A stretch of DNA of 64,000 bases from Promethearchaeota archaeon (lineage in GTDB: Archaea; Asgardarchaeota; Lokiarchaeia; Sigyniarchaeales; SOKP01), in NCBI GenBank assembly GCA_019058445.1, contig JAHPZA010000004.1, forward strand, positions 96,001-160,000. Direction: 5' to 3'. Below are positions 1 through 64,000 of this stretch, one piece after another. The first letter of the stretch is position 1. Each line of letters starts with the position of its first letter. Both the position numbers and the translations under genes were made by a program. The notes below the pieces were generated by a model, which was given only the letters and a program-made list of their open reading frames with translations, made no database searches and was not told the origin of the DNA.

Positions 1-1825
1 ACTTCTCTTTATCTAATCTAAGTTCTTCGGGTTCGAATAAGTCCACATCTTTTTTGAACTTTATTATATAGTCCGTTATTGTATTGCAAAAATCATCAAA
101 TTCACTTTCATTGAATTCAAAACCTAACTCGCGGCTTAAACCTATTTTACTAAGATCTCCCCATGATACATCAGCTCCTTTTATTGGAATGATTTGAATT
201 TTATGTGTCCGAGCTAATTCAAGTTCATGAGCGCAATCCACAGAATTAAATACAGATTTCTGAGATGCGAAAAATAGTAAAAGTTGGGATTCAGGTACTC
301 GTTCATTCATAAAGTCATCAATATTGCCTGATAAATCCTCCTCACAATAGAATGCTTGATAAATTTCATTTTGTTCTTTAAGAATCTCTGATATTTTATC
401 AATCTTAAAGTAATCAAAATCAGCAACCGCATGGCTTAAGAATATGTTTAATGTTGCGTTTTTCCTACAAAATTTTAAGATTTCAGGGATCTCTTTAGTA
501 ATAACTTTCTGTGATTCTTCATTCCATGGATTATTCTCTAATAAGAGTTGTGTTAGGTTATCTAAAGACCATATTGGTCCAGGGAGTTCAGAAAAATTAT
601 TCATCCTTAAATCAAGATAATCCAAAGCTTCTAAGTTACCTATCGATCTAGGAAGTGATTTTAATTTGTTGGAGATTAAACTTAACTTTTCGAGTGATTT
701 GAGTTCTCCTATTTCATCTGGTATATCTTCAAATTCATTTTGACTCAAATTTAGTAATTTAAGATTTGTTAATTTTCGAATGGAACTAATGATAGTTTTC
801 AACTCATTACTACTTAGACTGAGATATTCTAATGACGATAAGTTTCCTATAGAATCCGGTAATTTATTTATTTTATTATACCCCAATTCTAAGTTTTTTA
901 GTGAATTTAAATTTCCAATTGATTCCGGAATTGAAATAATTTGATTACTTTCTAAATCAAGACTTTTTAATTCCACAAGATTTCCTATTGAAGCCGGGAT
1001 ACTTACTAATTTACCACGTTTTATTTGCATTTTTTGAAGTGATTTGAGATTTCCAATCGATTCTGGCAGTGAGCCAAAATTTTTTGCATTTCTTATACTG
1101 AGTTCCCTAAGTGATATAAGTCCCCCAATAGTTTCAGGAAGAGATTCAAAAATAGTATTACCAGACAAATCTAGTTCTTCAAGATACGAAAGGTTTCCAA
1201 TAGAATTTGGAAGTGTTTTAAGATTATCAATATTCCGTAAATCTAAAATATTAAGATAAGAAAGATTTCCTATCGAATCGGGGAGATTATTTATATTTTT
1301 ATTACTTGCTAGGATTAATTCTTTAAGAGAAGTAAGATTTCCTATGAAGTCTGGAAGATGTGGTATTTGAGTAGAACTTAAATCTAACTTTTCAAGCGCA
1401 TTTAAGTTTTCCATAGAGTCTGGTAAGTTAATTCCTCTATTTATACTTAATAACAATGTTTTGAGAGATCTAAGTTCTCCAATCGAACTCGGAAGAGTCT
1501 CTAATCTATTGTTAGTCAAATCCAAAATTTCTAAGGATTTAAGATTTCCAATCGATTCGGGGAGCGTTTTCAATTCATTATTTTTTAAATAAAGAGCCCT
1601 AAGCGATGCTAAATTTCCAATTGATTCGGGGAGTTCTGGTAATCCGCTCACCATCATTGTTATTGAAATAATCTCATTATTCTCAACTTCATAATACATA
1701 TTTCTATTTAGATTACTAGTCTCAACTTCCTGTTTACTTGGTACTGGACGTTTAAATCTTGATAAATTGCCCAATTCTTTTAGTAATTCCAAATCTTCCC
1801 ATTTTAAATTATTTACATCTGCCAT
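1..1825 (-). CDS. Leucine-rich-repeat protein with C-terminal TIR domain (3' end runs off window)
   Basis: Hand translation (absent from ORF track because open to the edge): ATG at 1825 (MADVNNLKWEDLELL), roughly 16 LRRs of type LPESIGNLxxLxxLxLxxN, then LNIFLSHAVADF...AFYCEEDLSG...SVFNSVDCAHELELA...IIPIKG (TIR box 1 and conserved Glu). Confidence 0.85.
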   Translation of the reverse strand, partial: MADVNNLKWEDLELLKELGNLSRFKRPVPSKQEVETSNLNRNMYYEVENNEIISITMMVSGLPELPESIGNLASLRALYLKNNELKTLPESIGNLKSLEILDLTNNRLETLPSSIGELRSLKTLLLSINRGINLPDSMENLNALEKLDLSSTQIPHLPDFIGNLTSLKELILASNKNINNLPDSIGNLSYLNILDLRNIDNLKTLPNSIGNLSYLEELDLSGNTIFESLPETIGGLISLRELSIRNAKNFGSLPESIGNLKSLQKMQIKRGKLVSIPASIGNLVELKSLDLESNQIISIPESIGNLNSLKNLELGYNKINKLPDSIGNLSSLEYLSLSSNELKTIISSIRKLTNLKLLNLSQNEFEDIPDEIGELKSLEKLSLISNKLKSLPRSIGNLEALDYLDLRMNNFSELPGPIWSLDNLTQLLLENNPWNEESQKVITKEIPEILKFCRKNATLNIFLSHAVADFDYFKIDKISEILKEQNEIYQAFYCEEDLSGNIDDFMNERVPESQLLLFFASQKSVFNSVDCAHELELARTHKIQIIPIKGADVSWGDLSKIGLSRELGFEFNESEFDDFCNTITDYIIKFKKDVDLFEPEELRLDKEK

Positions 1826-2016
1826 TGTTAACCATATCTCTTTAGTAATTATTTCTTTTATATGTTAAAGTGACTGTTTTTACCGTAAAAACAAATAATT
1901 AATACTGATTTTTAATATTTGCTTAAAGTTATTTTAATTTCAAATTTCTAAAAAAGATTTCAATGAACGTAAACTTAATTTAAAAAAAATTCTAATTATT
2001 TTATAAAAAAGCCAAA

Positions 2017-2649
2017 GTGATGATAATTCAAGAAAAGCTAAAATTATTAACTGAGAGTCTTAAAGAAGATTTAAAGGTCCCAGAAGAAGTAATTTATTTA
2101 TTACTGAATTTGAATGAGGATGTTAGATTAATTGAAAGTAAGAGTATATTGATCCAAGCATTAATAGATATGATTATTAAAACAAAATCCTCGATTATAA
2201 TATATACTCCATTTGCTATTCCTGAGATTTTACAAACTGCATCGGAATTTGCATATCAGAGAAAAAGTGCAAGGTTTTTGCTTACATGTAAATGGGATAT
2301 GATGGCATATGGAGATATAATTAAAAAAATGAGAATGCTGGGAAACATCTTTTTTCGAAATATTGACATGCCATCTAAATATTATTTATGTTCTCGAGAT
2401 GCCAGTGATTGGTTATTAGGAATATCTAGTGAAAGTGAAACTATAACTATTCAATGTTCAGATGAAAATAAATCTAATGTTATTGCTGAAATCATGTCAT
2501 ATTTTTTTGAAATATCAAAACCAATGGACGTTGCATTTAAAGTAGCAGCAATGAAAGCAAAAATAGAAAAGAAAAAAATTAAAGACGCAAAGAAAAAGGC
2601 TAAAAAAGAAAGAAAAAAAGAAAAAAAGATGAAAAAAATGTATAAATAA
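2017..2649 (+). CDS. Hypothetical protein with Lys-rich C-terminal tail
   Basis: 210 aa ORF, divergent from the LRR-TIR gene; no family recognised with certainty. Confidence 0.6.
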   Translation: MMIIQEKLKLLTESLKEDLKVPEEVIYLLLNLNEDVRLIESKSILIQALIDMIIKTKSSIIIYTPFAIPEILQTASEFAYQRKSARFLLTCKWDMMAYGDIIKKMRMLGNIFFRNIDMPSKYYLCSRDASDWLLGISSESETITIQCSDENKSNVIAEIMSYFFEISKPMDVAFKVAAMKAKIEKKKIKDAKKKAKKERKKEKKMKKMYK

Positions 2650-2702
2650 GGATAGATAGTTAAAAATAAATTGTAATTACCATTTTTATTATTGCTTTTC
2701 AT

Positions 2703-2715
2703 AGTTTTTAATACC
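2703..2715 (+). promoter_or_regulatory. Probable TATA box of tRNA-Pro
   Basis: TTTTTAATA about 15-25 nt upstream of the mature tRNA 5' end. Confidence 0.35.
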
Positions 2716-2727
2716 CTTACCTCACAT

Positions 2728-2860
2728 GGGAGGGTGGTCTAGCTTGGTATGATACATAATTTGTCGTTCAGCCAAATTAGGCGAATCGGCTGGGGCAGTC
2801 AAAGCTTTTGCTTGGATTACAGAAGCCGAGTGGCCGGGGGTTCAATTCCCCCCTCTCCCA
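2728..2860 (+). tRNA. tRNA-Pro(GGG) with two introns (2756-2785 at position 27/28; 2796-2824 at 37/38)
   Basis: Acceptor GGGAGGG/CTCTCCC plus A73; D-arm GTCTAGCTTGGTATGAT; anticodon stem CTCGG/CCGAG forms only after removing 2756-2785; loop CT-GGG-G; T-arm GGGGG-TTCAATT-CCCCC; both introns contain hairpins with BHB-like bulges; CCA not encoded. Confidence 0.88.
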
Positions 2861-2866
2861 TTTTAA

Positions 2867-3715
2867 TCAATAATAATCGAAAGAGCCATATTTTTCACAG
2901 TATTTTGAAAAAATTTTAGATTTATTTTCTTGAAAAAAGGTCGATTGAACCATAATGTGGCAATTTCTACACAAACATATACAATTTTCATTTATAATAA
3001 TATTTCTAAGTTTATCCATATCCGAAACTGTTATAAAATAGTAAGAAATAGGTTTAGTTTTTTTCAAAGGATCAAGATGGTGAATTTCAAGTGCTGGTAA
3101 ATTGTCAATATTATTGAATGTAATCCCAAAACCGCAACTAGTACAATACCCTCTGCATATATCTAAAATCATTAATTTTTTTCTTACAATCCGTTGTATA
3201 CCTTGTCTTAATGCATGATTAGGGATTAGTGTTGGGGTAATTACTGTGGGATCATGAATCTTAAGAATTATATCCATATATTCATAAAAGAATTTAGATT
3301 GAAGTTTCATATGACAATTCCTACAAATAACGATCACTTTTTGTTTTATTATTTCATTTTTAATTATTGACCAATTTTTATAGCGCACACTTCTCCAAAA
3401 ACCTTTTTCCCTTGCTTTTATAGTTGATAATTCAGGATCAAGATGGTGGAAGTCTAACATTGGAAGGTTATCAATGCCCACCTCATTACAAATTTGACAT
3501 CTGTTCAAATCCTTAGTAACGAACCTTATAGCTTGGATTTTATTAATCCAACTCTTCATCTGTAGTCTATAAGCTTCTGCTTTTATATCACATTTTTTAC
3601 ATGTAGGTCTTCTTTTTTTTGAATTTGTATAAAATTTGAATTCAGAATACGGTTTAATTTGATGACATTTGCTACATTCTTTTTCTTTTTTTTCTGAATT
3701 ATTATATAAACTCAT
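2867..3715 (-). CDS. Zn-finger plus tandem HNH-like endonuclease
   Basis: N-terminal CSKC...CKKC; two repeats of CxxC...L[DE]xHHLDP...CRNCH. Confidence 0.75.
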   Translation of the reverse strand: MSLYNNSEKKEKECSKCHQIKPYSEFKFYTNSKKRRPTCKKCDIKAEAYRLQMKSWINKIQAIRFVTKDLNRCQICNEVGIDNLPMLDFHHLDPELSTIKAREKGFWRSVRYKNWSIIKNEIIKQKVIVICRNCHMKLQSKFFYEYMDIILKIHDPTVITPTLIPNHALRQGIQRIVRKKLMILDICRGYCTSCGFGITFNNIDNLPALEIHHLDPLKKTKPISYYFITVSDMDKLRNIIINENCICLCRNCHIMVQSTFFQENKSKIFSKYCEKYGSFDYY

Positions 3716-3835
3716 TTTTTGCTTATATTTAGTAGAATTTTAATTTACATTATAATTGAAATTGCTATATTTAAAGGAAAATAATGTGAGCCCAAAGAAA
3801 GAAGAATAATATATCAAAGGAAAAAGAATAAAAGA

Positions 3836-5113
3836 TTAATAGGTCTTTTTATCAATTTCTTCTTCGACATATTTGATATGGTTTTTAAGCTTATTTCTTA
3901 ATTCTTCTTTATTTGTTGCTAAACTCAATACTAATTGGCAATCTTGACAAAGAGCTACTATATTGTAAATTGAATTAAGTCCCCCTTTATGTGGAGGTGT
4001 TATGTATTCAAGTTCTAAATATGGTTTATTATTCCTGTCGACATGGGGAGATTTTTTTCCACAATTTTCACAATATCCATCAGCTCTGAATAATACATAT
4101 TCTTCAATATTATCGGTCTTTTTAAATCCCCGTATTTTAATTTCTACTGGTGATGGAATTTCTTCTAAATTTTTCACTCTCTTCCTTATATTAAGAAATT
4201 CGGGATTAGCAATTCTATTTACTTTTAGTAAAACCGCATCTCTAAATTGAGTAACTATTTTTCCATCCTTATTTTGTCTTATTTCTATTCCAGTGCATTT
4301 TAAAGGATCTTCAATAGTTAATAAAATCGTTCTTTCTTTTCCTTTAATAATTTCACCATATTTAATGGGAAATGGTTGCTCTAGTTTCTTTGGTTTATAA
4401 CCAAAAATTGAAGCGATATTTACAGCAAATTCATTAAAATCAAAATAAGCTTTTCTAAAGAAACTTAAAGCATCGATTTTCAAATAGTAAGATGTCTTAT
4501 TAATTGATCGTTCTTGAGGATTGTCAGGTAGATAGATTACTAACTTTTCTTCAGGATTGAGTTGTAAAAAAGTATGATCAATTATTCCTTGGTAATGTTG
4601 TTCTAAATCTCTATACTGTTTAATTCTTGAACCTGATTTTTTCCAATAAATATTGAATTCCCTTTTTATATCTTCCTTGAATTTATAATTATTTAAGTTC
4701 TTCATAACAGCATTAAAACTTCTAGGAACATTAAAAATCGAAGTTTCTTTCTTTATTATCTTGAGAAAGTAATCCTGCATTATTCTCATTGAATTAAGGA
4801 AGGGATTGAAATCGATTACCATATCAACTAATACTGGAGACCAGAAATTGATTCTTTCTGTATTTAATGATAAAGAAGGCTTTTGCATTTTAAATTGTTG
4901 TACACAAAACCTCGCACTTTCTTCCATAGAAAGCAAACGATAAATACCTGAATATGCTCGAAATAAGAACCATTCAATATTGGCTTTTTGATTAATAATC
5001 TCGATAATATCTTTAGGATTTCTACCATTAACTTTAGAGGCTATAGATTCTAACCAGCCTCCTAAATTTTGAAATAAGTTATATTGATTAAAAAAATTAA
5101 CATTATAGTACAA
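3836..5113 (-). CDS. Putative HEPN-domain protein with degenerate C-terminal HNH
   Basis: YRDLEQH (RxxxxH) in helical N-terminal half; C-terminal CENC...YLELEYITP..GG...NIVALCQDCQ (HNH fold, His positions replaced). Confidence 0.6.
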   Translation of the reverse strand: MYYNVNFFNQYNLFQNLGGWLESIASKVNGRNPKDIIEIINQKANIEWFLFRAYSGIYRLLSMEESARFCVQQFKMQKPSLSLNTERINFWSPVLVDMVIDFNPFLNSMRIMQDYFLKIIKKETSIFNVPRSFNAVMKNLNNYKFKEDIKREFNIYWKKSGSRIKQYRDLEQHYQGIIDHTFLQLNPEEKLVIYLPDNPQERSINKTSYYLKIDALSFFRKAYFDFNEFAVNIASIFGYKPKKLEQPFPIKYGEIIKGKERTILLTIEDPLKCTGIEIRQNKDGKIVTQFRDAVLLKVNRIANPEFLNIRKRVKNLEEIPSPVEIKIRGFKKTDNIEEYVLFRADGYCENCGKKSPHVDRNNKPYLELEYITPPHKGGLNSIYNIVALCQDCQLVLSLATNKEELRNKLKNHIKYVEEEIDKKTY

Positions 5114-5219
5114 ATAAGTTTACCTCTATTAATCTAAAATAATGAGTTTATTCTCTACTAAATCTATTTTTTTATTATTATTTTAATAAATAAAGTGACT
5201 ACAAGTTTAATGAAAATTT

Positions 5220-5298
5220 GGCTAGGGCAGTCAAAGCATTAGCTTAGTTTACAGAAGCCGAGTAGTCGGGGGTTCAATTCCCCCCTCTCCCATTTTAA
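5220..5298 (+). repeat. Degenerate copy of tRNA-Pro 3' part including intron 2 (att-like site 2)
   Basis: Aligns without gaps to 2788-2866, 7 mismatches in 79 nt. Confidence 0.92.
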
Positions 5299-5409
5299 CA
5301 CTTTTAATTTATAAAGAACTTTTTCTATATCTATATATTCTCTATAGATCTATTATTATTCTATATACTATGGTGATGATCTATATATATTGTTTTATAT
5401 AATATTAAA

Positions 5410-6114
5410 TTGAAGGATATGATGGCGAAATGTCAAAATTTAATGAATAAATTAAAAACTGATTCTAAGAATAATCATTTGTCAATAGATACAATATGGG
5501 AAGAAACTTGCACTCTTCGCAGTGGAGGTTTTGTGGGAGGAATAATTTTTTTATTTCCATCTGTTTTATTACTGCTGATGTTGATATTTATCTTTCCATT
5601 TGGTGCTCTATTATTTGGCATCCCACTTTTAATATTATCATTTTCATGTATTTATAATTCTAATACTCCGTTGATAAGATTTACAAATTCTGAGCTTATT
5701 GTTAGAAATAATGATTTAAAAAGAAAGAAGCATTTCCTTCTTTCTCAAATAAAAGAAATACACATAATTATCATTAAGAGAAAAGTATATTGTAAGAATG
5801 GAACTTATTATGCTTATTCGAAATTCAAATTTAATATTTTAACACTTTCTCGCGAATATCGTTATAAATTTTATTGGGGTTTTTATGAAGCGACTAAATT
5901 TCTTTTTAAAGGATATTCAGAAGCTAAACAAAAAGCAATCGAAAAAAGGTCTGAATTTGAGAGGGCTCTTAAAAATTTAGAAAAAATTTTTCCAGATCTA
6001 ATTGATTTTATAGATTTAGTTCCACCAGAGAAATCTGAATCCGGGTGGATAGGGATACTATGTTTAATTGGAATTTGTATCTTAGTAGGAATTTCTATTT
6101 TTTTTTGGAGCTAA
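5410..6114 (+). CDS. Hypothetical membrane protein
   Basis: 234 aa; two N-proximal and one C-terminal hydrophobic segments; stop codon lies inside the tRNA-derived repeat. Confidence 0.7.
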   Translation: MKDMMAKCQNLMNKLKTDSKNNHLSIDTIWEETCTLRSGGFVGGIIFLFPSVLLLLMLIFIFPFGALLFGIPLLILSFSCIYNSNTPLIRFTNSELIVRNNDLKRKKHFLLSQIKEIHIIIIKRKVYCKNGTYYAYSKFKFNILTLSREYRYKFYWGFYEATKFLFKGYSEAKQKAIEKRSEFERALKNLEKIFPDLIDFIDLVPPEKSESGWIGILCLIGICILVGISIFFWS

Positions 6115-6150
6115 GTTGCCAGGGGTTCAATTCCCCCCTCTCCCATTTAA
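6109..6150 (+). repeat. Degenerate tRNA-Pro 3'-end copy (att-like site 3)
   Basis: AGCTAAGTTGCCAGGGGTTCAATTCCCCCCTCTCCCATTT vs tRNA AGCCGAGTGGCCGGGGGTTCAATTCCCCCCTCTCCCATTT. Confidence 0.9.
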
Positions 6151-6271
6151 ACTAATAATCTTCAAAAATTTCTAAATTAAAAATTGGACTCCTTTATGAA
6201 TAAATTCTATACTGATTTTTTGAATTTAATTTCCAACCATATTGCATAAGAATTTTGAGTAGAAGTTAAAA

Positions 6272-6862
6272 ATGGCTTCAAATGAAAAAAAGTCAAAAGA
6301 AGAAATAAAAAAGGAGATTATTCAATTTTTAAATATCACTTCTGGAAAAGTGGATCATAGTCCAGATGAATTTAGCTGTGGAAACATACATAACACTAGT
6401 TTAGTTCTTGCGACTTGCAGCAAAGACGTTCCAAGAGCTACACCACTTGAATTCTTTAATGAAGGACTTATTATATATATATTTGGTCAAGCAGGGGGTA
6501 AAATACTCAATATCAAAAGAAATAAAAAAGTGGCAGCTGCAATTTACGAACAACCTTTGGTACATTCAAGAATCCAAAAAAATCTTCAGATATTTGGAGT
6601 GGCAGAATTAATTACTGTTAAGAATAATCCTGAATTATTTCGAGAAAAAGCGATTAAATGGAACCAATATAAGGTTGTAGAAAGCCTTTTAAAACCTGTG
6701 ATTAAACGCCAAAACTTAAGTGAGGAGGAGGTAGAAGATTTAGTTAAAAGAGGTACTGAAGCAACTTTTTTAATAAAAATTGTTCCAAACCATATTATTT
6801 TGAGAGAAATGCAAGAAGATTTCAGTATTTTTAAATCTGAATGGAAAAAAGAGAAAGAATAA
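6272..6862 (+). CDS. Pyridoxamine 5'-phosphate oxidase-like (split barrel) protein
   Basis: LVLATCSKDVPRATPLEF...GKILNIKRNKKVAAAI...LQIFGVAEL. Confidence 0.8.
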   Translation: MASNEKKSKEEIKKEIIQFLNITSGKVDHSPDEFSCGNIHNTSLVLATCSKDVPRATPLEFFNEGLIIYIFGQAGGKILNIKRNKKVAAAIYEQPLVHSRIQKNLQIFGVAELITVKNNPELFREKAIKWNQYKVVESLLKPVIKRQNLSEEEVEDLVKRGTEATFLIKIVPNHIILREMQEDFSIFKSEWKKEKE

Positions 6863-6947
6863 TATTATATTTCTATATTATTAAATTGAAAAAAATTTAC
6901 CAACTATTTCTAAACAAATAATTTATCTTTTCCAAAGAATATGGATA

Positions 6948-6980
6948 TGGTCGGGGGTTCAATTCCCCCATCTCCCATTT
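6948..6980 (+). repeat. Degenerate tRNA-Pro 3'-end copy (att-like site 4)
   Basis: TGGTCGGGGGTTCAATTCCCCCATCTCCCATTT; 2 mismatches in 33 nt to 2831-2863. Confidence 0.9.
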
Positions 6981-7123
6981 CTATTAACAAAATTTATTCC
7001 TATATTTTTCAAAAATTTCTTATAAATATTTTTGAGTTTTTAGAGAAATACAATCACATACTATACTATTTATTTATCAATGATAAAAACATAAAAAAAA
7101 GATTCCTTTTTTGCTTTAGATAA

Positions 7124-8107
7124 TTATTTCAGATACTCATCAACCCATCTTATAATCTCCTTGCTTTCTTCATCAGGTTTTACTATAGGAATACCATGCC
7201 CACAGTGCATTCGTACATACTTCCAGCTGCCTTTTACAAGTGATTTAACGCGAGCTACCTCCTCATCACTTATAGCACCCAAAAGTCGTCCCTCATACAT
7301 AAACCAATTTGCATGCAAAAATAGTATTGGTTGTGCAACCTTAGCAAGAGTTTCTGCGTGATCGAAATCTTTACCTACCGATCCATCCAAAAATGCCTTT
7401 GTGAAAGTAAAATCGAACTGTGAATTACCTTTCAGAAGAATACGTCTTTCTGGAGGCAAGAACTTTAAATCTACCGGACTATTTGGTCGGAAGAACAGTT
7501 TTATTGCAATTATTTTTGAAATGAAATTTATTATAAACTTAGGAGGTAATTTTATATTCAATACTTCTTTTGCTATACTTCCCATTAGGGTGATACTTTC
7601 CTTGAAATATTTCGGGAGGCCACCGCCACCTGGAGTTCCCATGATTTCTACAAGCATCGTAAAGACATCGTAAACCCACGTGGTTTTTATGGTCGGCCAT
7701 TCACAGAGAAAGAGCGGGGGATCTTCGCAGATCACTCCTTTCACCCATTCTGGTGAATTTGCCGCTAGCCAAACTGATAATACACCTCCTGAAGAATTAC
7801 CCCCCACTATAGCAGGCCTTCCTACAACTTCACGCAAGAAAGCAGTCATATCCTTCCCCAATATATTAAAAGTATATTTTCCCGGAGTAAATGTAGATTT
7901 GCCATGCCCACGCAGAGTTACAGCAAAGACTTGGAAGCGATGTGCAAGCTTTGGAAGAAGTAGCATATATTCTTCCCAGGTAACACCTTGTCCGGGAATA
8001 AAGACTAAAGGTGTCCCGTTGGGCGGGCCAGCTACATAATTTAATTTAATTTCACCAGTGTCAAAAAATCCCTCCTCTATTCCTGCTTTTTTTAATATTT
8101 TATTCAT
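7124..8107 (-). CDS. Alpha/beta-fold hydrolase
   Basis: LVFIPGQG, LRGHGKS, nucleophile elbow GNSSGG, C-terminal GHGI. Confidence 0.88.
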   Translation of the reverse strand: MNKILKKAGIEEGFFDTGEIKLNYVAGPPNGTPLVFIPGQGVTWEEYMLLLPKLAHRFQVFAVTLRGHGKSTFTPGKYTFNILGKDMTAFLREVVGRPAIVGGNSSGGVLSVWLAANSPEWVKGVICEDPPLFLCEWPTIKTTWVYDVFTMLVEIMGTPGGGGLPKYFKESITLMGSIAKEVLNIKLPPKFIINFISKIIAIKLFFRPNSPVDLKFLPPERRILLKGNSQFDFTFTKAFLDGSVGKDFDHAETLAKVAQPILFLHANWFMYEGRLLGAISDEEVARVKSLVKGSWKYVRMHCGHGIPIVKPDEESKEIIRWVDEYLK

Positions 8108-8213
8108 TATTTTCCTTTCTCTGAGTATAATAAATTATTTCTATATAATTTACTCATTCTGAAAAAATATTGAAGATTATATAAAGATTGTTTTAATTAC
8201 TAATTTTAAGACA

Positions 8214-9470
8214 TTATGAATTATGTTTTTCATTATATTCGTTCACTGCTTCCAACGCTGCGACGATATTCTCAGGAGGGACATCAGGTAATATATTATG
8301 GATGGCATTCCAAACATAACCTCCCCCAGGTGCGAAAATTTCAAGCAATTCTTTCACATGTGTTTTGACTTCTTCAGGAGATTTACGATTAAAGATAAAA
8401 CGAGTATCAACACCCCCACCCCAAAACGTAATATCATCTCCAAAATTTTCCTTCAAATATTTCGGGTCCATATCTCTTGCGCTAATTTGAACAGGATTAA
8501 GAATGTCAATTCCACATTCAATTAGATCAGGTAAAAGTTTTACAATAGACCCGCACGAATGGAAGAAAATCTTCATAGAACTATGTTTTTTTACATAATC
8601 ACATAATTCTTGATGTCCTCTTTTGAAAAATTTCCTGTAAGTTTTAAGGCTAATCATTGGTCCTTTATTTTCTCCTAAATCATCTCCAAAAGTAATAATA
8701 TCAAGCACATCCCCAAGATATTTACACACTACTTTTAAAGCGTTAATATAAAATTCGATCTGTAAATCAACAAATTTTACTACCTTTGTTGGATTTCGAA
8801 TTGTATCTATGAGAAACTTATCCATTCTTCTAAAAGAATGAGTTCCTTGAAATATATTCGTAGTAAGACATAAAATTATTATTTTATTTGTTTCTTGACG
8901 CAGTTTAATCACGTTGTCTCTTAAATTTTTCCAAAACCTTTTCTCACCCATATTACTAAGAGGGGGAATAACACCCTTGGCCCATAGATTTTTATCTAAA
9001 GCTTGTATGTAGGATTGTAAGTCAAATTTTTCAGGATATTTTTCCAGCCAAGGATAATAAGTTTGATCCATAACAAGAGAATCCTTTGACATTCTTCCAA
9101 TAATAGTGCCATCGGAATGAATCAGTTCGAAAGAACCATCGGGATTGTGCCTCGGTGAAAGATAAACAGGAAATTGTGCCTTAATGCCATGCAACTCAAC
9201 ATCATACCAATCTTTATCTTCTGTAAGATAAGCTGAACCTATATCAATTGCATCAATACCGAAACGTTCAATAAACCAATCTTCGACCCGAGCCAATTGT
9301 TGAACCATATCATATACCCGAACATATCCTTCTTTTATTCCCAAATAATTTTTTAAATTGTTATATGCGATTGCTGAAATCCCTGTCATATTAGTTGACC
9401 CGATATCAACAGGAACTCTATCAGGTTCTTTATGATTAATACTAGCAAGTATTCTTTCTCTAGAATTAAT
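8214..9470 (-). CDS. Uroporphyrinogen decarboxylase family (MtaA/CmuA-like methyltransferase); probable ATT start
   Basis: GDDLG, FFHSCG, LNPVQISA, FWGGGVDT, GGYVWNAIHNI; frame extends 27 codons above the track ATG to (I)NSRERILASINHKEPDRVP. Confidence 0.85.
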   Translation of the reverse strand: MNSRERILASINHKEPDRVPVDIGSTNMTGISAIAYNNLKNYLGIKEGYVRVYDMVQQLARVEDWFIERFGIDAIDIGSAYLTEDKDWYDVELHGIKAQFPVYLSPRHNPDGSFELIHSDGTIIGRMSKDSLVMDQTYYPWLEKYPEKFDLQSYIQALDKNLWAKGVIPPLSNMGEKRFWKNLRDNVIKLRQETNKIIILCLTTNIFQGTHSFRRMDKFLIDTIRNPTKVVKFVDLQIEFYINALKVVCKYLGDVLDIITFGDDLGENKGPMISLKTYRKFFKRGHQELCDYVKKHSSMKIFFHSCGSIVKLLPDLIECGIDILNPVQISARDMDPKYLKENFGDDITFWGGGVDTRFIFNRKSPEEVKTHVKELLEIFAPGGGYVWNAIHNILPDVPPENIVAALEAVNEYNEKHNS

Positions 9471-9607
9471 TTTTTACACCCAATTTATTTTATATTATAA
9501 GTATAAAATTATTGATAAAATTTAATTTTGGACCTGTTAAATACAATTTTCTTCTGATGATTTGTAGTATACTATTGAATTAATAAAGAATATTAATCAA
9601 AAAATTC

Positions 9608-9637
9608 ATGGATTCAAATCCCACTTCTCCCATTTAA
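9608..9637 (+). repeat. Highly diverged tRNA 3'-end remnant (att-like site 5)
   Basis: ATGGATTCAAATCCCACTTCTCCCATTTAA: T-loop plus TCTCCCATTT shared with sites 1-4. Confidence 0.65.
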
Positions 9638-9686
9638 GAATTATGGAATTACAATAGAAAAATTCACTTTTTTAAAACATATTAAA

Positions 9687-10937
9687 CTAATTTTCTGTAT
9701 TATATTCATCCACAGCTTCCAACGCTGCGATAATATTCTCAGGAGGGACATCAGGTAATATATTGTGGATAGCATTCCATACATAACCACCTCCAGGAGC
9801 AAAAATTTCAAGTAATTCTTTGACATGTTTTTTAACTTGCTCGGGTGATTTCCGATTGAGAATATTACGAGTGTCCGCTCCGCCTCCCCAAAAAGTAATC
9901 TCATCCCCAAAAGTTTCTTTTAGATATTTTGGATCCATACCTTTTGCGCTAATTTGAATAGGGTTTAGGATATCTATTCCACATTCTATAAAATCCGGAA
10001 TTAATTTCACGACTGATCCGCAAGAATGAAAAAATATCTTCATTGAACTGTGTTTTTTTATATATTGACATAATTCTTCATTTCCTCGTTTGAAAAATTT
10101 TCGGTACGTTTCAGGATTGATTATTGGCCCATTATTTTCGCCAAAGTCATCACCAAGAGTAATTATATCCACAACATCTCCCACATATTTACATATAACT
10201 TTAAGAGCATTAATAAAAAATTCAATTTGAAGATCAACGAGTTTTTCTATTTTAGATGGTTTTTGTTTAATATCGAGGACAGTTTTGTCCATCCCCCTAA
10301 TACCATGAATGCCCTCGAAAACCCCTGCTCCAAAATGCAAGATGACTGCTTTTTGAGTTTTTTCACGTAGTTGGATAGCATTATCTCTTAATTTACGCCA
10401 AAATCTCTTCTCTCCCATATTGCTAAAGGGTGGAATCATACATTGTGATCCAACATTATTATCGAATGCATTTAATAATGATTGGAAGTTTAAATTCTCG
10501 GGATACCCCTCACCAAATGGATAATAAGTCTGGTGTATGTATAACGTGTCTTTAGACATGTTCCCTAATATTGTTCCATCAGAATGAATAACTTCGATAG
10601 AATCATCGGGGTTGTGTCTGGGTTGAAAATAAGTAGGGAATTGTGCCTTAATGCCATGCAGTTTAACATCGTACCAATCTTTATCTTCTGTAAGATAAGC
10701 GGAACCTAAATCAATCACATCAATTCCAAAACGTTCGATAAACCAATCCTCAACGCGAGCTAATTGTTGTATGAGGTCATATATTCGAACATTTCCTTCT
10801 TTGATATTTAAATAGTTTTTTAAATTATAGTAGGCTATTGCCGAAATCCCAGTGATTGGAGTAGATCCAATATCTACTGGAACGCGATCTGGTTCCTTAT
10901 GATTAATAGCGGTCAATACACGCTCTCTAGAATAAAT
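9687..10937 (-). CDS. Uroporphyrinogen decarboxylase family paralog; probable ATT start
   Basis: Close paralog of 8214-9470; frame extends to (I)YSRERVLTAINHKEPDRVP. Confidence 0.85.
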   Translation of the reverse strand: MYSRERVLTAINHKEPDRVPVDIGSTPITGISAIAYYNLKNYLNIKEGNVRIYDLIQQLARVEDWFIERFGIDVIDLGSAYLTEDKDWYDVKLHGIKAQFPTYFQPRHNPDDSIEVIHSDGTILGNMSKDTLYIHQTYYPFGEGYPENLNFQSLLNAFDNNVGSQCMIPPFSNMGEKRFWRKLRDNAIQLREKTQKAVILHFGAGVFEGIHGIRGMDKTVLDIKQKPSKIEKLVDLQIEFFINALKVICKYVGDVVDIITLGDDFGENNGPIINPETYRKFFKRGNEELCQYIKKHSSMKIFFHSCGSVVKLIPDFIECGIDILNPIQISAKGMDPKYLKETFGDEITFWGGGADTRNILNRKSPEQVKKHVKELLEIFAPGGGYVWNAIHNILPDVPPENIIAALEAVDEYNTEN

Positions 10938-11133
10938 CTTTCCATCACTATATCGAATTCATCTAATCTGTTACTAATTAAGTATTATATATCATTTCTA
11001 AACTCTTACATAAAACAGAGGGGAATGTCGTAGGACTATAAATTACTTTTCTCGCAGTATCTAGGTTTTTTTTACTGACGGTTTTCATTAACTACCCAAA
11101 TGATATTAAAATCAAACTAGGAGGTTATTAACA

Positions 11134-11343
11134 ATTAGTCAAATAGAACTTATACAAGATGATGAGTGGGCAAATGATTGGAATACGATTGTGGAATTAT
11201 TTGATGTGATTAACAAGTTGAAAGAATTATTTTCTCGATTAGATGTTCCGTATCTCCGAGAAGTAGAGCAGAGAATCTTGAAATTACATCTGGAAAAATA
11301 TGTATGTTCTCTTCAAAATTATATCATTGAGAAGTATTCTTAA
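11134..11343 (+). CDS. Small helical hypothetical protein (69 aa), ATT start, missed by ORF track
   Basis: GGAGGT at 11120-11125, then ATT-AGT-CAA: (I)SQIELIQDDEWANDWNTIVELFDVINKLKELFSRLDVPYLREVEQRILKLHLEKYVCSLQNYIIEKYS*. Confidence 0.6.
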   Translation: MSQIELIQDDEWANDWNTIVELFDVINKLKELFSRLDVPYLREVEQRILKLHLEKYVCSLQNYIIEKYS

Positions 11344-11457
11344 GCGTTGTGCAAAATCATTTGTTTTATATTAGTAGCATTGAACTCATAAAGAGAAAAT
11401 AATAATTTTTAAAAGAGTTTAGCACTATCTAGAAACTAATAATTAAATTTAATTATC

Positions 11458-12177
11458 GTGATAATTTTGAATCTATTTCTTTTCTGGACTTATATATTAA
11501 CTATCTTAATACTTATTATAGTTATTTTAGTTATTATCCTTGCTTGGAGGGCTTATTTTCCAAGAAAATGGTTATACCTTCTTATATTTTCATTTACGGC
11601 TATAATCGGGGGTCTTATAATACTACTCATAGCAGAGCTAGAAGCACCTTATAATTCAAATTTTTATATTAATCCTTTCTTATACTTAATTTATTTTGGG
11701 TTAACAGGATGTTCAATGTTTACTATTTATCTTTTAGTCCTTGAAATTCACTTCAAACACCTTAAAATATTATTGGTTATGGGCCGCATTTTATTCGTGA
11801 TAATACTCGTTTTCCTTATCCTTAGTTTAATTCTTATGTTATTAATTGAATTTTTAAGGTATCCATGGATAGCGTATATAGTATTTGAAGTCGTTTACGT
11901 GCTTGGTATTATAGCTTATTTTTTGTTGGCTGTTGGAAGCTTTTCACATGTAACATCTGACCGTTTAGAGCAAGATGTGCGTCGTGGATTGACATTGGTT
12001 GGAATATTTAGCTTGGGATTTGCGTTTGGTCTTACTATATTAGCAATGGATATATTATATGTGGATTTTTCCATTGCGCTTCATCCTTCGGTATCTATTT
12101 TTTGGTTATTGTGGATTAGTATTGTATCTATTATCTTTTTATTAATGGTTCGGCGAGCAATTATCTTAATTACATAA
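11458..12177 (+). CDS. Polytopic membrane protein (about 7 TM)
   Basis: Almost entirely hydrophobic 239 aa ORF. Confidence 0.7.
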   Translation: MIILNLFLFWTYILTILILIIVILVIILAWRAYFPRKWLYLLIFSFTAIIGGLIILLIAELEAPYNSNFYINPFLYLIYFGLTGCSMFTIYLLVLEIHFKHLKILLVMGRILFVIILVFLILSLILMLLIEFLRYPWIAYIVFEVVYVLGIIAYFLLAVGSFSHVTSDRLEQDVRRGLTLVGIFSLGFAFGLTILAMDILYVDFSIALHPSVSIFWLLWISIVSIIFLLMVRRAIILIT

Positions 12178-12234
12178 TAAAGTCTACTTTTAACCATCTA
12201 TTACTTTTTTATTTGAAAATTAGCTTATCACTAT

Positions 12235-13311
12235 CTAAAAGCATTTATTCGGGGCATCAGGATTATAGAAGCATTTTGGATCAGAGGCAGTGATATCTCC
12301 TAAAAAGATATGTGCATTTGCCCGGCATCCATAACACACAAGTTTAGAAACGCAAGTTGCACAAGGTCCTTTTACATTAAATTTAAGCAAGAGATTTTTT
12401 TTCGATCTTTTAATAATTTTAAGAATATCTTCTTCGTATATATTTCCTTCTGATAAATCAGGAAGAAGTAAGCATGGTACCACACTTCCATCAGCAAGAA
12501 CTGCTAAGTGAGACTGACAAGCATATTTGCCATCTGAGCATCCTACTAGCAGCATGTGCTTTCCCTCAACGTCCGCTCTATGGCGAAATGCTTTTTCTAT
12601 CTGTGTTAAAGTAGGTTCCCATACAGAACCCTCATTTTTTGCTAGGCCTAGAGGTCTAAAAACTGCTATGGCAACATGCTTAGCACCTTTAGAATAAAAC
12701 CAATCCATAAGCTCATTTATAGATTCCGCATTTTGACTTGTTAGAGTCGGGCATCCATATATTCGATCCGGGGGAAATCCCTCATCTAGGAGTGCTTGGT
12801 ACCCCTCAATCTTAGATTTTAATGAGTACGGCAAGCTGTTTACTTGGTTATAGATCTCTTGATTAAGACTATCTATATGCATTCCAAGAATGAATTCCTG
12901 ACCATTTGCTTTAGCTAATTCACTAGCCTCTACTAACCACTTAGCCTTTTGATTTGAAATCAACCCAGCGAGTGGCATATACATATGAAAACCTTCTTGA
13001 ATACCGTAAAAAACCATGTCTTTACATTTAGGATGAATAAGTTGATCTCCACCATAGAGATAAACGACTTGCACTCCAAGTTTTTTTATTTCAAGAATTT
13101 CTTGGAATTTTTCGAAAGATAAATTATCATTCGGAAGGGTTTCAGCATCTAAGGAACTAGCATAACAATACATGCAACCACCAGCACACCTTTGATTTAT
13201 TTCTATATTTACACAAACCGGATTTCCCTTATTATAAACTTTAACAAACTCTTTTCTGGTAAAAAGGTCTAATGGGGGATTTTCTCTAGATCCATGTTTT
13301 TTCTTAAACAA
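12235..13311 (-). CDS. Radical SAM protein with SPASM domain
   Basis: CAGGCMYC; C-terminal C...ADGSVVPC...CATC..KLVCYGCRA...DPKC. Confidence 0.9.
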   Translation of the reverse strand: MFKKKHGSRENPPLDLFTRKEFVKVYNKGNPVCVNIEINQRCAGGCMYCYASSLDAETLPNDNLSFEKFQEILEIKKLGVQVVYLYGGDQLIHPKCKDMVFYGIQEGFHMYMPLAGLISNQKAKWLVEASELAKANGQEFILGMHIDSLNQEIYNQVNSLPYSLKSKIEGYQALLDEGFPPDRIYGCPTLTSQNAESINELMDWFYSKGAKHVAIAVFRPLGLAKNEGSVWEPTLTQIEKAFRHRADVEGKHMLLVGCSDGKYACQSHLAVLADGSVVPCLLLPDLSEGNIYEEDILKIIKRSKKNLLLKFNVKGPCATCVSKLVCYGCRANAHIFLGDITASDPKCFYNPDAPNKCF

Positions 13312-13338
13312 AAATAACTCATCTCTGGTTTTAAAAAT

Positions 13339-14778
13339 TCAAAAAGGTTTATCAGGTTTTGACAATTCATCCTCATAGTCTTCGAAAAACCAGTTAATCT
13401 CATTTTGAAAGAAAAATCTTTCTCTCAAAACATCATAATGCGATTTTCCTCTTAGACTAGTTAATTTTGCAATATCTTCAGAAAGGATTTTATCTTCATT
13501 CACTAAATCCATTCGGCATTTAAATTGATCAACCATCTTTATTGGTCTTAGAATTATGTTAATTGCATTTGAGATCTTTCTCATTATTTTTTGAAATTCC
13601 ATTTTATTAATATATTGTATTTCTTGATTTTCAACGAAAAAATCGTTAACTTGCTTTAATATTTCAGCCATTTTATAATAATTTATAGTTTCTTCGGGAT
13701 TTAGAACTTCAGATAAATAATTAATAATTTTTTTAATAATCCTTGGTTCAATACTTTTTTTTGTCATGCCTTTGTCTAATTTTGCTAAAAATTGTGTTTT
13801 TAGAAATTCTTTATATTTTATTATAATTGCACGGTTTTCTCTTCGATCACTACATACTTCTACTATTTCTCCTCGAGGAGTAGAATAGGTAAAACCATGA
13901 CCTTGAGGTCCAAGCCCCCCTAACAATACCATTGATAAGCTGTAGTAATTATAGTGATTTTTATAGTCCAATATTTTATTATAATTTTTTAAAATATTAC
14001 TTATTGAGACTAGATGCGTTTTTCTTCCAAATTCAAATTGAATTAATTTCATTTCGTTCTTCTGGGGATCATTTTTTATCGGTGAATAATGTTTTTCAAA
14101 GCATTTTATAAAATCTTCAATATTTCCTAATTTTTGCACACTGAGACCATATATTGAGTACCTATCGAAAAATATTTTTAAAGAACTCAAATTATATTCA
14201 GTTCTGAATAAATACTCCTCATCAGTAAAAGTTGATGAATTATTGAGATAAATCAAATAAAGATCATATGGCATTATCTTACATGAATACCATATTAGTG
14301 CATCTGAAACTTTACCAAACAGATCTTTTAGATTTGCAATGAGCGCCTTATCATTTTGTCTGATATAGTTTATTAAATCCGATTCATTTTCAGTAAACTC
14401 CCGATCAAATAAGTTAAATTCATTAAATAATCTAATTATCTCAAAAATATTTCCTATTTGACCATATTGTATACCAGAGAGATGTAAATCAGAAATAATT
14501 TTAAATCGGTTTGGAATTCTTTTTACATCAATAAAAATTTCTAATTTATCACTTAATTTGAATAATTTCCTGAATTTTTCAAATTTTCTCGAAGCTAAAA
14601 AATTAGAGAGCGCAAAATAATAATTTTTTTCAATCTGTTCTTTAAATTTATCAAACATCATTGAGGAGAACCGTGAACTTGGATCTTCTTGGATAAAACG
14701 TTCAAAAAAGTCGCTGATTTTAAATGATTCATTTGATCTCAATGATTCAACGATCTCTAAAAATTGTTCTGAAAGCAT
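13339..14778 (-). CDS. Hypothetical protein
   Basis: 479 aa ORF with Gly-rich block LLGGLGPQGHGFTYSTPRGE; family not recognised. Confidence 0.75.
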   Translation of the reverse strand: MLSEQFLEIVESLRSNESFKISDFFERFIQEDPSSRFSSMMFDKFKEQIEKNYYFALSNFLASRKFEKFRKLFKLSDKLEIFIDVKRIPNRFKIISDLHLSGIQYGQIGNIFEIIRLFNEFNLFDREFTENESDLINYIRQNDKALIANLKDLFGKVSDALIWYSCKIMPYDLYLIYLNNSSTFTDEEYLFRTEYNLSSLKIFFDRYSIYGLSVQKLGNIEDFIKCFEKHYSPIKNDPQKNEMKLIQFEFGRKTHLVSISNILKNYNKILDYKNHYNYYSLSMVLLGGLGPQGHGFTYSTPRGEIVEVCSDRRENRAIIIKYKEFLKTQFLAKLDKGMTKKSIEPRIIKKIINYLSEVLNPEETINYYKMAEILKQVNDFFVENQEIQYINKMEFQKIMRKISNAINIILRPIKMVDQFKCRMDLVNEDKILSEDIAKLTSLRGKSHYDVLRERFFFQNEINWFFEDYEDELSKPDKPF

Positions 14779-14922
14779 AATTAGACAATATTATATATAC
14801 AAGTATTATAATATAACTATTTCTAATAAAAATAAAGTGGTTTAGGATGTTCTTTAAGATTTTATTTAGACTCCTTTATAATTTTTTAATCGCATAAGAA
14901 TTCTATTATAATGATTACTCTT

Positions 14923-15336
14923 TTAGTATGCCATAGAATCTTCAGGATAAAATACTGCTGGACGCCATTCAATTGGAGTAGAATAGGTGTGAATTGTAAT
15001 ATCTGCACGTTCTGGTTGGAATCTATACTTCCTTCTAGCTCGAGATGTAGATTTTCTCGAACTAGGAATATAACAGCCTAAAAGGCATGTAAGATCGTAG
15101 GTATCGTTTATTAAAGCATCAAAAAACGGCTTATTTCTGGTTTTTGGTAAGTATCCTAATTTATGATTTTGATGCCAAACACTCACAGCATACCTATCAT
15201 ATTTATTGTTAGGTTCAGGTTGCAGTTCTAGTATAGTTTTGAGGGGTAATTTAAATATATATTTACCATTACCAGTATAATAAATACCCACGATTTGAAG
15301 ATGATAATCTTGATTATACTCTAATTTATCGACCAT
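14923..15336 (-). CDS. Stand-alone HIRAN-domain protein
   Basis: IVGIYY...LELQPEPNNKYDRYAVSV...LGYLP. Confidence 0.8.
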   Translation of the reverse strand: MVDKLEYNQDYHLQIVGIYYTGNGKYIFKLPLKTILELQPEPNNKYDRYAVSVWHQNHKLGYLPKTRNKPFFDALINDTYDLTCLLGCYIPSSRKSTSRARRKYRFQPERADITIHTYSTPIEWRPAVFYPEDSMAY

Positions 15337-15518
15337 GGCATAGCTAAAAACTTCATAACTAATATAAAAATTACATAAGAGAGGGAATTTTTTAAAACAC
15401 GAAAGAGATACGAAAGAATAAAAGTCAAGATAAAATCATATCATTTACTAAATATTAAAAATTAATATTTAAAAGTAAATTGGTTGTAACGTCAAAAATA
15501 TAATTAGGTGAAACAAAA

Positions 15519-16013
15519 ATGAAAGTATTAGTTAGTTACCTCTCCCAAACTGGAAATACTAAGAAGATTGCTGAAGCAATATTTGAGGAAATCAAGACCG
15601 AAAAAGAACTGAAACCACTTAAAGAAGTTAATAGTCTTGAAGGATACGATTTTGCTTTTATTGGATTTCCAGTTCACGGTTTTGGACCAACTAAAAATGC
15701 AGCAGATTTTATTAAAAAGCATGCTACAGATAAGAAAATAGCTTTATTTATTACCCATGCTATGCCACCGGATAATGAAATGCTGCTAGGTTTGTTAAAT
15801 AAATGCAAAAAACCAGCGAATAAAGCAGATTTAGTGGGATTTTATAATTGTCAAGGGGAGTTAGCTGAAAAAGTGGCACAAATGTTAATGAAAAGTGGAA
15901 ATCCTCAAATGGAAGAATTTGGAAAAATGCGTGATATGACTGCAGGACATCCAAATGCAGAAGAAATAGAAAAAGCTCGTGTTTTTGCTAAAGAAACAAT
16001 TGAAAAACTCTAG
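15519..16013 (+). CDS. Flavodoxin family protein
   Basis: YLSQTGNTKKIAEAI FMN-binding loop. Confidence 0.9.
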   Translation: MKVLVSYLSQTGNTKKIAEAIFEEIKTEKELKPLKEVNSLEGYDFAFIGFPVHGFGPTKNAADFIKKHATDKKIALFITHAMPPDNEMLLGLLNKCKKPANKADLVGFYNCQGELAEKVAQMLMKSGNPQMEEFGKMRDMTAGHPNAEEIEKARVFAKETIEKL

Positions 16014-16044
16014 TAATCATTAAATTATTTTTCTATTATTTATT

Positions 16045-16932
16045 TTAATCCTTACAAATTCTTTCTAAGATTGCATTCTCTATTAAAGTGGTATCTTCCC
16101 AATTCCTTACGACAAACCTTAAATTACAATCTTTAATATCTTTACGAGTTTTTATTCGCGTATACATATTATAAATTTCTGAAAGATTTTTTGCATAGAG
16201 AAATAAAATTATTGAAGGAGATACAGAACCTGCATTCCTCCAGTATTTAATATTCTCTTCTTTTTTTATTTTGTAATAAATATCTTTTGATGGGCTATGG
16301 GTTTCTATTGCTAAAACTCCTGAAATCATACCGGATATTGCTTCAAAATTAATTTTTGTAACAAATTGGGCTAATTTCATGTTTTCCATTCGTTGAAGCC
16401 TCCTCGAAACCGTTTTTTCGCTAAGATTTAGTTCGGGGCCTATTTTTGAATGAGGAGCTCTACTATTTTTATACAAATAATGGATAATTCTCCAGTCGTT
16501 GAGAGAAAATGGGTAATCAGCAGATAAATGCATTCTTGATTCGCTATATCCCTTTAATTCCACATTCAATTCAAGTATTCTATTTAAAACCTTTTCAAGA
16601 TGGATTGAATTTTTGATAAAGAACGGGAATGTTATAGTTCCATCTAGTAATTCCCATGCTTCCGTAATTTCAGGAATTTTCTGCAGCCTTGTAAACAAAT
16701 TCTCTTGAGGTACATTTTGAATAGGGCTACAAGATCCTATGTATAGTCTATATCCTAATCGAGTATAGTTAAAAACGACAGAAAAATATTTAATCACACC
16801 ACTTTCTAGTAAAGAACTAACTCTATTAGAAACTGAACGAACTGTTAGATTTAATTTATTCGCAATTTCAATATATGGAGTTCGGCACTTCCGGTCTAAT
16901 AACCTTAATATTTTAAAGTCAAGCTCATCCAA
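16045..16932 (-). CDS. Lrp/AsnC-family regulator with two wHTH repeats
   Basis: MDELDFKILRLL..CRTPYIEIA...; second unit DWRII..L..NSRAP...LSEKTVSRRL. Confidence 0.85.
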   Translation of the reverse strand: MDELDFKILRLLDRKCRTPYIEIANKLNLTVRSVSNRVSSLLESGVIKYFSVVFNYTRLGYRLYIGSCSPIQNVPQENLFTRLQKIPEITEAWELLDGTITFPFFIKNSIHLEKVLNRILELNVELKGYSESRMHLSADYPFSLNDWRIIHYLYKNSRAPHSKIGPELNLSEKTVSRRLQRMENMKLAQFVTKINFEAISGMISGVLAIETHSPSKDIYYKIKKEENIKYWRNAGSVSPSIILFLYAKNLSEIYNMYTRIKTRKDIKDCNLRFVVRNWEDTTLIENAILERICKD

Positions 16933-17104
16933 TTTTAAAACGTCCCCTTTTTTTACTTTTACTATAAATTTAGTACATTTTACTTAAATATCCTTGTAAG
17001 TTTTAACTAATTAAGTTGACATTAAAAAATAAATCATATCGCACTCTATTGTATATTAATTAATTTCCAATATTATTTTAAAGATTTTAAGGATTTGGAG
17101 AAAT

Positions 17105-17587
17105 TTGAAAGAGAAATATACGATAAATAAAAAGAATGCATTTATTGGAATGATCATTGTCATGTTAGTATCTATGATAATTGGAAACATCTTATATTTA
17201 AATCCTTTAGTAGCAGGAATTTATAAAAAACATGCCAATCATCCTTCAGTAAAAAATATGAATGAGTTTGGTGGAATTATTAACTGGATTTTACTTACCT
17301 TATTATTTGGAATCTTTTATGATGTACTTATAATTGGTATCTATATATTATTTTATGAAAGTATTCCAAAAGAAAAGTGGCAAAAAGGGCTTATCTATGG
17401 GACTATCATTGCATTTATAAAAGCGGTGCCAGAAGCTTTTAATCAATATATGATATTCAATTATCCAACAATATTAATCTTGATACAGCTGTTTAATACG
17501 ATGATTGGAATAATCCTCTCCGGAATAATTCTAGCTGTTGTTTTTGATAAATTAAAAGTTTTTGAATATTGTAAAGTGGAAGTCTAA
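17105..17587 (+). CDS. 4-TM membrane protein (DUF1761-like)
   Basis: Four hydrophobic helices; family assignment tentative. Confidence 0.6.
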   Translation: MKEKYTINKKNAFIGMIIVMLVSMIIGNILYLNPLVAGIYKKHANHPSVKNMNEFGGIINWILLTLLFGIFYDVLIIGIYILFYESIPKEKWQKGLIYGTIIAFIKAVPEAFNQYMIFNYPTILILIQLFNTMIGIILSGIILAVVFDKLKVFEYCKVEV

Positions 17588-17681
17588 TTAAGAATACTAT
17601 TTTTTTTCAATATAAGTCAGAAATAGGTCTATATAAAAAATATTGAGTGGTTTCAAATAAATACGAGGATTATTAAAACTT

Positions 17682-18827
17682 ATGTCAATGAACTTGTTCT
17701 CATCGGAAGTCCAGAAATTAGTCAATAAAGAGGTTCAATGGGTAAAACTACTTCCAGCAGATCCTCGAAGATATCTTCTTGAGTCTAATGAAATTTTTAC
17801 AGTTTATAGAACTTTAACAGATTTATTTGATTTATCTCCTGATTATAAAGATGTAATTAACATATATCAAAAAGTTCTAAAAGATCCTTTAGTGAATAAT
17901 CTTTTAGATAATTTATCGAACTGGGAAAGAGATTTTGTTAAAGCTCATAACAAGGCTGATTATCTTCCAAACCAACTCTGGCTTTTGCTTGACTGGGGAG
18001 TTAAAATAACTGACGATAAAAGAATGAAACAAGCAATTGATAAAGTTTTAGCGCACCAGGATGAAGATCTGGGTCAATTTTTAGCATTTATTGAAGCCTA
18101 TGATAGAAAGACAAAAACAAAGTATCCTATGTGGTCAAGTGCCTTATGTGATCATAATTTAATTGTAAGTGTTTTATTATTAGCAGGACTTAAGGATGAC
18201 GAGAGGGTTAAAAAAGGGCTTCATAGAATGAATGAGTTGTTAAAAAAGACTACTCAAGGGTGGGGATGGAAATGTGAACTATGGTTATATTACAAAAGAC
18301 GGGGACCAGGAAGAGTAAATGATGTCTGCCCAATGATCGTAGCGGATGCATTAAGAGGATATTGGATTTTAGAAGAGAAAGATTGGCCAAAAAATCTAAT
18401 TGATGCCGGTAAAACGCTTTTAAATTGTTGGATAAATAGATCAACAGATAAACCTTATATATTTGGTCATGGAAAAAATTTTAGATTACCTAGAGCACCT
18501 TTTTTTTGGTATAATATTGGAACCATTTTAGATGCCACAAGTCACTATCCAGAATTAGTAAAAACGCAAGCTTTTAAAGAGCTAATAGCTGTAAGTTTGA
18601 TTGAATTTCCAACTGATGGTAGATTTATACCTAAATCTATTTATATGTATTTTAAGAATTATTCTTTTGGTCAAAAAAGAGAGCCTTCTCCATGGATGAC
18701 ACTATTTCTTTCAAGAATCTATAAACGAGCAGTAGAAATTGATTCAAAAATAATTGATTCTATAAAAAATATCAATGCAAAGTCATTAAAAGGATCAAAA
18801 GGTGGAGACAAATATAAGATAAAGTAA
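17682..18827 (+). CDS. Hypothetical protein, prenyltransferase/alpha-alpha toroid-like
   Basis: 381 aa; HQDED.GQF, GWGWKC, PFFWYNI, PSPWMT motifs. Confidence 0.6.
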   Translation: MSMNLFSSEVQKLVNKEVQWVKLLPADPRRYLLESNEIFTVYRTLTDLFDLSPDYKDVINIYQKVLKDPLVNNLLDNLSNWERDFVKAHNKADYLPNQLWLLLDWGVKITDDKRMKQAIDKVLAHQDEDLGQFLAFIEAYDRKTKTKYPMWSSALCDHNLIVSVLLLAGLKDDERVKKGLHRMNELLKKTTQGWGWKCELWLYYKRRGPGRVNDVCPMIVADALRGYWILEEKDWPKNLIDAGKTLLNCWINRSTDKPYIFGHGKNFRLPRAPFFWYNIGTILDATSHYPELVKTQAFKELIAVSLIEFPTDGRFIPKSIYMYFKNYSFGQKREPSPWMTLFLSRIYKRAVEIDSKIIDSIKNINAKSLKGSKGGDKYKIK

Positions 18828-18898
18828 ATAAACTTGACTTCAAAACTTTTTTATAGAAAAAAGATGAGCTAATTATTAATTAAAAATTATTTCGAATT

Positions 18899-19897
18899 TT
18901 GATAAGAATGACAATTTTAGTGACGGGTGCAAATGGGTTTATGGGCTCAAATGTTGTAAGGGAATTAATTAATGATGGTGAAGATGTAAGGGTTACTATT
19001 AGAAAGACCAGTGATACTCGAAATATCGATGATCTGGAAGTGGAAAAGGTCTATTGCGACATTCGGGACAAAAAAACTGTAAAAACAGCACTGAAGGGAT
19101 GCAATACTCTTTATCATACTGCAGCCTATTTTGCTCATTGGTCACCCAATAAACAATTATTTTATGATATAAATGTCGAAGGGACCAAAAATATTCTTGA
19201 GGAAGCCCTTTCTCAAGGATTAGAAAAAGTAGTTTATACTAGCACTTCTAATACAATAGGATCTCATGGAGCTGGAAACTATGTTACAGAAGAGGCAGAA
19301 TTTAATGGGTGGGAGGCAAAAGACCACTATGCCATTTCAAAATACCTTGCTGAGATTGAAGCAAAAAAGATTTGCGAAAAAGGTCTTCCTCTAGTAATGG
19401 TAAATCCAACTTTAGTTATTGGGGTCAGGGATCGCAAGCCAACACCTTCTGGGGCATTAGTTGTCGATATAGCTAATGGGGACATGCCAGGGTATATTGA
19501 AGGGGCTATAAATGTTATTGATGTTGAAGATGTGGCTCGTGGACACATTCAGGCAGCTCAGAAAGGAAGGATAGGTGAAAGATATCTCTTTGGAAATGAA
19601 AATTTGTTTGTTGGAGAATTTTTTAATATGATTGCAGAAATTGCTGAAGTTGAAGCGCCAAAGCATAAGATTCCTTATAAAGTTGCATTATTAGTAGGAT
19701 ACTTAAGTCAGGTGTCCTCCCGAATCACAAAAAAACCACCCATTGTAACAGTTTCTCAAGTACGCTTAGGAAAGATGGGTGAACATTTTGATTGTTCCAA
19801 GGCTGTAACTGAATTGGGATTAAAACAGACACCTATCAAAAAAACTATTGAGAAGGCAATTAGCTGGTTTAGAGAAAATGGGTATATAAAAAAATAA
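18899..19897 (+). CDS. NAD-dependent epimerase/dehydratase (HpnA/dihydroflavonol reductase-like SDR)
   Basis: VTGANGFMGS, YAISK, IDVEDVARGH, GRIGERY. Confidence 0.9.
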   Translation: MIRMTILVTGANGFMGSNVVRELINDGEDVRVTIRKTSDTRNIDDLEVEKVYCDIRDKKTVKTALKGCNTLYHTAAYFAHWSPNKQLFYDINVEGTKNILEEALSQGLEKVVYTSTSNTIGSHGAGNYVTEEAEFNGWEAKDHYAISKYLAEIEAKKICEKGLPLVMVNPTLVIGVRDRKPTPSGALVVDIANGDMPGYIEGAINVIDVEDVARGHIQAAQKGRIGERYLFGNENLFVGEFFNMIAEIAEVEAPKHKIPYKVALLVGYLSQVSSRITKKPPIVTVSQVRLGKMGEHFDCSKAVTELGLKQTPIKKTIEKAISWFRENGYIKK

Positions 19898-19920
19898 TAT
19901 CCTGAAATATATATTTGGAT

Positions 19921-19953
19921 GATCGCGAAACGGGTCTTTCACGATCTTTTTTT
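19921..19953. terminator. Hairpin plus T-tract between convergent genes
   Basis: GATCGCGAAA-cgggtc-TTTCACGATC followed by a T run. Confidence 0.45.
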
Positions 19954-20428
19954 AGTAATTTTGGGTCAAATCTAAGGTATAAAATAATTCGTTATGAGTG
20001 TCAGAAAACAAATTCCCTAAATTTGAAACATATTTAAAATTAAATTTTTTATATAACTGTATTGCATTTTTGTTATTTTCATTAACAAAAAGGTATATTC
20101 TTCGAGATTTAATTCCAATTTTTTTAAAAAATTCTTTAACAGCTTGGATTGAAGATTTCAATAGCGCAGAACCAACTCCTTTTCCTCGATATTCCTTAAG
20201 AACAAATATCTCTTCAAATTCAGCAACACCTAAGTTGGGATCTTCTTTAATTTTCCATTGAATTATGCCTATTAATTGATTATTTTTTATCGCGATAAGT
20301 GTATTATTATGGGTGAGATAACATTCAACCCTATTTTGAATTAAATTACGAAATTTATAATGTTTAAAGTTTTTAATTAATAATTCTTTATCATTAGAAG
20401 TAGCTTTTCTTATTTCCATATTTTCCAC
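19952..20428 (-). CDS. GNAT-family acetyltransferase
   Basis: FVLKEYRGKGVGSALL; NKNAIQLYKKFNF. Confidence 0.9.
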   Translation of the reverse strand: MENMEIRKATSNDKELLIKNFKHYKFRNLIQNRVECYLTHNNTLIAIKNNQLIGIIQWKIKEDPNLGVAEFEEIFVLKEYRGKGVGSALLKSSIQAVKEFFKKIGIKSRRIYLFVNENNKNAIQLYKKFNFKYVSNLGNLFSDTHNELFYTLDLTQNY

Positions 20429-20677
20429 ATGCCTTTTATGAATCTTATTTTTTTCTTCTTATTGATAATATTCGTTATTTTAAAAACTGTAATTGAATTT
20501 TGTATAGTCTAAATTACTTCCTGTATAATAATTATCAAGATTTCTATTTTACAAATTATTTCTTCAAATTTTATTTAGCTTTTTATATAAGTAATCAAGC
20601 ACTTAAACTTAAAATTGTAGTAAAAATTTTCCCTAATTAATACAATCAAAGGTACTTTTCTTAAAAGAAGTGAAATT

Positions 20678-21304
20678 ATGGTTCAAAATCCTCAAGCTAC
20701 ATATCAAGCCCTTTCAATTCTAAGAAGTGGAGAAAATTTCAACTTTTATGTGATCTTTTTTCTTGTCGTTGTATTATTCATATATTTCAACGAAATACAA
20801 AAGAAAAATTGGAATGGAATAGCTGCTGGTATGGCTTTTTATATGTTGCAGTGGTTATTTGAAATTTGTAATGCTCTATTTCAACCAGCAACGGGGCATG
20901 CTCTCTGGACAATACCAACTGGAACCGCTTTTCTAATTCTTATTGGGCTTAGCATTGAACTCAGTTTAATGTTTTCAATTGTAGGATTAGCTGTGAGCAA
21001 AATCTTACCAGAGGATCCAAAGGAACAATTCCGTGGAGTTCCCATTATAGTAATTTATATTATAGGTTTTGCTGCTTTTGCGTCAATTATTGAATTTTTA
21101 CTAGCAATGACTCCTGCGTTTGTTTGGGTTTGGGAATACTGGAATGCATTAGCGGTTTTTATAATTATCTACATCCCTTTGTTTTCAGTTGCTTGTTTTA
21201 GCTATTATTGGGAACATAAGAAGCAGAAGATATTCATATGTTCTTTAGCATTAGTGAATATCACTCTTCTAACAATATTTATAGGATTTTTAGGAGTAAT
21301 CTAA
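20678..21304 (+). CDS. Conserved membrane protein (tandem paralog 1)
   Basis: Multi-TM; collinear and highly similar to 21401-22036. Confidence 0.8.
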   Translation: MVQNPQATYQALSILRSGENFNFYVIFFLVVVLFIYFNEIQKKNWNGIAAGMAFYMLQWLFEICNALFQPATGHALWTIPTGTAFLILIGLSIELSLMFSIVGLAVSKILPEDPKEQFRGVPIIVIYIIGFAAFASIIEFLLAMTPAFVWVWEYWNALAVFIIIYIPLFSVACFSYYWEHKKQKIFICSLALVNITLLTIFIGFLGVI

Positions 21305-21400
21305 ATGTGAGATGGAATAATTATTAAACCATTCTAAATTGAACAAACTAAATATATTATAATAATAAAAAAGAATAAAATATCTCTTAATTTGATAAAT

Positions 21401-22036
21401 ATGGTTCATAATCCTCAAGCTACTAAACAAGCCCTTTCAATTCTGAGAAGCGGAGAGAATTTTAACTTTTATGTGATTTTTTTACTTGTCCTTGTTTTAT
21501 TCATCTACTTTAGCGAAATGAAGAAAGAGAATTGGAATGCCATCGCGGCAGGTTTAGCTCTTTATATGGTACATTGGCTTGCAGAAATTATTAATGCGTT
21601 ATGGCAACCATTAACAGGGCATGCCCTCTGGACAATTCCAACAGGGACAGCATTTTTAATCCTCATTGGAGTTGGGATCGAACTGAGTTTGATGTTCTCA
21701 ATAGCAGGAATTGCTGTGAGTCGCTTATTACCAGATGATCCGGAAGAAGAAATTTTTGGTTTCCCTAATAAGATAGGTAGAATAGGAGTAGCGCTTGCGA
21801 ATGCTGCATTAGCCTCAATTATAGAAATCTTTTTGGTAATGACTCCAACATTTGTATGGGTTCATGAATATTGGAATGCATTTACGGTCTTCATTTTCGT
21901 ATATATTCCCTTTTTCTTTGCTGCAGTATATGCATATTACTGGGAGCCAAGAAAACAGAAATTATTTATAGGGTCATTAGCAGCCGTAAATGTTGTGCTC
22001 CTTATAATATTTGCAGGGATTCTACAAATAATTTAA
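21401..22036 (+). CDS. Conserved membrane protein (tandem paralog 2)
   Basis: MVHNPQAT...LRSGENFNFYVI...ALWTIPTGTAFLILIG shared with upstream paralog. Confidence 0.8.
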   Translation: MVHNPQATKQALSILRSGENFNFYVIFLLVLVLFIYFSEMKKENWNAIAAGLALYMVHWLAEIINALWQPLTGHALWTIPTGTAFLILIGVGIELSLMFSIAGIAVSRLLPDDPEEEIFGFPNKIGRIGVALANAALASIIEIFLVMTPTFVWVHEYWNAFTVFIFVYIPFFFAAVYAYYWEPRKQKLFIGSLAAVNVVLLIIFAGILQII

Positions 22037-22122
22037 TCAAATTTATTTTGTTTTTTTTTTTATTTTCAATGAAAATATTTTAAAAAAACCAGCTTTTAGT
22101 GTTTAAAATTGGTTATAGTTTC

Positions 22123-23040
22123 TTAAAGAATTGTTTTTCCTAACGCACTTGTTATTAATTCGACTGCAAGTTTACCAGTTTTATTTGCATAATCTAAAAT
22201 TGGATTTACCTCAACAACTTCCATTGAGGCCATTTTTCTACTTTCTGCTATTAATTCGCATGTTAAATGAGCTTCACGGTATGTTAATCCCCCAGAAACA
22301 ACAGTTCCTGTTCCTGGAGCTACAGAAGGTTCAACAGAATCAATATCAAAACTAAGGTGAAAAGGTCTTTCACCATCCTCCCTAGTAACAATTTTAATCG
22401 CTTTCGCCATAACCTCAGAAATCCCTAATTCATCAATATCTTTTATAGTGAAGATTTTAATATGACTCTCTTTAAGATTCTTTTTTTCTAAAGGATCAAG
22501 TTTGCGTACACCAATTAATACAACAGCATCTTTATTAATCATTGGAAATCTTGCTCCTATATGAGTTAATAGAGGATTTCCAAGACCTAAAAGTGTAGCT
22601 AAAGTCATCCCATGAATATTCCCGCTTTGCGTCGTTTCAGGAGTGTTGAAATCACCATGAGCGTCTATATAAATAAGACCTATTTCCTTATAATGATGAG
22701 TTAATCCTGCAATTGAACCTATTGTAATAGAATGATCACCTCCTAAGATCAGAGGAAATCCACCTGTTTTAACTATTTTTTTAATATAATCCCGCAACCT
22801 TTGACAATGATTAACTATATCTTCAAGAAATCGTAGTTTAAGATCTCCCATTTTACCCGTTTCAAAGGTACAACATGATATATCCCCATCATCAATAACT
22901 TTATAACCCAACTCATCCAATTCTTGATTCAATCCAGCAAAACGAATTGCACTAGGACCCATATCTACACCGCGTCTTGATTGACCTAGGTCATGTCGCA
23001 TACCTACAATATGAATCCTACCTTCATTTAATAATTTCAT
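22123..23040 (-). CDS. rocF: Arginase
   Basis: GVDMGPSAIR, LGGDHS, DAHGDFNTPETT.SGNIHGM, SFDID..P..APGTGT...GGLTYRE. Confidence 0.93.
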   Translation of the reverse strand: MKLLNEGRIHIVGMRHDLGQSRRGVDMGPSAIRFAGLNQELDELGYKVIDDGDISCCTFETGKMGDLKLRFLEDIVNHCQRLRDYIKKIVKTGGFPLILGGDHSITIGSIAGLTHHYKEIGLIYIDAHGDFNTPETTQSGNIHGMTLATLLGLGNPLLTHIGARFPMINKDAVVLIGVRKLDPLEKKNLKESHIKIFTIKDIDELGISEVMAKAIKIVTREDGERPFHLSFDIDSVEPSVAPGTGTVVSGGLTYREAHLTCELIAESRKMASMEVVEVNPILDYANKTGKLAVELITSALGKTIL

Positions 23041-23119
23041 AAGTTAGTTTACATTTTAATTTCTTTAATTAAATAGTAAAATCTAACTATTAAAATAAAT
23101 TAGAATAAAAATTAAGAAA

Positions 23120-24406
23120 TTAGTGATTTTGAGATTTTAATTTCTTTTTGAGTTCCTTGATTTTGGGTTGAAGTAGTATTGCCCCATTATTAATTATATT
23201 ACTGGCTATGAAGGATGTTTCTGTTTCTGCTTTTTGCTTTAAAACTTTAGACTTTAGTGTTAAAGCTTCTAATAATAACGCATTCTCTGCTTCGGATCCG
23301 TTAATTATAACATCAAGCAAATGTAATGCTAATTGTAGATTTCCCTGGTCGACATTTTTTTTTGCTTGTTCTAAAAATTTTATTCCATCAGCAACTTTTA
23401 AAAATTCCTTGGCAATATCTGACGTTCTTGCTGGATAAAGATCTGTTGGATTTCCGGTATCATACCACCCATGGTAAAGCCTATAAACTGCATGAATTGC
23501 AAATTCATAACATCCATACATGGGAAGTAGATAAGGATGGTTTTTGAATTTATCCGGAAAAAGTTCGATCATTTCGTGAAATATTTGCTCAAACCATTTC
23601 CCCTCATTCATTCTTTTTACAATTTCATCGTGGACAAAATACATTGCTTCAGCTGTTATTGATAAAACTTCTTTAACTTTTTCTTTCCCCTCTATAAGCT
23701 CACCATGACCAGGAACTAAATATTCTGCGTTTTTTTCCATCATTCTTTCCATAGCTAATGCCCAATGTTTTGGATATCTCTGAACTTTATAAGGATTCCC
23801 GACATTTGGAAAATGACTCACCATTAGATCTCCGGCAAAAATAACACTTTTTTCTGGCATCCATAACCAGATAGCATCATCAGTCTCACCCCATTCTGGA
23901 TATATTTCGAATTTATAGCCTCCAAATTCAAAAATATATTTATCATTTCCATGAATGATTATAGTTGGATCCAATGTTTCATGGGCAGAAACTTCTACAG
24001 GGTTTTTGAGGGAAGCAAACTGTTGTTGATTTAACCAGATGTGATATTTGTCTAGCATTCTGTATTTTTCGAATCGTCTTATGCAGTTCTCATGTGCTAT
24101 AACTTCAGGCATATCCCATCCTTTTTCCTTAATTTCATTAATGATCGGATCAAATCCAAAGCAATGGTCGAAGTGCCCATGACTATAAATTATATATTTT
24201 ATAGGTTTATTTGTCACTTCTCTGAGATCTCTAAAAATTTTCCGACCAAGAGGTTTCATAGATATGTCAAAAAGGATTAAGCCATCATCAGTTTCCACAA
24301 CACCACAATTCCCAAAACCACCTATTAAGTGGCAAACTCCATCAGCAAAAGTAACAGTCGGTATAAATCCAAAAGCTCTTCTCATTCTTTCTTGAGTTAT
24401 TTTCAT
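23120..24406 (-). CDS. MBL-fold alkylsulfatase-like hydrolase
   Basis: YSHGHFDH, GETDD, AGDL, PNVGNP.KVQRY, VPGHG, GWYD.GNPTDL. Confidence 0.85.
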   Translation of the reverse strand: MKITQERMRRAFGFIPTVTFADGVCHLIGGFGNCGVVETDDGLILFDISMKPLGRKIFRDLREVTNKPIKYIIYSHGHFDHCFGFDPIINEIKEKGWDMPEVIAHENCIRRFEKYRMLDKYHIWLNQQQFASLKNPVEVSAHETLDPTIIIHGNDKYIFEFGGYKFEIYPEWGETDDAIWLWMPEKSVIFAGDLMVSHFPNVGNPYKVQRYPKHWALAMERMMEKNAEYLVPGHGELIEGKEKVKEVLSITAEAMYFVHDEIVKRMNEGKWFEQIFHEMIELFPDKFKNHPYLLPMYGCYEFAIHAVYRLYHGWYDTGNPTDLYPARTSDIAKEFLKVADGIKFLEQAKKNVDQGNLQLALHLLDVIINGSEAENALLLEALTLKSKVLKQKAETETSFIASNIINNGAILLQPKIKELKKKLKSQNH

Positions 24407-24585
24407 AAATATTTCACACTTTTATCTTTTTCTTTAAATTAAGTTATGTAATTAATTAGATGTATATATGATTGTTTATATAGCATCATTTAGATTTGAG
24501 AGACAAATTTTAATGAAATATAAAGATAATCTTTTTTAGCGAATTTAATAGAATAATATGCAAATAGTTTATATTATAGGTTAAA

Positions 24586-25422
24586 ATGGTAAATGATATG
24601 GATTTAAACATCAACTCTACTTTAAAATTAAACAATGGTATAGATATCCCAATAATCGGTCTAGGAACGTGGGCTCTTACTGGAAAAAACGTTTATAATT
24701 CAGTGCTATACTCCTTAGAAGTCGGATATAGATTAATTGATACCGCTGCTATGTATGGCAATGAACGAAAAATAGGAGAAGCTGTGAAAGATACTGATGT
24801 CTCACGAGAGGATATTTTTATTACCACGAAAGTGTGGAATTCTGACCATGGGTTTGAGAAAACTCTCAAAGCCTTCGAAAAAAGCTTAAAAAATCTAAAA
24901 GTTTCCTATGTAGATCTTTATTTAATTCATTGGCCTGTTAGTGGTCTTAGAAACGAAACGTGGAAGGCTTTAGAAAAGATTTATAAAGACGGAAAAGCTA
25001 AATCGATAGGGGTAAGTAATTTTACAATTCGTCATTTAAATGAGTTGCTTGAAACAACTTCTACAATTCCAGCAGTCAATCAATTTGAATTTTCTCCTTT
25101 TTTATATTTGAAAGAATTGATGGATTTCTGTAATTCAAAAAAAATTGTTGTTGAAGCGTATTGTCCATTAACACGTGGGCAAAAGTTAGATAATCCTCAA
25201 TTAAAAGCAATTGGACAGAAATATGGTAAAAATTCAGCTCAAGTTTTGCTTCGATGGGGAATTCAACATCAAGTTATTCAAATTCCTAAATCAGGAAATA
25301 AAGATCACATAAAAGAAAATATAGACATCTTTGATTTTAATTTAGACGATGAAGATATGAAACAATTAGATAATCTAAACGAAGATTTTCGAAATGTTGA
25401 CGATCCAAGCATGTGGAAATAA
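24586..25422 (+). CDS. Aldo/keto reductase
   Basis: IGLGTW, IDTAAMYGNE, DLYLIHWP, IGVSNF, IPKS. Confidence 0.95.
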   Translation: MVNDMDLNINSTLKLNNGIDIPIIGLGTWALTGKNVYNSVLYSLEVGYRLIDTAAMYGNERKIGEAVKDTDVSREDIFITTKVWNSDHGFEKTLKAFEKSLKNLKVSYVDLYLIHWPVSGLRNETWKALEKIYKDGKAKSIGVSNFTIRHLNELLETTSTIPAVNQFEFSPFLYLKELMDFCNSKKIVVEAYCPLTRGQKLDNPQLKAIGQKYGKNSAQVLLRWGIQHQVIQIPKSGNKDHIKENIDIFDFNLDDEDMKQLDNLNEDFRNVDDPSMWK

Positions 25423-25809
25423 GAGAATATTATATAGGTATATAAAAGATATACCCCTTTTTCTTTATGTTTAATTAGAAAATTAGAATAAAAAACGATA
25501 AAAGGTTTTAATAATATCCCCTAAAACCTAATTTCTAAGAGATTTGAGTTTATAACTTTTATTATACCCTTTAATCTCTATTTAAGAGAAACAATTTATC
25601 AAATTAATAATTGTAATTTTTTTCTTTAATTTCGTACTATATACTCGAACATAAATTTAATTATTAGATATGAAAATAGATTTATTTTTTAGTAGCTAAA
25701 ATCAATTTTTAGGAAATTCTAACAAATAAAAATTGGACTATATAAGAGTTTTATCTTATCAAATATAAAATTTTATTGAGTAAATGAAAATTTATGGAGA
25801 TTTTTAATA

Positions 25810-26091
25810 ATGAGTCAATTATATAAATGGCAGTTTAGAGATAATTTTCAAAATGATAGAGAAAAGATAATTCAGTTGCTTATAAGTGAGATAGTGTTTT
25901 TAAACCACTGTCTTAATAAAGCTAAAAAAAGAAAGGAAAGGAAAATTATTAAAAAGACTTGTAGGAAGCTTGAGAAATTATTAATTACCCAACAAGGGCA
26001 AATAGAAGTTAGATTATCAGGGGAAGATTATAACCTCGTAATTTCAATCATCATTCAGGCTTTTAACAAGATAGTAAATAAATTAAGTTAA
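25810..26091 (+). CDS. Small hypothetical protein
   Basis: 93 aa ORF with GGAG upstream. Confidence 0.5.
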   Translation: MSQLYKWQFRDNFQNDREKIIQLLISEIVFLNHCLNKAKKRKERKIIKKTCRKLEKLLITQQGQIEVRLSGEDYNLVISIIIQAFNKIVNKLS

Positions 26092-26139
26092 TTAATAGGA
26101 TTATATAATTCTTTAAAATTAAACATGTATTTCTTCTTT

Positions 26140-27603
26140 CTATATAGGTAATCTTATTATAAACGTTGAACCTTTATCTCTTCCCTCAGATTCAAGTATA
26201 ATTTTTCCTTCATGTAATTTAACAATCTCATTAGAGATATATAATCCGAGCCCCGATCCTTCAATAATAATATCTTTTCCTTGTATTTGTCTTTCAATCT
26301 TCCCGAATTTTTTAAATGCAATATCTCTTTCATCTTTAGTAAAACCAATCCCGGTATCTTTTATTGTTATGTCGATATTAGTTTTTTCTTTGTTCAAACT
26401 AACATAGATTATACCATTTGGAGGGGTGTTTTTTATTGCATTTGACAATAAATTCAAAATAACATGTTCAATTCTAATTTTATCAATATTTATATAAATA
26501 TCTTCATCAAGATCAGTTTTTAAAAAGAGTTCCCTTTCTTTAAACGACAATTCAAAATCATTAATACACTCTTTAACAGTTTTTGTAATGTTAATTCGCT
26601 GTTTCCTCAATTCTATTTTCTTAGATTCAAGATCGTAAACATCAAGCAAATTTTCAGTAAGATTTTTTAATCTAGTTCCTCCTCTATTAATCACTTTAAT
26701 GAGCTTTAATATTTCCTCATTTAATTCTTCTTTGTAAGTGTCTAACAGATATTTGGATGATGTGTATATGGATATTAAAGGTGTCTTTAATTCATGAGAA
26801 GTTCTCCTCACGAAATCACTTCTAATTTGATCAATTTCTTTTAATTTTTCTATCTGTTCCTTGATCATTCTTTCTGCTTTTTTTTGATCTGAAATATCTC
26901 TAATTATGCCAATAATTTTTAACTCACTATCTATTGCCACTAAGCTTCCTATAATAGATACTTGGATATATTTTCCGGTTTTATTTCGCATTCTACATTC
27001 AATTCGTGCATTTTCCCCAGTCTCAAACGTTTTATCGAAACTTCTTTTTAAAAATTCTATATCATCTTCATGTATAATTTCAGATAATTTATGCTCCAAC
27101 AATTCTACTGGTTGATAACTGGTTAATATTTTGATCTGAGGACTCACATAACTAATTTTCTTATTTGAATTTAATTCAAATATCACATCTAAAATATTGT
27201 TTACGAGATTTCTATAATTCTCTTCTGATGCTCTTAAATCTTTTGTTCTTTCTTCAATCTTCTTTTCTAACTCTTTATTTAATAAAAATAATTCCCGCTC
27301 TGTTTCGCTTAATTTTTGCTCAAAAAATGCGGTTATACTTACTACTAATATAATCATTGATAAAAATACTGCAAAAAAATCACCAAATTCATCAGCATCA
27401 TACCAAGTAGTAAAAGCCTCTAAAACTTCACCTAAACAGTAAAAAGATCCCACTGTAAATAAAATTAATTGTAAAAGGGTGGTTGCTTTTTTCTTTTTTA
27501 TAAAAATTAAATAAGTTATAACAAACCCGCCAATAAAAAAGACTATTGCTATTGAATTCACAGTACCTTCTATTATATCTTCAAGATCCATATTGATTAT
27601 CAC
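26140..27603 (-). CDS. Membrane PAS-domain sensor histidine kinase
   Basis: 3 TM, PAS, SHELKTPL (H-box), NLLSNAIK, DTGIG, GSGLGL. Confidence 0.93.
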   Translation of the reverse strand: MIINMDLEDIIEGTVNSIAIVFFIGGFVITYLIFIKKKKATTLLQLILFTVGSFYCLGEVLEAFTTWYDADEFGDFFAVFLSMIILVVSITAFFEQKLSETERELFLLNKELEKKIEERTKDLRASEENYRNLVNNILDVIFELNSNKKISYVSPQIKILTSYQPVELLEHKLSEIIHEDDIEFLKRSFDKTFETGENARIECRMRNKTGKYIQVSIIGSLVAIDSELKIIGIIRDISDQKKAERMIKEQIEKLKEIDQIRSDFVRRTSHELKTPLISIYTSSKYLLDTYKEELNEEILKLIKVINRGGTRLKNLTENLLDVYDLESKKIELRKQRINITKTVKECINDFELSFKERELFLKTDLDEDIYINIDKIRIEHVILNLLSNAIKNTPPNGIIYVSLNKEKTNIDITIKDTGIGFTKDERDIAFKKFGKIERQIQGKDIIIEGSGLGLYISNEIVKLHEGKIILESEGRDKGSTFIIRLPI

Positions 27604-27634
27604 CTAATTCCTTAGCCTTTACTTTTCATTCAAT

Positions 27635-27910
27635 TTATTTTCTCTTTTGATTTAATTCAAAATATTCTTTTAAGGCAGCAATAAATAATAAAATAGCTCC
27701 GGCCAAAATTACTACATTTTCTAAATAATTAAATATAAATTTAAATTCCCCATATTCAAATACTTCAGCAATAAACACAAATATGAGACAAATCAAACCA
27801 GGTACATATTTGGTAAATTCTATTTTTCTATAGGAAATGAAAAAAAGAATACAAATAGCAATTAATCCAAGAATCATAGAATTTAGCTCTAAATAGTTAA
27901 GATCCGCCAT
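27635..27910 (-). CDS. Small 3-TM membrane protein
   Basis: 91 aa hydrophobic ORF between kinase and regulator. Confidence 0.65.
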   Translation of the reverse strand: MADLNYLELNSMILGLIAICILFFISYRKIEFTKYVPGLICLIFVFIAEVFEYGEFKFIFNYLENVVILAGAILLFIAALKEYFELNQKRK

Positions 27911-27972
27911 TTTGATTTACCATTTCTTTTAATTATGATTTTTTTCAATTTATTTTATTTTGGATAAATTAT

Positions 27973-28806
27973 TTATAAATACTTTAATAAAACATTAAAT
28001 TGAGTCATATCAAATGGTTTCAAGAAATACCCCTCTGCTCCCGTATTTTTCAGATTTTTTTTGACTTCTGATTCTGGAACAGCTGTGATATAATAAATCG
28101 GGATGTTTTCGAATTTATTATCTGACTTTATTGATCTGCATATCTCGTAACCATCACTATCTGGTAAGAGAATATCTAATAAGATCAATTTGGGAGTGTT
28201 TTTTTCAAGTAATTGAATTGCTTCATTTCCTAATCCAGTTGATCTAAAAGAATAACCTTTTTTCTTAAAATATTCTGAAATAAGATAAACAGTTGAATTG
28301 TCATCATCGATTATTAAAATATCATATTTTGTTTTTTTCTCTTCCTGTTCATCTAAGATTTGAGTCAATAATTTTTCCATATTTATACTTTTGTCAAAAA
28401 TTTCTTTTAATTTTAATAAGATATCCCAACTTAATTCATTTTTATATTCTTCTATTAAAATTTGTGAAAATCCTTTTATCGAACTCAATTCTTCTTTTAA
28501 ACTATGGGATATTTCAGAGAAATCTTCTAATTTTTTAAATTTCATTTTTGAATTAGTATAGAATTCAACAGATTCTTTAATTAGTTTTGAAAGAGTGGAA
28601 ATATCATTATCATCTGCAAATTTTTTCCATCTTTCTTTTTTCTCTTTAGAAACCAGAATATTTATCCGTTCCTTAGGATTTTTTCCCATTTGCCAATTTT
28701 TAAATCCTTCTGTTATCTGGTTCCGCCATATTGCTTGTTTACCTGTTTCTTTTTCATATCTTTCCATTTCATTAGTTTTTTCAATTTCTTCTCCACTATC
28801 TGCCAT
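27973..28806 (-). CDS. Response regulator with N-terminal RHH-like and HisKA-like segments
   Basis: C-terminal REC (ILIIDDD, LLDILLP, ITA, LKPF); SHSLKEELSSIKGF; RINILVSKEKKERW...LSKLIKESV. Confidence 0.85.
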   Translation of the reverse strand: MADSGEEIEKTNEMERYEKETGKQAIWRNQITEGFKNWQMGKNPKERINILVSKEKKERWKKFADDNDISTLSKLIKESVEFYTNSKMKFKKLEDFSEISHSLKEELSSIKGFSQILIEEYKNELSWDILLKLKEIFDKSINMEKLLTQILDEQEEKKTKYDILIIDDDNSTVYLISEYFKKKGYSFRSTGLGNEAIQLLEKNTPKLILLDILLPDSDGYEICRSIKSDNKFENIPIYYITAVPESEVKKNLKNTGAEGYFLKPFDMTQFNVLLKYL

Positions 28807-28993
28807 TTTCCCGTTGTTGTTTGTATTATTGATTTAAATTATAAATATTATTAAAATAGAATTTATGTATAAATTTTCTTTTCTATATTAATTAATGTAT
28901 AATTAGTATTTATATAATAATTAGTTATATTGGCTATAAAAGCTTTGAACCATAAAAAAAATGAAAATTGCTAAAATTTTCTCGAGTTAAAAA

Positions 28994-29944
28994 TTATATT
29001 GTTGGGGAAAAATTTAGAGCTTCTTCATATGAATTAGACCATTTCCAAAATTTTCCGCCTTTTTTATTATAATAGCACCCTAACCATTGATTAGTTAAAT
29101 CGGAATATATTATTTCAGATATCGCATTATTAAGTTCAAAATTATTGAGATTAGTCTTTAAGTCCAATTTATTGAATAACTTATAAAAAACAATAGTCAA
29201 TATTGAACAAATTCCCGCTGAAAATAGTACATCAGAGGCATAATGCTTTCCTATAACAACCCTCCCTATGGCAACGTATAAACCAAAACTTAGAACAGAA
29301 AATACAAGCATTATCTTGAATTTATTTGAAATTTTTTTATTGGTTATTAGTATTATTAGTGGTAAAAATGTAAAAGCACTAGCAGTGTGTCCACTTGGAA
29401 AACTATCATTTTCAGGATCAGGACCATTAATTATATACCATGCAGTAAATTCTGATTCTGAAGATAAATCATTATATCTTACTCTTCCCCATTCAATTTT
29501 CATTACGTCAACAATCACGTTTGTAAAGAAATACAATAGAATTATTGAAACAGCAATAGAGAGATAATTTCTCCAGTTTTTATTGTATGTTATAATGTAA
29601 AATGTTATTAAGAATAATATTATCATATATGGAACAACCAATCCATCTCCATTGTAAAGGATGTTTATGGATTCTAAGTAAACAACAGAATAAAGTATCA
29701 TAATAATACCGATCTTTCTCTGCATTTTAATATCATTAAAAAGACTTCCTACCAAAATCGTTATACTAACATATAAAAGCGAGTCATCAAGATGATTTCC
29801 ATAATTATTTCCGAAATCAAATATCTCTACGTTTTTATATATAGTAGCATGTTTGGATATTTCTAAATCATAAAATCCAAAAATAGTTGCTAAGAGAGCC
29901 CATGAAGCTATTAATCCAAAAAGAAGTTTATTTATATTCTTCAT
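28994..29944 (-). CDS. PAP2-family membrane phosphatase
   Basis: K..WGRVR, SFPSGH, GRVVIGKHYASDV. Confidence 0.9.
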   Translation of the reverse strand: MKNINKLLFGLIASWALLATIFGFYDLEISKHATIYKNVEIFDFGNNYGNHLDDSLLYVSITILVGSLFNDIKMQRKIGIIMILYSVVYLESINILYNGDGLVVPYMIILFLITFYIITYNKNWRNYLSIAVSIILLYFFTNVIVDVMKIEWGRVRYNDLSSESEFTAWYIINGPDPENDSFPSGHTASAFTFLPLIILITNKKISNKFKIMLVFSVLSFGLYVAIGRVVIGKHYASDVLFSAGICSILTIVFYKLFNKLDLKTNLNNFELNNAISEIIYSDLTNQWLGCYYNKKGGKFWKWSNSYEEALNFSPTI

Positions 29945-30164
29945 TTTTTTTCATCACTTTTATTTTTTATACATGATCAAGTAATTATTTTATAATCTAT
30001 ACATGCTTATTTTATTAAAGTATTATATCTTTATAAATCTATACATTTTACAAAAAGGATCTATACATTTATATAGAAATTAAATATAAGAATTAGATGA
30101 AAAAAATTTAAAAACTAAAAAAAGAAAGATAAATTGATTATTTTTTGATTATCCATTTAATTGT

Positions 30165-30347
30165 TTAGGGATCAGGATTACTAGTGGGACCTTCAACTTC
30201 ACTAATTGACCCATCATCGCAATAAACTTCGATTTCCCAGGATCCTTCGCTGTTTTTCACAATTATGTCATAATAAGCCATATCGCTTCCTTCTTCAGTA
30301 TCAGCTTCTTTCTCAGGTTTTAAAATTTCTTTTTCCTTAAAGCGCTT
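30165..30347 (-). pseudogene. PepSY-like C-terminal fragment
   Basis: ...EADTEEGSDMAYYDIIVKNSEGSWEIEVYCDDGSISEVE*; no start for the full domain. Confidence 0.45.
30240..30258 (+). repeat. 19-bp direct repeat, left copy
   Basis: GGATCCTTCGCTGTTTTTC, identical at 33438-33456. Confidence 0.8.
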
Positions 30348-30369
30348 TTATGGAGAAATATTATTGCTT

Positions 30370-30654
30370 TTATCTGTATTGCAGAGTTCTTCTTCGCGAA
30401 ACTATCGCTAACATTTTGCTGAAAATGGGCAGTATCGCACACGCCAACAGACCAATTAAGAGCACCTGAGTAAAATCCAGATAATTTAACTCCGTGCCCC
30501 CATCAACACTATGCTCGATCTCGGTATTTGCTCTCCCAAAATCCTCCATAAAATTGCGAACTAAAGTATTATGCACACAGTTAATCTGGACAATGGTATG
30601 GTTATTAAAGCTGCCAAAATTATAGGCTATATAGCTGTGATTAGAGGCACGCAA
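30370..30654 (-). pseudogene. C-terminal fragment of a membrane-anchored protein
   Basis: Ends in TM helix plus RRR; abuts an oppositely oriented TPR gene with no promoter space. Confidence 0.4.
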
Positions 30655-30756
30655 ATAGATGGCATATTCATGCTCAGTCAGTAAATTGCTTGTAAGGTTA
30701 TTGTAATTGGAACAATTCAGATAGATACCTGAGCGCGGATCTGCGACCTATATTTA

Positions 30757-31842
30757 ATGAGAAATGAGTTTGATAACGCAGTTGGAGCTTGTAGCGAGGT
30801 ACTGCTTAACCATCCCAAGAGCAAAGTCATCTGGTATTTTCTTGGTTTGGCGTATCTCATGAAAAAAGAAAGGCGAAACAATCGAAAAACCTGGGCTAAG
30901 ATCAATCTTGATGTTCACTGGACCAGCTATTTGGATGAGAATCTTGGTATATGTAAATGTCAGCTGGCCGAAATATATGCTAATAGAAAGAAAGAATATC
31001 AAAAAGCCAAGGAAATTTGCAAGCAAGCACTTGAGATTGAACCCGACCGTGTGTGTGCTTGGCATATTCTTGGACATATATACTATGTAGAGAAAAAGTT
31101 TAATAAGGCCATTGAGGCTTTTATTAAGATATTAGAAATTGATCCTAAAAATCTAGATGAGTGGAATCCATACGCTTTGAATTATTTAGCACATATTTAC
31201 ATTGAAATTTGTGATTATGCTAAGGCAATAGATTCAGCTAGAACCGCTGTAAAGCTAGATTCAAATTTCAAAGTAGCATGGGGAAATTTAGCAGGGGCGT
31301 ATTTTAAACGAGGAGAGTATGACAAGGTAATAAATGTCTGCCATCGAGCATTGGAGATTGATGCGAGAAATGAATATGCGTGGAGCAATTTAGCTCGGGC
31401 ATATAATAAATTAGGAGATTATGATAATGCTATAGCAGCGTCTATGGAAGCGTTGAGTGTGAAGCTGGAAGATTCAAGACCACTTCATCATTTAGGTTAT
31501 GCATATTACAAAAAAGGAGATATCCCGAAAGCGCTCGAGTTGATGAAATGGTCCCTTGATTTAGAGCCCGAATATGAATTAGCCCATAAGCATCTTGAGC
31601 AAATCTTAAATGAAGTGGGAGAGGTCTCATTTGACGAAGTTCAAACGGACATTGTAAGGAGGATTTTGAGAGAGCGCGAAGAAAAACCGATTCGAGAGTC
31701 CGATGAGTATTATAATCTTGCAAAATTTTTTTATAGCGTGAGAAATTTTAAGAAAGCCCTTGAGGCATGCGAGATCTCCTTAAAGTTAAATCCTCTTAAT
31801 AAAAAAGCTTTAAAGTTCAAGAGCAAGGTTAGAGAGATGTGA
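30757..31842 (+). CDS. TPR-repeat protein (probably 5'-truncated)
   Basis: Multiple AW.NL..AY...G.YD.AI repeats; TPR-like frame continues upstream through a TGA at 30730-30732 (DT*ARICDLYL). Confidence 0.8.
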   Translation: MRNEFDNAVGACSEVLLNHPKSKVIWYFLGLAYLMKKERRNNRKTWAKINLDVHWTSYLDENLGICKCQLAEIYANRKKEYQKAKEICKQALEIEPDRVCAWHILGHIYYVEKKFNKAIEAFIKILEIDPKNLDEWNPYALNYLAHIYIEICDYAKAIDSARTAVKLDSNFKVAWGNLAGAYFKRGEYDKVINVCHRALEIDARNEYAWSNLARAYNKLGDYDNAIAASMEALSVKLEDSRPLHHLGYAYYKKGDIPKALELMKWSLDLEPEYELAHKHLEQILNEVGEVSFDEVQTDIVRRILREREEKPIRESDEYYNLAKFFYSVRNFKKALEACEISLKLNPLNKKALKFKSKVREM

Positions 31843-31853
31843 GAAGGAATTTT

Positions 31854-33257
31854 TTAGTCAAGAAAATCTTTTAAAGAGGTTTGCCTTATTTGAGGTTTCT
31901 TCTCATTGCCCTTTTTTTTAATAAAATTGATTTTCGGGAATTTGAAATGAGAATAGATAAAATATGGTCGGTCATAAATGTGCAAGCCTTTCTTATCGGT
32001 AATTTTGTTGTAATCTAAGGAAATATTTTTAAGAAACGGAAGCTGTTCAATACCATTAATTTCAGTTATCTCGTTAGAACTAAGATCAACAGCTTCTATA
32101 TTGGTGAAATGAGACAATCCTTTAATCTCTTTAATTTTATTAAAACCAAGATTTAACTTCTTAAGATTCAAAAGATTTTCCAGTCCTTTAATCTCAGTAA
32201 TCTCATTAAACATAAGGTTTAATTCTTCTAAATTAACTAAGGAATCCAGCCCCTTAATTTCTGTAATTAACCCCTTATGTTCGTTTTCTCCAATAGGATT
32301 AAAATATAACACTTTGAGTTTGACAAGATTCTCAAGATCTTTGATTTCAGTAATGGGATTCCCGCCAAGATATAATTCCTCAAGATTTCGGAGGTTTTCA
32401 AGCCCTTTAATCTCAGTTATCTTGTTACATTCAAGGTTTAAAGTTTTTAGCTTTATCAAATCATCCAATCCTTTAATTTCTGTAATGTGAGTGAAGTTGA
32501 TTTGTAATTCCTCCAAATTAACCAATTTATCAAGCCCTTGTATTTCCGAAATGTCTGATATAGCCGAATCTTCAATTCTAAGTACTGTTAAACTTGTTAA
32601 TTCCCCTATTCCAGTGAATACTCCATCTCCTCCAATTTCCCGCATACTCAAAGCTTCTAAATTTTTAAAGGTGGTTAAATACGGCTGAATACGCTGAAAA
32701 TTTTCTATAAAAAGCACAGTAAATGCGATAGCGCTAACGTGCCCATTTTCTGTCGAATATTCGAAATCAATGCTCCCTTTTTCGTTCCCGTACTTACATA
32801 TACACTCAATTTTAAGTAATAATACTGCTTCTTCAGGATCTACTCCATATCTCCTCTCAAGTTCATTACTGAGCTGAGTTTTTAAATTTTCATGGTCTTG
32901 GTTGTTTGATGCTTCGAGCATACTTAGAATTGTATTTAGAATAAGTGCGGAATCTTCACGCTCTATTACCCATTTCAATGGTTTCACGTATCGATTTGGA
33001 AACCTGGAAATCAATACCTTGACTGCCGCATTTCTCACATGAGCGTTTGTATCAGAAATCATCAAGTTTTCTAGAAAGTCATACATACCACTCTCCCGAA
33101 GATCTAACTGGCTCAACATTTCGACGCTCCTAATTCTATTTACCTTGTTTGGATCGTGTTCTACAATCCATTTTAATGACTGGCATACCGAACTTTTGTC
33201 CATTGTACCGTTAGCTAATTGCCTCTGAATTTCTTCTTCGGTTAAGTTTAATTTCAC
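31854..33257 (-). CDS. HEAT plus SDS22-type LRR protein
   Basis: N-terminal HEAT-like (AHVRNAAVKVL); repeats LEELxLxxNxITEIKGLExL. Confidence 0.88.
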   Translation of the reverse strand: MKLNLTEEEIQRQLANGTMDKSSVCQSLKWIVEHDPNKVNRIRSVEMLSQLDLRESGMYDFLENLMISDTNAHVRNAAVKVLISRFPNRYVKPLKWVIEREDSALILNTILSMLEASNNQDHENLKTQLSNELERRYGVDPEEAVLLLKIECICKYGNEKGSIDFEYSTENGHVSAIAFTVLFIENFQRIQPYLTTFKNLEALSMREIGGDGVFTGIGELTSLTVLRIEDSAISDISEIQGLDKLVNLEELQINFTHITEIKGLDDLIKLKTLNLECNKITEIKGLENLRNLEELYLGGNPITEIKDLENLVKLKVLYFNPIGENEHKGLITEIKGLDSLVNLEELNLMFNEITEIKGLENLLNLKKLNLGFNKIKEIKGLSHFTNIEAVDLSSNEITEINGIEQLPFLKNISLDYNKITDKKGLHIYDRPYFIYSHFKFPKINFIKKKGNEKKPQIRQTSLKDFLD

Positions 33258-33437
33258 ATAATATTAATAGAAATTTATCTATTTAAACTTTTATAAAATC
33301 AAATTGGCTAAAATTTCAGGCGTTCAAAGTTGATTTTAGCGAGATTATTTAACCTTTTTGACTCTCTCATGAAACCATTTAAAAACAAAATAAGTTTAGG
33401 TATTTTTTCAAAAAAAATTTTAATTTCTAAAAAAAAT

Positions 33438-33456
33438 GGATCCTTCGCTGTTTTTC
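33438..33456 (+). repeat. 19-bp direct repeat, right copy
   Basis: GGATCCTTCGCTGTTTTTC within A-rich intergenic DNA. Confidence 0.8.
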
Positions 33457-33499
33457 CAAAAAAAATATTTGCAAAATGGTTATACCCAATTCTATAAAA

Positions 33500-33961
33500 C
33501 TAGTAACCGGATTTCTTTCCCGTCATTTTTTCAAGCTCAACTCTAATGATCACAATTCTTTTTAGAGAATTATCAGTGTACTCATGTGGAACATCTGGAA
33601 AGTAATGTCCCATTATAATGTTTAATGCTTTGATTTTTTCTTCATAATCATCAATAATATATGCTTTTCCGTAGCCAATTACACTACAATACTTCATAGA
33701 AGTAGTACATGCTGATTTTCCTCGTAAAATTTCATGTTCAATATCCATTTCAAAACATACATTATTGTTTTTTTTGATTATTTCAATTTTATATCCCTCT
33801 GCGGCTGAATGAATATATAAGCAATTATCTTTATACCCGAAATTCACAGGAACGATGTAAGGCATATTATTATTGGATAAAGCAATTCTACATACTTGAG
33901 CTTCGTTTAATATCATTTCAATTTCTTTTTTATCTTTGATTTCTTTATCTTTTCTTCTCAT
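33500..33961 (-). CDS. Pyridoxamine 5'-phosphate oxidase family (NimA-like)
   Basis: MRRKDKEI, PYIVPVNFGY, YIHSA.EG.K, SVIGYG, MTGK. Confidence 0.9.
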   Translation of the reverse strand: MRRKDKEIKDKKEIEMILNEAQVCRIALSNNNMPYIVPVNFGYKDNCLYIHSAAEGYKIEIIKKNNNVCFEMDIEHEILRGKSACTTSMKYCSVIGYGKAYIIDDYEEKIKALNIIMGHYFPDVPHEYTDNSLKRIVIIRVELEKMTGKKSGY

Positions 33962-34013
33962 ATTTATCAAAGTTTAATTAAATCTATTTTAATTTAAAAA
34001 ATTCTTGAATATT

Positions 34014-34862
34014 TTAAATTTTATTTTGATTATGAAGATAAAACCATTTATAAAGCAATATTGTAATAACTGCAGCAGCCCCAGTTGAGAATAGCACATC
34101 AGAGGCATAATGAGCACCAATAATGACTCGAGAGATTGCTACAAACAAACCCCATCCTATAACAAGTGCCGTAGTAGTTATTCTTGTTGGATCTTTCCAT
34201 TCTTTATCTTTAACCAAAATTAATAAGGGTAAGAGCATCCATCCCCGTGCTGCATGTCCACTGGGAAAACTATGATTATTTAAATCAGGACCAGGAGGCA
34301 AATACCACGGAGTATAATTCGAGAAATTTGAATTTAAATCCCCGAATCTAACTCTCCCACATAAATATTTTGTAATATCAACAGAAAATATGAGAATTGT
34401 AGCTAATAGGAGAGTAACAATCGATATTATAGTATATTCTCTCCAATCTTTTTTACATGTAAGAATCGAAAATACCAGCAATCCTAAAATAATATAAAGA
34501 TTTAAAATAAGATATAGCTCTTCTCGATAAATATTTTTCTTTATCTCAGTGAACAATTCCATTATAAATAAGCTTATTGAAACACCAACGATTTTCTGAT
34601 ATTTCAATTCTTCAAAATATCCACCAATAAGTATGGCTAATGATATTGATATGAAAGTATATGCTGGTAAATATGCGTAATCTTTTCCTATTTTTCCCCA
34701 TATAGAGTTAGTATTTACAATCGCTTTGGAAATTTCTAAATCTGTAAACCCGAAAATAACTGATAAAATAATCCAAGGAATTATAACAAGGATTAATAAT
34801 TTAATTGTAATGGATTCTTTAATATTATCATATAAATTCATTTTTTTTTTGGTTTTTTTCAT
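34014..34862 (-). CDS. PAP2-family membrane phosphatase (paralog of 28994)
   Basis: K..CGRVR, SFPSGH, SRVIIGAHYASDV. Confidence 0.9.
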   Translation of the reverse strand: MKKTKKKMNLYDNIKESITIKLLILVIIPWIILSVIFGFTDLEISKAIVNTNSIWGKIGKDYAYLPAYTFISISLAILIGGYFEELKYQKIVGVSISLFIMELFTEIKKNIYREELYLILNLYIILGLLVFSILTCKKDWREYTIISIVTLLLATILIFSVDITKYLCGRVRFGDLNSNFSNYTPWYLPPGPDLNNHSFPSGHAARGWMLLPLLILVKDKEWKDPTRITTTALVIGWGLFVAISRVIIGAHYASDVLFSTGAAAVITILLYKWFYLHNQNKI

Positions 34863-34927
34863 TCGTTACTTAGCTCTTAAAATATGAAAGTAAAATTATT
34901 AACTTTTTCTAATACAAGTAAGATTTT

Positions 34928-35176
34928 TCATACTAATACCAAAGCTATTAATAAGGCACCTTGAATTTCAGTTAATTTACCTACTCTAGAAGTATCTATA
35001 AATTATTGATTGATATTCATAGAGATTACGCCATATGCATTGCCCCCACCCAAATGAACAAAAGTTCTGTGTATTAGATCTCCAGAAATTCAATCAGGAG
35101 CAATAATTAAATTCGATTTATTTTTAATAACTTTTTCTATAAGAATCTCATCATAGTTAATCTTTAAATTCAGATG
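34928..35176 (-). pseudogene. Decayed copy of the last ~83 codons of mtxX
   Basis: DEILIE...SNLIIAPD*ISGDLIHRTFVHLGGGNAYG...Q*FIDTSRVGKL.EI.GAL; two in-frame stops. Confidence 0.88.
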
Positions 35177-35238
35177 TCCTTATCTTTTCGCCTCATATTA
35201 TATCACAATTTATTAAAAGCAAATGAATATATTATAAT

Positions 35239-36108
35239 TTATGAGGATATTAAAGCAAGTGCTAATATTAAAGCACCATAAATTTCGCTTAAATTACCAA
35301 CTCGAGAAGTATCGATAATTACCTTCTGGAGATCCATATAAATTGCGCCATATGCTTTACCACCGCCTAAATGAACGAGAGTACGATAAATTAAGTTTCC
35401 CGAGATACCATCAGGTGCAATAATTAGATTCGATTGATTGGCAATTGCATTTTCTATTAAAATTTCATCATGCCTTATTCTCAAAGTTGGATGTTCTTTT
35501 TGAAGATAGTTAACTACTTCTTCTGCGATATTTATGGTTTTATCAACTATTGCATCTCTTCCAATATCTCCTAATCTGCCGCCGCTAAGAATACTAATTT
35601 GAGGTTCTATTTTCAACGATTTAATTTGTTTAATCGCTTTATTCACAAAATCAATTTTACTCTCGATATCTTTGCATTCGTCAATTCCAACGGGCCCATA
35701 GAAAAATTGGAATCCTTTATATGTTTCCAGTAAAGCTAATCGATTTATTTTAGAGATATTAAACAAATCTTTGATATTCTTTAAAAACTTACTTGAGCTA
35801 AAATTACCCCGCACAATAGCATGAATTATGCTATTTTTTAGAAAATTGAATATTTCTTTTTCTGGGGCATTAGATTTGACTAATTCTATTCTTTTTGAAT
35901 TATTATTATATTCTTTGTTATTTTCGATTGATTCTATTGCTTTTTCATTACCAAATAAAAAGACTGTTGAATTATATGATTTTATAAATTTAATTGAGGC
36001 CTGTAATAATTTAAAGTTATGTTCTTCTGATTCTGCTAACCCTATCCCAATATTTCCACTCTTTAATTGCGATTTTGATTCGAATAAGTTGAGTAAAGAC
36101 ATACGCAA
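35239..36108 (-). CDS. mtxX: Methanogenesis marker Mmp4/MtxX (phosphotransacetylase-like)
   Basis: AIVRG, PVGIDE, ILSGGR.GDIGR, IIAPDGISGNLIYRTL, IDTSR. Confidence 0.85.
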   Translation of the reverse strand: MRMSLLNLFESKSQLKSGNIGIGLAESEEHNFKLLQASIKFIKSYNSTVFLFGNEKAIESIENNKEYNNNSKRIELVKSNAPEKEIFNFLKNSIIHAIVRGNFSSSKFLKNIKDLFNISKINRLALLETYKGFQFFYGPVGIDECKDIESKIDFVNKAIKQIKSLKIEPQISILSGGRLGDIGRDAIVDKTINIAEEVVNYLQKEHPTLRIRHDEILIENAIANQSNLIIAPDGISGNLIYRTLVHLGGGKAYGAIYMDLQKVIIDTSRVGNLSEIYGALILALALISS

Positions 36109-36143
36109 ACCATGTATTTATCAAAAGTGTTTTTTATAAAAAA

Positions 36144-37181
36144 TTAATAAAATACCATAAATAAAAACGCTATTAAGATCGTTAGAGAATTATAAACACC
36201 GTGCGTAACTGTGACAGCAACCAAATTTTCCTCTCTCCATCGATACAACAATCCCAACATAAGACTAATTGCGAAAAATGGGGCTAATAAATAAATAAAT
36301 AGGATTAAGAACACAAGTGGATTCAAAATATATACTAAAAGTCCAACTAAATGAATTATAGCGAATATAAAAGCGGTTAGAATAAGACCCCAAGTGTCTC
36401 CCAAAGTTCTCGTTAAACCTTTCATCATAAAACCTCGAAAAAGGATCTCTTCACAGGGACCCACAATAAAAATCATAACTAAAATCATCAGAATTAATAT
36501 GAGTACATCCATACCTGTAATAATGACCTCAACATTACCACCTGCTCCCTCACGAATTATTCTTACTCCAAAAGCATATCTTAATAGAAGTTCTATGCCA
36601 AGGCTCGCAGCTACAACCACCAATATTCCTACAAAAGCAAATGCTATACCTATTAAAATCTCTTTGAATACTTGGTTCCTATCATAACCTTTTGTAGTAA
36701 AACCCAATAGAGTCAGTCGATTCTCTAAACTAGGATTTTGTAAATATTTTTTTATATACCATATTGGAATTAAAATTAAGATTAGCTCCGCTAAAGTTGA
36801 TAATACCATAAAAAAAGGGTTTGATATTATACTTCGAACAAGTTCAATATTAGGAAGAATAAGAATAATAGCAATGACGATTCCAAGAATTAGTCCATTC
36901 ATAACAATAAATGCTAATAATGGGAAGCCTATAGATGGCAAATTCCCCCATAATTTTCTTCCTTTTATATGGAGAATTTCATCATCCGAAAGTACAGGCC
37001 CGTATTTATTATAATAAGTAGGGCTCACATAAGTAGGGCGTGCTTGTTGGGGAGGAAGCGCTTTATGTTCTTTCACATACTCTAAATTTATCGCACAGTT
37101 AGGACAAAAATTTAATACTTCAATATCTGGTAATTTTATTCCACAATTTGGACAATAGGTCCATTTTCCTTTATCAGTCAT
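36144..37181 (-). CDS. CPBP/Abi-family intramembrane metalloprotease with N-terminal Zn ribbon
   Basis: CPNCG...FCPNC; EEILFRG, FAIIH, HGVYN. Confidence 0.9.
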   Translation of the reverse strand: MTDKGKWTYCPNCGIKLPDIEVLNFCPNCAINLEYVKEHKALPPQQARPTYVSPTYYNKYGPVLSDDEILHIKGRKLWGNLPSIGFPLLAFIVMNGLILGIVIAIILILPNIELVRSIISNPFFMVLSTLAELILILIPIWYIKKYLQNPSLENRLTLLGFTTKGYDRNQVFKEILIGIAFAFVGILVVVAASLGIELLLRYAFGVRIIREGAGGNVEVIITGMDVLILILMILVMIFIVGPCEEILFRGFMMKGLTRTLGDTWGLILTAFIFAIIHLVGLLVYILNPLVFLILFIYLLAPFFAISLMLGLLYRWREENLVAVTVTHGVYNSLTILIAFLFMVFY

Positions 37182-37322
37182 TTCTATAATATTTGAATAA
37201 ATAAAGATTCAAATAATTTTACATTTCAAATTATAAAGTTATTCTAATTATTAGATTGTAAAGGAAAAAAACACCAAGTCCAAATACCATAAACATATTA
37301 GAACTGAATTATTATTTAGAAA

Positions 37323-39083
37323 TTAATGAGTAAAATAGCAAAATAGCTCATTTCTTTCTAATTTAATAGGATTTACAAATCCATATCGTTCAAATTGGAT
37401 TGGTTTATTAAGCGGAATTTTTAATAGGTTAATTTCACCATTCCCTTTAGATATTGCTCCATCAGGTTTTAAGATTGAAACACTTACATTTTCTTCTTCA
37501 GGAACCCAGTGAATTATAGAATAAGCACGGTCCAATTCTAAACTGTGAAATTCGGCTTCAATTTTATCATTTTTTAGATCCAAAGCTACAATCCTAATGT
37601 TAATTAAGTCCTTAAGGCGAAGGATTTGTTCTTTTTTAAACTTTTTAGCATCTGATAGAGCAATATATAGCTTTAATGTTTTGTCTGTTGTTTTGACATA
37701 TATGATTCTTTTTCCTTTCTCGGGATTTGAAGGCAATAACAAGGGTTCTGCTTTGTATTCTTCAAATGGAACATTATTAATCTCGATTTCTACAGAATTT
37801 TCAACATAAAAATATCTATCTGATACTTCATCAATAATATCTTTATTTTTAGAATATAACCAGTTTACAGAAAAAGAAATGCCAGACATCGACATCCCAA
37901 GATCTAATAAAGTTTCTTTTAAGGCTTCAGGTCTAATCCCCCTTTTAGCTAGAGATTGTAAACTCCAGGTTCTGGGATCATCCCAACCATCATAATTACC
38001 ATTTTGGATATTATTTCTTGCTTGAGTCTTACTTAATTTCATATCGGGAAAATTTATTCTTCCATAATGCAAAAATTCCGCTTTTTTCCATTTGAAATGA
38101 TCCCATATGAAATCTTCGATAAAATCTTCCTTAATTAAATCAGAACCTCTAAGAATATGTGTGACGCCAATAAGATAATCATCTATAGCCCATGAAAATT
38201 CGAGCATAGGCCATACAATATATTTTTTGCCTACTCTCGGATGCTCCGCTTCCGAAATCCGCATAATAATTTGATCTCTTAATGCGGGATCTTTTTGATC
38301 CATTCCGGTTTTTAGCCGCACTACAACCTCAGTTTCATGGTATTTCCCATTGAGCATGTTATTCCATTCTTCCATGTTTATTTTAATTGTTTGGTCTCTA
38401 TGCGGACAATTTTTCTTTTTATTTTTATAATTATCCCGAAACTCATCAGCCGAACAAAAACAAACATACGCAATGTTATCCTTGATTAGTTTCTCACAAT
38501 ATTCATAAAAAATTTCTAATCTATCACTCTTATAATAAGTTTTTGATATCTCTATTCCAAACCAATCTAAACCCTCCCTTATTAAATCATAGGCTTCAGG
38601 AAGTACATACTTCGCTTTTGGACTGTCACGTAATGATTTTGGGCTCCCAATCGTATCATCATAAAACAAAATCAGCTCTCCACTGTGTTTTTTTATGTAT
38701 TCATCATTTAATGCAATCATTCTGGCATTCCCAATATGTAATGCCCCACTGGGATAAGGAGCAAGTCTCATTACAATCTTATCATACTTATCCGCGTTAG
38801 GTAACTCCGGAAGTCCTTTCTTTACTTCTTCAGAGTCTTTTTTCTCAAAAGCCATAGGATCTAATTGTAATAATTTCTCTTTTTGTTCCTCGATATTTAA
38901 TTTAGAAATTTCTACAATAACTTGATCTAAAAGGGGTATAATAACTTTGGCTTGAGCCCGTAGCTCCTTTTTCTCAGCCATGAGTTTACCCATAACCGCT
39001 TTTTTATTCGGTTTTCCATTAAATTCTACCGCATTTTTCAATCCATGGATCCATAGAATTTTTTTAATCTCATCATCTTCCAT
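37323..39083 (-). CDS. gltX: Glutamate-tRNA ligase (archaeal type)
   Basis: RLAPYPSGALHIGN, THILRG.D, KLSK, GWDDPR, QFERYGF. Confidence 0.96.
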   Translation of the reverse strand: MEDDEIKKILWIHGLKNAVEFNGKPNKKAVMGKLMAEKKELRAQAKVIIPLLDQVIVEISKLNIEEQKEKLLQLDPMAFEKKDSEEVKKGLPELPNADKYDKIVMRLAPYPSGALHIGNARMIALNDEYIKKHSGELILFYDDTIGSPKSLRDSPKAKYVLPEAYDLIREGLDWFGIEISKTYYKSDRLEIFYEYCEKLIKDNIAYVCFCSADEFRDNYKNKKKNCPHRDQTIKINMEEWNNMLNGKYHETEVVVRLKTGMDQKDPALRDQIIMRISEAEHPRVGKKYIVWPMLEFSWAIDDYLIGVTHILRGSDLIKEDFIEDFIWDHFKWKKAEFLHYGRINFPDMKLSKTQARNNIQNGNYDGWDDPRTWSLQSLAKRGIRPEALKETLLDLGMSMSGISFSVNWLYSKNKDIIDEVSDRYFYVENSVEIEINNVPFEEYKAEPLLLPSNPEKGKRIIYVKTTDKTLKLYIALSDAKKFKKEQILRLKDLINIRIVALDLKNDKIEAEFHSLELDRAYSIIHWVPEEENVSVSILKPDGAISKGNGEINLLKIPLNKPIQFERYGFVNPIKLERNELFCYFTH

Positions 39084-39238
39084 ATCTTAGACTCAACACA
39101 CTAGATCTTTTTTAGAGATAGTTTTAAACAATATAAATAATAATACTTATCAAAAAAAATAAATCGTTATTAAAAACTCTTAAATATTAGGAAAAAAATC
39201 AAATTATAATATTAAATCTTGATATAGTTTTAGGTGGT

Positions 39239-39529
39239 TTGAAAATGTATTATCGTGGATATATTTTAATGAGGATGCGAATTATTGGGAAAGAATGGGA
39301 CGTTGTTAATAAATTGAAAGGATTAAAGTCTACAGAAGAGGGTGAAGATTGGAAGATTACTTATGGTACTCCTGTTTATGGAGGATGGGATGCAATAGTA
39401 GAGTGTTGTTTTAGTAAGCTTGCAGATCTAGATAAAATAGTAACTTATTGCCGGGTTGATGAAGAACTTTCTTCCTGGATTGAAGAAACAACCACTTTAA
39501 TGGGCGGTAAGGCAGACTTCCCTGGTTAG
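39239..39529 (+). CDS. Small conserved protein, Lrp/AsnC ligand-binding-like fold
   Basis: GKEWDVV..L...VYGGWDAIVE...LDKIV...IEETTTL. Confidence 0.65.
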   Translation: MKMYYRGYILMRMRIIGKEWDVVNKLKGLKSTEEGEDWKITYGTPVYGGWDAIVECCFSKLADLDKIVTYCRVDEELSSWIEETTTLMGGKADFPG

Positions 39530-39610
39530 TTTTAGATAAACATTTCTTAAGGTAATTATATTCTTTATTTTTTTAGTTAAAAAAGAAATTAAAAACTAAA
39601 TGTTTATAAC

Positions 39611-40327
39611 TCATTTAGTTTCCTTTAGAAATATTTTTTTCATCCACTCAGGTAATATAAATGCTCCATATACCAAAAATACGCTTGGTATAAAAAAGAT
39701 TAATGGCAGAAAAGCAATCCCTGTAATAACAAATAAAATTGCTCCAGTTATGAATAATATTAAACCAATTATGAAAAGAGTCCCCTTTAATTTAATTTCT
39801 GGATTATCAGATTTATGTGATTCGCGATAAAATAAGATCCCCGAAAAGAATAAGATAACTAATATTATAAGGGACCGAATTGCTAAGAATGGTCCCAACA
39901 CAGGAGTAAGAGGTCTACTAAATACACCAAGCAGTGAAGTATCAGAAAATAAGAAGATGAAGAATATTATTTCCATAATTACCCAATAAATTGCGTATAT
40001 TGATATAATTACTTTTTGCTTATCTTTATACATAAGTTCAGTGATTAATATGAGCCAAAACACAATGCCTAAAGGAAACCCATATCCTATTAAAAAATAT
40101 ACCATTGGTGTAATAGTATTACCAGTTAAAAGAATAGAAAGATAAGTTATTGAGATCGCTAACCACATATTACCCATAAATGGAATCGCAATACCTAAAT
40201 ACAGGATTTTTTTTTCTTTTAATCGAAAATATTTAGAGATTAAGTTTAATCCTATGAAATAGAATGTGATTACTATAAAAATAGCAAAGATACCGTTTAA
40301 GAATTCGATTTGTGTTAATTCCACCAT
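39611..40327 (-). CDS. 7-TM membrane protein
   Basis: Hydrophobic 238 aa; C-terminal FILPEWMKK. Confidence 0.75.
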   Translation of the reverse strand: MVELTQIEFLNGIFAIFIVITFYFIGLNLISKYFRLKEKKILYLGIAIPFMGNMWLAISITYLSILLTGNTITPMVYFLIGYGFPLGIVFWLILITELMYKDKQKVIISIYAIYWVIMEIIFFIFLFSDTSLLGVFSRPLTPVLGPFLAIRSLIILVILFFSGILFYRESHKSDNPEIKLKGTLFIIGLILFITGAILFVITGIAFLPLIFFIPSVFLVYGAFILPEWMKKIFLKETK

Positions 40328-40400
40328 GTTTTTTCGATCACTTAATTTTGATTGATTTCTTGTATATATATTATGAGTTATAGTCTGGTTTTTTAAATTT

Positions 40401-41261
40401 TTATTTTTTGGTCAATCGTCCCTTTTTGTGCCTTTTATGTTGCCTTTTAAGAAATCTAAAAGCAGGAGGGCCCATCCCATCTGGTAAATCTATGAGCATA
40501 AACTTCGAGGGCATTCCCATATTGAATTTATCAGCACTTTTAAATAAATTTTCCATTATATAAAATAATTTTTTAGAGGGAAATCCAATTGCCATCTCAT
40601 CTTCAGTGGTCATCGATAAGGTTCTATCTCCCGTTCCAGGTAAAACAACGTGAGTTTCATTAGAAATATAAGGAATTAATACTCCTTTGATACACGATTC
40701 TCCATAGCCAAGGAAAAATTGGTCTTTTACAAGATTTCTACCCTCATATTCTAAGGCGTGTATGATATGAGTTATTTGAGCAGGGCTCCCATAGCAGAGG
40801 ATTACATCTGGTTTAATATTGGTTTTGTTCAATGGAGATATAATAAAACCTATATTTCCTTTTATTTTTTCCATGGATTCCTTATTTAAGTATTTTCCAA
40901 ACAGGAGTTGAATGGATAATTCAGCACTAGGTCCGCTATGATATTTTGAAATTATCTGCGATTTCAGAATTTCTTTACCCGGCATGTAATCCCATCCGTG
41001 AACAAAACTACTAGTAATGCAGTGATTGTCTTCAAAGGTCATGACCACTGTGCGACCCCATCTTCGGGCCATGGTAAACGCTTGACATAATGCAAATTTT
41101 TGTTGTATTTTTGAGGGTTGTATGATTCCAGTTTCTTCTGGAATTTCTGACTCATCCTTAAAATATTTGATTGCAAGAGGGAACGTTAATAACCGCAATT
41201 TATCATATAATTTTTGACCCTCTTTCTGATAATCTTCTAATTGGTATTTTGAACTTGACAT
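40401..41261 (-). CDS. DUF169-family protein
   Basis: LRLLTFPLAIKY, CQAFTMARR.G, PDV.L.YG.PAQ, GESC, PGTGDR. Confidence 0.85.
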   Translation of the reverse strand: MSSSKYQLEDYQKEGQKLYDKLRLLTFPLAIKYFKDESEIPEETGIIQPSKIQQKFALCQAFTMARRWGRTVVMTFEDNHCITSSFVHGWDYMPGKEILKSQIISKYHSGPSAELSIQLLFGKYLNKESMEKIKGNIGFIISPLNKTNIKPDVILCYGSPAQITHIIHALEYEGRNLVKDQFFLGYGESCIKGVLIPYISNETHVVLPGTGDRTLSMTTEDEMAIGFPSKKLFYIMENLFKSADKFNMGMPSKFMLIDLPDGMGPPAFRFLKRQHKRHKKGRLTKK

Positions 41262-41306
41262 CTTATCTCTCTCAAATTTCTTTAAAAATAAAAAAAAATT
41301 AGTTAA

Positions 41307-41825
41307 TTATTTATTTAATAAGGATTTAGCAAATTCTTTAGCTCTTTCAAGATCTTTATCATCAGGGCGTCCTTTAATTTTTTCCATATGCTCTTCGGCT
41401 TTTTTTTTTTGTTCAGCAGGAAGCTTAGATAACATCTCTATTTGCTTTTCTTGAGGTATTCCAATATTTTCTCCTATACAGTCAAATTCGCCTAAAACTA
41501 CTGAATTGTTTTTTTCAATTTTTTTTCCAATTCTACTAAAAGCCTTTTGATAAGCTGTTGGACTAGCATGAGTATTAAAAAAAGCAAATTTAGGAGCAAA
41601 TTCGGTGACTTTACTCATAAGATCTTTCATAGTTTTCCCAATAGCACCTCCATAGATGCCAGACCCTAAAAAGACAAGATCGTATGATTTTAGGCTTGAA
41701 GGATCAACCTCTTTAGCGGGTAGTATTGAGACATCTTGTCCCTCTTCAACTAATCCCTCTTTCATGCTTTTCGCAACCTTTTCAGTATTTCCGGTACCCG
41801 AATGATACGCAATCAAAATTTTCAT
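41307..41825 (-). CDS. Flavodoxin family protein
   Basis: YHSGTGNTEKVA, LGSGIY. Confidence 0.9.
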   Translation of the reverse strand: MKILIAYHSGTGNTEKVAKSMKEGLVEEGQDVSILPAKEVDPSSLKSYDLVFLGSGIYGGAIGKTMKDLMSKVTEFAPKFAFFNTHASPTAYQKAFSRIGKKIEKNNSVVLGEFDCIGENIGIPQEKQIEMLSKLPAEQKKKAEEHMEKIKGRPDDKDLERAKEFAKSLLNK

Positions 41826-41892
41826 ATTTTACACTTTTTTTTATATTTTTTTTATCTCTAATTAAGGGTATATTTTTTGATAAGATTTTTCT

Positions 41893-42714
41893 TTATTTTT
41901 TTATTCGTTTTCTTAAAAACGGCCAAACCGGCGCTTCTGCAGGTTTTCCAAATATGGAAATCGGACCCAATGAAGCATTTAAATGAGGTATTCCAAATGC
42001 CTGGGTTGGAAGTTTACCTCCAGCTTTAAATAAATTATTTAGAACATGTTCAAATTTGCTTTCCAGAATAGAAAATAACATCTCATCATTTTGAACACCT
42101 CCCATTACTCGATCCCCCATACCTGGGCAGACTACTTGACACTGATTAGTTTTATAAGTTCTAACAATACCTTCTTTGCAAGAAGCTTCCATTCCATTGA
42201 AAGTACTATTAATATATTCCCCATCATATGTGGCAGCTAATATTAAATGTGAGAGTATAAGTGGTGGACAATAAATCATAACCAGATGGGGTTTAACAAT
42301 AGTAAGGTTTAAAGGTGATACAATTATACCTTTAATTTCTCCAAAATTCAAAAGAGTGTCTACTTCACGAGATTGTTTCTCTGCTGATATATCTCTTTTG
42401 TACCCTGCTTTTTTGGCCCATGCTACAAAAACATCATCTGGATTTTTGGTCTCCTCAAGACCAAAATATAATATAGATGCTGGCTTACATGCGATATCAT
42501 TACCCGTTAAAAAAAATGAGAATCCAGAGCGTCTACACCAAGTATAAGTTAAACAGGCAGGAACTTCAGAACCAAAAACCTCGTGAGGTCTGAGAGCGTT
42601 TGAAGTAACCTCCTCATCTGGTGCAACTAACCTTATAGCCACAGGATAAGTGAGGAGTTTTAAATTATCTATGAAATCCTGCCCAATTTTTTTATATCTT
42701 TCAAGATCTTCCAA
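41893..42714 (-). CDS. DUF169-family protein
   Basis: LKLLTYPVAI, EASC, CPGMGDR. Confidence 0.85.
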   Translation of the reverse strand: MEDLERYKKIGQDFIDNLKLLTYPVAIRLVAPDEEVTSNALRPHEVFGSEVPACLTYTWCRRSGFSFFLTGNDIACKPASILYFGLEETKNPDDVFVAWAKKAGYKRDISAEKQSREVDTLLNFGEIKGIIVSPLNLTIVKPHLVMIYCPPLILSHLILAATYDGEYINSTFNGMEASCKEGIVRTYKTNQCQVVCPGMGDRVMGGVQNDEMLFSILESKFEHVLNNLFKAGGKLPTQAFGIPHLNASLGPISIFGKPAEAPVWPFLRKRIKK

Positions 42715-42767
42715 TAATTTTCATCTCATTTTTATTAATTTTTAAATAAGATTTAACACAGAGGGAT

Positions 42768-43919
42768 TTATAAATCTCCCTTTTCAATACAGCCACTTTT
42801 TATCAATAGCTTATAACTCTTTTTCTTATCCTCCATTTTAGGTCCACAAATAATCTGACAGTTCGCGCATGTTGGAATATAGTCTTCTTTAGGCTTGTTA
42901 TGTAAACCGTAAAGAATTGTTCTAATCATTTTAAGCACATTTTCAGCTTTTCTTCCCCCCTCTATAATTGCTCTATACATGATATCTTGATAAAAATCAT
43001 CAACAGTATCATCTAAGGGAAGTTGCTCCACATCCTCGATTCCATAGCTTTTCAAACGATAAGGACTCCAGGTACTCCATTCTTTAAATCTATTTTGCCC
43101 AATAAAACCTCCACAAACGGCAGCACAATATGAGTAAGAGCTTCTTTTTCCGATAATTTCTTCAGTACCCCCAACTATTATTTTTTCTGCTTCGTCTTTT
43201 GAGAAGAATCCTCCTTGACAAACTCTTTCACATAATTTACACATTACACAGGGATTATCCTTTAATGGCTCATCAGGTTTTAATTTAGCATCTGTAAGAA
43301 CAGAAGTAAACATGATTCTCGCACCATATTTTTCAGTAATTATATTCCCGCTCCATCCAATTCTCCCTAATCCTGCAGCCTCAGCAGCACACCTATGAGA
43401 AAATTCTGGTACAAAATCGACCCTACCTTTTTTAAATCCGATTTCAAGCATTTTTTTCAAATTATCAAATGTCTTTTGTTCCGCTTTAGACAGAGAAGAA
43501 CTTTCATCTTTTTGTTTATTAATTAAGCTAACAAAAGTTTCTAAAGCTTTATAAGTAGTTTCATTTAGTTTTGCATTTCTGTAATCAAAATTAATTTTAC
43601 AGTTAAAAGCCTTGAATCCTTTCTCCTCTAAATAAGTCTTAATTTTATCCCCTATAGCATATAATTTTTTATTTATCTCATCTGATTTTAAGCAGAAAGA
43701 ATCCCTATCTTTTTTTGCGAGATATCTTTCAATGCTTTTCTCGTCTTGCTTTAACGCTATGCTTACTACAGACTGAGCACCAGGCAATAAATAATTGGGA
43801 TCTGAAAATAGTTTATTTTTTATACTATCAGTAGAGCAAATACCTACTAAAACCACCCCCTCATTAAGAGCAATTTTTTTAACTTGTTGTTCTAATGAAG
43901 AACTTTCTGTTATGGTCAT
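42768..43919 (-). CDS. QueG/reductive-dehalogenase-like corrinoid Fe-S protein
   Basis: AEAAGLGRIGWSG..IT..YG, CVMCKLCERVC, CANCQIIC. Confidence 0.8.
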   Translation of the reverse strand: MTITESSSLEQQVKKIALNEGVVLVGICSTDSIKNKLFSDPNYLLPGAQSVVSIALKQDEKSIERYLAKKDRDSFCLKSDEINKKLYAIGDKIKTYLEEKGFKAFNCKINFDYRNAKLNETTYKALETFVSLINKQKDESSSLSKAEQKTFDNLKKMLEIGFKKGRVDFVPEFSHRCAAEAAGLGRIGWSGNIITEKYGARIMFTSVLTDAKLKPDEPLKDNPCVMCKLCERVCQGGFFSKDEAEKIIVGGTEEIIGKRSSYSYCAAVCGGFIGQNRFKEWSTWSPYRLKSYGIEDVEQLPLDDTVDDFYQDIMYRAIIEGGRKAENVLKMIRTILYGLHNKPKEDYIPTCANCQIICGPKMEDKKKSYKLLIKSGCIEKGDL

Positions 43920-43975
43920 TATCAACTTTCACCATTTTTGCGTTATTTTTTTTGATTATTTTATTATTAAAAACC

Positions 43976-45493
43976 TTATGACATTGACATCCTTTTAGGA
44001 TAACGGCTTTGAGCATTTAAATTTTCCCAAAATAGCTTTTCCAATAATTCATGACGTAAGTCTGGTTGTGAATCCCATAAATTATTCAATTCAAGCGGAT
44101 CATTTTTACGATCAAATAAATCTCCGTACCCTTTTACGCTATTATAAACTGTTAATTTATAATCTTCAGTAATAAAATGTCTCAACCTCGTTTTTACGTT
44201 CAGATTTTCTATTTCTTCATCATGCTCAACTAAACAAAAATCCCTTACTTTCTCCCGAGGATCTTTTAAAACGGGAGTGATATCAACACCCTGCATATCA
44301 CGGGGTTGACGCCGTGGTTTAATACCCACTAAACTCAAGATTGTCTTAGATATATCAATCGAACTTACGAGAGAAACTGATACTCCCGGTTTAGTTACTC
44401 CTGGTATTTTCCAAATTAAAGGAACATTTAAAATGCCATTAAAGGGACATGGCCCCTTTAATATGACTCCGTGATCTCCCATAAGATCTCCGTGATCGCT
44501 GGTGTAAATAACCATTGTATTATCTGCCAAACCTAATTTATCTAAAGCTGCTAAAATTTGACCTACACTGTCATCAATCATTGAAAGTGTACCATATGTA
44601 TAAGCTATAAAGTTTTTTGCTTCTTCCTCAGTCGTGATACGTAAGATCATTCCCCTGAAAAAAGGGTTGTTCAAGAGTTGACCTAAAAACTTATGATTTT
44701 TCAAATTTCCCACATCTTTAAAACTCGCAGGAAGTTCTATATCTTCTGGATCATACATTTTTTTATATTTTCCGGGAGGATTTACGGGATGATGGGGATC
44801 TGGGTATGAACACATTAAAAAGAACGGTTGATCTCCGTACTCCCCTTTAGCATACCCTTCTAAAAATTGTGTAGCTCGTTCTGTAATATACGAGGTTGGA
44901 TAAAGCTCTTCAGGGAGGTTGGTATCGTAATATGGTTTAAATATGTGGGACCAACCTTTTGATTTTATTTCTTCAATGTAATGAGGAGCCCTTTCTTCTA
45001 GCCAATTAAAATAATGCCCAGAACAAATTTCACCGTGGCCTACTATCAAATCTACGTCTTTAAATCCATAATACGGGAGTGGAAAACTTTCAGTCATATG
45101 CTTACGCTCTTTATTGCTAAACCAAACGTTTCCCGATTCTGCAGATTTATACTCTTTCTTAAAGGGAGGGGTTGAGAATTGAAGATGGATTTTTCCTATT
45201 GACTTAGTATAATAACCCTTTTTCAACAAGGTTTCCGTAAAAGTTGGAACAGTTTCCGACAAATTCACTCCAGCAGTTCTGTTTCCATGCATGTTAGGAT
45301 ACATTCCCGTAAATATACTTGCTCTATTGGGCATACATATTGGGTTTGCAACGTACATGTTTGTAAAGCGTACGCCATCTCCCGCTAACCTATCCAAATT
45401 AGGAGTTTTTAGAATAGGATTTCCTGCACAACCAAGATGGTCGGCTCTCTGTTGATCCGTTATAAAAAACAGAATATTCATGTTTTCACTCAT
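43976..45493 (-). CDS. Formylglycine-dependent sulfatase
   Basis: NILFFITDQQRAD, CMPNR (CxPxR), GKIH, DPHHP, TSDHGD. Confidence 0.93.
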   Translation of the reverse strand: MSENMNILFFITDQQRADHLGCAGNPILKTPNLDRLAGDGVRFTNMYVANPICMPNRASIFTGMYPNMHGNRTAGVNLSETVPTFTETLLKKGYYTKSIGKIHLQFSTPPFKKEYKSAESGNVWFSNKERKHMTESFPLPYYGFKDVDLIVGHGEICSGHYFNWLEERAPHYIEEIKSKGWSHIFKPYYDTNLPEELYPTSYITERATQFLEGYAKGEYGDQPFFLMCSYPDPHHPVNPPGKYKKMYDPEDIELPASFKDVGNLKNHKFLGQLLNNPFFRGMILRITTEEEAKNFIAYTYGTLSMIDDSVGQILAALDKLGLADNTMVIYTSDHGDLMGDHGVILKGPCPFNGILNVPLIWKIPGVTKPGVSVSLVSSIDISKTILSLVGIKPRRQPRDMQGVDITPVLKDPREKVRDFCLVEHDEEIENLNVKTRLRHFITEDYKLTVYNSVKGYGDLFDRKNDPLELNNLWDSQPDLRHELLEKLFWENLNAQSRYPKRMSMS

Positions 45494-45571
45494 AATAATC
45501 AATTTCACATATTAAAGACTTTAGAATATTTAATAACTTACAATGAAAAATAAAAATAGTATTTAAATTTT

Positions 45572-46684
45572 TTAAGGCATCACACCAGGAGTGGTTTTTT
45601 CTTTTTTCCTTATTTTTTTCTTGTAATCCTTGTAATAGAGTCGTTTATGTTTTGCGGGCATCTTCTCAAATTCTTGCTTTGCCTTGTCAGGAGGCAATAC
45701 AACAATCTCTCCATCTTCCTTTTGAATAATACATCCAGAGTTTTTTAATATCTTGTAATTTTTTGCGGTCTCAGCAGGATCTCCCCAGCAAATTAAATTA
45801 CAGTTTCCACAAGTAAGTTGAATTTTTCCTTGATCACCATAAGAGGCAGGATTATATCCTTTGGAATGATCTTTAATAAGTGGTCTTTTTGGTTGAGCAG
45901 TCATACCAAGCGTAATAAGGCGATTGACTTCATAATCGTCTTCTGGATTATCATATCGACCTGGACTCCATGTAGACCATTGTCCACTGTTATGTAATCC
46001 ATTAATTCCTCCACAAACTAATACACATCTCAGCTTGTTAATTCTTTTAGCATATGAAAAAGTATATCCCCCTAGAGTTACTGAAGTTTCTTCTTCATCA
46101 GAGAACATACCATATCCACATACTTTTGTACACAATTTACATTTGTTGCAGAAAGATTCTTCTGGCGGTAAAGGGTCCGTTGGTTCCAGTTTTGCATCTG
46201 TAACTACACCACCTACAATTATTGGTGTACCAAAACCTTTTATTCCGACACTACCATTCCACCCAAAAGAGGCAACGCCAGAACGAGCAGCAAGATACCT
46301 TAATGAAAGCTCGGGAGGTAATGAAGCTTGCCATCCGGGGACATCTTCTCGATATTTATTATTTGGAACAACAGCTTCGGCCTTATACCCTTTTTCCCGC
46401 AAATAGTCTCTTACGACTTTAGCCAATCGCCACGCTTTAATATTAGTCTCAATATTATCTTGTTCATGATCTGCCCGCCCGTTTGGTAATTCCTTTGCTA
46501 AAAATGGACGAATTAAGTCCTTGTTCAAGGGAATAGCAAAACTTACAGCAGATTCGGCTTCTGGTAATAAATATGTTATATCAGCACCTGGCGGACCTCC
46601 AGCCATGGTTTCAAGCGTAGCAAAACCAACTTTCATGGCTCCACGCTCGATTAACATTTTTTCAATCTCTTCATTTAGAGTAAT
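45572..46684 (-). CDS. QueG/reductive-dehalogenase-like Fe-S protein; probable ATT start
   Basis: SLRYLAARSGVASFGWNG, CNKCKLCTKVC, CGNCNLIC; frame extends upstream to (I)TLNEEIEKMLIERGA. Confidence 0.8.
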   Translation of the reverse strand: MTLNEEIEKMLIERGAMKVGFATLETMAGGPPGADITYLLPEAESAVSFAIPLNKDLIRPFLAKELPNGRADHEQDNIETNIKAWRLAKVVRDYLREKGYKAEAVVPNNKYREDVPGWQASLPPELSLRYLAARSGVASFGWNGSVGIKGFGTPIIVGGVVTDAKLEPTDPLPPEESFCNKCKLCTKVCGYGMFSDEEETSVTLGGYTFSYAKRINKLRCVLVCGGINGLHNSGQWSTWSPGRYDNPEDDYEVNRLITLGMTAQPKRPLIKDHSKGYNPASYGDQGKIQLTCGNCNLICWGDPAETAKNYKILKNSGCIIQKEDGEIVVLPPDKAKQEFEKMPAKHKRLYYKDYKKKIRKKEKTTPGVMP

Positions 46685-46775
46685 AATTAAACCACTATTT
46701 TTTTGGTAATTTTGATAAAATCAAAAAAAATTAAATCATATTATTAATATTATAAATTTAACTTCTATAAAAAAG

Positions 46776-46791
46776 TTTACACTGGCGTATA
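46776..46791. promoter_or_regulatory. Candidate operator TTTAC-N6-GTAWA (site 1)
   Basis: TTTACACTGGCGTATA, 9 nt before the regulator ATG; related sites at 49389 and 56318. Confidence 0.55.
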
Positions 46792-46800
46792 CTTACAGAA

Positions 46801-47505
46801 ATGTCAGAAAAGAAATTAAAAAAAACTAGAAAAGGTATAAACTGGGCAGATGAGATTCTCAATTATCTAAAAGAGAATCCATTTGGAGTAACAATTACTG
46901 ATATTGCTGAAGGTATGGATCCTCAAACAACTAGAGTTACAGTTCATAAATATATCAAACTCTTACTTAAACAAGGAAAAGTATTTGCCAGAGAAGTTGG
47001 TGTCTATAACCTTTATTATAGTTCTGAAAGAATGTTCCTACCTCTAAATTTTGTAAGTAAATTTTACAACGGAATTTTGACGGGGCTTAAAGCGAAATTT
47101 TCAAATAAGAAAGAATTTAAAGAACTTGGTTATGTTGTCTCCGATGTGATGATCAGAGAACTAATAGAACAATTTCCTAAATCTTTACGAGACCAAATCA
47201 AATCATTTAAGGATTTTTTACAATATTTTGCGAAGTTATATCCATATTTAGACATTGTTCCCGACAGTAACTTAATTATTGAAGAAGACATTAGTGAAGA
47301 TGGAAATAAGGCAATATTTCATTTTAAAAATACTAAACTTTTTAACCTCTCTAAGGATTTTGAATACCACTTTTACATACTTACGGGAATGATGGAACGC
47401 TCGCTCTCAAGAATATTCCGAATAAAATTAGCTGTCGAAATTGAATCAATTAACATTGACGAAAAAAGCGTTAAAATTTCTGTGGCAAAAATAAAGGACA
47501 ATTAA
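46801..47505 (+). CDS. wHTH transcriptional regulator with C-terminal V4R/HNOX-like domain
   Basis: ILNYLKENPFGVTITDIA...RVTVHKYIKLL...G.V..REVG; C-terminal domain assignment tentative. Confidence 0.8.
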   Translation: MSEKKLKKTRKGINWADEILNYLKENPFGVTITDIAEGMDPQTTRVTVHKYIKLLLKQGKVFAREVGVYNLYYSSERMFLPLNFVSKFYNGILTGLKAKFSNKKEFKELGYVVSDVMIRELIEQFPKSLRDQIKSFKDFLQYFAKLYPYLDIVPDSNLIIEEDISEDGNKAIFHFKNTKLFNLSKDFEYHFYILTGMMERSLSRIFRIKLAVEIESINIDEKSVKISVAKIKDN

Positions 47506-47539
47506 ATTCAAAAATAAAATAAAAATACAAGTTTATTTA

Positions 47540-48367
47540 TTATTCTTGTTTTAGCTTCTTATCGATAACTTCGCGCATATATTTAAAACCAGGCGTTAAA
47601 TTTTCGTCTAAGTTGAGGGGAAGAATTTGTCTTAACGGAAGTTTCAACCCTTGACCTCCACCTACTTTAAACATGTTTTCAAGCACATAAAAAACGTATT
47701 TAGCTGGCATTCCAATGGCCAATTCGTGGTCTTGAATCCCGGCAAATGAACGATCACCGGCACCGGGAATGACGATCTGAGGTTTTCGAGTGATAAAGGG
47801 CATGAAACCACCTTTTGCACATGATTCTCCAAAACCTTCGAAGGATGATCGGATTGAATATTTACTCTTATGCTCATAGGTTAAAGCATGTATAAGATAT
47901 GTTAATTGACGGCCATCACCATAGGTTAATACAGTATCGGGAACAATTAGAGTCTCCGGTAAGGGCGAACAGACTACTCCTCGATAACCTAAAGCTATGA
48001 CATTCTTGAAATTTTTTGCATATTGTTCCGAAGCTCTCCTTCTTTCTGCTTGCGGATCTTTCGACCATCCTTGACGAATTTGGCTTTCAATAAATTCTTC
48101 TTCGCTAATATCAACCCATCCGTGCCCTACTGAAGATGGTGTGCAGAAATTGTCTGCCGAAGTTATGGCATAAGTACCACCAAAACGGCGGGCTTGAGTG
48201 AAAGCTTGACATATTGACATTTTATGCCCTTTAAGTATTGGTCTAATTGCTTTATCCGGGATCTCCTTAAGATCTTTAATATACTTTATCGCAACCGGGT
48301 AAGTGGCAAGATGTAGTTTATCATATAATTCCTGGCCAGCTTTTCGGTATTCTTCTATACTTGTCAT
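47540..48367 (-). CDS. DUF169-family protein
   Basis: LHLATYPVAIKY, CQAFTQARR.G, GESC, PGAGDR. Confidence 0.85.
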   Translation of the reverse strand: MTSIEEYRKAGQELYDKLHLATYPVAIKYIKDLKEIPDKAIRPILKGHKMSICQAFTQARRFGGTYAITSADNFCTPSSVGHGWVDISEEEFIESQIRQGWSKDPQAERRRASEQYAKNFKNVIALGYRGVVCSPLPETLIVPDTVLTYGDGRQLTYLIHALTYEHKSKYSIRSSFEGFGESCAKGGFMPFITRKPQIVIPGAGDRSFAGIQDHELAIGMPAKYVFYVLENMFKVGGGQGLKLPLRQILPLNLDENLTPGFKYMREVIDKKLKQE

Positions 48368-48457
48368 AATTCTTTTTCACAATTTATTTCGTTTTGATTT
48401 CTTTTTTTTTTTAAATGTAATTCTTATTTTTTACATAAATTTTGAGTTAAAAACAGA

Positions 48458-49324
48458 TTAATTATTTTGTTTTGATTTTTTTGGAATTCCTGGAGGACAT
48501 ACTTTCAAGCACACAGAACAATAACTTCTTTCCGCTAAAGTTTCCATGCACTTTTGCCAGTCTATGTGCGTGAGGACCCCTCCTTTTTTTTCAATAGGCT
48601 TTTTATACACGGCATTTGCTAGACAATCTTCTACACAGATTCCACAGTTTTTACAAAAATTTTCTAATTCGCTAAGATCTCTTTTGTTGGTTTCTGGTAT
48701 CTCAGCATCAGTCGTAATTATCCCCCATCTTTGCCTTGGTCCAAATTCAGGTGTAATAGTAATACCGTTTTGACCTTTTATTCCTAAATGTGCTGCTACA
48801 ACATGTGGCCCAACTAATAGTTTTCCTCCAAATGGAACATGGGACTCGCTTTTATATCCTTGTTCTTGTAGATATGTGGTTAATTCCATTACGGTGTTGC
48901 CTAAAACATATTGTAATCGCATTGATTCCATGGCAGTAAGTAAGCTAGGAGCTTCTTTAATCCTTTCCCATTTCATCTCTTGTCCAAGAATCACTGCATT
49001 TTTACCATATACTTTTAAATTGTAAAAAATATATTTTTCCATAACAGGAATAGAGCCAATTAGATCTACTCCCACAGCTCTTGCTCTCTTTTCAAAATCT
49101 TCCCAAAATTCCGGAGTTGTTTTTATTTTAGTGGTGTTTTTATTATTGTATTTAGTTTGGCGAGATAAGTTCCATGTCTTAAACGTCCCGCTGGTATATT
49201 TACTAAATAATCGAGCATCTTCACGACTTAATTTATCACCGTCTCTTGATTTAAGATTAAAAAATCGAGTGTCAGAGTTGAATTTTAACTCTTCATTTTT
49301 CCCAATATAAGTCGGTTTTAACAA
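48458..49324 (-). CDS. Reductive-dehalogenase/QueG-like 4Fe-4S protein
   Basis: AHLGIKGQNGITITPEFGPRQR...TTD, FCKNCGICVEDC, CSVCLKVCP. Confidence 0.8.
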   Translation of the reverse strand: MLKPTYIGKNEELKFNSDTRFFNLKSRDGDKLSREDARLFSKYTSGTFKTWNLSRQTKYNNKNTTKIKTTPEFWEDFEKRARAVGVDLIGSIPVMEKYIFYNLKVYGKNAVILGQEMKWERIKEAPSLLTAMESMRLQYVLGNTVMELTTYLQEQGYKSESHVPFGGKLLVGPHVVAAHLGIKGQNGITITPEFGPRQRWGIITTDAEIPETNKRDLSELENFCKNCGICVEDCLANAVYKKPIEKKGGVLTHIDWQKCMETLAERSYCSVCLKVCPPGIPKKSKQNN

Positions 49325-49388
49325 TATTATTTAGCTCAATTATCATTAATTCCAGCTTGAATAATATAAATTAAATTTGTTTAAAAAC

Positions 49389-49404
49389 TTTACATTGGCG
49401 CATA
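49389..49404. promoter_or_regulatory. Candidate operator (site 2)
   Basis: TTTACATTGGCGCATA upstream of 48458-49324. Confidence 0.55.
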
Positions 49405-49478
49405 GTTTCACAAAAATGTAAAAAGAATAATTAAAATAAAATGTTGAAACTGATATAAACCAGTATTAACAATATTGT

Positions 49479-50960
49479 TTATTTCTTTTTGTTTAATTTA
49501 TCGTCAATACCAGCTATTTCTTTTACCATTTTTTTTCTGGCTTCAATATCATATTGAGATGTAATTGCAATCTGTTCCATTACGGGTGAGCCTCCTCCAT
49601 GGTACCCACCAACTTGTGCAATTCCGCCAGTTGCAGAGCAGAGCATATCTCCAACAAAGCGCCAGAATTGAGCAGCATTTTCAGGTGCGATCTGAGGATT
49701 TCTAGTAATATATTTATAGAGATGATCCTTCAGTTCTGGATTTAGGAAATCTTTTTCATGAGGGAACGTGGCTGGAATACCCCCTGAGAGGTCACAGATA
49801 ATTTCTGCCTCACGATATACATTTTCTCCAGTTATACATCTTCCGACATTCGCATAAATTGAATTGGGAATATAACTTCCAGGACCATACGGAATGAGTC
49901 CTACACCTGGAACGAATACCTCAGGTTTTCCTAAATCTGAAGCAGTGTATCCTGCGGCATACCCAAGTTCTCCAACCATGATGAGTTCCGCCAATTTAGC
50001 CCTTACATGAGAAGATTTATGAATATTATTATATTCTGCTGCTAAAGCGGCTGTGCCTACAACTATATCTCCTATGGCTGGCTTACATCCCGAGTAACTA
50101 TGACGATGAAAGAGACCAAATAGTAAGGCAAGAGCACCACCATGTTGATATTCGCCACATAAAAAGACTCGTTCCCATGGAACAAAGACATCATCAAAGA
50201 TGATATATGAATCTGTAGCTCCCGGCATAAATCCTCGTTTGAAATGTTCTCTTGGTCGAAGATTATGAATGGTTACTGATTGGATTACCCCATCATAATC
50301 ACCTGGGACTGCGAAAGAAACAGCATAATCTTTATCTTCTTTTCTTAAGGCCCTTGTAGGAACAACTAGAATTTCATCAGAAACAGAAGCTTCAGAAATG
50401 TGAAGCTTGCATCCACGAACTACGATGCCATCATCATTTTTGTCTACTACATGAACATACATATCTGGGTCAGCTTGATCTGCTGGACGTTTTATCCGAT
50501 CACCTTTCACATCAGTTTGAGCAGCAGCTGCTATTAAATCTTCCTTTTGAAAACGTAACAACCATTTTTTAAAGTTCTCGTGATAATTTGTTTTTCCCTT
50601 ATTTACCTTATCTGCTTCAAAGCTCACATTGTAGACCGCATTAGCAGCATCGCAACCCATGCAGCGTTGAATACAACCGCCTACTTTCTGACAGAGTTTT
50701 CGTGTCATGTCTTGCTTTTTATGAAGATCTTCAGTGCTATGATGAATATGTGTAAATCTATTTATTATTTCACCTGTAAGATGAGATTTTACAAGCATTA
50801 AATCCTTAAATTCTGGATTATTAACCACCTCAAATGTAGTTCCAATGGTGTTGATACAATGCATTTGCCGCTCATCCAATCTATCAATTTTCTCGCCATC
50901 ATAGTAGATGTTTTTTTTCATTCTGCCTAAATCTTTCATGTATTCTTCTTTTGTTCTCAA
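49479..50960 (-). CDS. 4-hydroxybutyryl-CoA dehydratase / HpaB family (AbfD-like)
   Basis: CIQRCMG and HRHSYSGCK (Cys/Cys/His/Cys Fe-S ligands), QTDVKGDR, HGGGSP. Confidence 0.85.
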   Translation of the reverse strand: MRTKEEYMKDLGRMKKNIYYDGEKIDRLDERQMHCINTIGTTFEVVNNPEFKDLMLVKSHLTGEIINRFTHIHHSTEDLHKKQDMTRKLCQKVGGCIQRCMGCDAANAVYNVSFEADKVNKGKTNYHENFKKWLLRFQKEDLIAAAAQTDVKGDRIKRPADQADPDMYVHVVDKNDDGIVVRGCKLHISEASVSDEILVVPTRALRKEDKDYAVSFAVPGDYDGVIQSVTIHNLRPREHFKRGFMPGATDSYIIFDDVFVPWERVFLCGEYQHGGALALLFGLFHRHSYSGCKPAIGDIVVGTAALAAEYNNIHKSSHVRAKLAELIMVGELGYAAGYTASDLGKPEVFVPGVGLIPYGPGSYIPNSIYANVGRCITGENVYREAEIICDLSGGIPATFPHEKDFLNPELKDHLYKYITRNPQIAPENAAQFWRFVGDMLCSATGGIAQVGGYHGGGSPVMEQIAITSQYDIEARKKMVKEIAGIDDKLNKKK

Positions 50961-51165
50961 TTTTAATTCTCACTTTTTTTGTTTTTATTAATTATATATT
51001 CTAATTAAAAGAATAAATTGCATAAAAACTTTACATCAATACATCAATGCTTTTTCTGAGGTTTTTCTAGGATTTCAGGTTTTTTATCCGCTTTATTTTA
51101 AAAAAACAAAATATATAATCTTGTATTGAATTTTAACGATTAATAAATCTAAAAAGTGATATAGG

Positions 51166-52089
51166 ATGTCAAAGCTATTTGATGAGATTGAGGATGTATA
51201 TATTGAGATTAATGGAGTTAAACTTCATACTGTCTTAATTGGCTCAGGGAAACCATTACTTTTATTACATGGTTTTCCAGATTTTTGGTATGGTTGGAAA
51301 GATATAATCATGGGACTAAAAGATAAATATAAATTGGTTGTGCCTGATATGAGAGGGTATAATCTTTCTGATAAACCTGAAGGCATTGAGAATTATACTT
51401 TAGACATTCTAATTGACGACATCAAGGGGTTAAGTGAAGCACTAAATTTAGGTAAATTTTGCTTGGCAGGACACGACTGGGGGGGACCAGTAGCATGGGG
51501 TGTTGCTGGAAAATATCCAGAATTACTAGAAAAGCTAATAATAATTAATGGTCCTCATCCTATAATAATGAGGAACCTTATTGCTAAGGATAAGGATCAA
51601 AGAAGAGCGAGTTCATATATATTCGAATTCATAAAGCCTGATAGTGCAAATTTACTTATGGAAAACGATTTTAAAGTTTTAAAAGCCATTATGGATATGA
51701 ATATTGAAACGCTAAAAGATCTTTTTGGAGGATTAAAAACGCTCGAGAATATATTCGAATTGCAGAAAAGAGAGCATGAACTTAGTGAATTTGATATGGA
51801 AAAATATGTGGAAGCATGGTCTCAGCCAGGAGCTATACAAGCAGGGCTGCATTATTATCGTGCATCCGTCAAGGATGCATTTACGACAAGTTGGGATGGA
51901 TCGATAAGTGTTCCAACTTTAGTTATGCATGGAATGAACGATATTGCTTTAACTCCTAAAATCGTTGATGGTTTAGAAGACTATGTAAAGGATTTAAAAA
52001 TCGTGAAAATCGAAAATGTTACTCATTGGGTGATGATAGACGCTCCCGAAAAGGTTAATTCTAGTATAAAAGAATTTATTGGAGATTAA
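51166..52089 (+). CDS. Epoxide hydrolase-like alpha/beta hydrolase
   Basis: LHGFPDFWYGW, DMRGYNLSDKP, GHDWGG (Asp nucleophile), YYRA, THWV. Confidence 0.9.
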   Translation: MSKLFDEIEDVYIEINGVKLHTVLIGSGKPLLLLHGFPDFWYGWKDIIMGLKDKYKLVVPDMRGYNLSDKPEGIENYTLDILIDDIKGLSEALNLGKFCLAGHDWGGPVAWGVAGKYPELLEKLIIINGPHPIIMRNLIAKDKDQRRASSYIFEFIKPDSANLLMENDFKVLKAIMDMNIETLKDLFGGLKTLENIFELQKREHELSEFDMEKYVEAWSQPGAIQAGLHYYRASVKDAFTTSWDGSISVPTLVMHGMNDIALTPKIVDGLEDYVKDLKIVKIENVTHWVMIDAPEKVNSSIKEFIGD

Positions 52090-52109
52090 ATTCTATTTTA
52101 AAAATAAAA

Positions 52110-53252
52110 TTATTTTAATTCATTTTCGCTAAAATATTCTTTTTCTGGAATAGGGTAATGAATTACTTCCTTACCATCTACTATTTTTTTTACATATTCT
52201 TTCCCTTTTTTGTCGATATAAACTTTTCCTGAGGTAATGAGCAAGTTATATAACTCTTTCCGTTTCTTTGGGTCTGCGACACAAATAAAATTACAATTTC
52301 CGCATCGGGGATTAGTGTCTATTAACGGTCTCAAACCAACATTCTCGGTGATTCCAACCTTAGCAAAAGAAGCAAGGATTTTTTGATTAAATTTCCGAAT
52401 TTCCCGAGGAGTATTTGGATCTCTAAGAAGTTTTAGTAAAAGGTCTCTCCTTAAACTTCGATTCTTTATCCACTCTTCATGAGTGTGCTTTTTAAGAGAA
52501 GTATGGTCCGGAGTCCATGTACTCCATGTGGCATCCAAAGATAATCCTACCCAACCGGCACAACCAATCCCGCATTTTGAATACGCACCTCTTCGGGCAT
52601 AAACTTCTTTGAACCCTCCAATAATAACTTCTTGTCGTGATTCTTCCTCATCCATAGGAAAATAGCCTGTCGTGCAGGCTTTTACGCAAATTTTGCACCT
52701 ATTACAATGATTCTCTTCAGCCATAGGATCAGGTTCCAATGGAGCTATAGTAAGCACTCCTCCCAGATAAAGTGATCCCCCATATTCCTTAGTAACTAAA
52801 TTTCCCGACCAACCTAAATGTCCTAAACCTGCAGCAACAGCTCCGTATCTAAGAGAAAAATCAGGCCATGCGTAATCATCTTTCCTAAAATCATATCGCT
52901 TTCCATTAACTTCTCTATATTTAGCATTTGGAATTACCGGAAAGGCCTTATAGTCTGTAATTTCTTCAATATACTTTGCTACTTTTTGAGCGGTTTTCCA
53001 AGCACCTACATAAGCAAAATCTTGGGCTTTTTTAATGCTCATTCGTTCTATCTTAGAAAAATAATTTTCAAGAGCTTCAATCGGGTTTGGGTATGCCCAG
53101 ATGATGCAGCTTTGAGCGCCAGGAAGGCAATAATTCATGTCACCGGAGGGGGGTGCTTCTTTTAGCCGGTCTTGACTTCCCACCCCAACTAATTTAGCCC
53201 CATCATCAAGAATCATTTGCTTTATATTTACCTTTAATTCCTTTAGATCCAT
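52110..53252 (-). CDS. QueG/reductive-dehalogenase-like Fe-S protein
   Basis: SLRYGAVAAGLGHLGWSGNLVTKEYG, CNRCKICVKAC, CGNCNFIC. Confidence 0.8.
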   Translation of the reverse strand: MDLKELKVNIKQMILDDGAKLVGVGSQDRLKEAPPSGDMNYCLPGAQSCIIWAYPNPIEALENYFSKIERMSIKKAQDFAYVGAWKTAQKVAKYIEEITDYKAFPVIPNAKYREVNGKRYDFRKDDYAWPDFSLRYGAVAAGLGHLGWSGNLVTKEYGGSLYLGGVLTIAPLEPDPMAEENHCNRCKICVKACTTGYFPMDEEESRQEVIIGGFKEVYARRGAYSKCGIGCAGWVGLSLDATWSTWTPDHTSLKKHTHEEWIKNRSLRRDLLLKLLRDPNTPREIRKFNQKILASFAKVGITENVGLRPLIDTNPRCGNCNFICVADPKKRKELYNLLITSGKVYIDKKGKEYVKKIVDGKEVIHYPIPEKEYFSENELK

Positions 53253-53327
53253 TTTAATAACCTAATTGGGTATTGAATTTAATTTTAAAAAAAAAATACA
53301 TTATAATGTAATGTGATTTCGTTATTT

Positions 53328-54614
53328 TTATTTCCTTTCCAATTCTTTTTTTTTGGCTAGCATTAAAGAAGCCCCATTAAATAGACTGTTTTTAGCAATG
53401 AATGATAGCTCCTGTTTTCCTTTTTGCTTTAAAATCTTGGCCTTCAAATCATAAACTTCTATGAGTACATCTTTATTTACTAATTCACTTGATTTGATTA
53501 TAACATCAAGCATATGCAAAGCTAATTGGAGCTTTCCTTGTTCATAAAGATTTTTTCCGTGTTCAAGATATTTTTCGGGCGAGTTAATCTGTAAAAATTC
53601 CCTGGCTATATCGTCAGATTTTGCGGGGTAAAAATCGGTTGGGTTTCCCGTATTATACCACCCATGATAAAGACGGTAGGTTGCGTGTATTGCAAATTGA
53701 TAACAGCCGTAAGTTCCTCTTAAAAATTTTTGATTTTTAAATTTCTCGGGAAAAATCTCCATCATTTCATGAAAAATTTGTTCAAACCATTTGCCCTCAT
53801 TCATCCTTTTTACCACCTCATCGTGAACAAAATGCATGGCTTCTGCCCTAATTGATAAAGCCTCTTTCACATCCTCTTTACCCTCAATAAGTTTTCCATG
53901 ACCAGGAACAATAAATTCAGCATTTTTTTCCAGCATTTTTTCCATCGCAATAGCCCAATCATGAGGATAGCGTTGTACTTTATTAGGATTTCCAACATTA
54001 GGAAATGAAGGATTCATGACTAAATCTCCGGCAAATAGAACTTTTTTATCAGGAACCCATAACCAGAGTGAATCATCTGTTTCTCCCATATCATGGTAGA
54101 CTTCAAAATTGATATTGCCTAACGTGAAAGAATACGAGGCATCATTCCCAGTAAGGACTATTGTAGGATCAAGCGTCTCGTGTGCGGAAACAGGTTCTCC
54201 TTGTTGTTTTAAACCTATCGACGCAAATTGTTGACTGTTTAACCATATATGATATTTATCTAATCTTCTGTATTTTTCAAACCGTCTCACACAATTTTCA
54301 TGTGCTATTACTTCAGGCATTTTCCACCCTCTTTCTTTAATTTCTTTGATAATTGATGCGTATCCAAAGCAATGATCGAAATGACCATGTGAATAAATAA
54401 TATATTTTACTGGTTTATCTGAAAATTCTCGAAGTGCTTCAAAAATGCGTTTGTGGAATTGTCTTGGTGCCAAATCAAAAACGACTAATCCATCATCGGT
54501 CTCTACAGCACCAACATTGCCAAAAGCCCCGATAATAAGGCATTTTCCATCGGCAAATGTTTTTGATGGGAACATCCCAAAAAAATCATTCATATCTTGT
54601 TTCGTAATATCCAT
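53328..54614 (-). CDS. MBL-fold alkylsulfatase-like hydrolase (paralog of 23120)
   Basis: YSHGHFDH, GETDD, PNVGNP.KVQRY; start chosen at MDITKQ behind AGGAG. Confidence 0.85.
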   Translation of the reverse strand: MDITKQDMNDFFGMFPSKTFADGKCLIIGAFGNVGAVETDDGLVVFDLAPRQFHKRIFEALREFSDKPVKYIIYSHGHFDHCFGYASIIKEIKERGWKMPEVIAHENCVRRFEKYRRLDKYHIWLNSQQFASIGLKQQGEPVSAHETLDPTIVLTGNDASYSFTLGNINFEVYHDMGETDDSLWLWVPDKKVLFAGDLVMNPSFPNVGNPNKVQRYPHDWAIAMEKMLEKNAEFIVPGHGKLIEGKEDVKEALSIRAEAMHFVHDEVVKRMNEGKWFEQIFHEMMEIFPEKFKNQKFLRGTYGCYQFAIHATYRLYHGWYNTGNPTDFYPAKSDDIAREFLQINSPEKYLEHGKNLYEQGKLQLALHMLDVIIKSSELVNKDVLIEVYDLKAKILKQKGKQELSFIAKNSLFNGASLMLAKKKELERK

Positions 54615-54689
54615 CGTTATTCTCCTTATGACAAATAATTTATTATCTATATCTAATAATTGGGAAAAAATAATACTTCCGAGTTTCAT

Positions 54690-56213
54690 TTAGGTTGGGG
54701 CAATCCTTTTAGGATATCTGCTTTGAGCTTTGAGGTTTTCATGGAATAATTGTTCGACTAAGTCATATCGTAGTTCTTTATGGGTGTGCCATAAATTATT
54801 CGTTTCGTCTGGATCATTTTTACGAGAATATAGGTCGCCATACCCTCTCAAATTCTCATAGAGTGTTAACTTGTACTCCTCGGTGACCAAATGTCTTAAT
54901 CTTATGTTGACTCCTTTGCGTAAGAACGGAAACTCTTCATCTTCCTCAATTAAACAACTGTCCCTTACCTTAGTACTCGGATCTTTTAACACAGGGGTAA
55001 GATCTACACCTTGAATATCTGGAGGTTGATGTCTTTTCCTAATACCAAGTAGACTTAAGATAGTTTTTGGGATATCAATTGAACTTGCGAGAGACTCAGA
55101 AACAACTGGCTTAGTGAGTCCAGGCACTTTCCATAGTAAAGGAACATTTAAAATACCTTTAAACGGGCATGGTCCTTTGAGAATCATTCCGTGATCCCCC
55201 ATTAAGTCCCCATGATCGCTAGTATAGATGACCATAGTATTATCTGCTAAACCTAATTTTTCTAAGGAAGCTAAAATCTGCCCAACTGCATCATCGATCA
55301 TGGCAATTAAACCATATGTTAATGCTATAAAATCTCTAACTTCTTGTTCTGTTGATACTCTTAATAAAGCTCCCCTAAAGGCGGGATTTTTGATAAATTG
55401 TCCTAAGAATTGATGATTTTCTAAATTCTTAGCATCATCGAAGCTCGAAGGGAGTTCAATTTCTTCAGGCTTATACAGATCTTTATATTTTCCAGGAGGA
55501 CAGACAGGATGATGCGGATCGGGAATTGAACAATGCAAAAAGAAGGGTTTATTCCCATATTTCCCTTGAGAATATCTTTCTAAAAATGAAATTGTTTTTT
55601 CCTTCATATAAGTAGTTGGATAAAGCTCCTCTGGTAGAATAGTCTCATAATATGGAAGATTAAAAAAACTTTTGAATTTCTCTTTTATCGGATCAATATA
55701 TTGGGGGCCCCTTTCTTCCAGCCAATCAAAATAATGCCCGGCGCAAAGATCACCATGACCAACCACCATATCCACTTCATCAAATCCATAGTACGGTTTA
55801 GTTAGATTCTCTTTCATCTTTGGACGATATTTATCAATCAACCAAGGACCAATAGCTTCTGCCGATGTAAAAGATTTATCAAATTCTCTGGCCCAGTATT
55901 GAAGATGTATTTTTCCAATGCTAATGGTGTGATATCCCTGTTTTTTTAAAGTATCATTTATAGTTGGCACGTTTAACGGTAAATTTATTCCATTACTTCG
56001 AACACCGTGCATATTTGGATATAATCCTGTAAGAATTGTGGATCGATTAGGCATACACATTGGATTCGTGCAAAAAGCACTCGTAAAACGCACACTTTCG
56101 CTTGCGAGCCTGTCTAAATTAGGAGTTTTTAAGACAGAATTTCCAGAACAGCCTAAATGATCAGCGCGCTGTTGATCAGTTATGATAAATAACACGTTCA
56201 TTTTTTCACTCAT
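54690..56213 (-). CDS. Formylglycine-dependent sulfatase
   Basis: TDQQRAD, CMPNR, DPHHP, TSDHGD. Confidence 0.93.
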   Translation of the reverse strand: MSEKMNVLFIITDQQRADHLGCSGNSVLKTPNLDRLASESVRFTSAFCTNPMCMPNRSTILTGLYPNMHGVRSNGINLPLNVPTINDTLKKQGYHTISIGKIHLQYWAREFDKSFTSAEAIGPWLIDKYRPKMKENLTKPYYGFDEVDMVVGHGDLCAGHYFDWLEERGPQYIDPIKEKFKSFFNLPYYETILPEELYPTTYMKEKTISFLERYSQGKYGNKPFFLHCSIPDPHHPVCPPGKYKDLYKPEEIELPSSFDDAKNLENHQFLGQFIKNPAFRGALLRVSTEQEVRDFIALTYGLIAMIDDAVGQILASLEKLGLADNTMVIYTSDHGDLMGDHGMILKGPCPFKGILNVPLLWKVPGLTKPVVSESLASSIDIPKTILSLLGIRKRHQPPDIQGVDLTPVLKDPSTKVRDSCLIEEDEEFPFLRKGVNIRLRHLVTEEYKLTLYENLRGYGDLYSRKNDPDETNNLWHTHKELRYDLVEQLFHENLKAQSRYPKRIAPT

Positions 56214-56317
56214 AATAATGAATTTGTTAGAGAACATTAAAAAGATTTTGAGTACTAATTTGTAATATTACATTTTTTGATATTTAAAAGCCCTCTTCTC
56301 TTTTTTTAGAAAAAATC

Positions 56318-56333
56318 TTTACATTGGTGAAAA
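56318..56333. promoter_or_regulatory. Candidate operator (site 3)
   Basis: TTTACATTGGTGAAAA between divergent sulfatase and Fe-S genes. Confidence 0.5.
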
Positions 56334-56400
56334 GCTTAAAAAATTAGTTAAGATTTATCTATAATTAAGTTAAAAATACTATAAAAATAGAGGATATTAA

Positions 56401-57465
56401 ATGATTGTAAATGAAGAACATAAGGCAGATCTGATTCGATTAGCAAAAGAGTATACATATTCTGCGCAATCTTATCCCGGGGTTCAAGAAGAAGAACCAA
56501 AAGAAAAATATCTTGAATATTTAAGTCTGATGTATGATCCGGAGATTGTTAAAATCATGCTGGAGCTTCCTGTAATGCCGAAAACTATGTCAATAAAGAA
56601 AGTAGCGAAAAAATTAGGCATTGATAAAGACGAATTAATTGCTAAATTAGAGGAGCATGCAAAAAGGGGATTTGTAACACGGATTGGGAATAGCTATGCT
56701 CGCCCTTCTCCTTTGCAGATTCATGATTCGCCATTCATTCTTCAAGAGAATTTAGATAGAGACGATATTGTGGAATTTGCACGATTAAGTAGAGAATATT
56801 TTGAGGAGGGATATTATAAAACCTGGGAAACAAACCGTAGAGGGATTCCAAGGACAAGAGTATTGACAGTCTCAGAAAAAATAGAACCTTCACATCAAAT
56901 CATGCCCATGGAAGAAGTGTATACCATAATCGACAAGCAAACGGATTTTGCTATATTTCCTTGTCCTTGCCGTCAGAGGAAAGAAGTTGAGGGAATTCGG
57001 AAATGTAAAGATAAGTATCCAATTCATAATTGCATAACATTTGGAATTTTTGCTAAACAAATGATTGAAATGGGGGATCCTGCTGTAAGAGCCATTTCAA
57101 AAGAAGAAGTAAAAGAAGAAGCTAGAAAAGCTGCCGAACTTGGTTTAGTTCACATGACGGATAATAATGAAAATAATGTCCACATTCTTTGTGCATGCTG
57201 CGAATGTTGTTGTGGTAATTTAGCGGGATTAACAAGGTTGGATAATCCTAGAGCTATAGCTAGAGCTAATTATATTTCGAGTATTGATGAAGGATTGTGC
57301 GTTGCATGTGGGACATGTATAGAGAGATGTAAGTTTGATGCAATTACTTTGAATGAGATTGCTCATGTTAACGTTGATAAATGTGTAGGGTGTGGATTGT
57401 GTGCTGTAACTTGTCCTGAAGATGCAATTACCATGAAACGACTTGAAAGAGAGGTCCTCCCTTAA
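56401..57465 (+). CDS. Cys-rich 4Fe-4S binding protein (wHTH, CPCR/CxCCxCCC, 2x[4Fe-4S])
   Basis: CPCR, CACCECCC, CVACGTCIERC, CVGCGLCAVTCP. Confidence 0.85.
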   Translation: MIVNEEHKADLIRLAKEYTYSAQSYPGVQEEEPKEKYLEYLSLMYDPEIVKIMLELPVMPKTMSIKKVAKKLGIDKDELIAKLEEHAKRGFVTRIGNSYARPSPLQIHDSPFILQENLDRDDIVEFARLSREYFEEGYYKTWETNRRGIPRTRVLTVSEKIEPSHQIMPMEEVYTIIDKQTDFAIFPCPCRQRKEVEGIRKCKDKYPIHNCITFGIFAKQMIEMGDPAVRAISKEEVKEEARKAAELGLVHMTDNNENNVHILCACCECCCGNLAGLTRLDNPRAIARANYISSIDEGLCVACGTCIERCKFDAITLNEIAHVNVDKCVGCGLCAVTCPEDAITMKRLEREVLP

Positions 57466-57519
57466 TGAACGATAATTAATTTTTTTACAAAATCATTTTA
57501 AAGATAGAAAATAAAAGGA

Positions 57520-58647
57520 GTGAATAAAATTACATCAGCAGAATCCCAAGATCCATATGAGATAATATTACAAAAAATGAGAAGATATCCTAGTGATATT
57601 CCCATGACCGACGGGCAGATTTCAGATGCGTTTCGAGAGTATATCAAGTTACTTTTCACTCCCGAGGAAGCTGAGATTGCTCAACATCTTGAAACTCGTC
57701 CTTTATCTGCGGGAAATATTGCCAAAAGGATTGGAAAAAGTTTGAAAGAAACCAGAGAAATCTTAAATGATATGGCAGATAAAGGGATTATCCAAGATAT
57801 TGGGGGGTACTCATATTTTATTGCCATGGCTCATCTTTTAAATATGGGTTTTAAATATTCAAAATCATTTAAGAGGCTAGGTAAAAAAGGAGCCGAACTA
57901 TACCAACAATTCTTCATTGAGGAACAATTTTACAAACGTTATGAGTCATCAGATGGGGGTACTTCAATGACAAGAGTGGTACCTATAAATTCCGCCATTG
58001 ATCATAAATCTGAAATTTTAAATGCGGAGGAAATACATCAAATTTTTGATGAATGCAAGGGTCCAATAGTCATTACTGATTGTCCATGTCGAAATAGGAC
58101 AGATATTTTAGGCATTCGAGAATGCAAAGATAAATACCCTATAGAAGAATCTTGCTTTCAGTTAGGATTATTCGGAAAATATTTCATCAGAAGGGGAGAA
58201 GGAAGGGAATTATCACGCGAAGAAGCACATCAATTAATAGACAAATACGCCAAAATGGGATTAATTTTCACAACTGAGAATGTTAAAGATCCAAATCATT
58301 TCGTAATCTGCTGTTGTTGCGCATGTTGTTGTGCCCTTTTAAGGGGTATGACACGTTTTGAGGATAAAAACGAACATTGTGTTGCTAAATCCAATTATGT
58401 ATCTAAAGTAGATCAGGATGCTTGTAAAGGATGTGGAATGTGCATACAGAGATGTCCATTTAATGCGATTACAATTGAGAATGAGAAAGCATCTGTTGAT
58501 GCAAATAGATGTTATGGATGTGGTGCTTGTGCAGTAACATGCCCTACGGGAGCGATAAAGCTACATCGAGAGGAACGCTCATATATTTATGAAAATGCTT
58601 TAAAGCTTTCAAGTAAGATTTATCAGGAAAATAGATTTGATCTATAA
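57520..58647 (+). CDS. Cys-rich 4Fe-4S binding protein (paralog)
   Basis: CPCR, CCCCACCC, CKGCGMCIQRCP, CYGCGACAVTCP. Confidence 0.85.
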   Translation: MNKITSAESQDPYEIILQKMRRYPSDIPMTDGQISDAFREYIKLLFTPEEAEIAQHLETRPLSAGNIAKRIGKSLKETREILNDMADKGIIQDIGGYSYFIAMAHLLNMGFKYSKSFKRLGKKGAELYQQFFIEEQFYKRYESSDGGTSMTRVVPINSAIDHKSEILNAEEIHQIFDECKGPIVITDCPCRNRTDILGIRECKDKYPIEESCFQLGLFGKYFIRRGEGRELSREEAHQLIDKYAKMGLIFTTENVKDPNHFVICCCCACCCALLRGMTRFEDKNEHCVAKSNYVSKVDQDACKGCGMCIQRCPFNAITIENEKASVDANRCYGCGACAVTCPTGAIKLHREERSYIYENALKLSSKIYQENRFDL

Positions 58648-58694
58648 TTTAATAAATAAATTTCAAACTCTTATAATGGTTAAGCTGGTAAATT

Positions 58695-60197
58695 ATGAGT
58701 GAAAAAATGAACGTGTTATTTATGATAACGGATCAACAGCGAGCCGATCATCTCAGCTGTGCGGGAAATCCGATCTTAAAAACTCCACATATTGACAGCA
58801 TTGGCAATGGTGGGATACGATTTACGAAATATTTTTGTGCTACGCCTATTTGTATGCCCAATCGAGGGAGTTTTTTTACTGGTGCATATCCAAGTGTTCA
58901 CGGAACCCGATCAAATGGGATTAATTTAAATCCTGAAATTCCAACGATTTCTGAAGTACTAAAAAATCAAGGGTATCATACCGTCTCGGTAGGAAAAACG
59001 CATTTCAACTTCTACGCATTTCCTTATAAGAAGAAAAAAGTCCAATCCTTAGAGGTTATTCCTTATTGGATGTCGGGGAAGTTGAAATCACCATTTCCCA
59101 CACCATATTATGGTTTCGACGAGGTAAAGCTAACCGTGGGTCATGGTGATATAGTAGGTGGTCATTATTTAGAATGGTTAGAAGAAAAAGGTTATGATAA
59201 ACTGGATTTTTTGAAGAATCGGTTGATAGAAATCTATAAGAACTATTACGAGACTGAAGTCCCGGAGGAATTCTATCCATCTACATATATTACAGACCAA
59301 ACAGTTGAATTCTTAGAACGTTGTTCAGAAGGACAATATGGAGATAAACCATTTTTTATGCATTGTTCTTATAATGATCCCCATCATCCAGTATGCCCCC
59401 CTGGGAGATATATGGATATGTACGGTCCCAATGATATTACCCTTCCAGAAAATTTCGAAGATGGGGAAAATCTACTTAATCACGAATTTTTAGGAGAGAT
59501 ATTAAAAGACTCTCGCTTTCCGCATCTACTTCCTCAGAAAGTAGATGAGGAAGTGGCTAAGACTTTCACGGCACTTACGTATGGGTCTATAGCCATGATT
59601 GATGATGGAGTTGGGAAAATTCTTCAGAAATTAGAAAAAACCGGAATGGCAGAAAATACAATGGTCATTTTTACTAGTGACCATGGAGATTACTGCGGAG
59701 ATCATGGACTCATTTTGAAAGGGCCTGCCCATTACCGTAGCGTTATAAATATGCCCTTACTATGGAAGGTGCCGGGAGTAACAAAATCAGGAGTGTCTGA
59801 TTCACTTATTGATACTGTTGACCTCCCTAAGACAATTTTAAATATACTCGGTATTAGTGAAAAATTACATCCTGAAGCATTTCAAGGTTATGATGTAACC
59901 TCTATATTGAGTGATCCAAATAAAAAAGTGAGAGAGAGAATTCTCATTGAACATGATGAAGAAATAGCCTCTGACAGAATTTTCAGAGTGAGAACTCTGG
60001 TTACTGAAAGATATCGATTATCGCTTTACGATGGTCATGAGAATTTTGGTGATATCTTTGATTATGAAAACGATCCTTCTGAAGTTGAGAATTTATGGTC
60101 AAAAAATCGGGATCTAAAAAATGAACTCGTCGAGGAACAGCTGAGAGAAATCATACGACTACATCCCCGTTTACCAAAGAGGGATGCGTATAATTAA
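58695..60197 (+). CDS. Formylglycine-dependent sulfatase
   Basis: TDQQRAD, CMPNR, DPHHP, TSDHGD. Confidence 0.93.
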   Translation: MSEKMNVLFMITDQQRADHLSCAGNPILKTPHIDSIGNGGIRFTKYFCATPICMPNRGSFFTGAYPSVHGTRSNGINLNPEIPTISEVLKNQGYHTVSVGKTHFNFYAFPYKKKKVQSLEVIPYWMSGKLKSPFPTPYYGFDEVKLTVGHGDIVGGHYLEWLEEKGYDKLDFLKNRLIEIYKNYYETEVPEEFYPSTYITDQTVEFLERCSEGQYGDKPFFMHCSYNDPHHPVCPPGRYMDMYGPNDITLPENFEDGENLLNHEFLGEILKDSRFPHLLPQKVDEEVAKTFTALTYGSIAMIDDGVGKILQKLEKTGMAENTMVIFTSDHGDYCGDHGLILKGPAHYRSVINMPLLWKVPGVTKSGVSDSLIDTVDLPKTILNILGISEKLHPEAFQGYDVTSILSDPNKKVRERILIEHDEEIASDRIFRVRTLVTERYRLSLYDGHENFGDIFDYENDPSEVENLWSKNRDLKNELVEEQLREIIRLHPRLPKRDAYN

Positions 60198-60288
60198 AAT
60201 TGAAATTAAAATTAATCATTTTTTATAAGATTTATATAGTACTTAAACAAATAGTAAAAAAGAATGAAAAAATTAAGTTGAATTTGCT

Positions 60289-61683
60289 ATGAAAGATGAA
60301 AATGGAACAGAAACGAGTGAATGGGAAATAGCATCTACAAGTAAAATGATATCATATGGTTTTGGTTATCTTATTATCAATTTTCTCTTAACTACTTATT
60401 CACGTATTGTTTTTTATTTTTACGAAGTCGAAATAGGTTTACCTGTTATCTATGTTGGGCTTGCATTTGTTATTTTTGCTATATGGAATATGGTTAATGA
60501 CCCACTTTTAGGATATCTAACCGATAAACCCTTGAAATGGACAAAACGATGGGGAATGCGTGCTCCTTGGATCGTTATTTCAAGCTTTCCAATATTAATA
60601 TTTTATTTGCTAATTTTTATGCCTCCCAATGAGAATATTTTGATTATCTTTCTATTTATGGTAATAATTACATGTCTTTTTGACACTTTCTTTTCTATTT
60701 ATAACGATCATGTTTATGGTGGGTTCACAAACCAATTCAGAACAGAATATGAGCGCAGAAAAGGATTTGGCATAATTTTAATCGTAGCTGGGTTTGGTTC
60801 TATGTTTTTGGGCTTAATCCCACCTCTTATTATTAGGTATGGAGACAGAAATTCGTTCATTTTAGCTGCTTTAATAATGGTAATAATACTAATGCTATGC
60901 AATATTTTTCTTTTTTTTGGAATTAAAGAGTCAGAGGAATTAAAAGAGATGTTCATTCGTGGTTATGAGACATCTGAAGAAAAGTCCTTCCTTAAAACAA
61001 TGAAGATTGCTCTCAAACGCAAAAATTATGTAGTAATTCTCATTGCTTATACAACAATCATAACCACACAAACTCTCGCTCAAGCATCTCAAATCTACTT
61101 TATTAAGGATGTATTAAAGGTTCCATATACATATGCGGTGTTTATTAATCTGGCGGGTGTTATAGGTTTTTTAATTTCACTTCCTTTTTGGGTCAATTTT
61201 GCTAAAAATCATGGTTTTAAGAAAACATTAATATTATGTACATTCTTGGCAGCTATTTCTTATATTCCTACCTTATGGATTACAACCATCGAAGAAAGGG
61301 TTATTTTTACTTTTTTAGGTGGTATTCCTTACGCGGGTTATACAGTAGTGATTATGCCGATGGCAGCGGACACTATGGATGATGTCGCTGTAGAGTTGGG
61401 GAGACGTGCAGAAAGTACATTAGCGGGAATTCGGATGTTTTTCTTCCGTGTAGCTTTTCTCGTCCAAGGAGTCGTAATAATGGTTATCCACATTGCCACT
61501 GCATATAATCCCGATCCTAACGCTGTACAAACATCCTTAGCTATATGGGGAATTCGGGTGCATACGGGGTTAATTCCCGCCATTTTGATGTTTGCGATAT
61601 CCCTTATAGTGTATAAGTGGTATGATCTCACGGGAGAAAGAAAAGAAAGCATGCTTAAAGAGTTGAAAGCAAAAGGTCTCTGA
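60289..61683 (+). CDS. MFS transporter, GPH (MelB-like) family
   Basis: WNMVNDPLLGYL.D...RWG.R.PW, ADTMD...G.RAE; about 12 TM. Confidence 0.9.
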   Translation: MKDENGTETSEWEIASTSKMISYGFGYLIINFLLTTYSRIVFYFYEVEIGLPVIYVGLAFVIFAIWNMVNDPLLGYLTDKPLKWTKRWGMRAPWIVISSFPILIFYLLIFMPPNENILIIFLFMVIITCLFDTFFSIYNDHVYGGFTNQFRTEYERRKGFGIILIVAGFGSMFLGLIPPLIIRYGDRNSFILAALIMVIILMLCNIFLFFGIKESEELKEMFIRGYETSEEKSFLKTMKIALKRKNYVVILIAYTTIITTQTLAQASQIYFIKDVLKVPYTYAVFINLAGVIGFLISLPFWVNFAKNHGFKKTLILCTFLAAISYIPTLWITTIEERVIFTFLGGIPYAGYTVVIMPMAADTMDDVAVELGRRAESTLAGIRMFFFRVAFLVQGVVIMVIHIATAYNPDPNAVQTSLAIWGIRVHTGLIPAILMFAISLIVYKWYDLTGERKESMLKELKAKGL

Positions 61684-61742
61684 ATCTTAATTTTTGAAAT
61701 TAATAAAAGAATAATGTTTTTTGATATTAAATTGAATCTAAA

Positions 61743-63186
61743 GTGAACTACTACTACCTAAAGGTAGTAGCTTCCTACGAGTCCGCACCTACTTTTGCAG
61801 TTGGCTTGACTGTATGTCGTAGAAAACCATTCCACTTTTGAAGGAATAGTTCCTCGTCCACAGAGGATTCATGTGATAGGAAATCATATTCGCCTAATTC
61901 TTTTGCTTTCAAGAATTTGACCATGATATTGACCGCTGAATTCAAGTCTCGGTCAATCTGATTCCCACAATCGCACCTAATAAATCTTTCGTAGATAGCT
62001 CTCTTTGAGAGCTTTCCACACTTACAACAGGCTTTCGTCGTCTTATCCTCACCAATTCTTATTACTCTTTTACCTAACTTTTCAGCTTTATAGGTCAAGA
62101 ATTCGGCAAATCGCGACATGAAACCCGCATTATAAACAGAGTGATTAAGTGTCTTTTTTGCTTTGGTCTTCTTAGCGTTTCCCGTTCCCTTCTTTTTCTT
62201 AGCCATTTATTTTACGGATAATTTTCCGATGATAATGGTATTTGCTTTGGTGTTCTCAACAACCTGCTTGGATAACCAATGTTGGTAATCTTTTAGCTGG
62301 GTTGTTTGTTTTCGCTTCATTTTTATTAGTTTGCTATTGTACCAATGCCATTTCTTACTCTTTTTCTTGCAGTGATCTCGTTTGGATTGCACTTGTTCAA
62401 GCTTTTTTTTCCAATAGAGATCTGCTCTTCTATGTCTGAATGAAATAAATTTACCATGAAGGTTTACTCCTGCTGTTTGAGAAATGCCTAAATCTAAAGC
62501 TTGATAAAGACCGTTATCTTTATATTTTGGCGGAAAAATTTCGTAGGTAATGGAAATGAACCAGCGCTTAAGTGAATCTAAAAATATTTCCACTTGCTTT
62601 ATAGTTTCTTTTGGAATAAGCTCTTTCGGTAATCCAAACGATAATACTTCTTTAGAGGGATGCTTATGAGAAAAATTGATAGTAGAATTTTCTATTATGA
62701 ATCCTGATTGATTGTAACTTAATGTTGTGAAGTATTTTTTGCTTTTGAAACGTGGCGATCTTGCTTTTTTATCTCCATTTTTCCAAAGAGCTGTAAATGA
62801 TTTATAGTTTGCATCAAGCTTCTTTAAGATCATTTGGAGTACTTTTGAATATACCCATTTATATTCCGGATATTTTTCTTTGATAACCGGTAATTGGTTT
62901 TGCTGATGGGTATAATTAATGAATTTTCGTTCTATCTTGGGTTTTTTCTTATTCTTTTTCCAATTTTCAATCCGTTCTGCTAACGCAAAATTATAAATAA
63001 GGCGACATTTTTCTGACAAATCCCACAATACTTTAACTTGTGAATCTGTTGGAAAAATTGGTAATTTTTGCGTTAGGTTCATAGTATGTTAGAATAATCT
63101 AATCGAAATCTATAAAAACGAGAGTTCGATGGTTTAATGAATTTTTAATTGACCACCCCCTAAAGAGGAGTGGCCTTCTTTTCTAT
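61743..63186 (-). mobile_element. IS200/IS605-family, tnpB-only (IS1341-type) element
   Basis: Right end on minus strand GGAAGCTACTACCTTTAGGTAGTAGTAGTTCAC (hairpin then TCAC); left-end hairpin GGCCACTCCTCTTTAGGGGGTGGTC at 63151-63175; left boundary approximate; no tnpA. Confidence 0.85.
61775..63082 (-). pseudogene. tnpB: TnpB split by one in-frame TAA (62207-62209)
   Basis: HTH N-terminus (IFPT..Q...CRLIYN.AL), RuvC-I ALDLG, Zn finger CCKCG..CDCG, RuvC-III DRDLNSAVNI; the two ORFs are contiguous and in frame. Confidence 0.9.
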
Positions 63187-63279
63187 GTTAAAAAACTAAT
63201 TTTATAATCTTAAATAAAACAGACTATTATAATTTGTATAAAATTTAAATTAAATATCAAAAAATTGGAGTAAATTAAA

Positions 63280-64000
63280 ATGAAGAAACCTATTGCTATT
63301 CTTGGTGGTGGAAATTCAATTTAACTATAAATTGAACCACATACGGCGGTCACCAAATGGCTTTAGATTTAACTTTAAGGGGATTTGACGTAAACTTTTG
63401 TGAGCATCCTGATTTTAAAGAGTCATTTAGAAACACACTTGAAACAAAAGTAATTGAAAATACAGGAATGATTGAAGATAAGGCTAAGATTCATAAGTTG
63501 ACATTAGACTTTAAAGAGGCATTGGAAGATGTTGATATTATTTACCTTGTTATTCCTGCTATTGCCCATGAAACGTTTTTTGATAATATTATCCCGCATC
63601 TTAGAGATGGGCAATTAGTCGTTATTTGGGCGGGTGATGCGGGAGCGCTCCGACTTGCCAAAAGATTAAGAGAAGAGGCACCGAATAAGAAGATAAGTAT
63701 CGCAGAAACTAATACTTTACCTTATGGAACTAGGCTTATTGGTCCTTCTAAAGTTGATCTGTTTGTTACAGCAAAAAAGATGTTATTTTCCACTTTTCCT
63801 GCGAATGAGACGGAAGAGAAACTAGAACTTGTTAAAGATACTTTTCCTGTTTTAGAACCTATTGATAATATTTTATCAGTATCATTTAGTAATCCTAATC
63901 CTACTGTCCATCCTCCCGGTACTCTATTAAACATCGGACGGATTCAGTGGTCGAAAGGTGATTTCTATCTATATCGGGAAGGAATAACAGAGGCTCCATC
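63280..64000 (+). CDS. NAD/NADP octopine/nopaline dehydrogenase family protein, interrupted by a 29-nt candidate intron; 3' end off window
   Basis: Spliced: MKKPIAILGGGNGGHQMALDLTLRGFDV...IPAIAH...AETNTLPYGTR...NPNPTVHPPGTLLNIGRI...FYLYREGIT; GGAG upstream; open to the edge. Confidence 0.88.
63314..63342 (+). other. Candidate bulge-helix-bulge mRNA intron (29 nt)
   Basis: GTGG(63308-11)/CCAC(63337-40) 4-bp helix; bulges AAA(63312-14) and ATA(63341-43); perfect 9-bp stem TTCAATTTA-acta-TAAATTGAA. Confidence 0.85.

Follow-up and report, generated by a model that had tools for sequence, protein, structure and literature searches.

The tRNA-Pro(GGG) locus

The window analysed here, that is, the whole stretch of 64,000 nucleotides, comes from an Asgard archaeon of Lokiarchaeia type and contains a tRNA-Pro(GGG) gene followed on the same strand by four copies of its 3' end. 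Between the working gene and copy 4 lie 6.75 kb of strain-specific DNA: an array that the displaced tRNA 3' ends, as direct repeats, subdivide into units of 0.83 to 2.65 kb (Table 1).

Table 1. Features of the locus, in window coordinates
Feature	Position	Strand	Remarks
tRNA-Pro(GGG) gene, two introns	2728-2860	+	Found, under another name, by the intron mode of ARAGORN only; identity from the sister tRNA-Pro(UGG) gene and intron-less family alleles
Double-HNH endonuclease gene, 282 aa; constant gene of the element	2867..3715	-	Stop codon 6 nt from the tRNA end; PHROG match, motifs, 12 orthologue contexts
Upstream (promoter) region of the HNH gene, with conserved block of about 46 nt	3716..3800	-	Distal end of the constant module; only conserved stretch beyond the start codon among window, L133, L130 and G112
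Unit 1 cargo: 425-aa protein, C-terminal McrA-like HNH domain	3836..5113	-	Pfam HNH 6e-06; PADLOC mREase_IV 8.5e-13
Copy 1: displaced tRNA 3' part, from the anticodon stem through intron 2 and the 3' exon to 6 nt beyond it	5220-5298	+	79 nt, 72/79 identical
Unit 2 cargo: predicted membrane protein, ORFan	5410..6114	+	No known relatives
Copy 2: displaced tRNA 3' end	6109-6156	+	48 nt, core exact
Unit 3 cargo: NimA-like PNPOx-family flavoprotein	6272..6862	+	Pfam PNPOx_N
Copy 3: displaced tRNA 3' end from an allele with a variable-region intron (G002 type)	6929-6986	+	58 nt, 50/58 identical to the G002 allele
Remnant: 3' end of a second double-HNH gene, behind copy 3	6979..7030	-	In register with the tRNA end, like the intact elements
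Unit 4 cargo: alpha/beta hydrolase	7124..8107	-	GC 41%, against 27-31% around it
Unit 4 cargo: URO-D family gene #1, paralogue of the flanking gene	8214..9389	-	Pfam URO-D
Copy 4: ancestral tRNA 3' end, degenerate; closes the 6.75-kb insertion on the right	9610-9635	+	26 nt, 22/26 identical; positional orthologue of the intact tRNA end beside URO-D in G002
URO-D #2: ancestral chromosomal flank outside the array	9687..10916	-	Synteny with G002, G003 and G008

The tRNA gene escapes both default ARAGORN and Rfam because of its two introns. The exons are at 2728-2755, 2786-2795 and 2825-2860, and the introns at 2756-2785 (position 27/28) and 2796-2824 (position 37/38), with boundaries accurate to 1 nt on either side; the same family holds intron-less alleles, from which the identity of the gene follows. 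Its T-arm/acceptor core of 24 nt (2837-2860) is repeated exactly at 5269-5292 and 6122-6145, and with one mismatch at 6954-6977. Core matches and alignment thus confirm the reading of the initial annotation, an intact tRNA followed by four copies in the same orientation. The lengths given there (79, about 42, 33 and about 30 nt), which shortened with distance, change somewhat on re-alignment, to 79, 48, 58 and 26 nt, so that the decrease is not strict; the value of 58 nt is that of the alignment of copy 3 with a G002-type allele.

Taken by its sequence, copy 4 is weak, with five mismatches in the 24-nt core. It is backed by the rarity of such matches, since outside tRNA genes the 4.6-Mb genome offers only about one equally good match to the core, and by its position: it lies 54 nt from URO-D #2, and in G002, a genome of the same genus, about 50 nt separate the intact tRNA end from the homologous gene, in a flank that can be aligned. 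G002 lacks the whole 6.75-kb array; its tRNA is followed after these 50 nt by the URO-D gene. Since its intact tRNA end sits at the position of copy 4, the array of the window is an insertion, and the earlier view of the units as insertions at the tRNA holds. So does their stacking, the most decayed copy being the farthest from the tRNA. A structural scan of the whole genome finds no orphan tRNA 3' ends beyond those of the array.

Cargo of the units

The genes of the array are of mixed orientation: in order, minus, minus, plus, plus, minus, minus. The 425-aa protein of unit 1 has only distant, partial homologues in 120 genomes of the family, none of them at tRNA-Pro. The cargo of unit 2 has no match in Pfam, NCBIfam or PADLOC, and a search of 5.8 billion proteins gives no homologue at E<=1e-8; within the family, there is one match at 24% identity. 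The flavoprotein of unit 3 has a 74%-identical relative on L135, an unrelated contig of 931 bp, where it also sits behind a tRNA-Pro 3' end with similar spacing; another relative, at 69%, is found in an ordinary chromosomal context.

In unit 4, the hydrolase has a trace in G003: a contig end of that genome matches window 8016-8206, the first 90 or so nucleotides of the gene and its upstream region, at 97%, with a different cassette behind. URO-D #1 is 87% identical to the single URO-D of G003, and about 80% identical to its neighbour URO-D #2.

A double-HNH gene next to the tRNA

The gene adjoining the tRNA had been taken for mere cargo. It encodes a 282-aa protein with two HNH repeats, both matched by the PHROG profile phrog_2255, 'HNH endonuclease' (4.9e-24), and it is the constant gene of an element. 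Its nearest profile matches are phage HNH endonucleases. The Pfam HNH score is slightly under the cut-off, and the structure model is mediocre (pLDDT 70), its fold matches to HNH enzymes not being significant. Both HNH motifs are intact, with Zn-binding and catalytic residues invariant in six orthologues; judged from its sequence, the nuclease looks active. The gene, ending a few nucleotides after the tRNA, forms with its promoter a constant module of about 0.95 kb.

The module has left a second trace in the array. The remnant behind copy 3 is identical at 37 of 42 positions to the junction of L130, with a z-score of 8.7 against shuffles, and scores z 7.3 against L133. Units 2 and 3 hold neither a nuclease gene nor a recognisable remnant of one.

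Orthologous loci in Asgard archaea

Orthologues of the gene, at 45-72% identity, adjoin the 3' end of tRNA-Pro(GGG) in convergent orientation at 12 of 12 readable loci, all from Asgard archaea; in the window, L128, L130 and L133, the two are 6 nt apart. In layout, the HNH module is followed by zero to three variable cargo genes and these by a displaced tRNA 3' part of 7 to 79 nt. This last piece is seen beyond the HNH gene and cargo at seven of the 12 loci, and the other five carry no orphan fragment. The long copies (in the window, G003, L130 and L133) begin at the anticodon stem/loop. The tRNA-proximal unit of the window belongs to a mobile element that recurs and spreads horizontally, and that is found in Asgard archaea only. 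The initial annotation had judged the units too small to be autonomous and supposed them driven in trans; it had overlooked this conserved gene, which marks a mobile element at exactly this site.

The freshest copy, L133, measures 3.1 kb and has four genes, none an integrase. Its displaced fragment is nearly identical to its own tRNA over about 73 nt, which implies a recent insertion. The companion genes of this 3.1-kb form are one TIGR04255-family protein and two unknowns.

The HNH gene is patchy, present in six of 121 family genomes, in four genera. A close relative, G122, shows a precise empty site: the neighbouring gene ends 21 nt from the tRNA, and the homologue of that gene in G094 ends 23 nt from the orphan fragment. 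G143 is a second genome with an empty site. G003 carries a different cassette; its cassettes are bounded by tRNA fragments, and its assembly, 91% complete, has no HNH orthologue.

The tRNA halves themselves vary. Across the working gene and the displaced copies, one and the same family has introns at positions 27/28 and 37/38, in the variable region and in the T-loop, and orphan copies differ in intron type from the working genes in the window (copy 3), L128 and G094. Working and orphan 3' halves are 64-86% identical in the window, L130, L133, G008 and others, with no clear pattern.

Evidence for horizontal movement

The tree of the HNH genes pairs the window with L128 (support 97/97) and G112 with G135 (100/99), whereas the tree of host genes from the same contigs pairs the window with L130 (95/99) and leaves G135 outside the G112 clade (88/98). 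Pairwise identities of HNH and host genes are uncorrelated (rho 0.18). This supported conflict between linked genes points to horizontal movement.

A trace of such an event may be read in G112 and G135, the one pair that provides evidence of co-conversion. Their common tract runs for about 970 nt at about 88% identity, from the start of the tRNA through both introns and the HNH gene; its borders are sharp, and the flanks are only about 68% and 40% identical. The element therefore presents several traits of a homing endonuclease: the same site across genomes, patchy presence, empty sites, and horizontal spread with co-conversion.

Decay of the units

The contigs L136, L140 and L141, a population variant from elsewhere, lack 2,092 nt, comprising the cargo and most of the orphan fragment, and the endpoints of this deletion are not att sites. 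Together with the HNH remnant behind copy 3, this deletion documents decay; the small size of the units is partly its consequence.

A proposed model of successive invasions

We propose an insertion hotspot at the tRNA-Pro(GGG) 3' end, built by successive invasions of a homing-type HNH element that brings a replacement tRNA 3' half, and later eroded by deletions; we give this reading a probability of about 0.55. The double-HNH nuclease would cut tRNA-Pro(GGG) loci devoid of the element, and the break would be repaired from an occupied copy, as in homing. The element would supply its own tRNA 3' half, keeping the tRNA intact and pushing the old 3' end downstream. Repeated invasions by different lineages of the element would stack the units, the newest beside the tRNA, and ordinary deletions would then rid older units of the nuclease gene and of part of the tRNA fragment, reducing them to 'cassettes' of one or two genes. 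In this scheme we infer the activity of the nuclease and the mobility it confers on the element, and the derivation of units 2 and 3 from HNH elements would be an extrapolation.

Alternative explanations

The main rival is that the units are non-autonomous elements, either satellites or cis-mobilisable, inserted by a tyrosine integrase of a virus or plasmid that is missing in the assemblies, the HNH gene being cargo that they keep as a tool of defence, addiction or competition. The genome is 92.6% complete, extrachromosomal elements are frequently left unbinned, and HNH-less cassettes are present in the window and in G003. The geometry is also favourable: the duplicated segment begins at the anticodon stem/loop, the crossover region of archaeal tyrosine integrases, and stops shortly beyond the tRNA, which is the classic arrangement (PMC8371274). 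Moreover, the stacks of tycheposons, with partial tRNAs and the newest unit beside the tRNA, do bear integrases (10.1101/2020.12.28.424599).

Against this rival stand the searches for an integrase. The earlier statement that the 64 kb hold no recombinase stands for tyrosine and serine recombinases, DDE_Tnp_1 transposases and Cas1; it has to be qualified by a truncated TnpB-like frame at window 61925-62113 and by the double-HNH nuclease. Scans with Pfam, NCBIfam and PHROGs found no recombinase among the genes of the units and the companion genes of the 3.1-kb form, and about 15 copies of the element contain neither an integrase nor a fragment of one, in agreement with the absence already reported in or near the units. 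An SSV-type 'suicidal' integrase, split on integration into int(N) and int(C) halves beside the att copies, was considered and rejected: none of the att copies is crossed by an ORF, the HNH gene is complete and has a stop codon of its own 6 nt from the tRNA, and no PF16795 match in the genome is above cut-off.

The initial annotation had advised looking elsewhere for an integrase with a matching attP. In this genome, the only PF00589 matches are at C9:114618, a XerA-like gene conserved throughout the genus, and at C6:27026, on the edge of a provirus; there is none in the C4 stretch that forms the window. No matching att lies near the provirus integrase. Among the matches listed for 121 genomes, no PF00589 lies near the tRNA-Pro core, and no viral contig of IMG/VR carries that core.

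Two further observations bear on the choice. The tract shared by G112 and G135 includes the first intron of the tRNA and its 5' half, and the latter would stay behind in a crossover at the anticodon loop. The sole constant gene is a nuclease, at a fixed distance of 6 nt from the tRNA end. We regard an integrase acting in trans as less likely than homing, while keeping it as the most serious competitor.

A second rival, which we consider improbable, makes the units deletion remnants of several large proviruses or plasmids that once bore integrases, with the HNH gene as a survivor. Deletion decay is indeed documented here, and tycheposon islands hold such remnants (10.1101/2020.12.28.424599). 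Yet L133, for all the freshness of its repeats, is no larger than its 3.1 kb, and neither the 121 genomes nor the contigs with about 30 orthologues showed a large version of the element. Nor does any relative have its units as large integrase-bearing elements, or the same genes without the repeats, two outcomes that would have spoken against the initial annotation. Least probable is its own integron-like platform, in which a dedicated recombinase captures and expresses promoterless cassettes at a fixed site: units are small, split by a repeated site and loaded with diverse, foreign cargo, but there is no IntI-type gene and no attI, the repeats are tRNA ends and not attC hairpin sites, gene orientation is mixed, and arrays are rare, clustered cores occurring in only three of 121 family genomes (the window genome, G003 and G094).

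Comparison with known systems

The closest counterparts of the proposed homing element, and proven ones, are the mORFs of fungal mitochondria, endonuclease ORFs that come with a new 3' end for the host gene and push its native end aside, known in Allomyces atp6 and in Glomus atp6, atp9, cox2 and nad3 (PMC3630166). In both cases an endonuclease gene adjoins a host gene at its 3' end; a replacement end that keeps the host gene working, and a native end that is left downstream as a decaying duplicate, would also be common to both. Alleles without the mORF are cut and repaired from the occupied copy (PMC3630166), as proposed here. The differences are that our host gene is a tRNA in an archaeal chromosome; that mORFs encode LAGLIDADG or GIY-YIG nucleases, in place of a tandem double-HNH protein of predicted activity; and that the HNH element carries cargo genes, which repeated invasions would stack into an array.

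Free-standing homing endonucleases of T-even phages, such as SegB in the tRNA region of T4 and MobE, are also stand-alone genes outside introns and inteins, with a fixed position and a patchy distribution; they co-convert flanking DNA and can mobilise neighbouring DNA (PMC2988022, PMC2790892). Their target is not duplicated, however, no cargo ends in a fragment of the target gene, and the present host is an Asgard chromosome.

Tycheposons and the 'gene capture' of archaeal integrases share with the tRNA-Pro array the partial tRNAs between units, the newest unit beside the tRNA with older ones shifted inward, and the decaying remnants (10.1101/2020.12.28.424599; PMC8371274), but they contain tyrosine recombinases or fragments thereof, where the array has none and a nuclease gene occupies the tRNA-proximal place. 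At the tRNA-Thr(GGU) of Caldiarchaeum, a mobile element has inserted, with a tRNA fragment and an altered intron content as the result (PMC3293823), as orphan and working intron types differ at tRNA-Pro. That element, of 1.8 kb, encodes a predicted DNA recombinase, and the fragment is a 5' one, while 3' parts and an HNH nuclease are found here.

Significance

Genomic islands linked to tRNAs are usually credited to integrases. At these tRNA-Pro islands, the only constant gene is a homing-type nuclease, and if that nuclease drives insertion, there would be a second, recombinase-free route to cargo arrays at tRNA genes. We put forward, with slightly less than even confidence, that this is a previously undescribed archaeal mobile element, in which a tandem double-HNH nuclease drives entry into the 3' end of tRNA-Pro(GGG) with a replacement 3' half and a variable cargo bay, and whose repeated homing builds arrays and swaps tRNA introns between Asgard lineages. 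If true, the mitochondrial elements by which gene 3' ends are replaced would have a cellular counterpart. The element would also be a vehicle for the import into Asgard genomes of foreign genes like the 41%-GC hydrolase, the ORFan and the defence-like nuclease of this locus, and for a fast turnover of their tRNA introns.

A tRNA-Pro(GGG) gene and its displaced 3' ends

The source genome (G000; 4.6 Mb, about 31% GC, 10 contigs) carries in the window, which spans C4:96001-160000, a tRNA gene that default ARAGORN and Rfam both miss, because it has two introns; over the whole genome, default ARAGORN reports only 23 tRNAs. With the introns removed, Pro(GGG) is the most frequent valid call, the gene matches tRNA-Pro(UGG) at C4:473790 (contig 4) in acceptor stem and D-arm, and the mature sequence is given by intron-less alleles of the same family. 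On this match and these alleles, we drop ARAGORN's own call, Leu(taa), and read the gene as tRNA-Pro(GGG).

Four displaced copies of its 3' end, or orphans, follow the gene (see table). A 24-nt core from the T-arm and acceptor is exact at 5269-5292 and 6122-6145, and has one mismatch at 6954-6977. Across 121 family genomes, the core typically occurs once or twice per genome, which corresponds to the two tRNA-Pro genes that bear it, and clustered orphan copies are found only in G000, G003 and G094. The array recognised in the initial annotation stands alone in its genome: a structural scan of G000 finds no further orphan tRNA 3' ends. Chance or artefact is dismissed by this isolation, by a core that is exact three times, and by positional orthology with G002, a genome of the same genus.

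Features of the tRNA-Pro(GGG) locus and of related elements (bare coordinates are window positions)
Feature	Position	Description
tRNA-Pro(GGG) gene	2728-2860	
Intron	2756-2785	position 27/28
Intron	2796-2824	position 37/38
Double-HNH gene	2867-3715, minus strand	282 aa
Copy 1	5220-5298	79 nt aligned
Copy 2	6109-6156	48 nt aligned
Copy 3	6929-6986	58 nt aligned
Copy 4	9610-9635	26 nt aligned
Unit 1	tRNA to copy 1	double-HNH gene; 425-aa McrA-like HNH protein
Unit 2	copy 1 to copy 2	membrane protein, ORFan
Unit 3	copy 2 to copy 3	NimA-like flavoprotein
Unit 4	copy 3 to copy 4	41%-GC alpha/beta hydrolase; URO-D paralogue
Alpha/beta hydrolase gene	7124-8107	in unit 4
URO-D #1	8214-9389	inside unit 4
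URO-D #2	9687-10916	
Three-gene module	L128:2942-4827, L130:1103-2947, L133:582-2298	travels with the HNH gene; TIGR04255-family protein of ~247 aa; proteins of 172-236 aa and 150 aa without known family

The membrane protein of unit 2 has no homologue among 5.8 billion proteins, and the genes of units 1-3 have no close homologues in 120 family genomes. A 74%-identical relative of the unit 3 gene lies behind a tRNA-Pro 3' end, with similar spacing, on an unrelated contig of 931 bp; another relative, at 69%, has an ordinary chromosomal context. At 41% GC, with neighbours at 27-31%, the hydrolase gene probably came from a donor of higher GC.

The array against related genomes

G002 has an LRR gene, then the tRNA, and some 50 nt further on a URO-D fragment with homology to window 9700-10037. 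In the window, 54 nt lie between the degenerate copy 4 and the URO-D gene homologous to that of G002, in a flank that can be aligned with G002. This layout identifies 2861-9609 as extra DNA, and copy 4 as the ancestral tRNA end. The initial annotation had proposed an integron-like capture site, and had suggested comparing relatives for gain or loss of cassettes. The array is absent in G002, and G003 has another fragment-bounded ORF. There, a 97% match to the hydrolase 5' end and its upstream region (window 8016-8206) stands at a contig end; beyond it is a tRNA fragment 79 nt long, and a small Zn-ribbon/membrane ORF separates this from a degenerate fragment, behind which lies the URO-D gene.

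URO-D #1 is 87% identical to this single URO-D of G003 (locus L018), which occupies the position of URO-D #2, whereas URO-D #1 and #2 are only about 80% identical to each other. Relative to G003, 1.37 kb is missing between the hydrolase upstream region and the URO-D gene. Taken with the identity pattern, this suggests that chromosomal flank may have travelled between strains together with a cassette. SRP19-HypA-S8e-proteasome is the immediate upstream neighbour of tRNA-Pro(GGG) in most genera; G000 has an LRR-TIR gene and a 210-aa ORF between SRP19 and the tRNA (C4:92701-95685 and window 2-2649), so that the 5' side is variable too.

A double-HNH gene at the tRNA end

The double-HNH gene ends 6 nt past the tRNA. 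Its product combines a Zn ribbon at the N-terminus with two complete HNH motifs; their ligands and catalytic residues are invariant across six orthologues. The match to phage HNH endonuclease families reaches 4.9e-24; the Pfam HNH match is just under threshold, and a fold search of the model returns only non-significant matches, the top ones being HNH enzymes. Orthologues are found only in Promethearchaeota/Lokiarchaeia sequences: in 12 of 12 readable loci, a convergent orthologue adjoins the tRNA-Pro(GGG) 3' end, and seven of these have a displaced tRNA fragment past the gene.

The unit consists of the HNH gene alone, about 1 kb, in G094, G112 and G061. In loci L128, L130 and L133, it holds the HNH gene and a conserved three-gene module, possibly a defence system or one of toxin type, and ends in a tRNA fragment of about 70-79 nt. 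The fragment of L133 is nearly identical to its tRNA, which marks this insertion as recent. Beyond the HNH gene, the sole common stretch is about 46 nt long and lies upstream of the start codon.

Distant homologues (30-37% identity, ORFs of 265-726 aa) occur in L122-L125 (G117:C53, G073:C56, G074:C48, G022:C201), convergent with another tRNA with a Glu-like acceptor and ending 35-264 nt from its 3' end. This association may be stable synteny, because no orphan repeats are present at that tRNA.

Mobility and decay

Of 121 family genomes, 6 carry the HNH gene, from four genera, and the site is empty in G122 and G143. Between the tRNA of G122 and the end of the neighbouring gene there are 21 nt; in G094, 23 nt separate the end of the homologous gene from the orphan fragment. 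The HNH tree conflicts at supported nodes with the tree of host genes from the same contigs (SRP19, HypA, S8e), and HNH and host-gene pairwise identities are uncorrelated. G112 and G135 have in common some 970 nt, about 88% identical, that run from the tRNA start through both introns and the HNH gene to just beyond the promoter; the flanks outside this tract are about 68% and 40% identical.

Behind copy 3 lies, in register, a remnant of 42-52 nt from the 3' end of an HNH gene of the L130 type (z 8.7), which indicates that unit 4 started as a second, different element; there are no significant HNH remnants behind copies 1, 2 and 4. Loci L136, L140 and L141 agree with L133 in the HNH-tRNA segment (100% over 1,156 nt), and lack 2,092 nt: the three cargo genes, and the orphan except its last 7 nt. 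The endpoints of this deletion are not att sites. Deletions of this kind explain the unequal orphan lengths and the small units.

Proposed homing, or an integrase in trans

Fungal mitochondrial mORFs spread by endonuclease cutting of ORF-less alleles, and the window locus is built like them, with a working gene end, an endonuclease ORF and a displaced, putatively native end (PMC3630166). Phage free-standing homing endonucleases likewise have fixed sites and co-conversion of flanks (PMC2988022). On these likenesses, we favour homing: the predicted double-HNH nuclease would drive invasion of the tRNA-Pro(GGG) locus, the element would supply a replacement tRNA 3' half, and units stacked by repeated invasions would later be eroded by deletions. 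HNH elements may not account for the whole array, since units 2 and 3 hold no trace of the nuclease, and G003 has cassettes and no HNH orthologue.

The chief alternative is an unseen integrase that works in trans, for which speak the long repeats, beginning at the anticodon loop (PMC8371274), and the precedent of tycheposons for stacked elements. The tyrosine recombinases of G000 are a XerA-like enzyme, conserved in all genomes of the genus, and an integrase on C6, on the border of a provirus-like region. This region (C6:26181-42000) is a series of small same-strand ORFs, and the 301-aa integrase (C6:26666-27571) is its first gene. The initial annotation had suggested a search for an integrase elsewhere with a matching attP. 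The C6 integrase does not fit this role, as it borders the provirus-like run and has no tRNA-Pro-like site nearby; an attP on a virus finds no support either, the 24-nt core occurring on no IMG/VR contig. Among the matches listed for 121 genomes, no tyrosine recombinase lies near the tRNA-Pro core.

The companion genes of the 3.1-kb element are rejected as hidden recombinases: one is of the TIGR04255 family, and the two family-less ones have no recombinase motifs. A suicidal, SSV-type integrase is dismissed, as no ORF runs across any att copy and PF16795 has no match; resolvase, DDE_Tnp_1 and Cas1 families were not found, nor were SSV-type integrases. Near its right end (61925-62113), the window holds a truncated TnpB-like frame (Cas12f1-like_TNB); a full-length one of 432 aa (G000:C4:90008-90211) is found some 8.7 kb upstream of the tRNA.

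Probable traffic in tRNA halves and introns

Intron states of tRNA-Pro(GGG) were surveyed in the window gene and in L014, L019-L023, L028, L070, L073, L080 and L128-L133. One family shows no intron, 27/28 only, 37/38 only, or both; G002 and G006 combine 27/28 with a variable-region intron, and L129 and L132 have a T-loop intron.

When working and orphan 3' halves of the window, L130, L133, G008 and others are compared to tell native from inserted alleles, identities range over 64-86% and form no clear pattern. Intron type differs between orphan and working copies. Copy 3 of the window has variable-region intron sequence like that of G002, the L128 orphan has a T-loop insert, and the G094 orphan retains the end of a 37/38 intron that the working G094 gene lacks. 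These differences argue that element traffic exchanges tRNA 3' halves and the introns they contain, in agreement with the model proposed for Caldiarchaeum (PMC3293823).

What the first reader, a model, noticed from the sequence alone, without database searches (positions are those of the whole stretch)
63280..63360. Candidate BHB (tRNA-endonuclease-type) intron inside a protein-coding gene
Seen: the ORF starts MKKPIAILGGG and hits TAA at 63322, while the rest of an undamaged opine-dehydrogenase-family gene resumes in another frame. The insert folds as a BHB: 4-bp central helix GTGG/CCAC, two 3-nt bulges on opposite strands (AAA, ATA) and a perfect 9-bp intron stem with a 4-nt loop. The exon-exon outer helix is weak (G-C, U-G). 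Cutting after the second nt of each bulge removes 63314-63342 and joins GGA-A|AC-GGC-GGT, giving LGGGNGG, an intact Rossmann GxGxxG in frame. Established: archaeal EndA cuts BHB motifs at these positions and RtcB ligates; the well-documented mRNA case is the crenarchaeal cbf5 intron. Inference: a probable Asgard archaeon splices a metabolic mRNA with its tRNA machinery. The 29-nt size matches the tRNA introns in this window (29 and 30 nt). Gene callers would start at ATG 63357, drop the NAD-binding motif and miss this.
Basis: partly seen in the sequence, partly recalled or inferred. Interest (0 to 1): 0.96.

Follow-up and report, generated by a model that had tools for sequence, protein, structure and literature searches.

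The report
tRNA-type mini-intron in Asgard enzyme gene
A 29-base hairpin insert shaped like an archaeal tRNA intron splits the cofactor-binding motif of an opine-dehydrogenase-family gene in an Asgard (Loki-type) archaeon, and comparison with relatives shows the gene is kept working, so its messenger RNA is very probably cut and rejoined by the tRNA-splicing enzymes, something published for hardly any archaeal protein gene.

Summary
A 29-nt insert (63314-63342) splits the GxGxxG motif of an otherwise intact opine-dehydrogenase-family gene. Cutting at the canonical bulge-helix-bulge (BHB) positions gives MKKPIAILGGGNGGHQMALDL, matching intron-less orthologs.

The insert is real DNA: contigs from four sediment samples carry it. 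Eleven ortholog loci lack exactly these bases. Eight other metagenome contigs carry an insert at the same site:
- a 29-nt relative;
- a 31-nt type in three sequence variants.

All five distinct sequences obey the same cut rule. Shared pairs are 92.7% paired, against 31-46% when slid, and five pairs change on both sides. Coding sequence is under strong purifying selection in intron-bearing alleles too (dN/dS 0.02-0.08), so a pseudogene reading does not fit.

The same genome holds similar 30-32-nt inserts in EF-2, a CO-dehydrogenase-like gene, a Sir2 gene and others. It encodes EndA and RtcB.

No RNA data exist, so splicing is inferred, not shown.

New here: exon 1 plus intron of this allele match a distant allele (33/35 nt) better than its closest relative (22/35), which suggests lateral transfer of the intron.

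This scan has found tRNA-type mRNA introns before in other Asgard genomes. I found no published report beyond crenarchaeal cbf5.

The parts
63267..63270 (+). Shine-Dalgarno-like GGAG 9 nt upstream of the exon-1 start codon
   Evidence: Read from the sequence. The intron-bearing orthologs also have GGAGG- or AGAGG-like sites upstream of their exon-1 start.
63280..63313 (+). Exon 1: ATG plus 10 codons and the first base of the Asn codon (MKKPIAILGGG + A)
   Evidence: It is conserved as MxKPIAILGGG in orthologs with and without the insert.
63306..63307 (+). 5' strand of the weak 2-bp outer helix; it pairs with 63344-63345
   Evidence: The pairs are kept in all five intron variants through one-sided changes: UG/CG and GC/GU.
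63308..63311 (+). Central 4-bp helix, 5' strand GUGG (exon)
   Evidence: It is invariant in all intron-bearing alleles and variable in intron-less ones.
63312..63314 (+). 5' bulge AAA; predicted cut between 63313 and 63314
   Evidence: The cut position follows the canonical BHB rule (established knowledge; see also bioRxiv 10.64898/2026.10.13.758758).
63314..63342 (+). 29-nt intron; register 63315-63343 gives the same product
   Evidence: Exactly this stretch is missing in 11 ortholog loci. It is present in contigs from four samples.
63315..63336 (+). Inner hairpin: 9-bp stem 63315-23 with 63328-36, loop ACTA 63324-27
   Evidence: The stem is identical in the P0009 allele while the loop has 3 changes.
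63337..63340 (+). Central helix, 3' strand CCAC (intron)
   Evidence: It is CCAU in P0009 (G-U kept) and CCAA in the 31-nt type (3 pairs plus a G.A mismatch).
63341..63343 (+). 3' bulge AUA; predicted cut between 63342 and 63343
63343..64000 (+). Exon 2 (AC GGC GGT CAC CAA ATG ...); it runs past the window end to G000:C4:160397 (stop included)
   Evidence: Pfam Octopine_DH scores 7.7e-37. PDB 1BG6 aligns from its residue 61 to residue 44 of the ORF that starts at ATG 63357, so that ORF alone lacks about 17 N-terminal residues.
63357..63359 (+). Internal ATG that gene callers take as the start, dropping the NAD(P)-binding motif
   Evidence: Public protein P0009 (346 aa) from the ortholog with the same insert starts here.

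Best explanation
The 29 nt at 63314-63342 are a bulge-helix-bulge (BHB) intron in the pre-mRNA of a working opine-dehydrogenase-family gene. The proposed mechanism has four steps.

1. The transcript folds. Exon bases GUGG pair with intron bases CCAC. A 3-nt bulge follows each strand of this 4-bp helix. A 9-bp intron hairpin stacks on one side and a weak exon-exon helix on the other.
2. The splicing endonuclease EndA (gene at G000:C9:770313-770918) cuts after the second base of each bulge.
3. The RtcB ligase (G000:C1:114713-116020) joins GGA-A to AC-GGC. This restores ILGGGNGGHQ, the Rossmann GxGxxG motif.
4. The 29-mer is probably released as a circle.

Shown here: the anatomy, the reality of the insert in DNA, its exact absence or presence in orthologs, conservation of pairing, purifying selection on the interrupted gene, sister introns in other genes of this genome, and the presence of both enzymes.

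Inferred: the cleavage and ligation themselves.

This allele most likely gained exon 1 plus intron by recombination with a distantly related intron-bearing allele.
For: 1. Exact in-frame repair. Excision gives MKKPIAILGGGNGGHQMALDL. Eleven ortholog loci align with a clean 29-nt gap at this spot.

2. Real DNA. Independently assembled contigs from four samples cover 63086-63570 without gaps. Three of them carry a nearby SNP (63105 G>T), so they are not copies of the window assembly. All four samples come from one study.

3. The same site is occupied in other lineages. P0009 (83% aa identity) has a 29-nt relative. The P0017 and P0021 clusters have 31-nt inserts, found on 8 further contigs from JGI, ENA and Logan. 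The same cut rule restores ILGGGNG[GA]HQMA in all of them.

4. Structure is conserved.
- Of 55 cells, 92.7% are paired, against 31-46% with the partner slid.
- Five pairs change on both sides.
- 0 of 500 shuffles reach the observed covariation.
- C-to-U changes in P0129 keep G-U pairs.

5. The gene is alive. dN/dS values are:
- 0.024 for G000 vs P0009;
- 0.048 for P0017 vs P0021;
- 0.044 for G000 vs its nearest intron-less relative;
- 0.059 between two intron-less genes.
Exon 1 and its ribosome-binding site are kept in all intron-bearing lineages.

6. Genome context.
- Strict BHB motifs that fuse two coding-like frames number 18, against 6-8 in frame-shifted controls.
- Pfam domains run on across the predicted junctions: Prismane 190-457|458-512, SIR2 58-103|108-180, GTP_EFTU 2-33|48-187.
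- EF-2 carries a 30-nt insert with an in-frame TAG in its GTPase domain just upstream of the conserved EEQERGITI motif. Homologous inserts sit in 2 of the 29 relatives' EF-2 loci inspected. One shows an A-U to U-A swap and a 6-nt shift of site.

7. Enzymes. EndA scores 68 bits and RtcB 574 bits. The EndA has a short Lys-bearing loop where crenarchaeal enzymes have the loop tied to broad specificity. Asgard EndA is reported as (alpha-beta)2 with that loop (PMC5829648).
Against: - No RNA evidence: no spliced junction or circular intron has been seen.
- The outer helix is only 2 bp, so this is a relaxed motif, not a strict one.
- In the 31-nt type the central helix has a G.A mismatch, and the MFE folds of four of the five variants do not show the full BHB.
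- No EndA beta subunit was found in this 92.6%-complete genome, so broad substrate specificity is not established here.
- A looser motif census showed no excess over controls, so the number of such introns in the genome is not established.
- Only five distinct intron sequences of two types exist, and kin are not independent.
Confidence: 0.85

Rival explanations
1. The insert is a recent disabling insertion. The gene is a young pseudogene, or only an N-truncated and probably inactive protein is made from ATG 63357.
For: - The unspliced reading frame stops at 63322.
- The closest relatives (94-85% aa identity) lack the insert, so in this lineage it could be recent.
- A degenerate TnpB element lies just upstream.
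- No RNA data exist.
Against: - Inserts at the same site persist in four separate places on the gene tree.
- The ORFs are intact and dN/dS is 0.02-0.08, even where dS is saturated.
- Exon 1, its start codon and its SD are retained in all intron-bearing alleles.
- Pairing is conserved with compensatory changes.
- The insert has no other copy in the genome.
- EF-2, a core translation factor, carries the same kind of insert.
Confidence: 0.05
2. The insert is removed at the RNA level, but not by EndA and RtcB. Another nuclease and ligase pair, or an unknown ribozyme-like activity, recognises the hairpin.
For: - Comparative data show only that the 29 or 31 nt must be ignored. They do not show which enzyme does it.
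- The outer helix is weak.
- No beta subunit was found.
Against: - The conserved features are exactly those of the BHB: 4-bp helix, 3-nt bulges on opposite strands, and cut sites after the second bulge base. They are present in every variant.
- 29 nt is too small for a group I or group II intron.
- EndA and RtcB are present.
Confidence: 0.06
3. The insert is skipped during translation. Ribosomes bypass the 29 nt, as in phage T4 gene 60, helped by the hairpin just after a GGA codon.
For: - A stable hairpin starts 3 nt after GGA 63310-12.
- A stop follows within four codons. This loosely resembles the gene 60 gap.
Against: - No matching landing codon lies 29 nt downstream: 63339-41 is ACA and 63342-44 is TAC.
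- The conserved CCAN complement to the exon and the paired bulges have no role in bypassing.
- In EF-2 and the other genes the inserts differ in their flanking codons but share the BHB shape.
Confidence: 0.02
4. The insert is an assembly or sequencing artefact.
For: None found. Hairpins can cause local misassembly in principle.
Against: - Logan contigs of four runs contain it without gaps, and three carry a distinguishing SNP.
- Homologous inserts occur in unrelated assemblies from JGI, ENA and Logan.
Confidence: 0.01

Closest known systems
BHB intron in the cbf5 pre-mRNA of Crenarchaeota (Desulfurococcales, Sulfolobales; PMC2738675)
   Same: - A short intron in a protein-coding gene, bounded by an often relaxed BHB motif.
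- Removed by the tRNA splicing endonuclease of a lineage with hetero-oligomeric, broad-specificity EndA.
- Patchy gain and loss among relatives.
   Different: - The host is Asgard (Loki-type), not Crenarchaeota.
- The gene is a metabolic dehydrogenase, not an RNA-modification enzyme.
- The intron lies 34 nt into the ORF, inside the GxGxxG motif.
- It is one of several such introns in the genome.
- Splicing is shown experimentally for cbf5 but not here.
Non-canonical BHB introns of archaeal tRNA genes, very frequent in some Asgard lineages (bioRxiv 10.64898/2026.10.13.758758)
   Same: - The same motif geometry, with half of the motif supplied by exon sequence.
- Repeated gains on terminal branches.
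- A small, hairpin-dominated intron.
   Different: - The exon context is an mRNA without any tRNA body.
- The outcome is judged by reading frame, not by a cloverleaf.
- That census did not cover protein genes.
IRE1/RtcB splicing of HAC1/XBP1 mRNA in eukaryotes
   Same: - Spliceosome-independent removal of a short mRNA intron.
- An endonuclease cuts at paired stem-loops and an RtcB-type ligase rejoins.
- The splice changes the reading frame.
   Different: - The endonuclease (IRE1) is unrelated to EndA and the recognition motif differs.
- It is a regulated stress response. Nothing here shows regulation.
Translational bypass in phage T4 gene 60
   Same: A short non-coding gap with a hairpin and an early stop inside an otherwise intact ORF.
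   Different: - It needs matched take-off and landing codons, which are absent here.
- The gap stays in the mRNA.

Membership tests
Archaeal BHB (EndA-dependent) intron | Two 3-nt bulges on opposite strands, each 3' of its strand of a 4-bp central helix | tested here: met
   GUGG/CCAC with bulges AAA and AUA. The geometry is the same in all five variants. In the 31-nt type the central helix has 3 pairs plus a G.A mismatch.
Archaeal BHB (EndA-dependent) intron | Inner helix (h') stacked directly on the central helix | tested here: met
   A perfect 9-bp stem lies flush with CCAC. Its five basal pairs covary between the two intron types.
Archaeal BHB (EndA-dependent) intron | Outer exon-exon helix (h) closing the 3' bulge, as required for the strict hBHBh' form | tested here: inconclusive
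   Only 2 pairs form (G-C, U-G), and they are kept in all variants. The MFE prefers a 5-bp helix with a 10-nt loop. The motif qualifies only as relaxed, which published work ties to hetero-oligomeric EndA (PMC2738675, PMC5829648).
Archaeal BHB (EndA-dependent) intron | Cuts after the second bulge base give a functional product | tested here: met
   The product equals the intron-less ortholog sequence, in frame, in all five variants.
Archaeal BHB (EndA-dependent) intron | The host encodes the splicing endonuclease and an RtcB ligase | tested here: met
   PF01974 scores 68 bits at C9:770595-770843. PF01139 scores 574 bits at C1:114713-116020.
Archaeal BHB (EndA-dependent) intron | An endonuclease of the broad-specificity kind: (alpha-beta)2 with the L1/crenarchaeal loop | tested here: inconclusive
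   The alpha subunit has a 5-residue insert relative to M. jannaschii EndA. The insert carries a Lys that aligns with the loop Lys region of the A. pernix and S. tokodaii enzymes. No beta paralogue was found.
Archaeal BHB (EndA-dependent) intron | A spliced junction and a released (circular) intron are observed in RNA | not testable with these tools
   No RNA run holds the locus.
Opine dehydrogenase family (PF02317; CENDH 1BG6) | C-terminal octopine-DH helical domain plus an N-terminal Rossmann domain with GxGxxG | tested here: met
   Octopine_DH scores 7.7e-37 and 1BG6 scores 2.6e-42. The GxGxxG motif exists only in the spliced reading. The substrate was not tested.
T4 gene 60-type translational bypass | Matching take-off and landing codons flanking the gap | tested here: not met
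   No GGA or AAU/AAC codon lies 29 nt downstream in register.

The most novel reading that the evidence does not exclude
This intron belongs to a mobile population of about 30-nt micro-introns. They colonise protein-coding genes of Loki-type Asgard archaea wherever the exon can supply half of a BHB. They move between alleles by recombination that drags flanking exon sequence along, a homing-like co-conversion. On this view these archaea routinely splice mRNAs, including that of EF-2, with the tRNA machinery. Protein-gene introns and their gain and loss would then be an ongoing process in the closest prokaryotic relatives of eukaryotes.
Probability: 0.45. Interest if true: 0.88.

Novelty: new member of a known kind. 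Interest (0 to 1): 0.74.

Why it matters
- **Published record.** Published work documents endonuclease-spliced introns inside archaeal protein-coding regions essentially only for crenarchaeal cbf5. My full-text searches found no report for Asgard protein genes.
- **What this locus adds.** An ordinary metabolic gene of an Asgard archaeon needs such splicing to make its cofactor-binding motif. The same genome has sister introns in EF-2 and other genes.
- **Evolutionary relevance.** If RNA data confirm it, the closest prokaryotic relatives of eukaryotes carry and exchange introns in protein genes. This bears on how interrupted genes were tolerated before the spliceosome.
- **Annotation.** Gene callers truncate or split these genes. 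Public entries start at MALDL or translate intron sequence as VETSSAMSGDAK.
- **Intron gain.** The mosaic exon 1 plus intron gives a concrete, testable case of intron gain by lateral recombination.

Tried and rejected
- **RNA evidence.** No RNA holder is listed for this locus, so expression and splicing could not be examined. The DNA contigs show no insert-less joint.
- **Repeat or MITE idea.** The insert and its hairpin have no other copy in the 4.6-Mb genome (blastn-short and a 4-mismatch search).
- **tRNA comparison.** ARAGORN without the intron option and Rfam find no tRNA in the window. With introns allowed, ARAGORN calls one 135-nt gene at 2727-2861 with a doubtful 39-nt intron. Rfam at a loose threshold and a double-excision search gave nothing clear. 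The '29 and 30 nt tRNA introns' therefore stay unverified.
- **Genome census.** Loose BHB criteria with ORF-fusion and coding-score filters gave no excess over frame-shifted controls, because operon junctions and antisense frames swamp the signal. Only strict motifs showed an excess.
- **Isolated in-frame stops.** I looked at these as a sign of recoding. They were mostly antisense frames.
- **EndA beta subunit.** Not found by Pfam at E<=10 or by tblastn.
- **Monophyly of the two 29-nt alleles.** The constrained tree is 10.85 log-likelihood units worse, but the AU test does not reject it (p = 0.10). Lateral transfer therefore rests on the exon-1 mosaic, not on the tree.
- **Database scans.** Metagenome and genome scans with the protein returned only intron-less loci.

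Full report
**What is in the sequence**

- The window is G000:C4:96001-160000 of a 4.6-Mb, 10-contig genome. Its near relatives are MAGs labelled Promethearchaeota or Hermodarchaeota.
- At 63280 an ORF with a GGAG nine bases upstream reads MKKPIAILGGGNSI and stops at TAA 63322.
- From ATG 63357 a 346-codon ORF runs past the window end. It hits Pfam Octopine_DH at 7.7e-37.
- It aligns to the solved N-(1-D-carboxyethyl)-L-norvaline dehydrogenase 1BG6 from that chain's residue 61 onward. The ORF therefore lacks about 17 N-terminal residues, which is the Rossmann GxGxxG turn.
- Between the two pieces, GUGG (63308-11) is complementary to CCAC (63337-40). AAA (63312-14) and AUA (63341-43) are left unpaired. 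A perfect 9-bp stem with loop ACUA fills 63315-63336.
- The outer exon-exon helix is only G-C and U-G.
- The minimum-energy fold contains the central helix, the AAA bulge and the stem (z = -2.5).
- Removing 63314-63342 gives MKKPIAILGGGNGGHQMALDL.

**Is it real, and is it more than chance?**

- Contigs assembled separately from four sediment samples of one study cover the insert without gaps. Three of them differ from the window at 63105, so they are not copies of the same assembly.
- The insert has no second copy in the genome.
- A BHB-like shape alone is not rare. My scanner finds 953 motifs of equal quality on both strands over all lengths, but only 8 at length 29.
- The significant point is that the motif's cut sites coincide with an ortholog-defined gap. 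With the hairpin kept and everything else randomised, 1.06% of trials do this.

**Orthologs without the insert**

- Four species-representative genomes have orthologs at 91, 86, 85 and 75% identity. Seven metagenome loci have orthologs at 94-77% identity.
- All read ...GG(N)GG(N)GG(N)AAY GGN GGN CAY CAR ATG... with exactly the 29 nt missing.

**Orthologs with an insert at the same site**

- Public protein P0009 (83% identity) begins at MALDL, as a gene caller would make it.
- Its two contigs carry a 29-nt insert with the same 9-bp stem and a changed loop. CCAC has become CCAU, which keeps a G-U pair.
- Two further clusters (P0017 and P0021, 12 proteins from JGI, ENA, Logan and NCBI MAGs) begin with odd peptides such as VETSSAMSGDAK-NGAHQ. 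These peptides are intron sequence translated in the exon-2 frame.
- Their seven contigs carry 31-nt inserts at the same position.
- In all five distinct sequences, cutting after the second base of each bulge restores ILGGGNG[GA]HQMA.
- On the aligned shared pairs, 92.7% of cells are paired, against 31-46% when the partner is slid.
  - All five basal pairs of the inner stem change on both sides between the types.
  - No shuffle of 500 reaches the observed covariation.
- Caveats: there are only five sequences of two types. The 31-nt type has a G.A mismatch in the central helix. Unconstrained folds of four of the five variants prefer competing structures.

**The interrupted gene is under selection**

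- Pairwise dN/dS is 0.024 for G000 vs P0009, with synonymous sites saturated.
- It is 0.048 for P0017 vs P0021 and 0.044 for G000 vs its nearest intron-less relative.
- It is 0.059 between two intron-less genes.
- Exon 1, its start codon and its ribosome-binding site survive in all four intron-bearing lineages.
- This excludes a decaying pseudogene. The insert must be ignored when the protein is made.

**Distribution and a sign of lateral transfer**

- On the protein tree the intron-bearing alleles sit in four separate places.
- G000 nests among intron-less sequences next to L038.
- Yet G000's exon 1 is 33/35 identical to that of P0009 and only 22/35 identical to that of L038. Exon 2 shows the reverse pattern: 76% vs 88.9%.
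- Together with the near-identical intron, this mosaic suggests that exon 1 plus intron entered this allele by recombination with a P0009-like allele.
- The AU test does not reject a G000+P0009 clade outright (p = 0.10). I hold this as likely, not shown.

**Context in the same genome**

- Strict BHB motifs that fuse two coding-like open frames number 18, against 6-8 in frame-shifted controls. Looser criteria are swamped by operon junctions.
- Individual cases are convincing:
  - EF-2 (C10:684116-684145) has a 30-nt insert with an in-frame TAG in its GTPase domain, just upstream of the conserved EEQERGITI motif. Its architecture is the same as here.
  - A CO-dehydrogenase/prismane gene, a Sir2 gene, a flavin-reductase-like gene and a YGR210-type GTPase are also interrupted.
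- Pfam models run on across the predicted junctions: 457|458 for Prismane, 103|108 for SIR2, and 33|48 for GTP_EFTU.
- Of the 29 relatives' EF-2 loci I inspected (27 readable at this motif), two more carry a homologous EF-2 insert. One is at the same site. The other is shifted by 6 nt onto a repeated CAGAU and shows an A-U to U-A swap in the stem. The other readable loci lack it.
- A 35%-identical EF-2 paralogue exists, but it also occurs in genomes without the intron.

**Machinery**

- The genome encodes RtcB and one EndA catalytic subunit.
- That subunit carries a short Lys-bearing insert at the place of the crenarchaeal loop linked to relaxed-motif cleavage.
- I found no beta subunit.
- The literature reports (alpha-beta)2 EndA with this loop across Asgard (PMC5829648). 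It links relaxed motifs in cbf5 to hetero-oligomeric EndA (PMC2738675).

**Rivals**

- A pseudogene is contradicted by the selection data.
- An artefact is contradicted by four samples and by foreign assemblies.
- Translational bypass lacks a landing codon and does not explain the conserved exon-intron complementarity.
- Removal by some other enzyme cannot be excluded without biochemistry.

**Verdict**

- The best explanation is an EndA/RtcB-spliced mRNA intron (confidence 0.85). Splicing itself is inferred, because no RNA run holds the locus.
- It is a new member of the kind defined by the cbf5 intron.
- Follow-up agents of this scan reached the same conclusion for other genes in other Asgard genomes. 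I did not check those.
- The parts specific to this locus are recurrent occupation of one site by two intron types and the exon-1/intron mosaic.

Noticed in passing
G000:C10:684116-684145 (minus strand; locus L052 2217-2246): The canonical aEF-2 gene carries a 30-nt BHB-shaped insert with an in-frame TAG between ...QLQMTD and SDDEEQERGITI. Homologous inserts occur in G021 (same site) and G006 (shifted 6 nt). The other inspected relatives that could be read at this motif lack it.
   Followed up: yes
G000: C6(-) around 396839; C9(-) around 775898; C10(+) around 5852; C6(+) around 1272331; C6(-) around 165908: Further 30-32-nt BHB-shaped inserts split a prismane/CO-dehydrogenase gene, a Sir2 gene, a flavin-reductase-like gene, the P-loop of a YGR210-type GTPase and an OYE-like gene. 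For the first four, Pfam matches on the two exons are contiguous or compatible across the predicted junction.
   Followed up: partly
L079 (G013) and L080 (G012), EF-2 loci of related genomes: In these two genomes the EF-2 reading frame is broken further upstream, just before HGKTT of the G1 motif. This suggests another intron position in the same gene.
   Followed up: no
window 61775-63082 (minus strand): An IS605 OrfB/TnpB-like gene (HTH_OrfB_IS605, OrfB_IS605 and Cas12f1-like TNB domains) is split by an in-frame TAA at 62207-62209, followed directly by ATG. It reads IIIGKLSVK where TnpB usually has the RuvC (I/V)EDL motif. It is probably degenerate or unusual.
   Followed up: partly
window 2727-2861: A 135-nt tRNA-like gene has a clear acceptor stem and T arm but about 60 extra bases. 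Rfam misses it and ARAGORN forces it into a doubtful tRNA-Leu with a 39-nt intron. It probably has two non-canonical introns.
   Followed up: partly
G000 whole genome: ARAGORN with introns allowed finds only 23 tRNA genes in 4.6 Mb, several with odd calls. One is a tRNA-Pyl(cta) at C9:655982-656074 and one a tRNA-SeC at C1:27020-27126. Both are unverified. Most tRNA genes are probably hidden by non-canonical introns.
   Followed up: no
window 63280-63342 compared with L035 427-488: Exon 1 plus intron of this allele are nearly identical to a distant allele (33/35 nt in exon 1, 24/29 in the intron) although synonymous sites elsewhere in the gene are saturated. The closest relative by exon 2 shares only 22/35 nt in exon 1.
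   Followed up: yes
G000:C10:652107-652775: A partial second copy of the EF-2 C-terminus (residues 528-750, 97.8% identical) lies about 30 kb from the main gene. It may be a duplication, a strain variant or an assembly redundancy.
   Followed up: no
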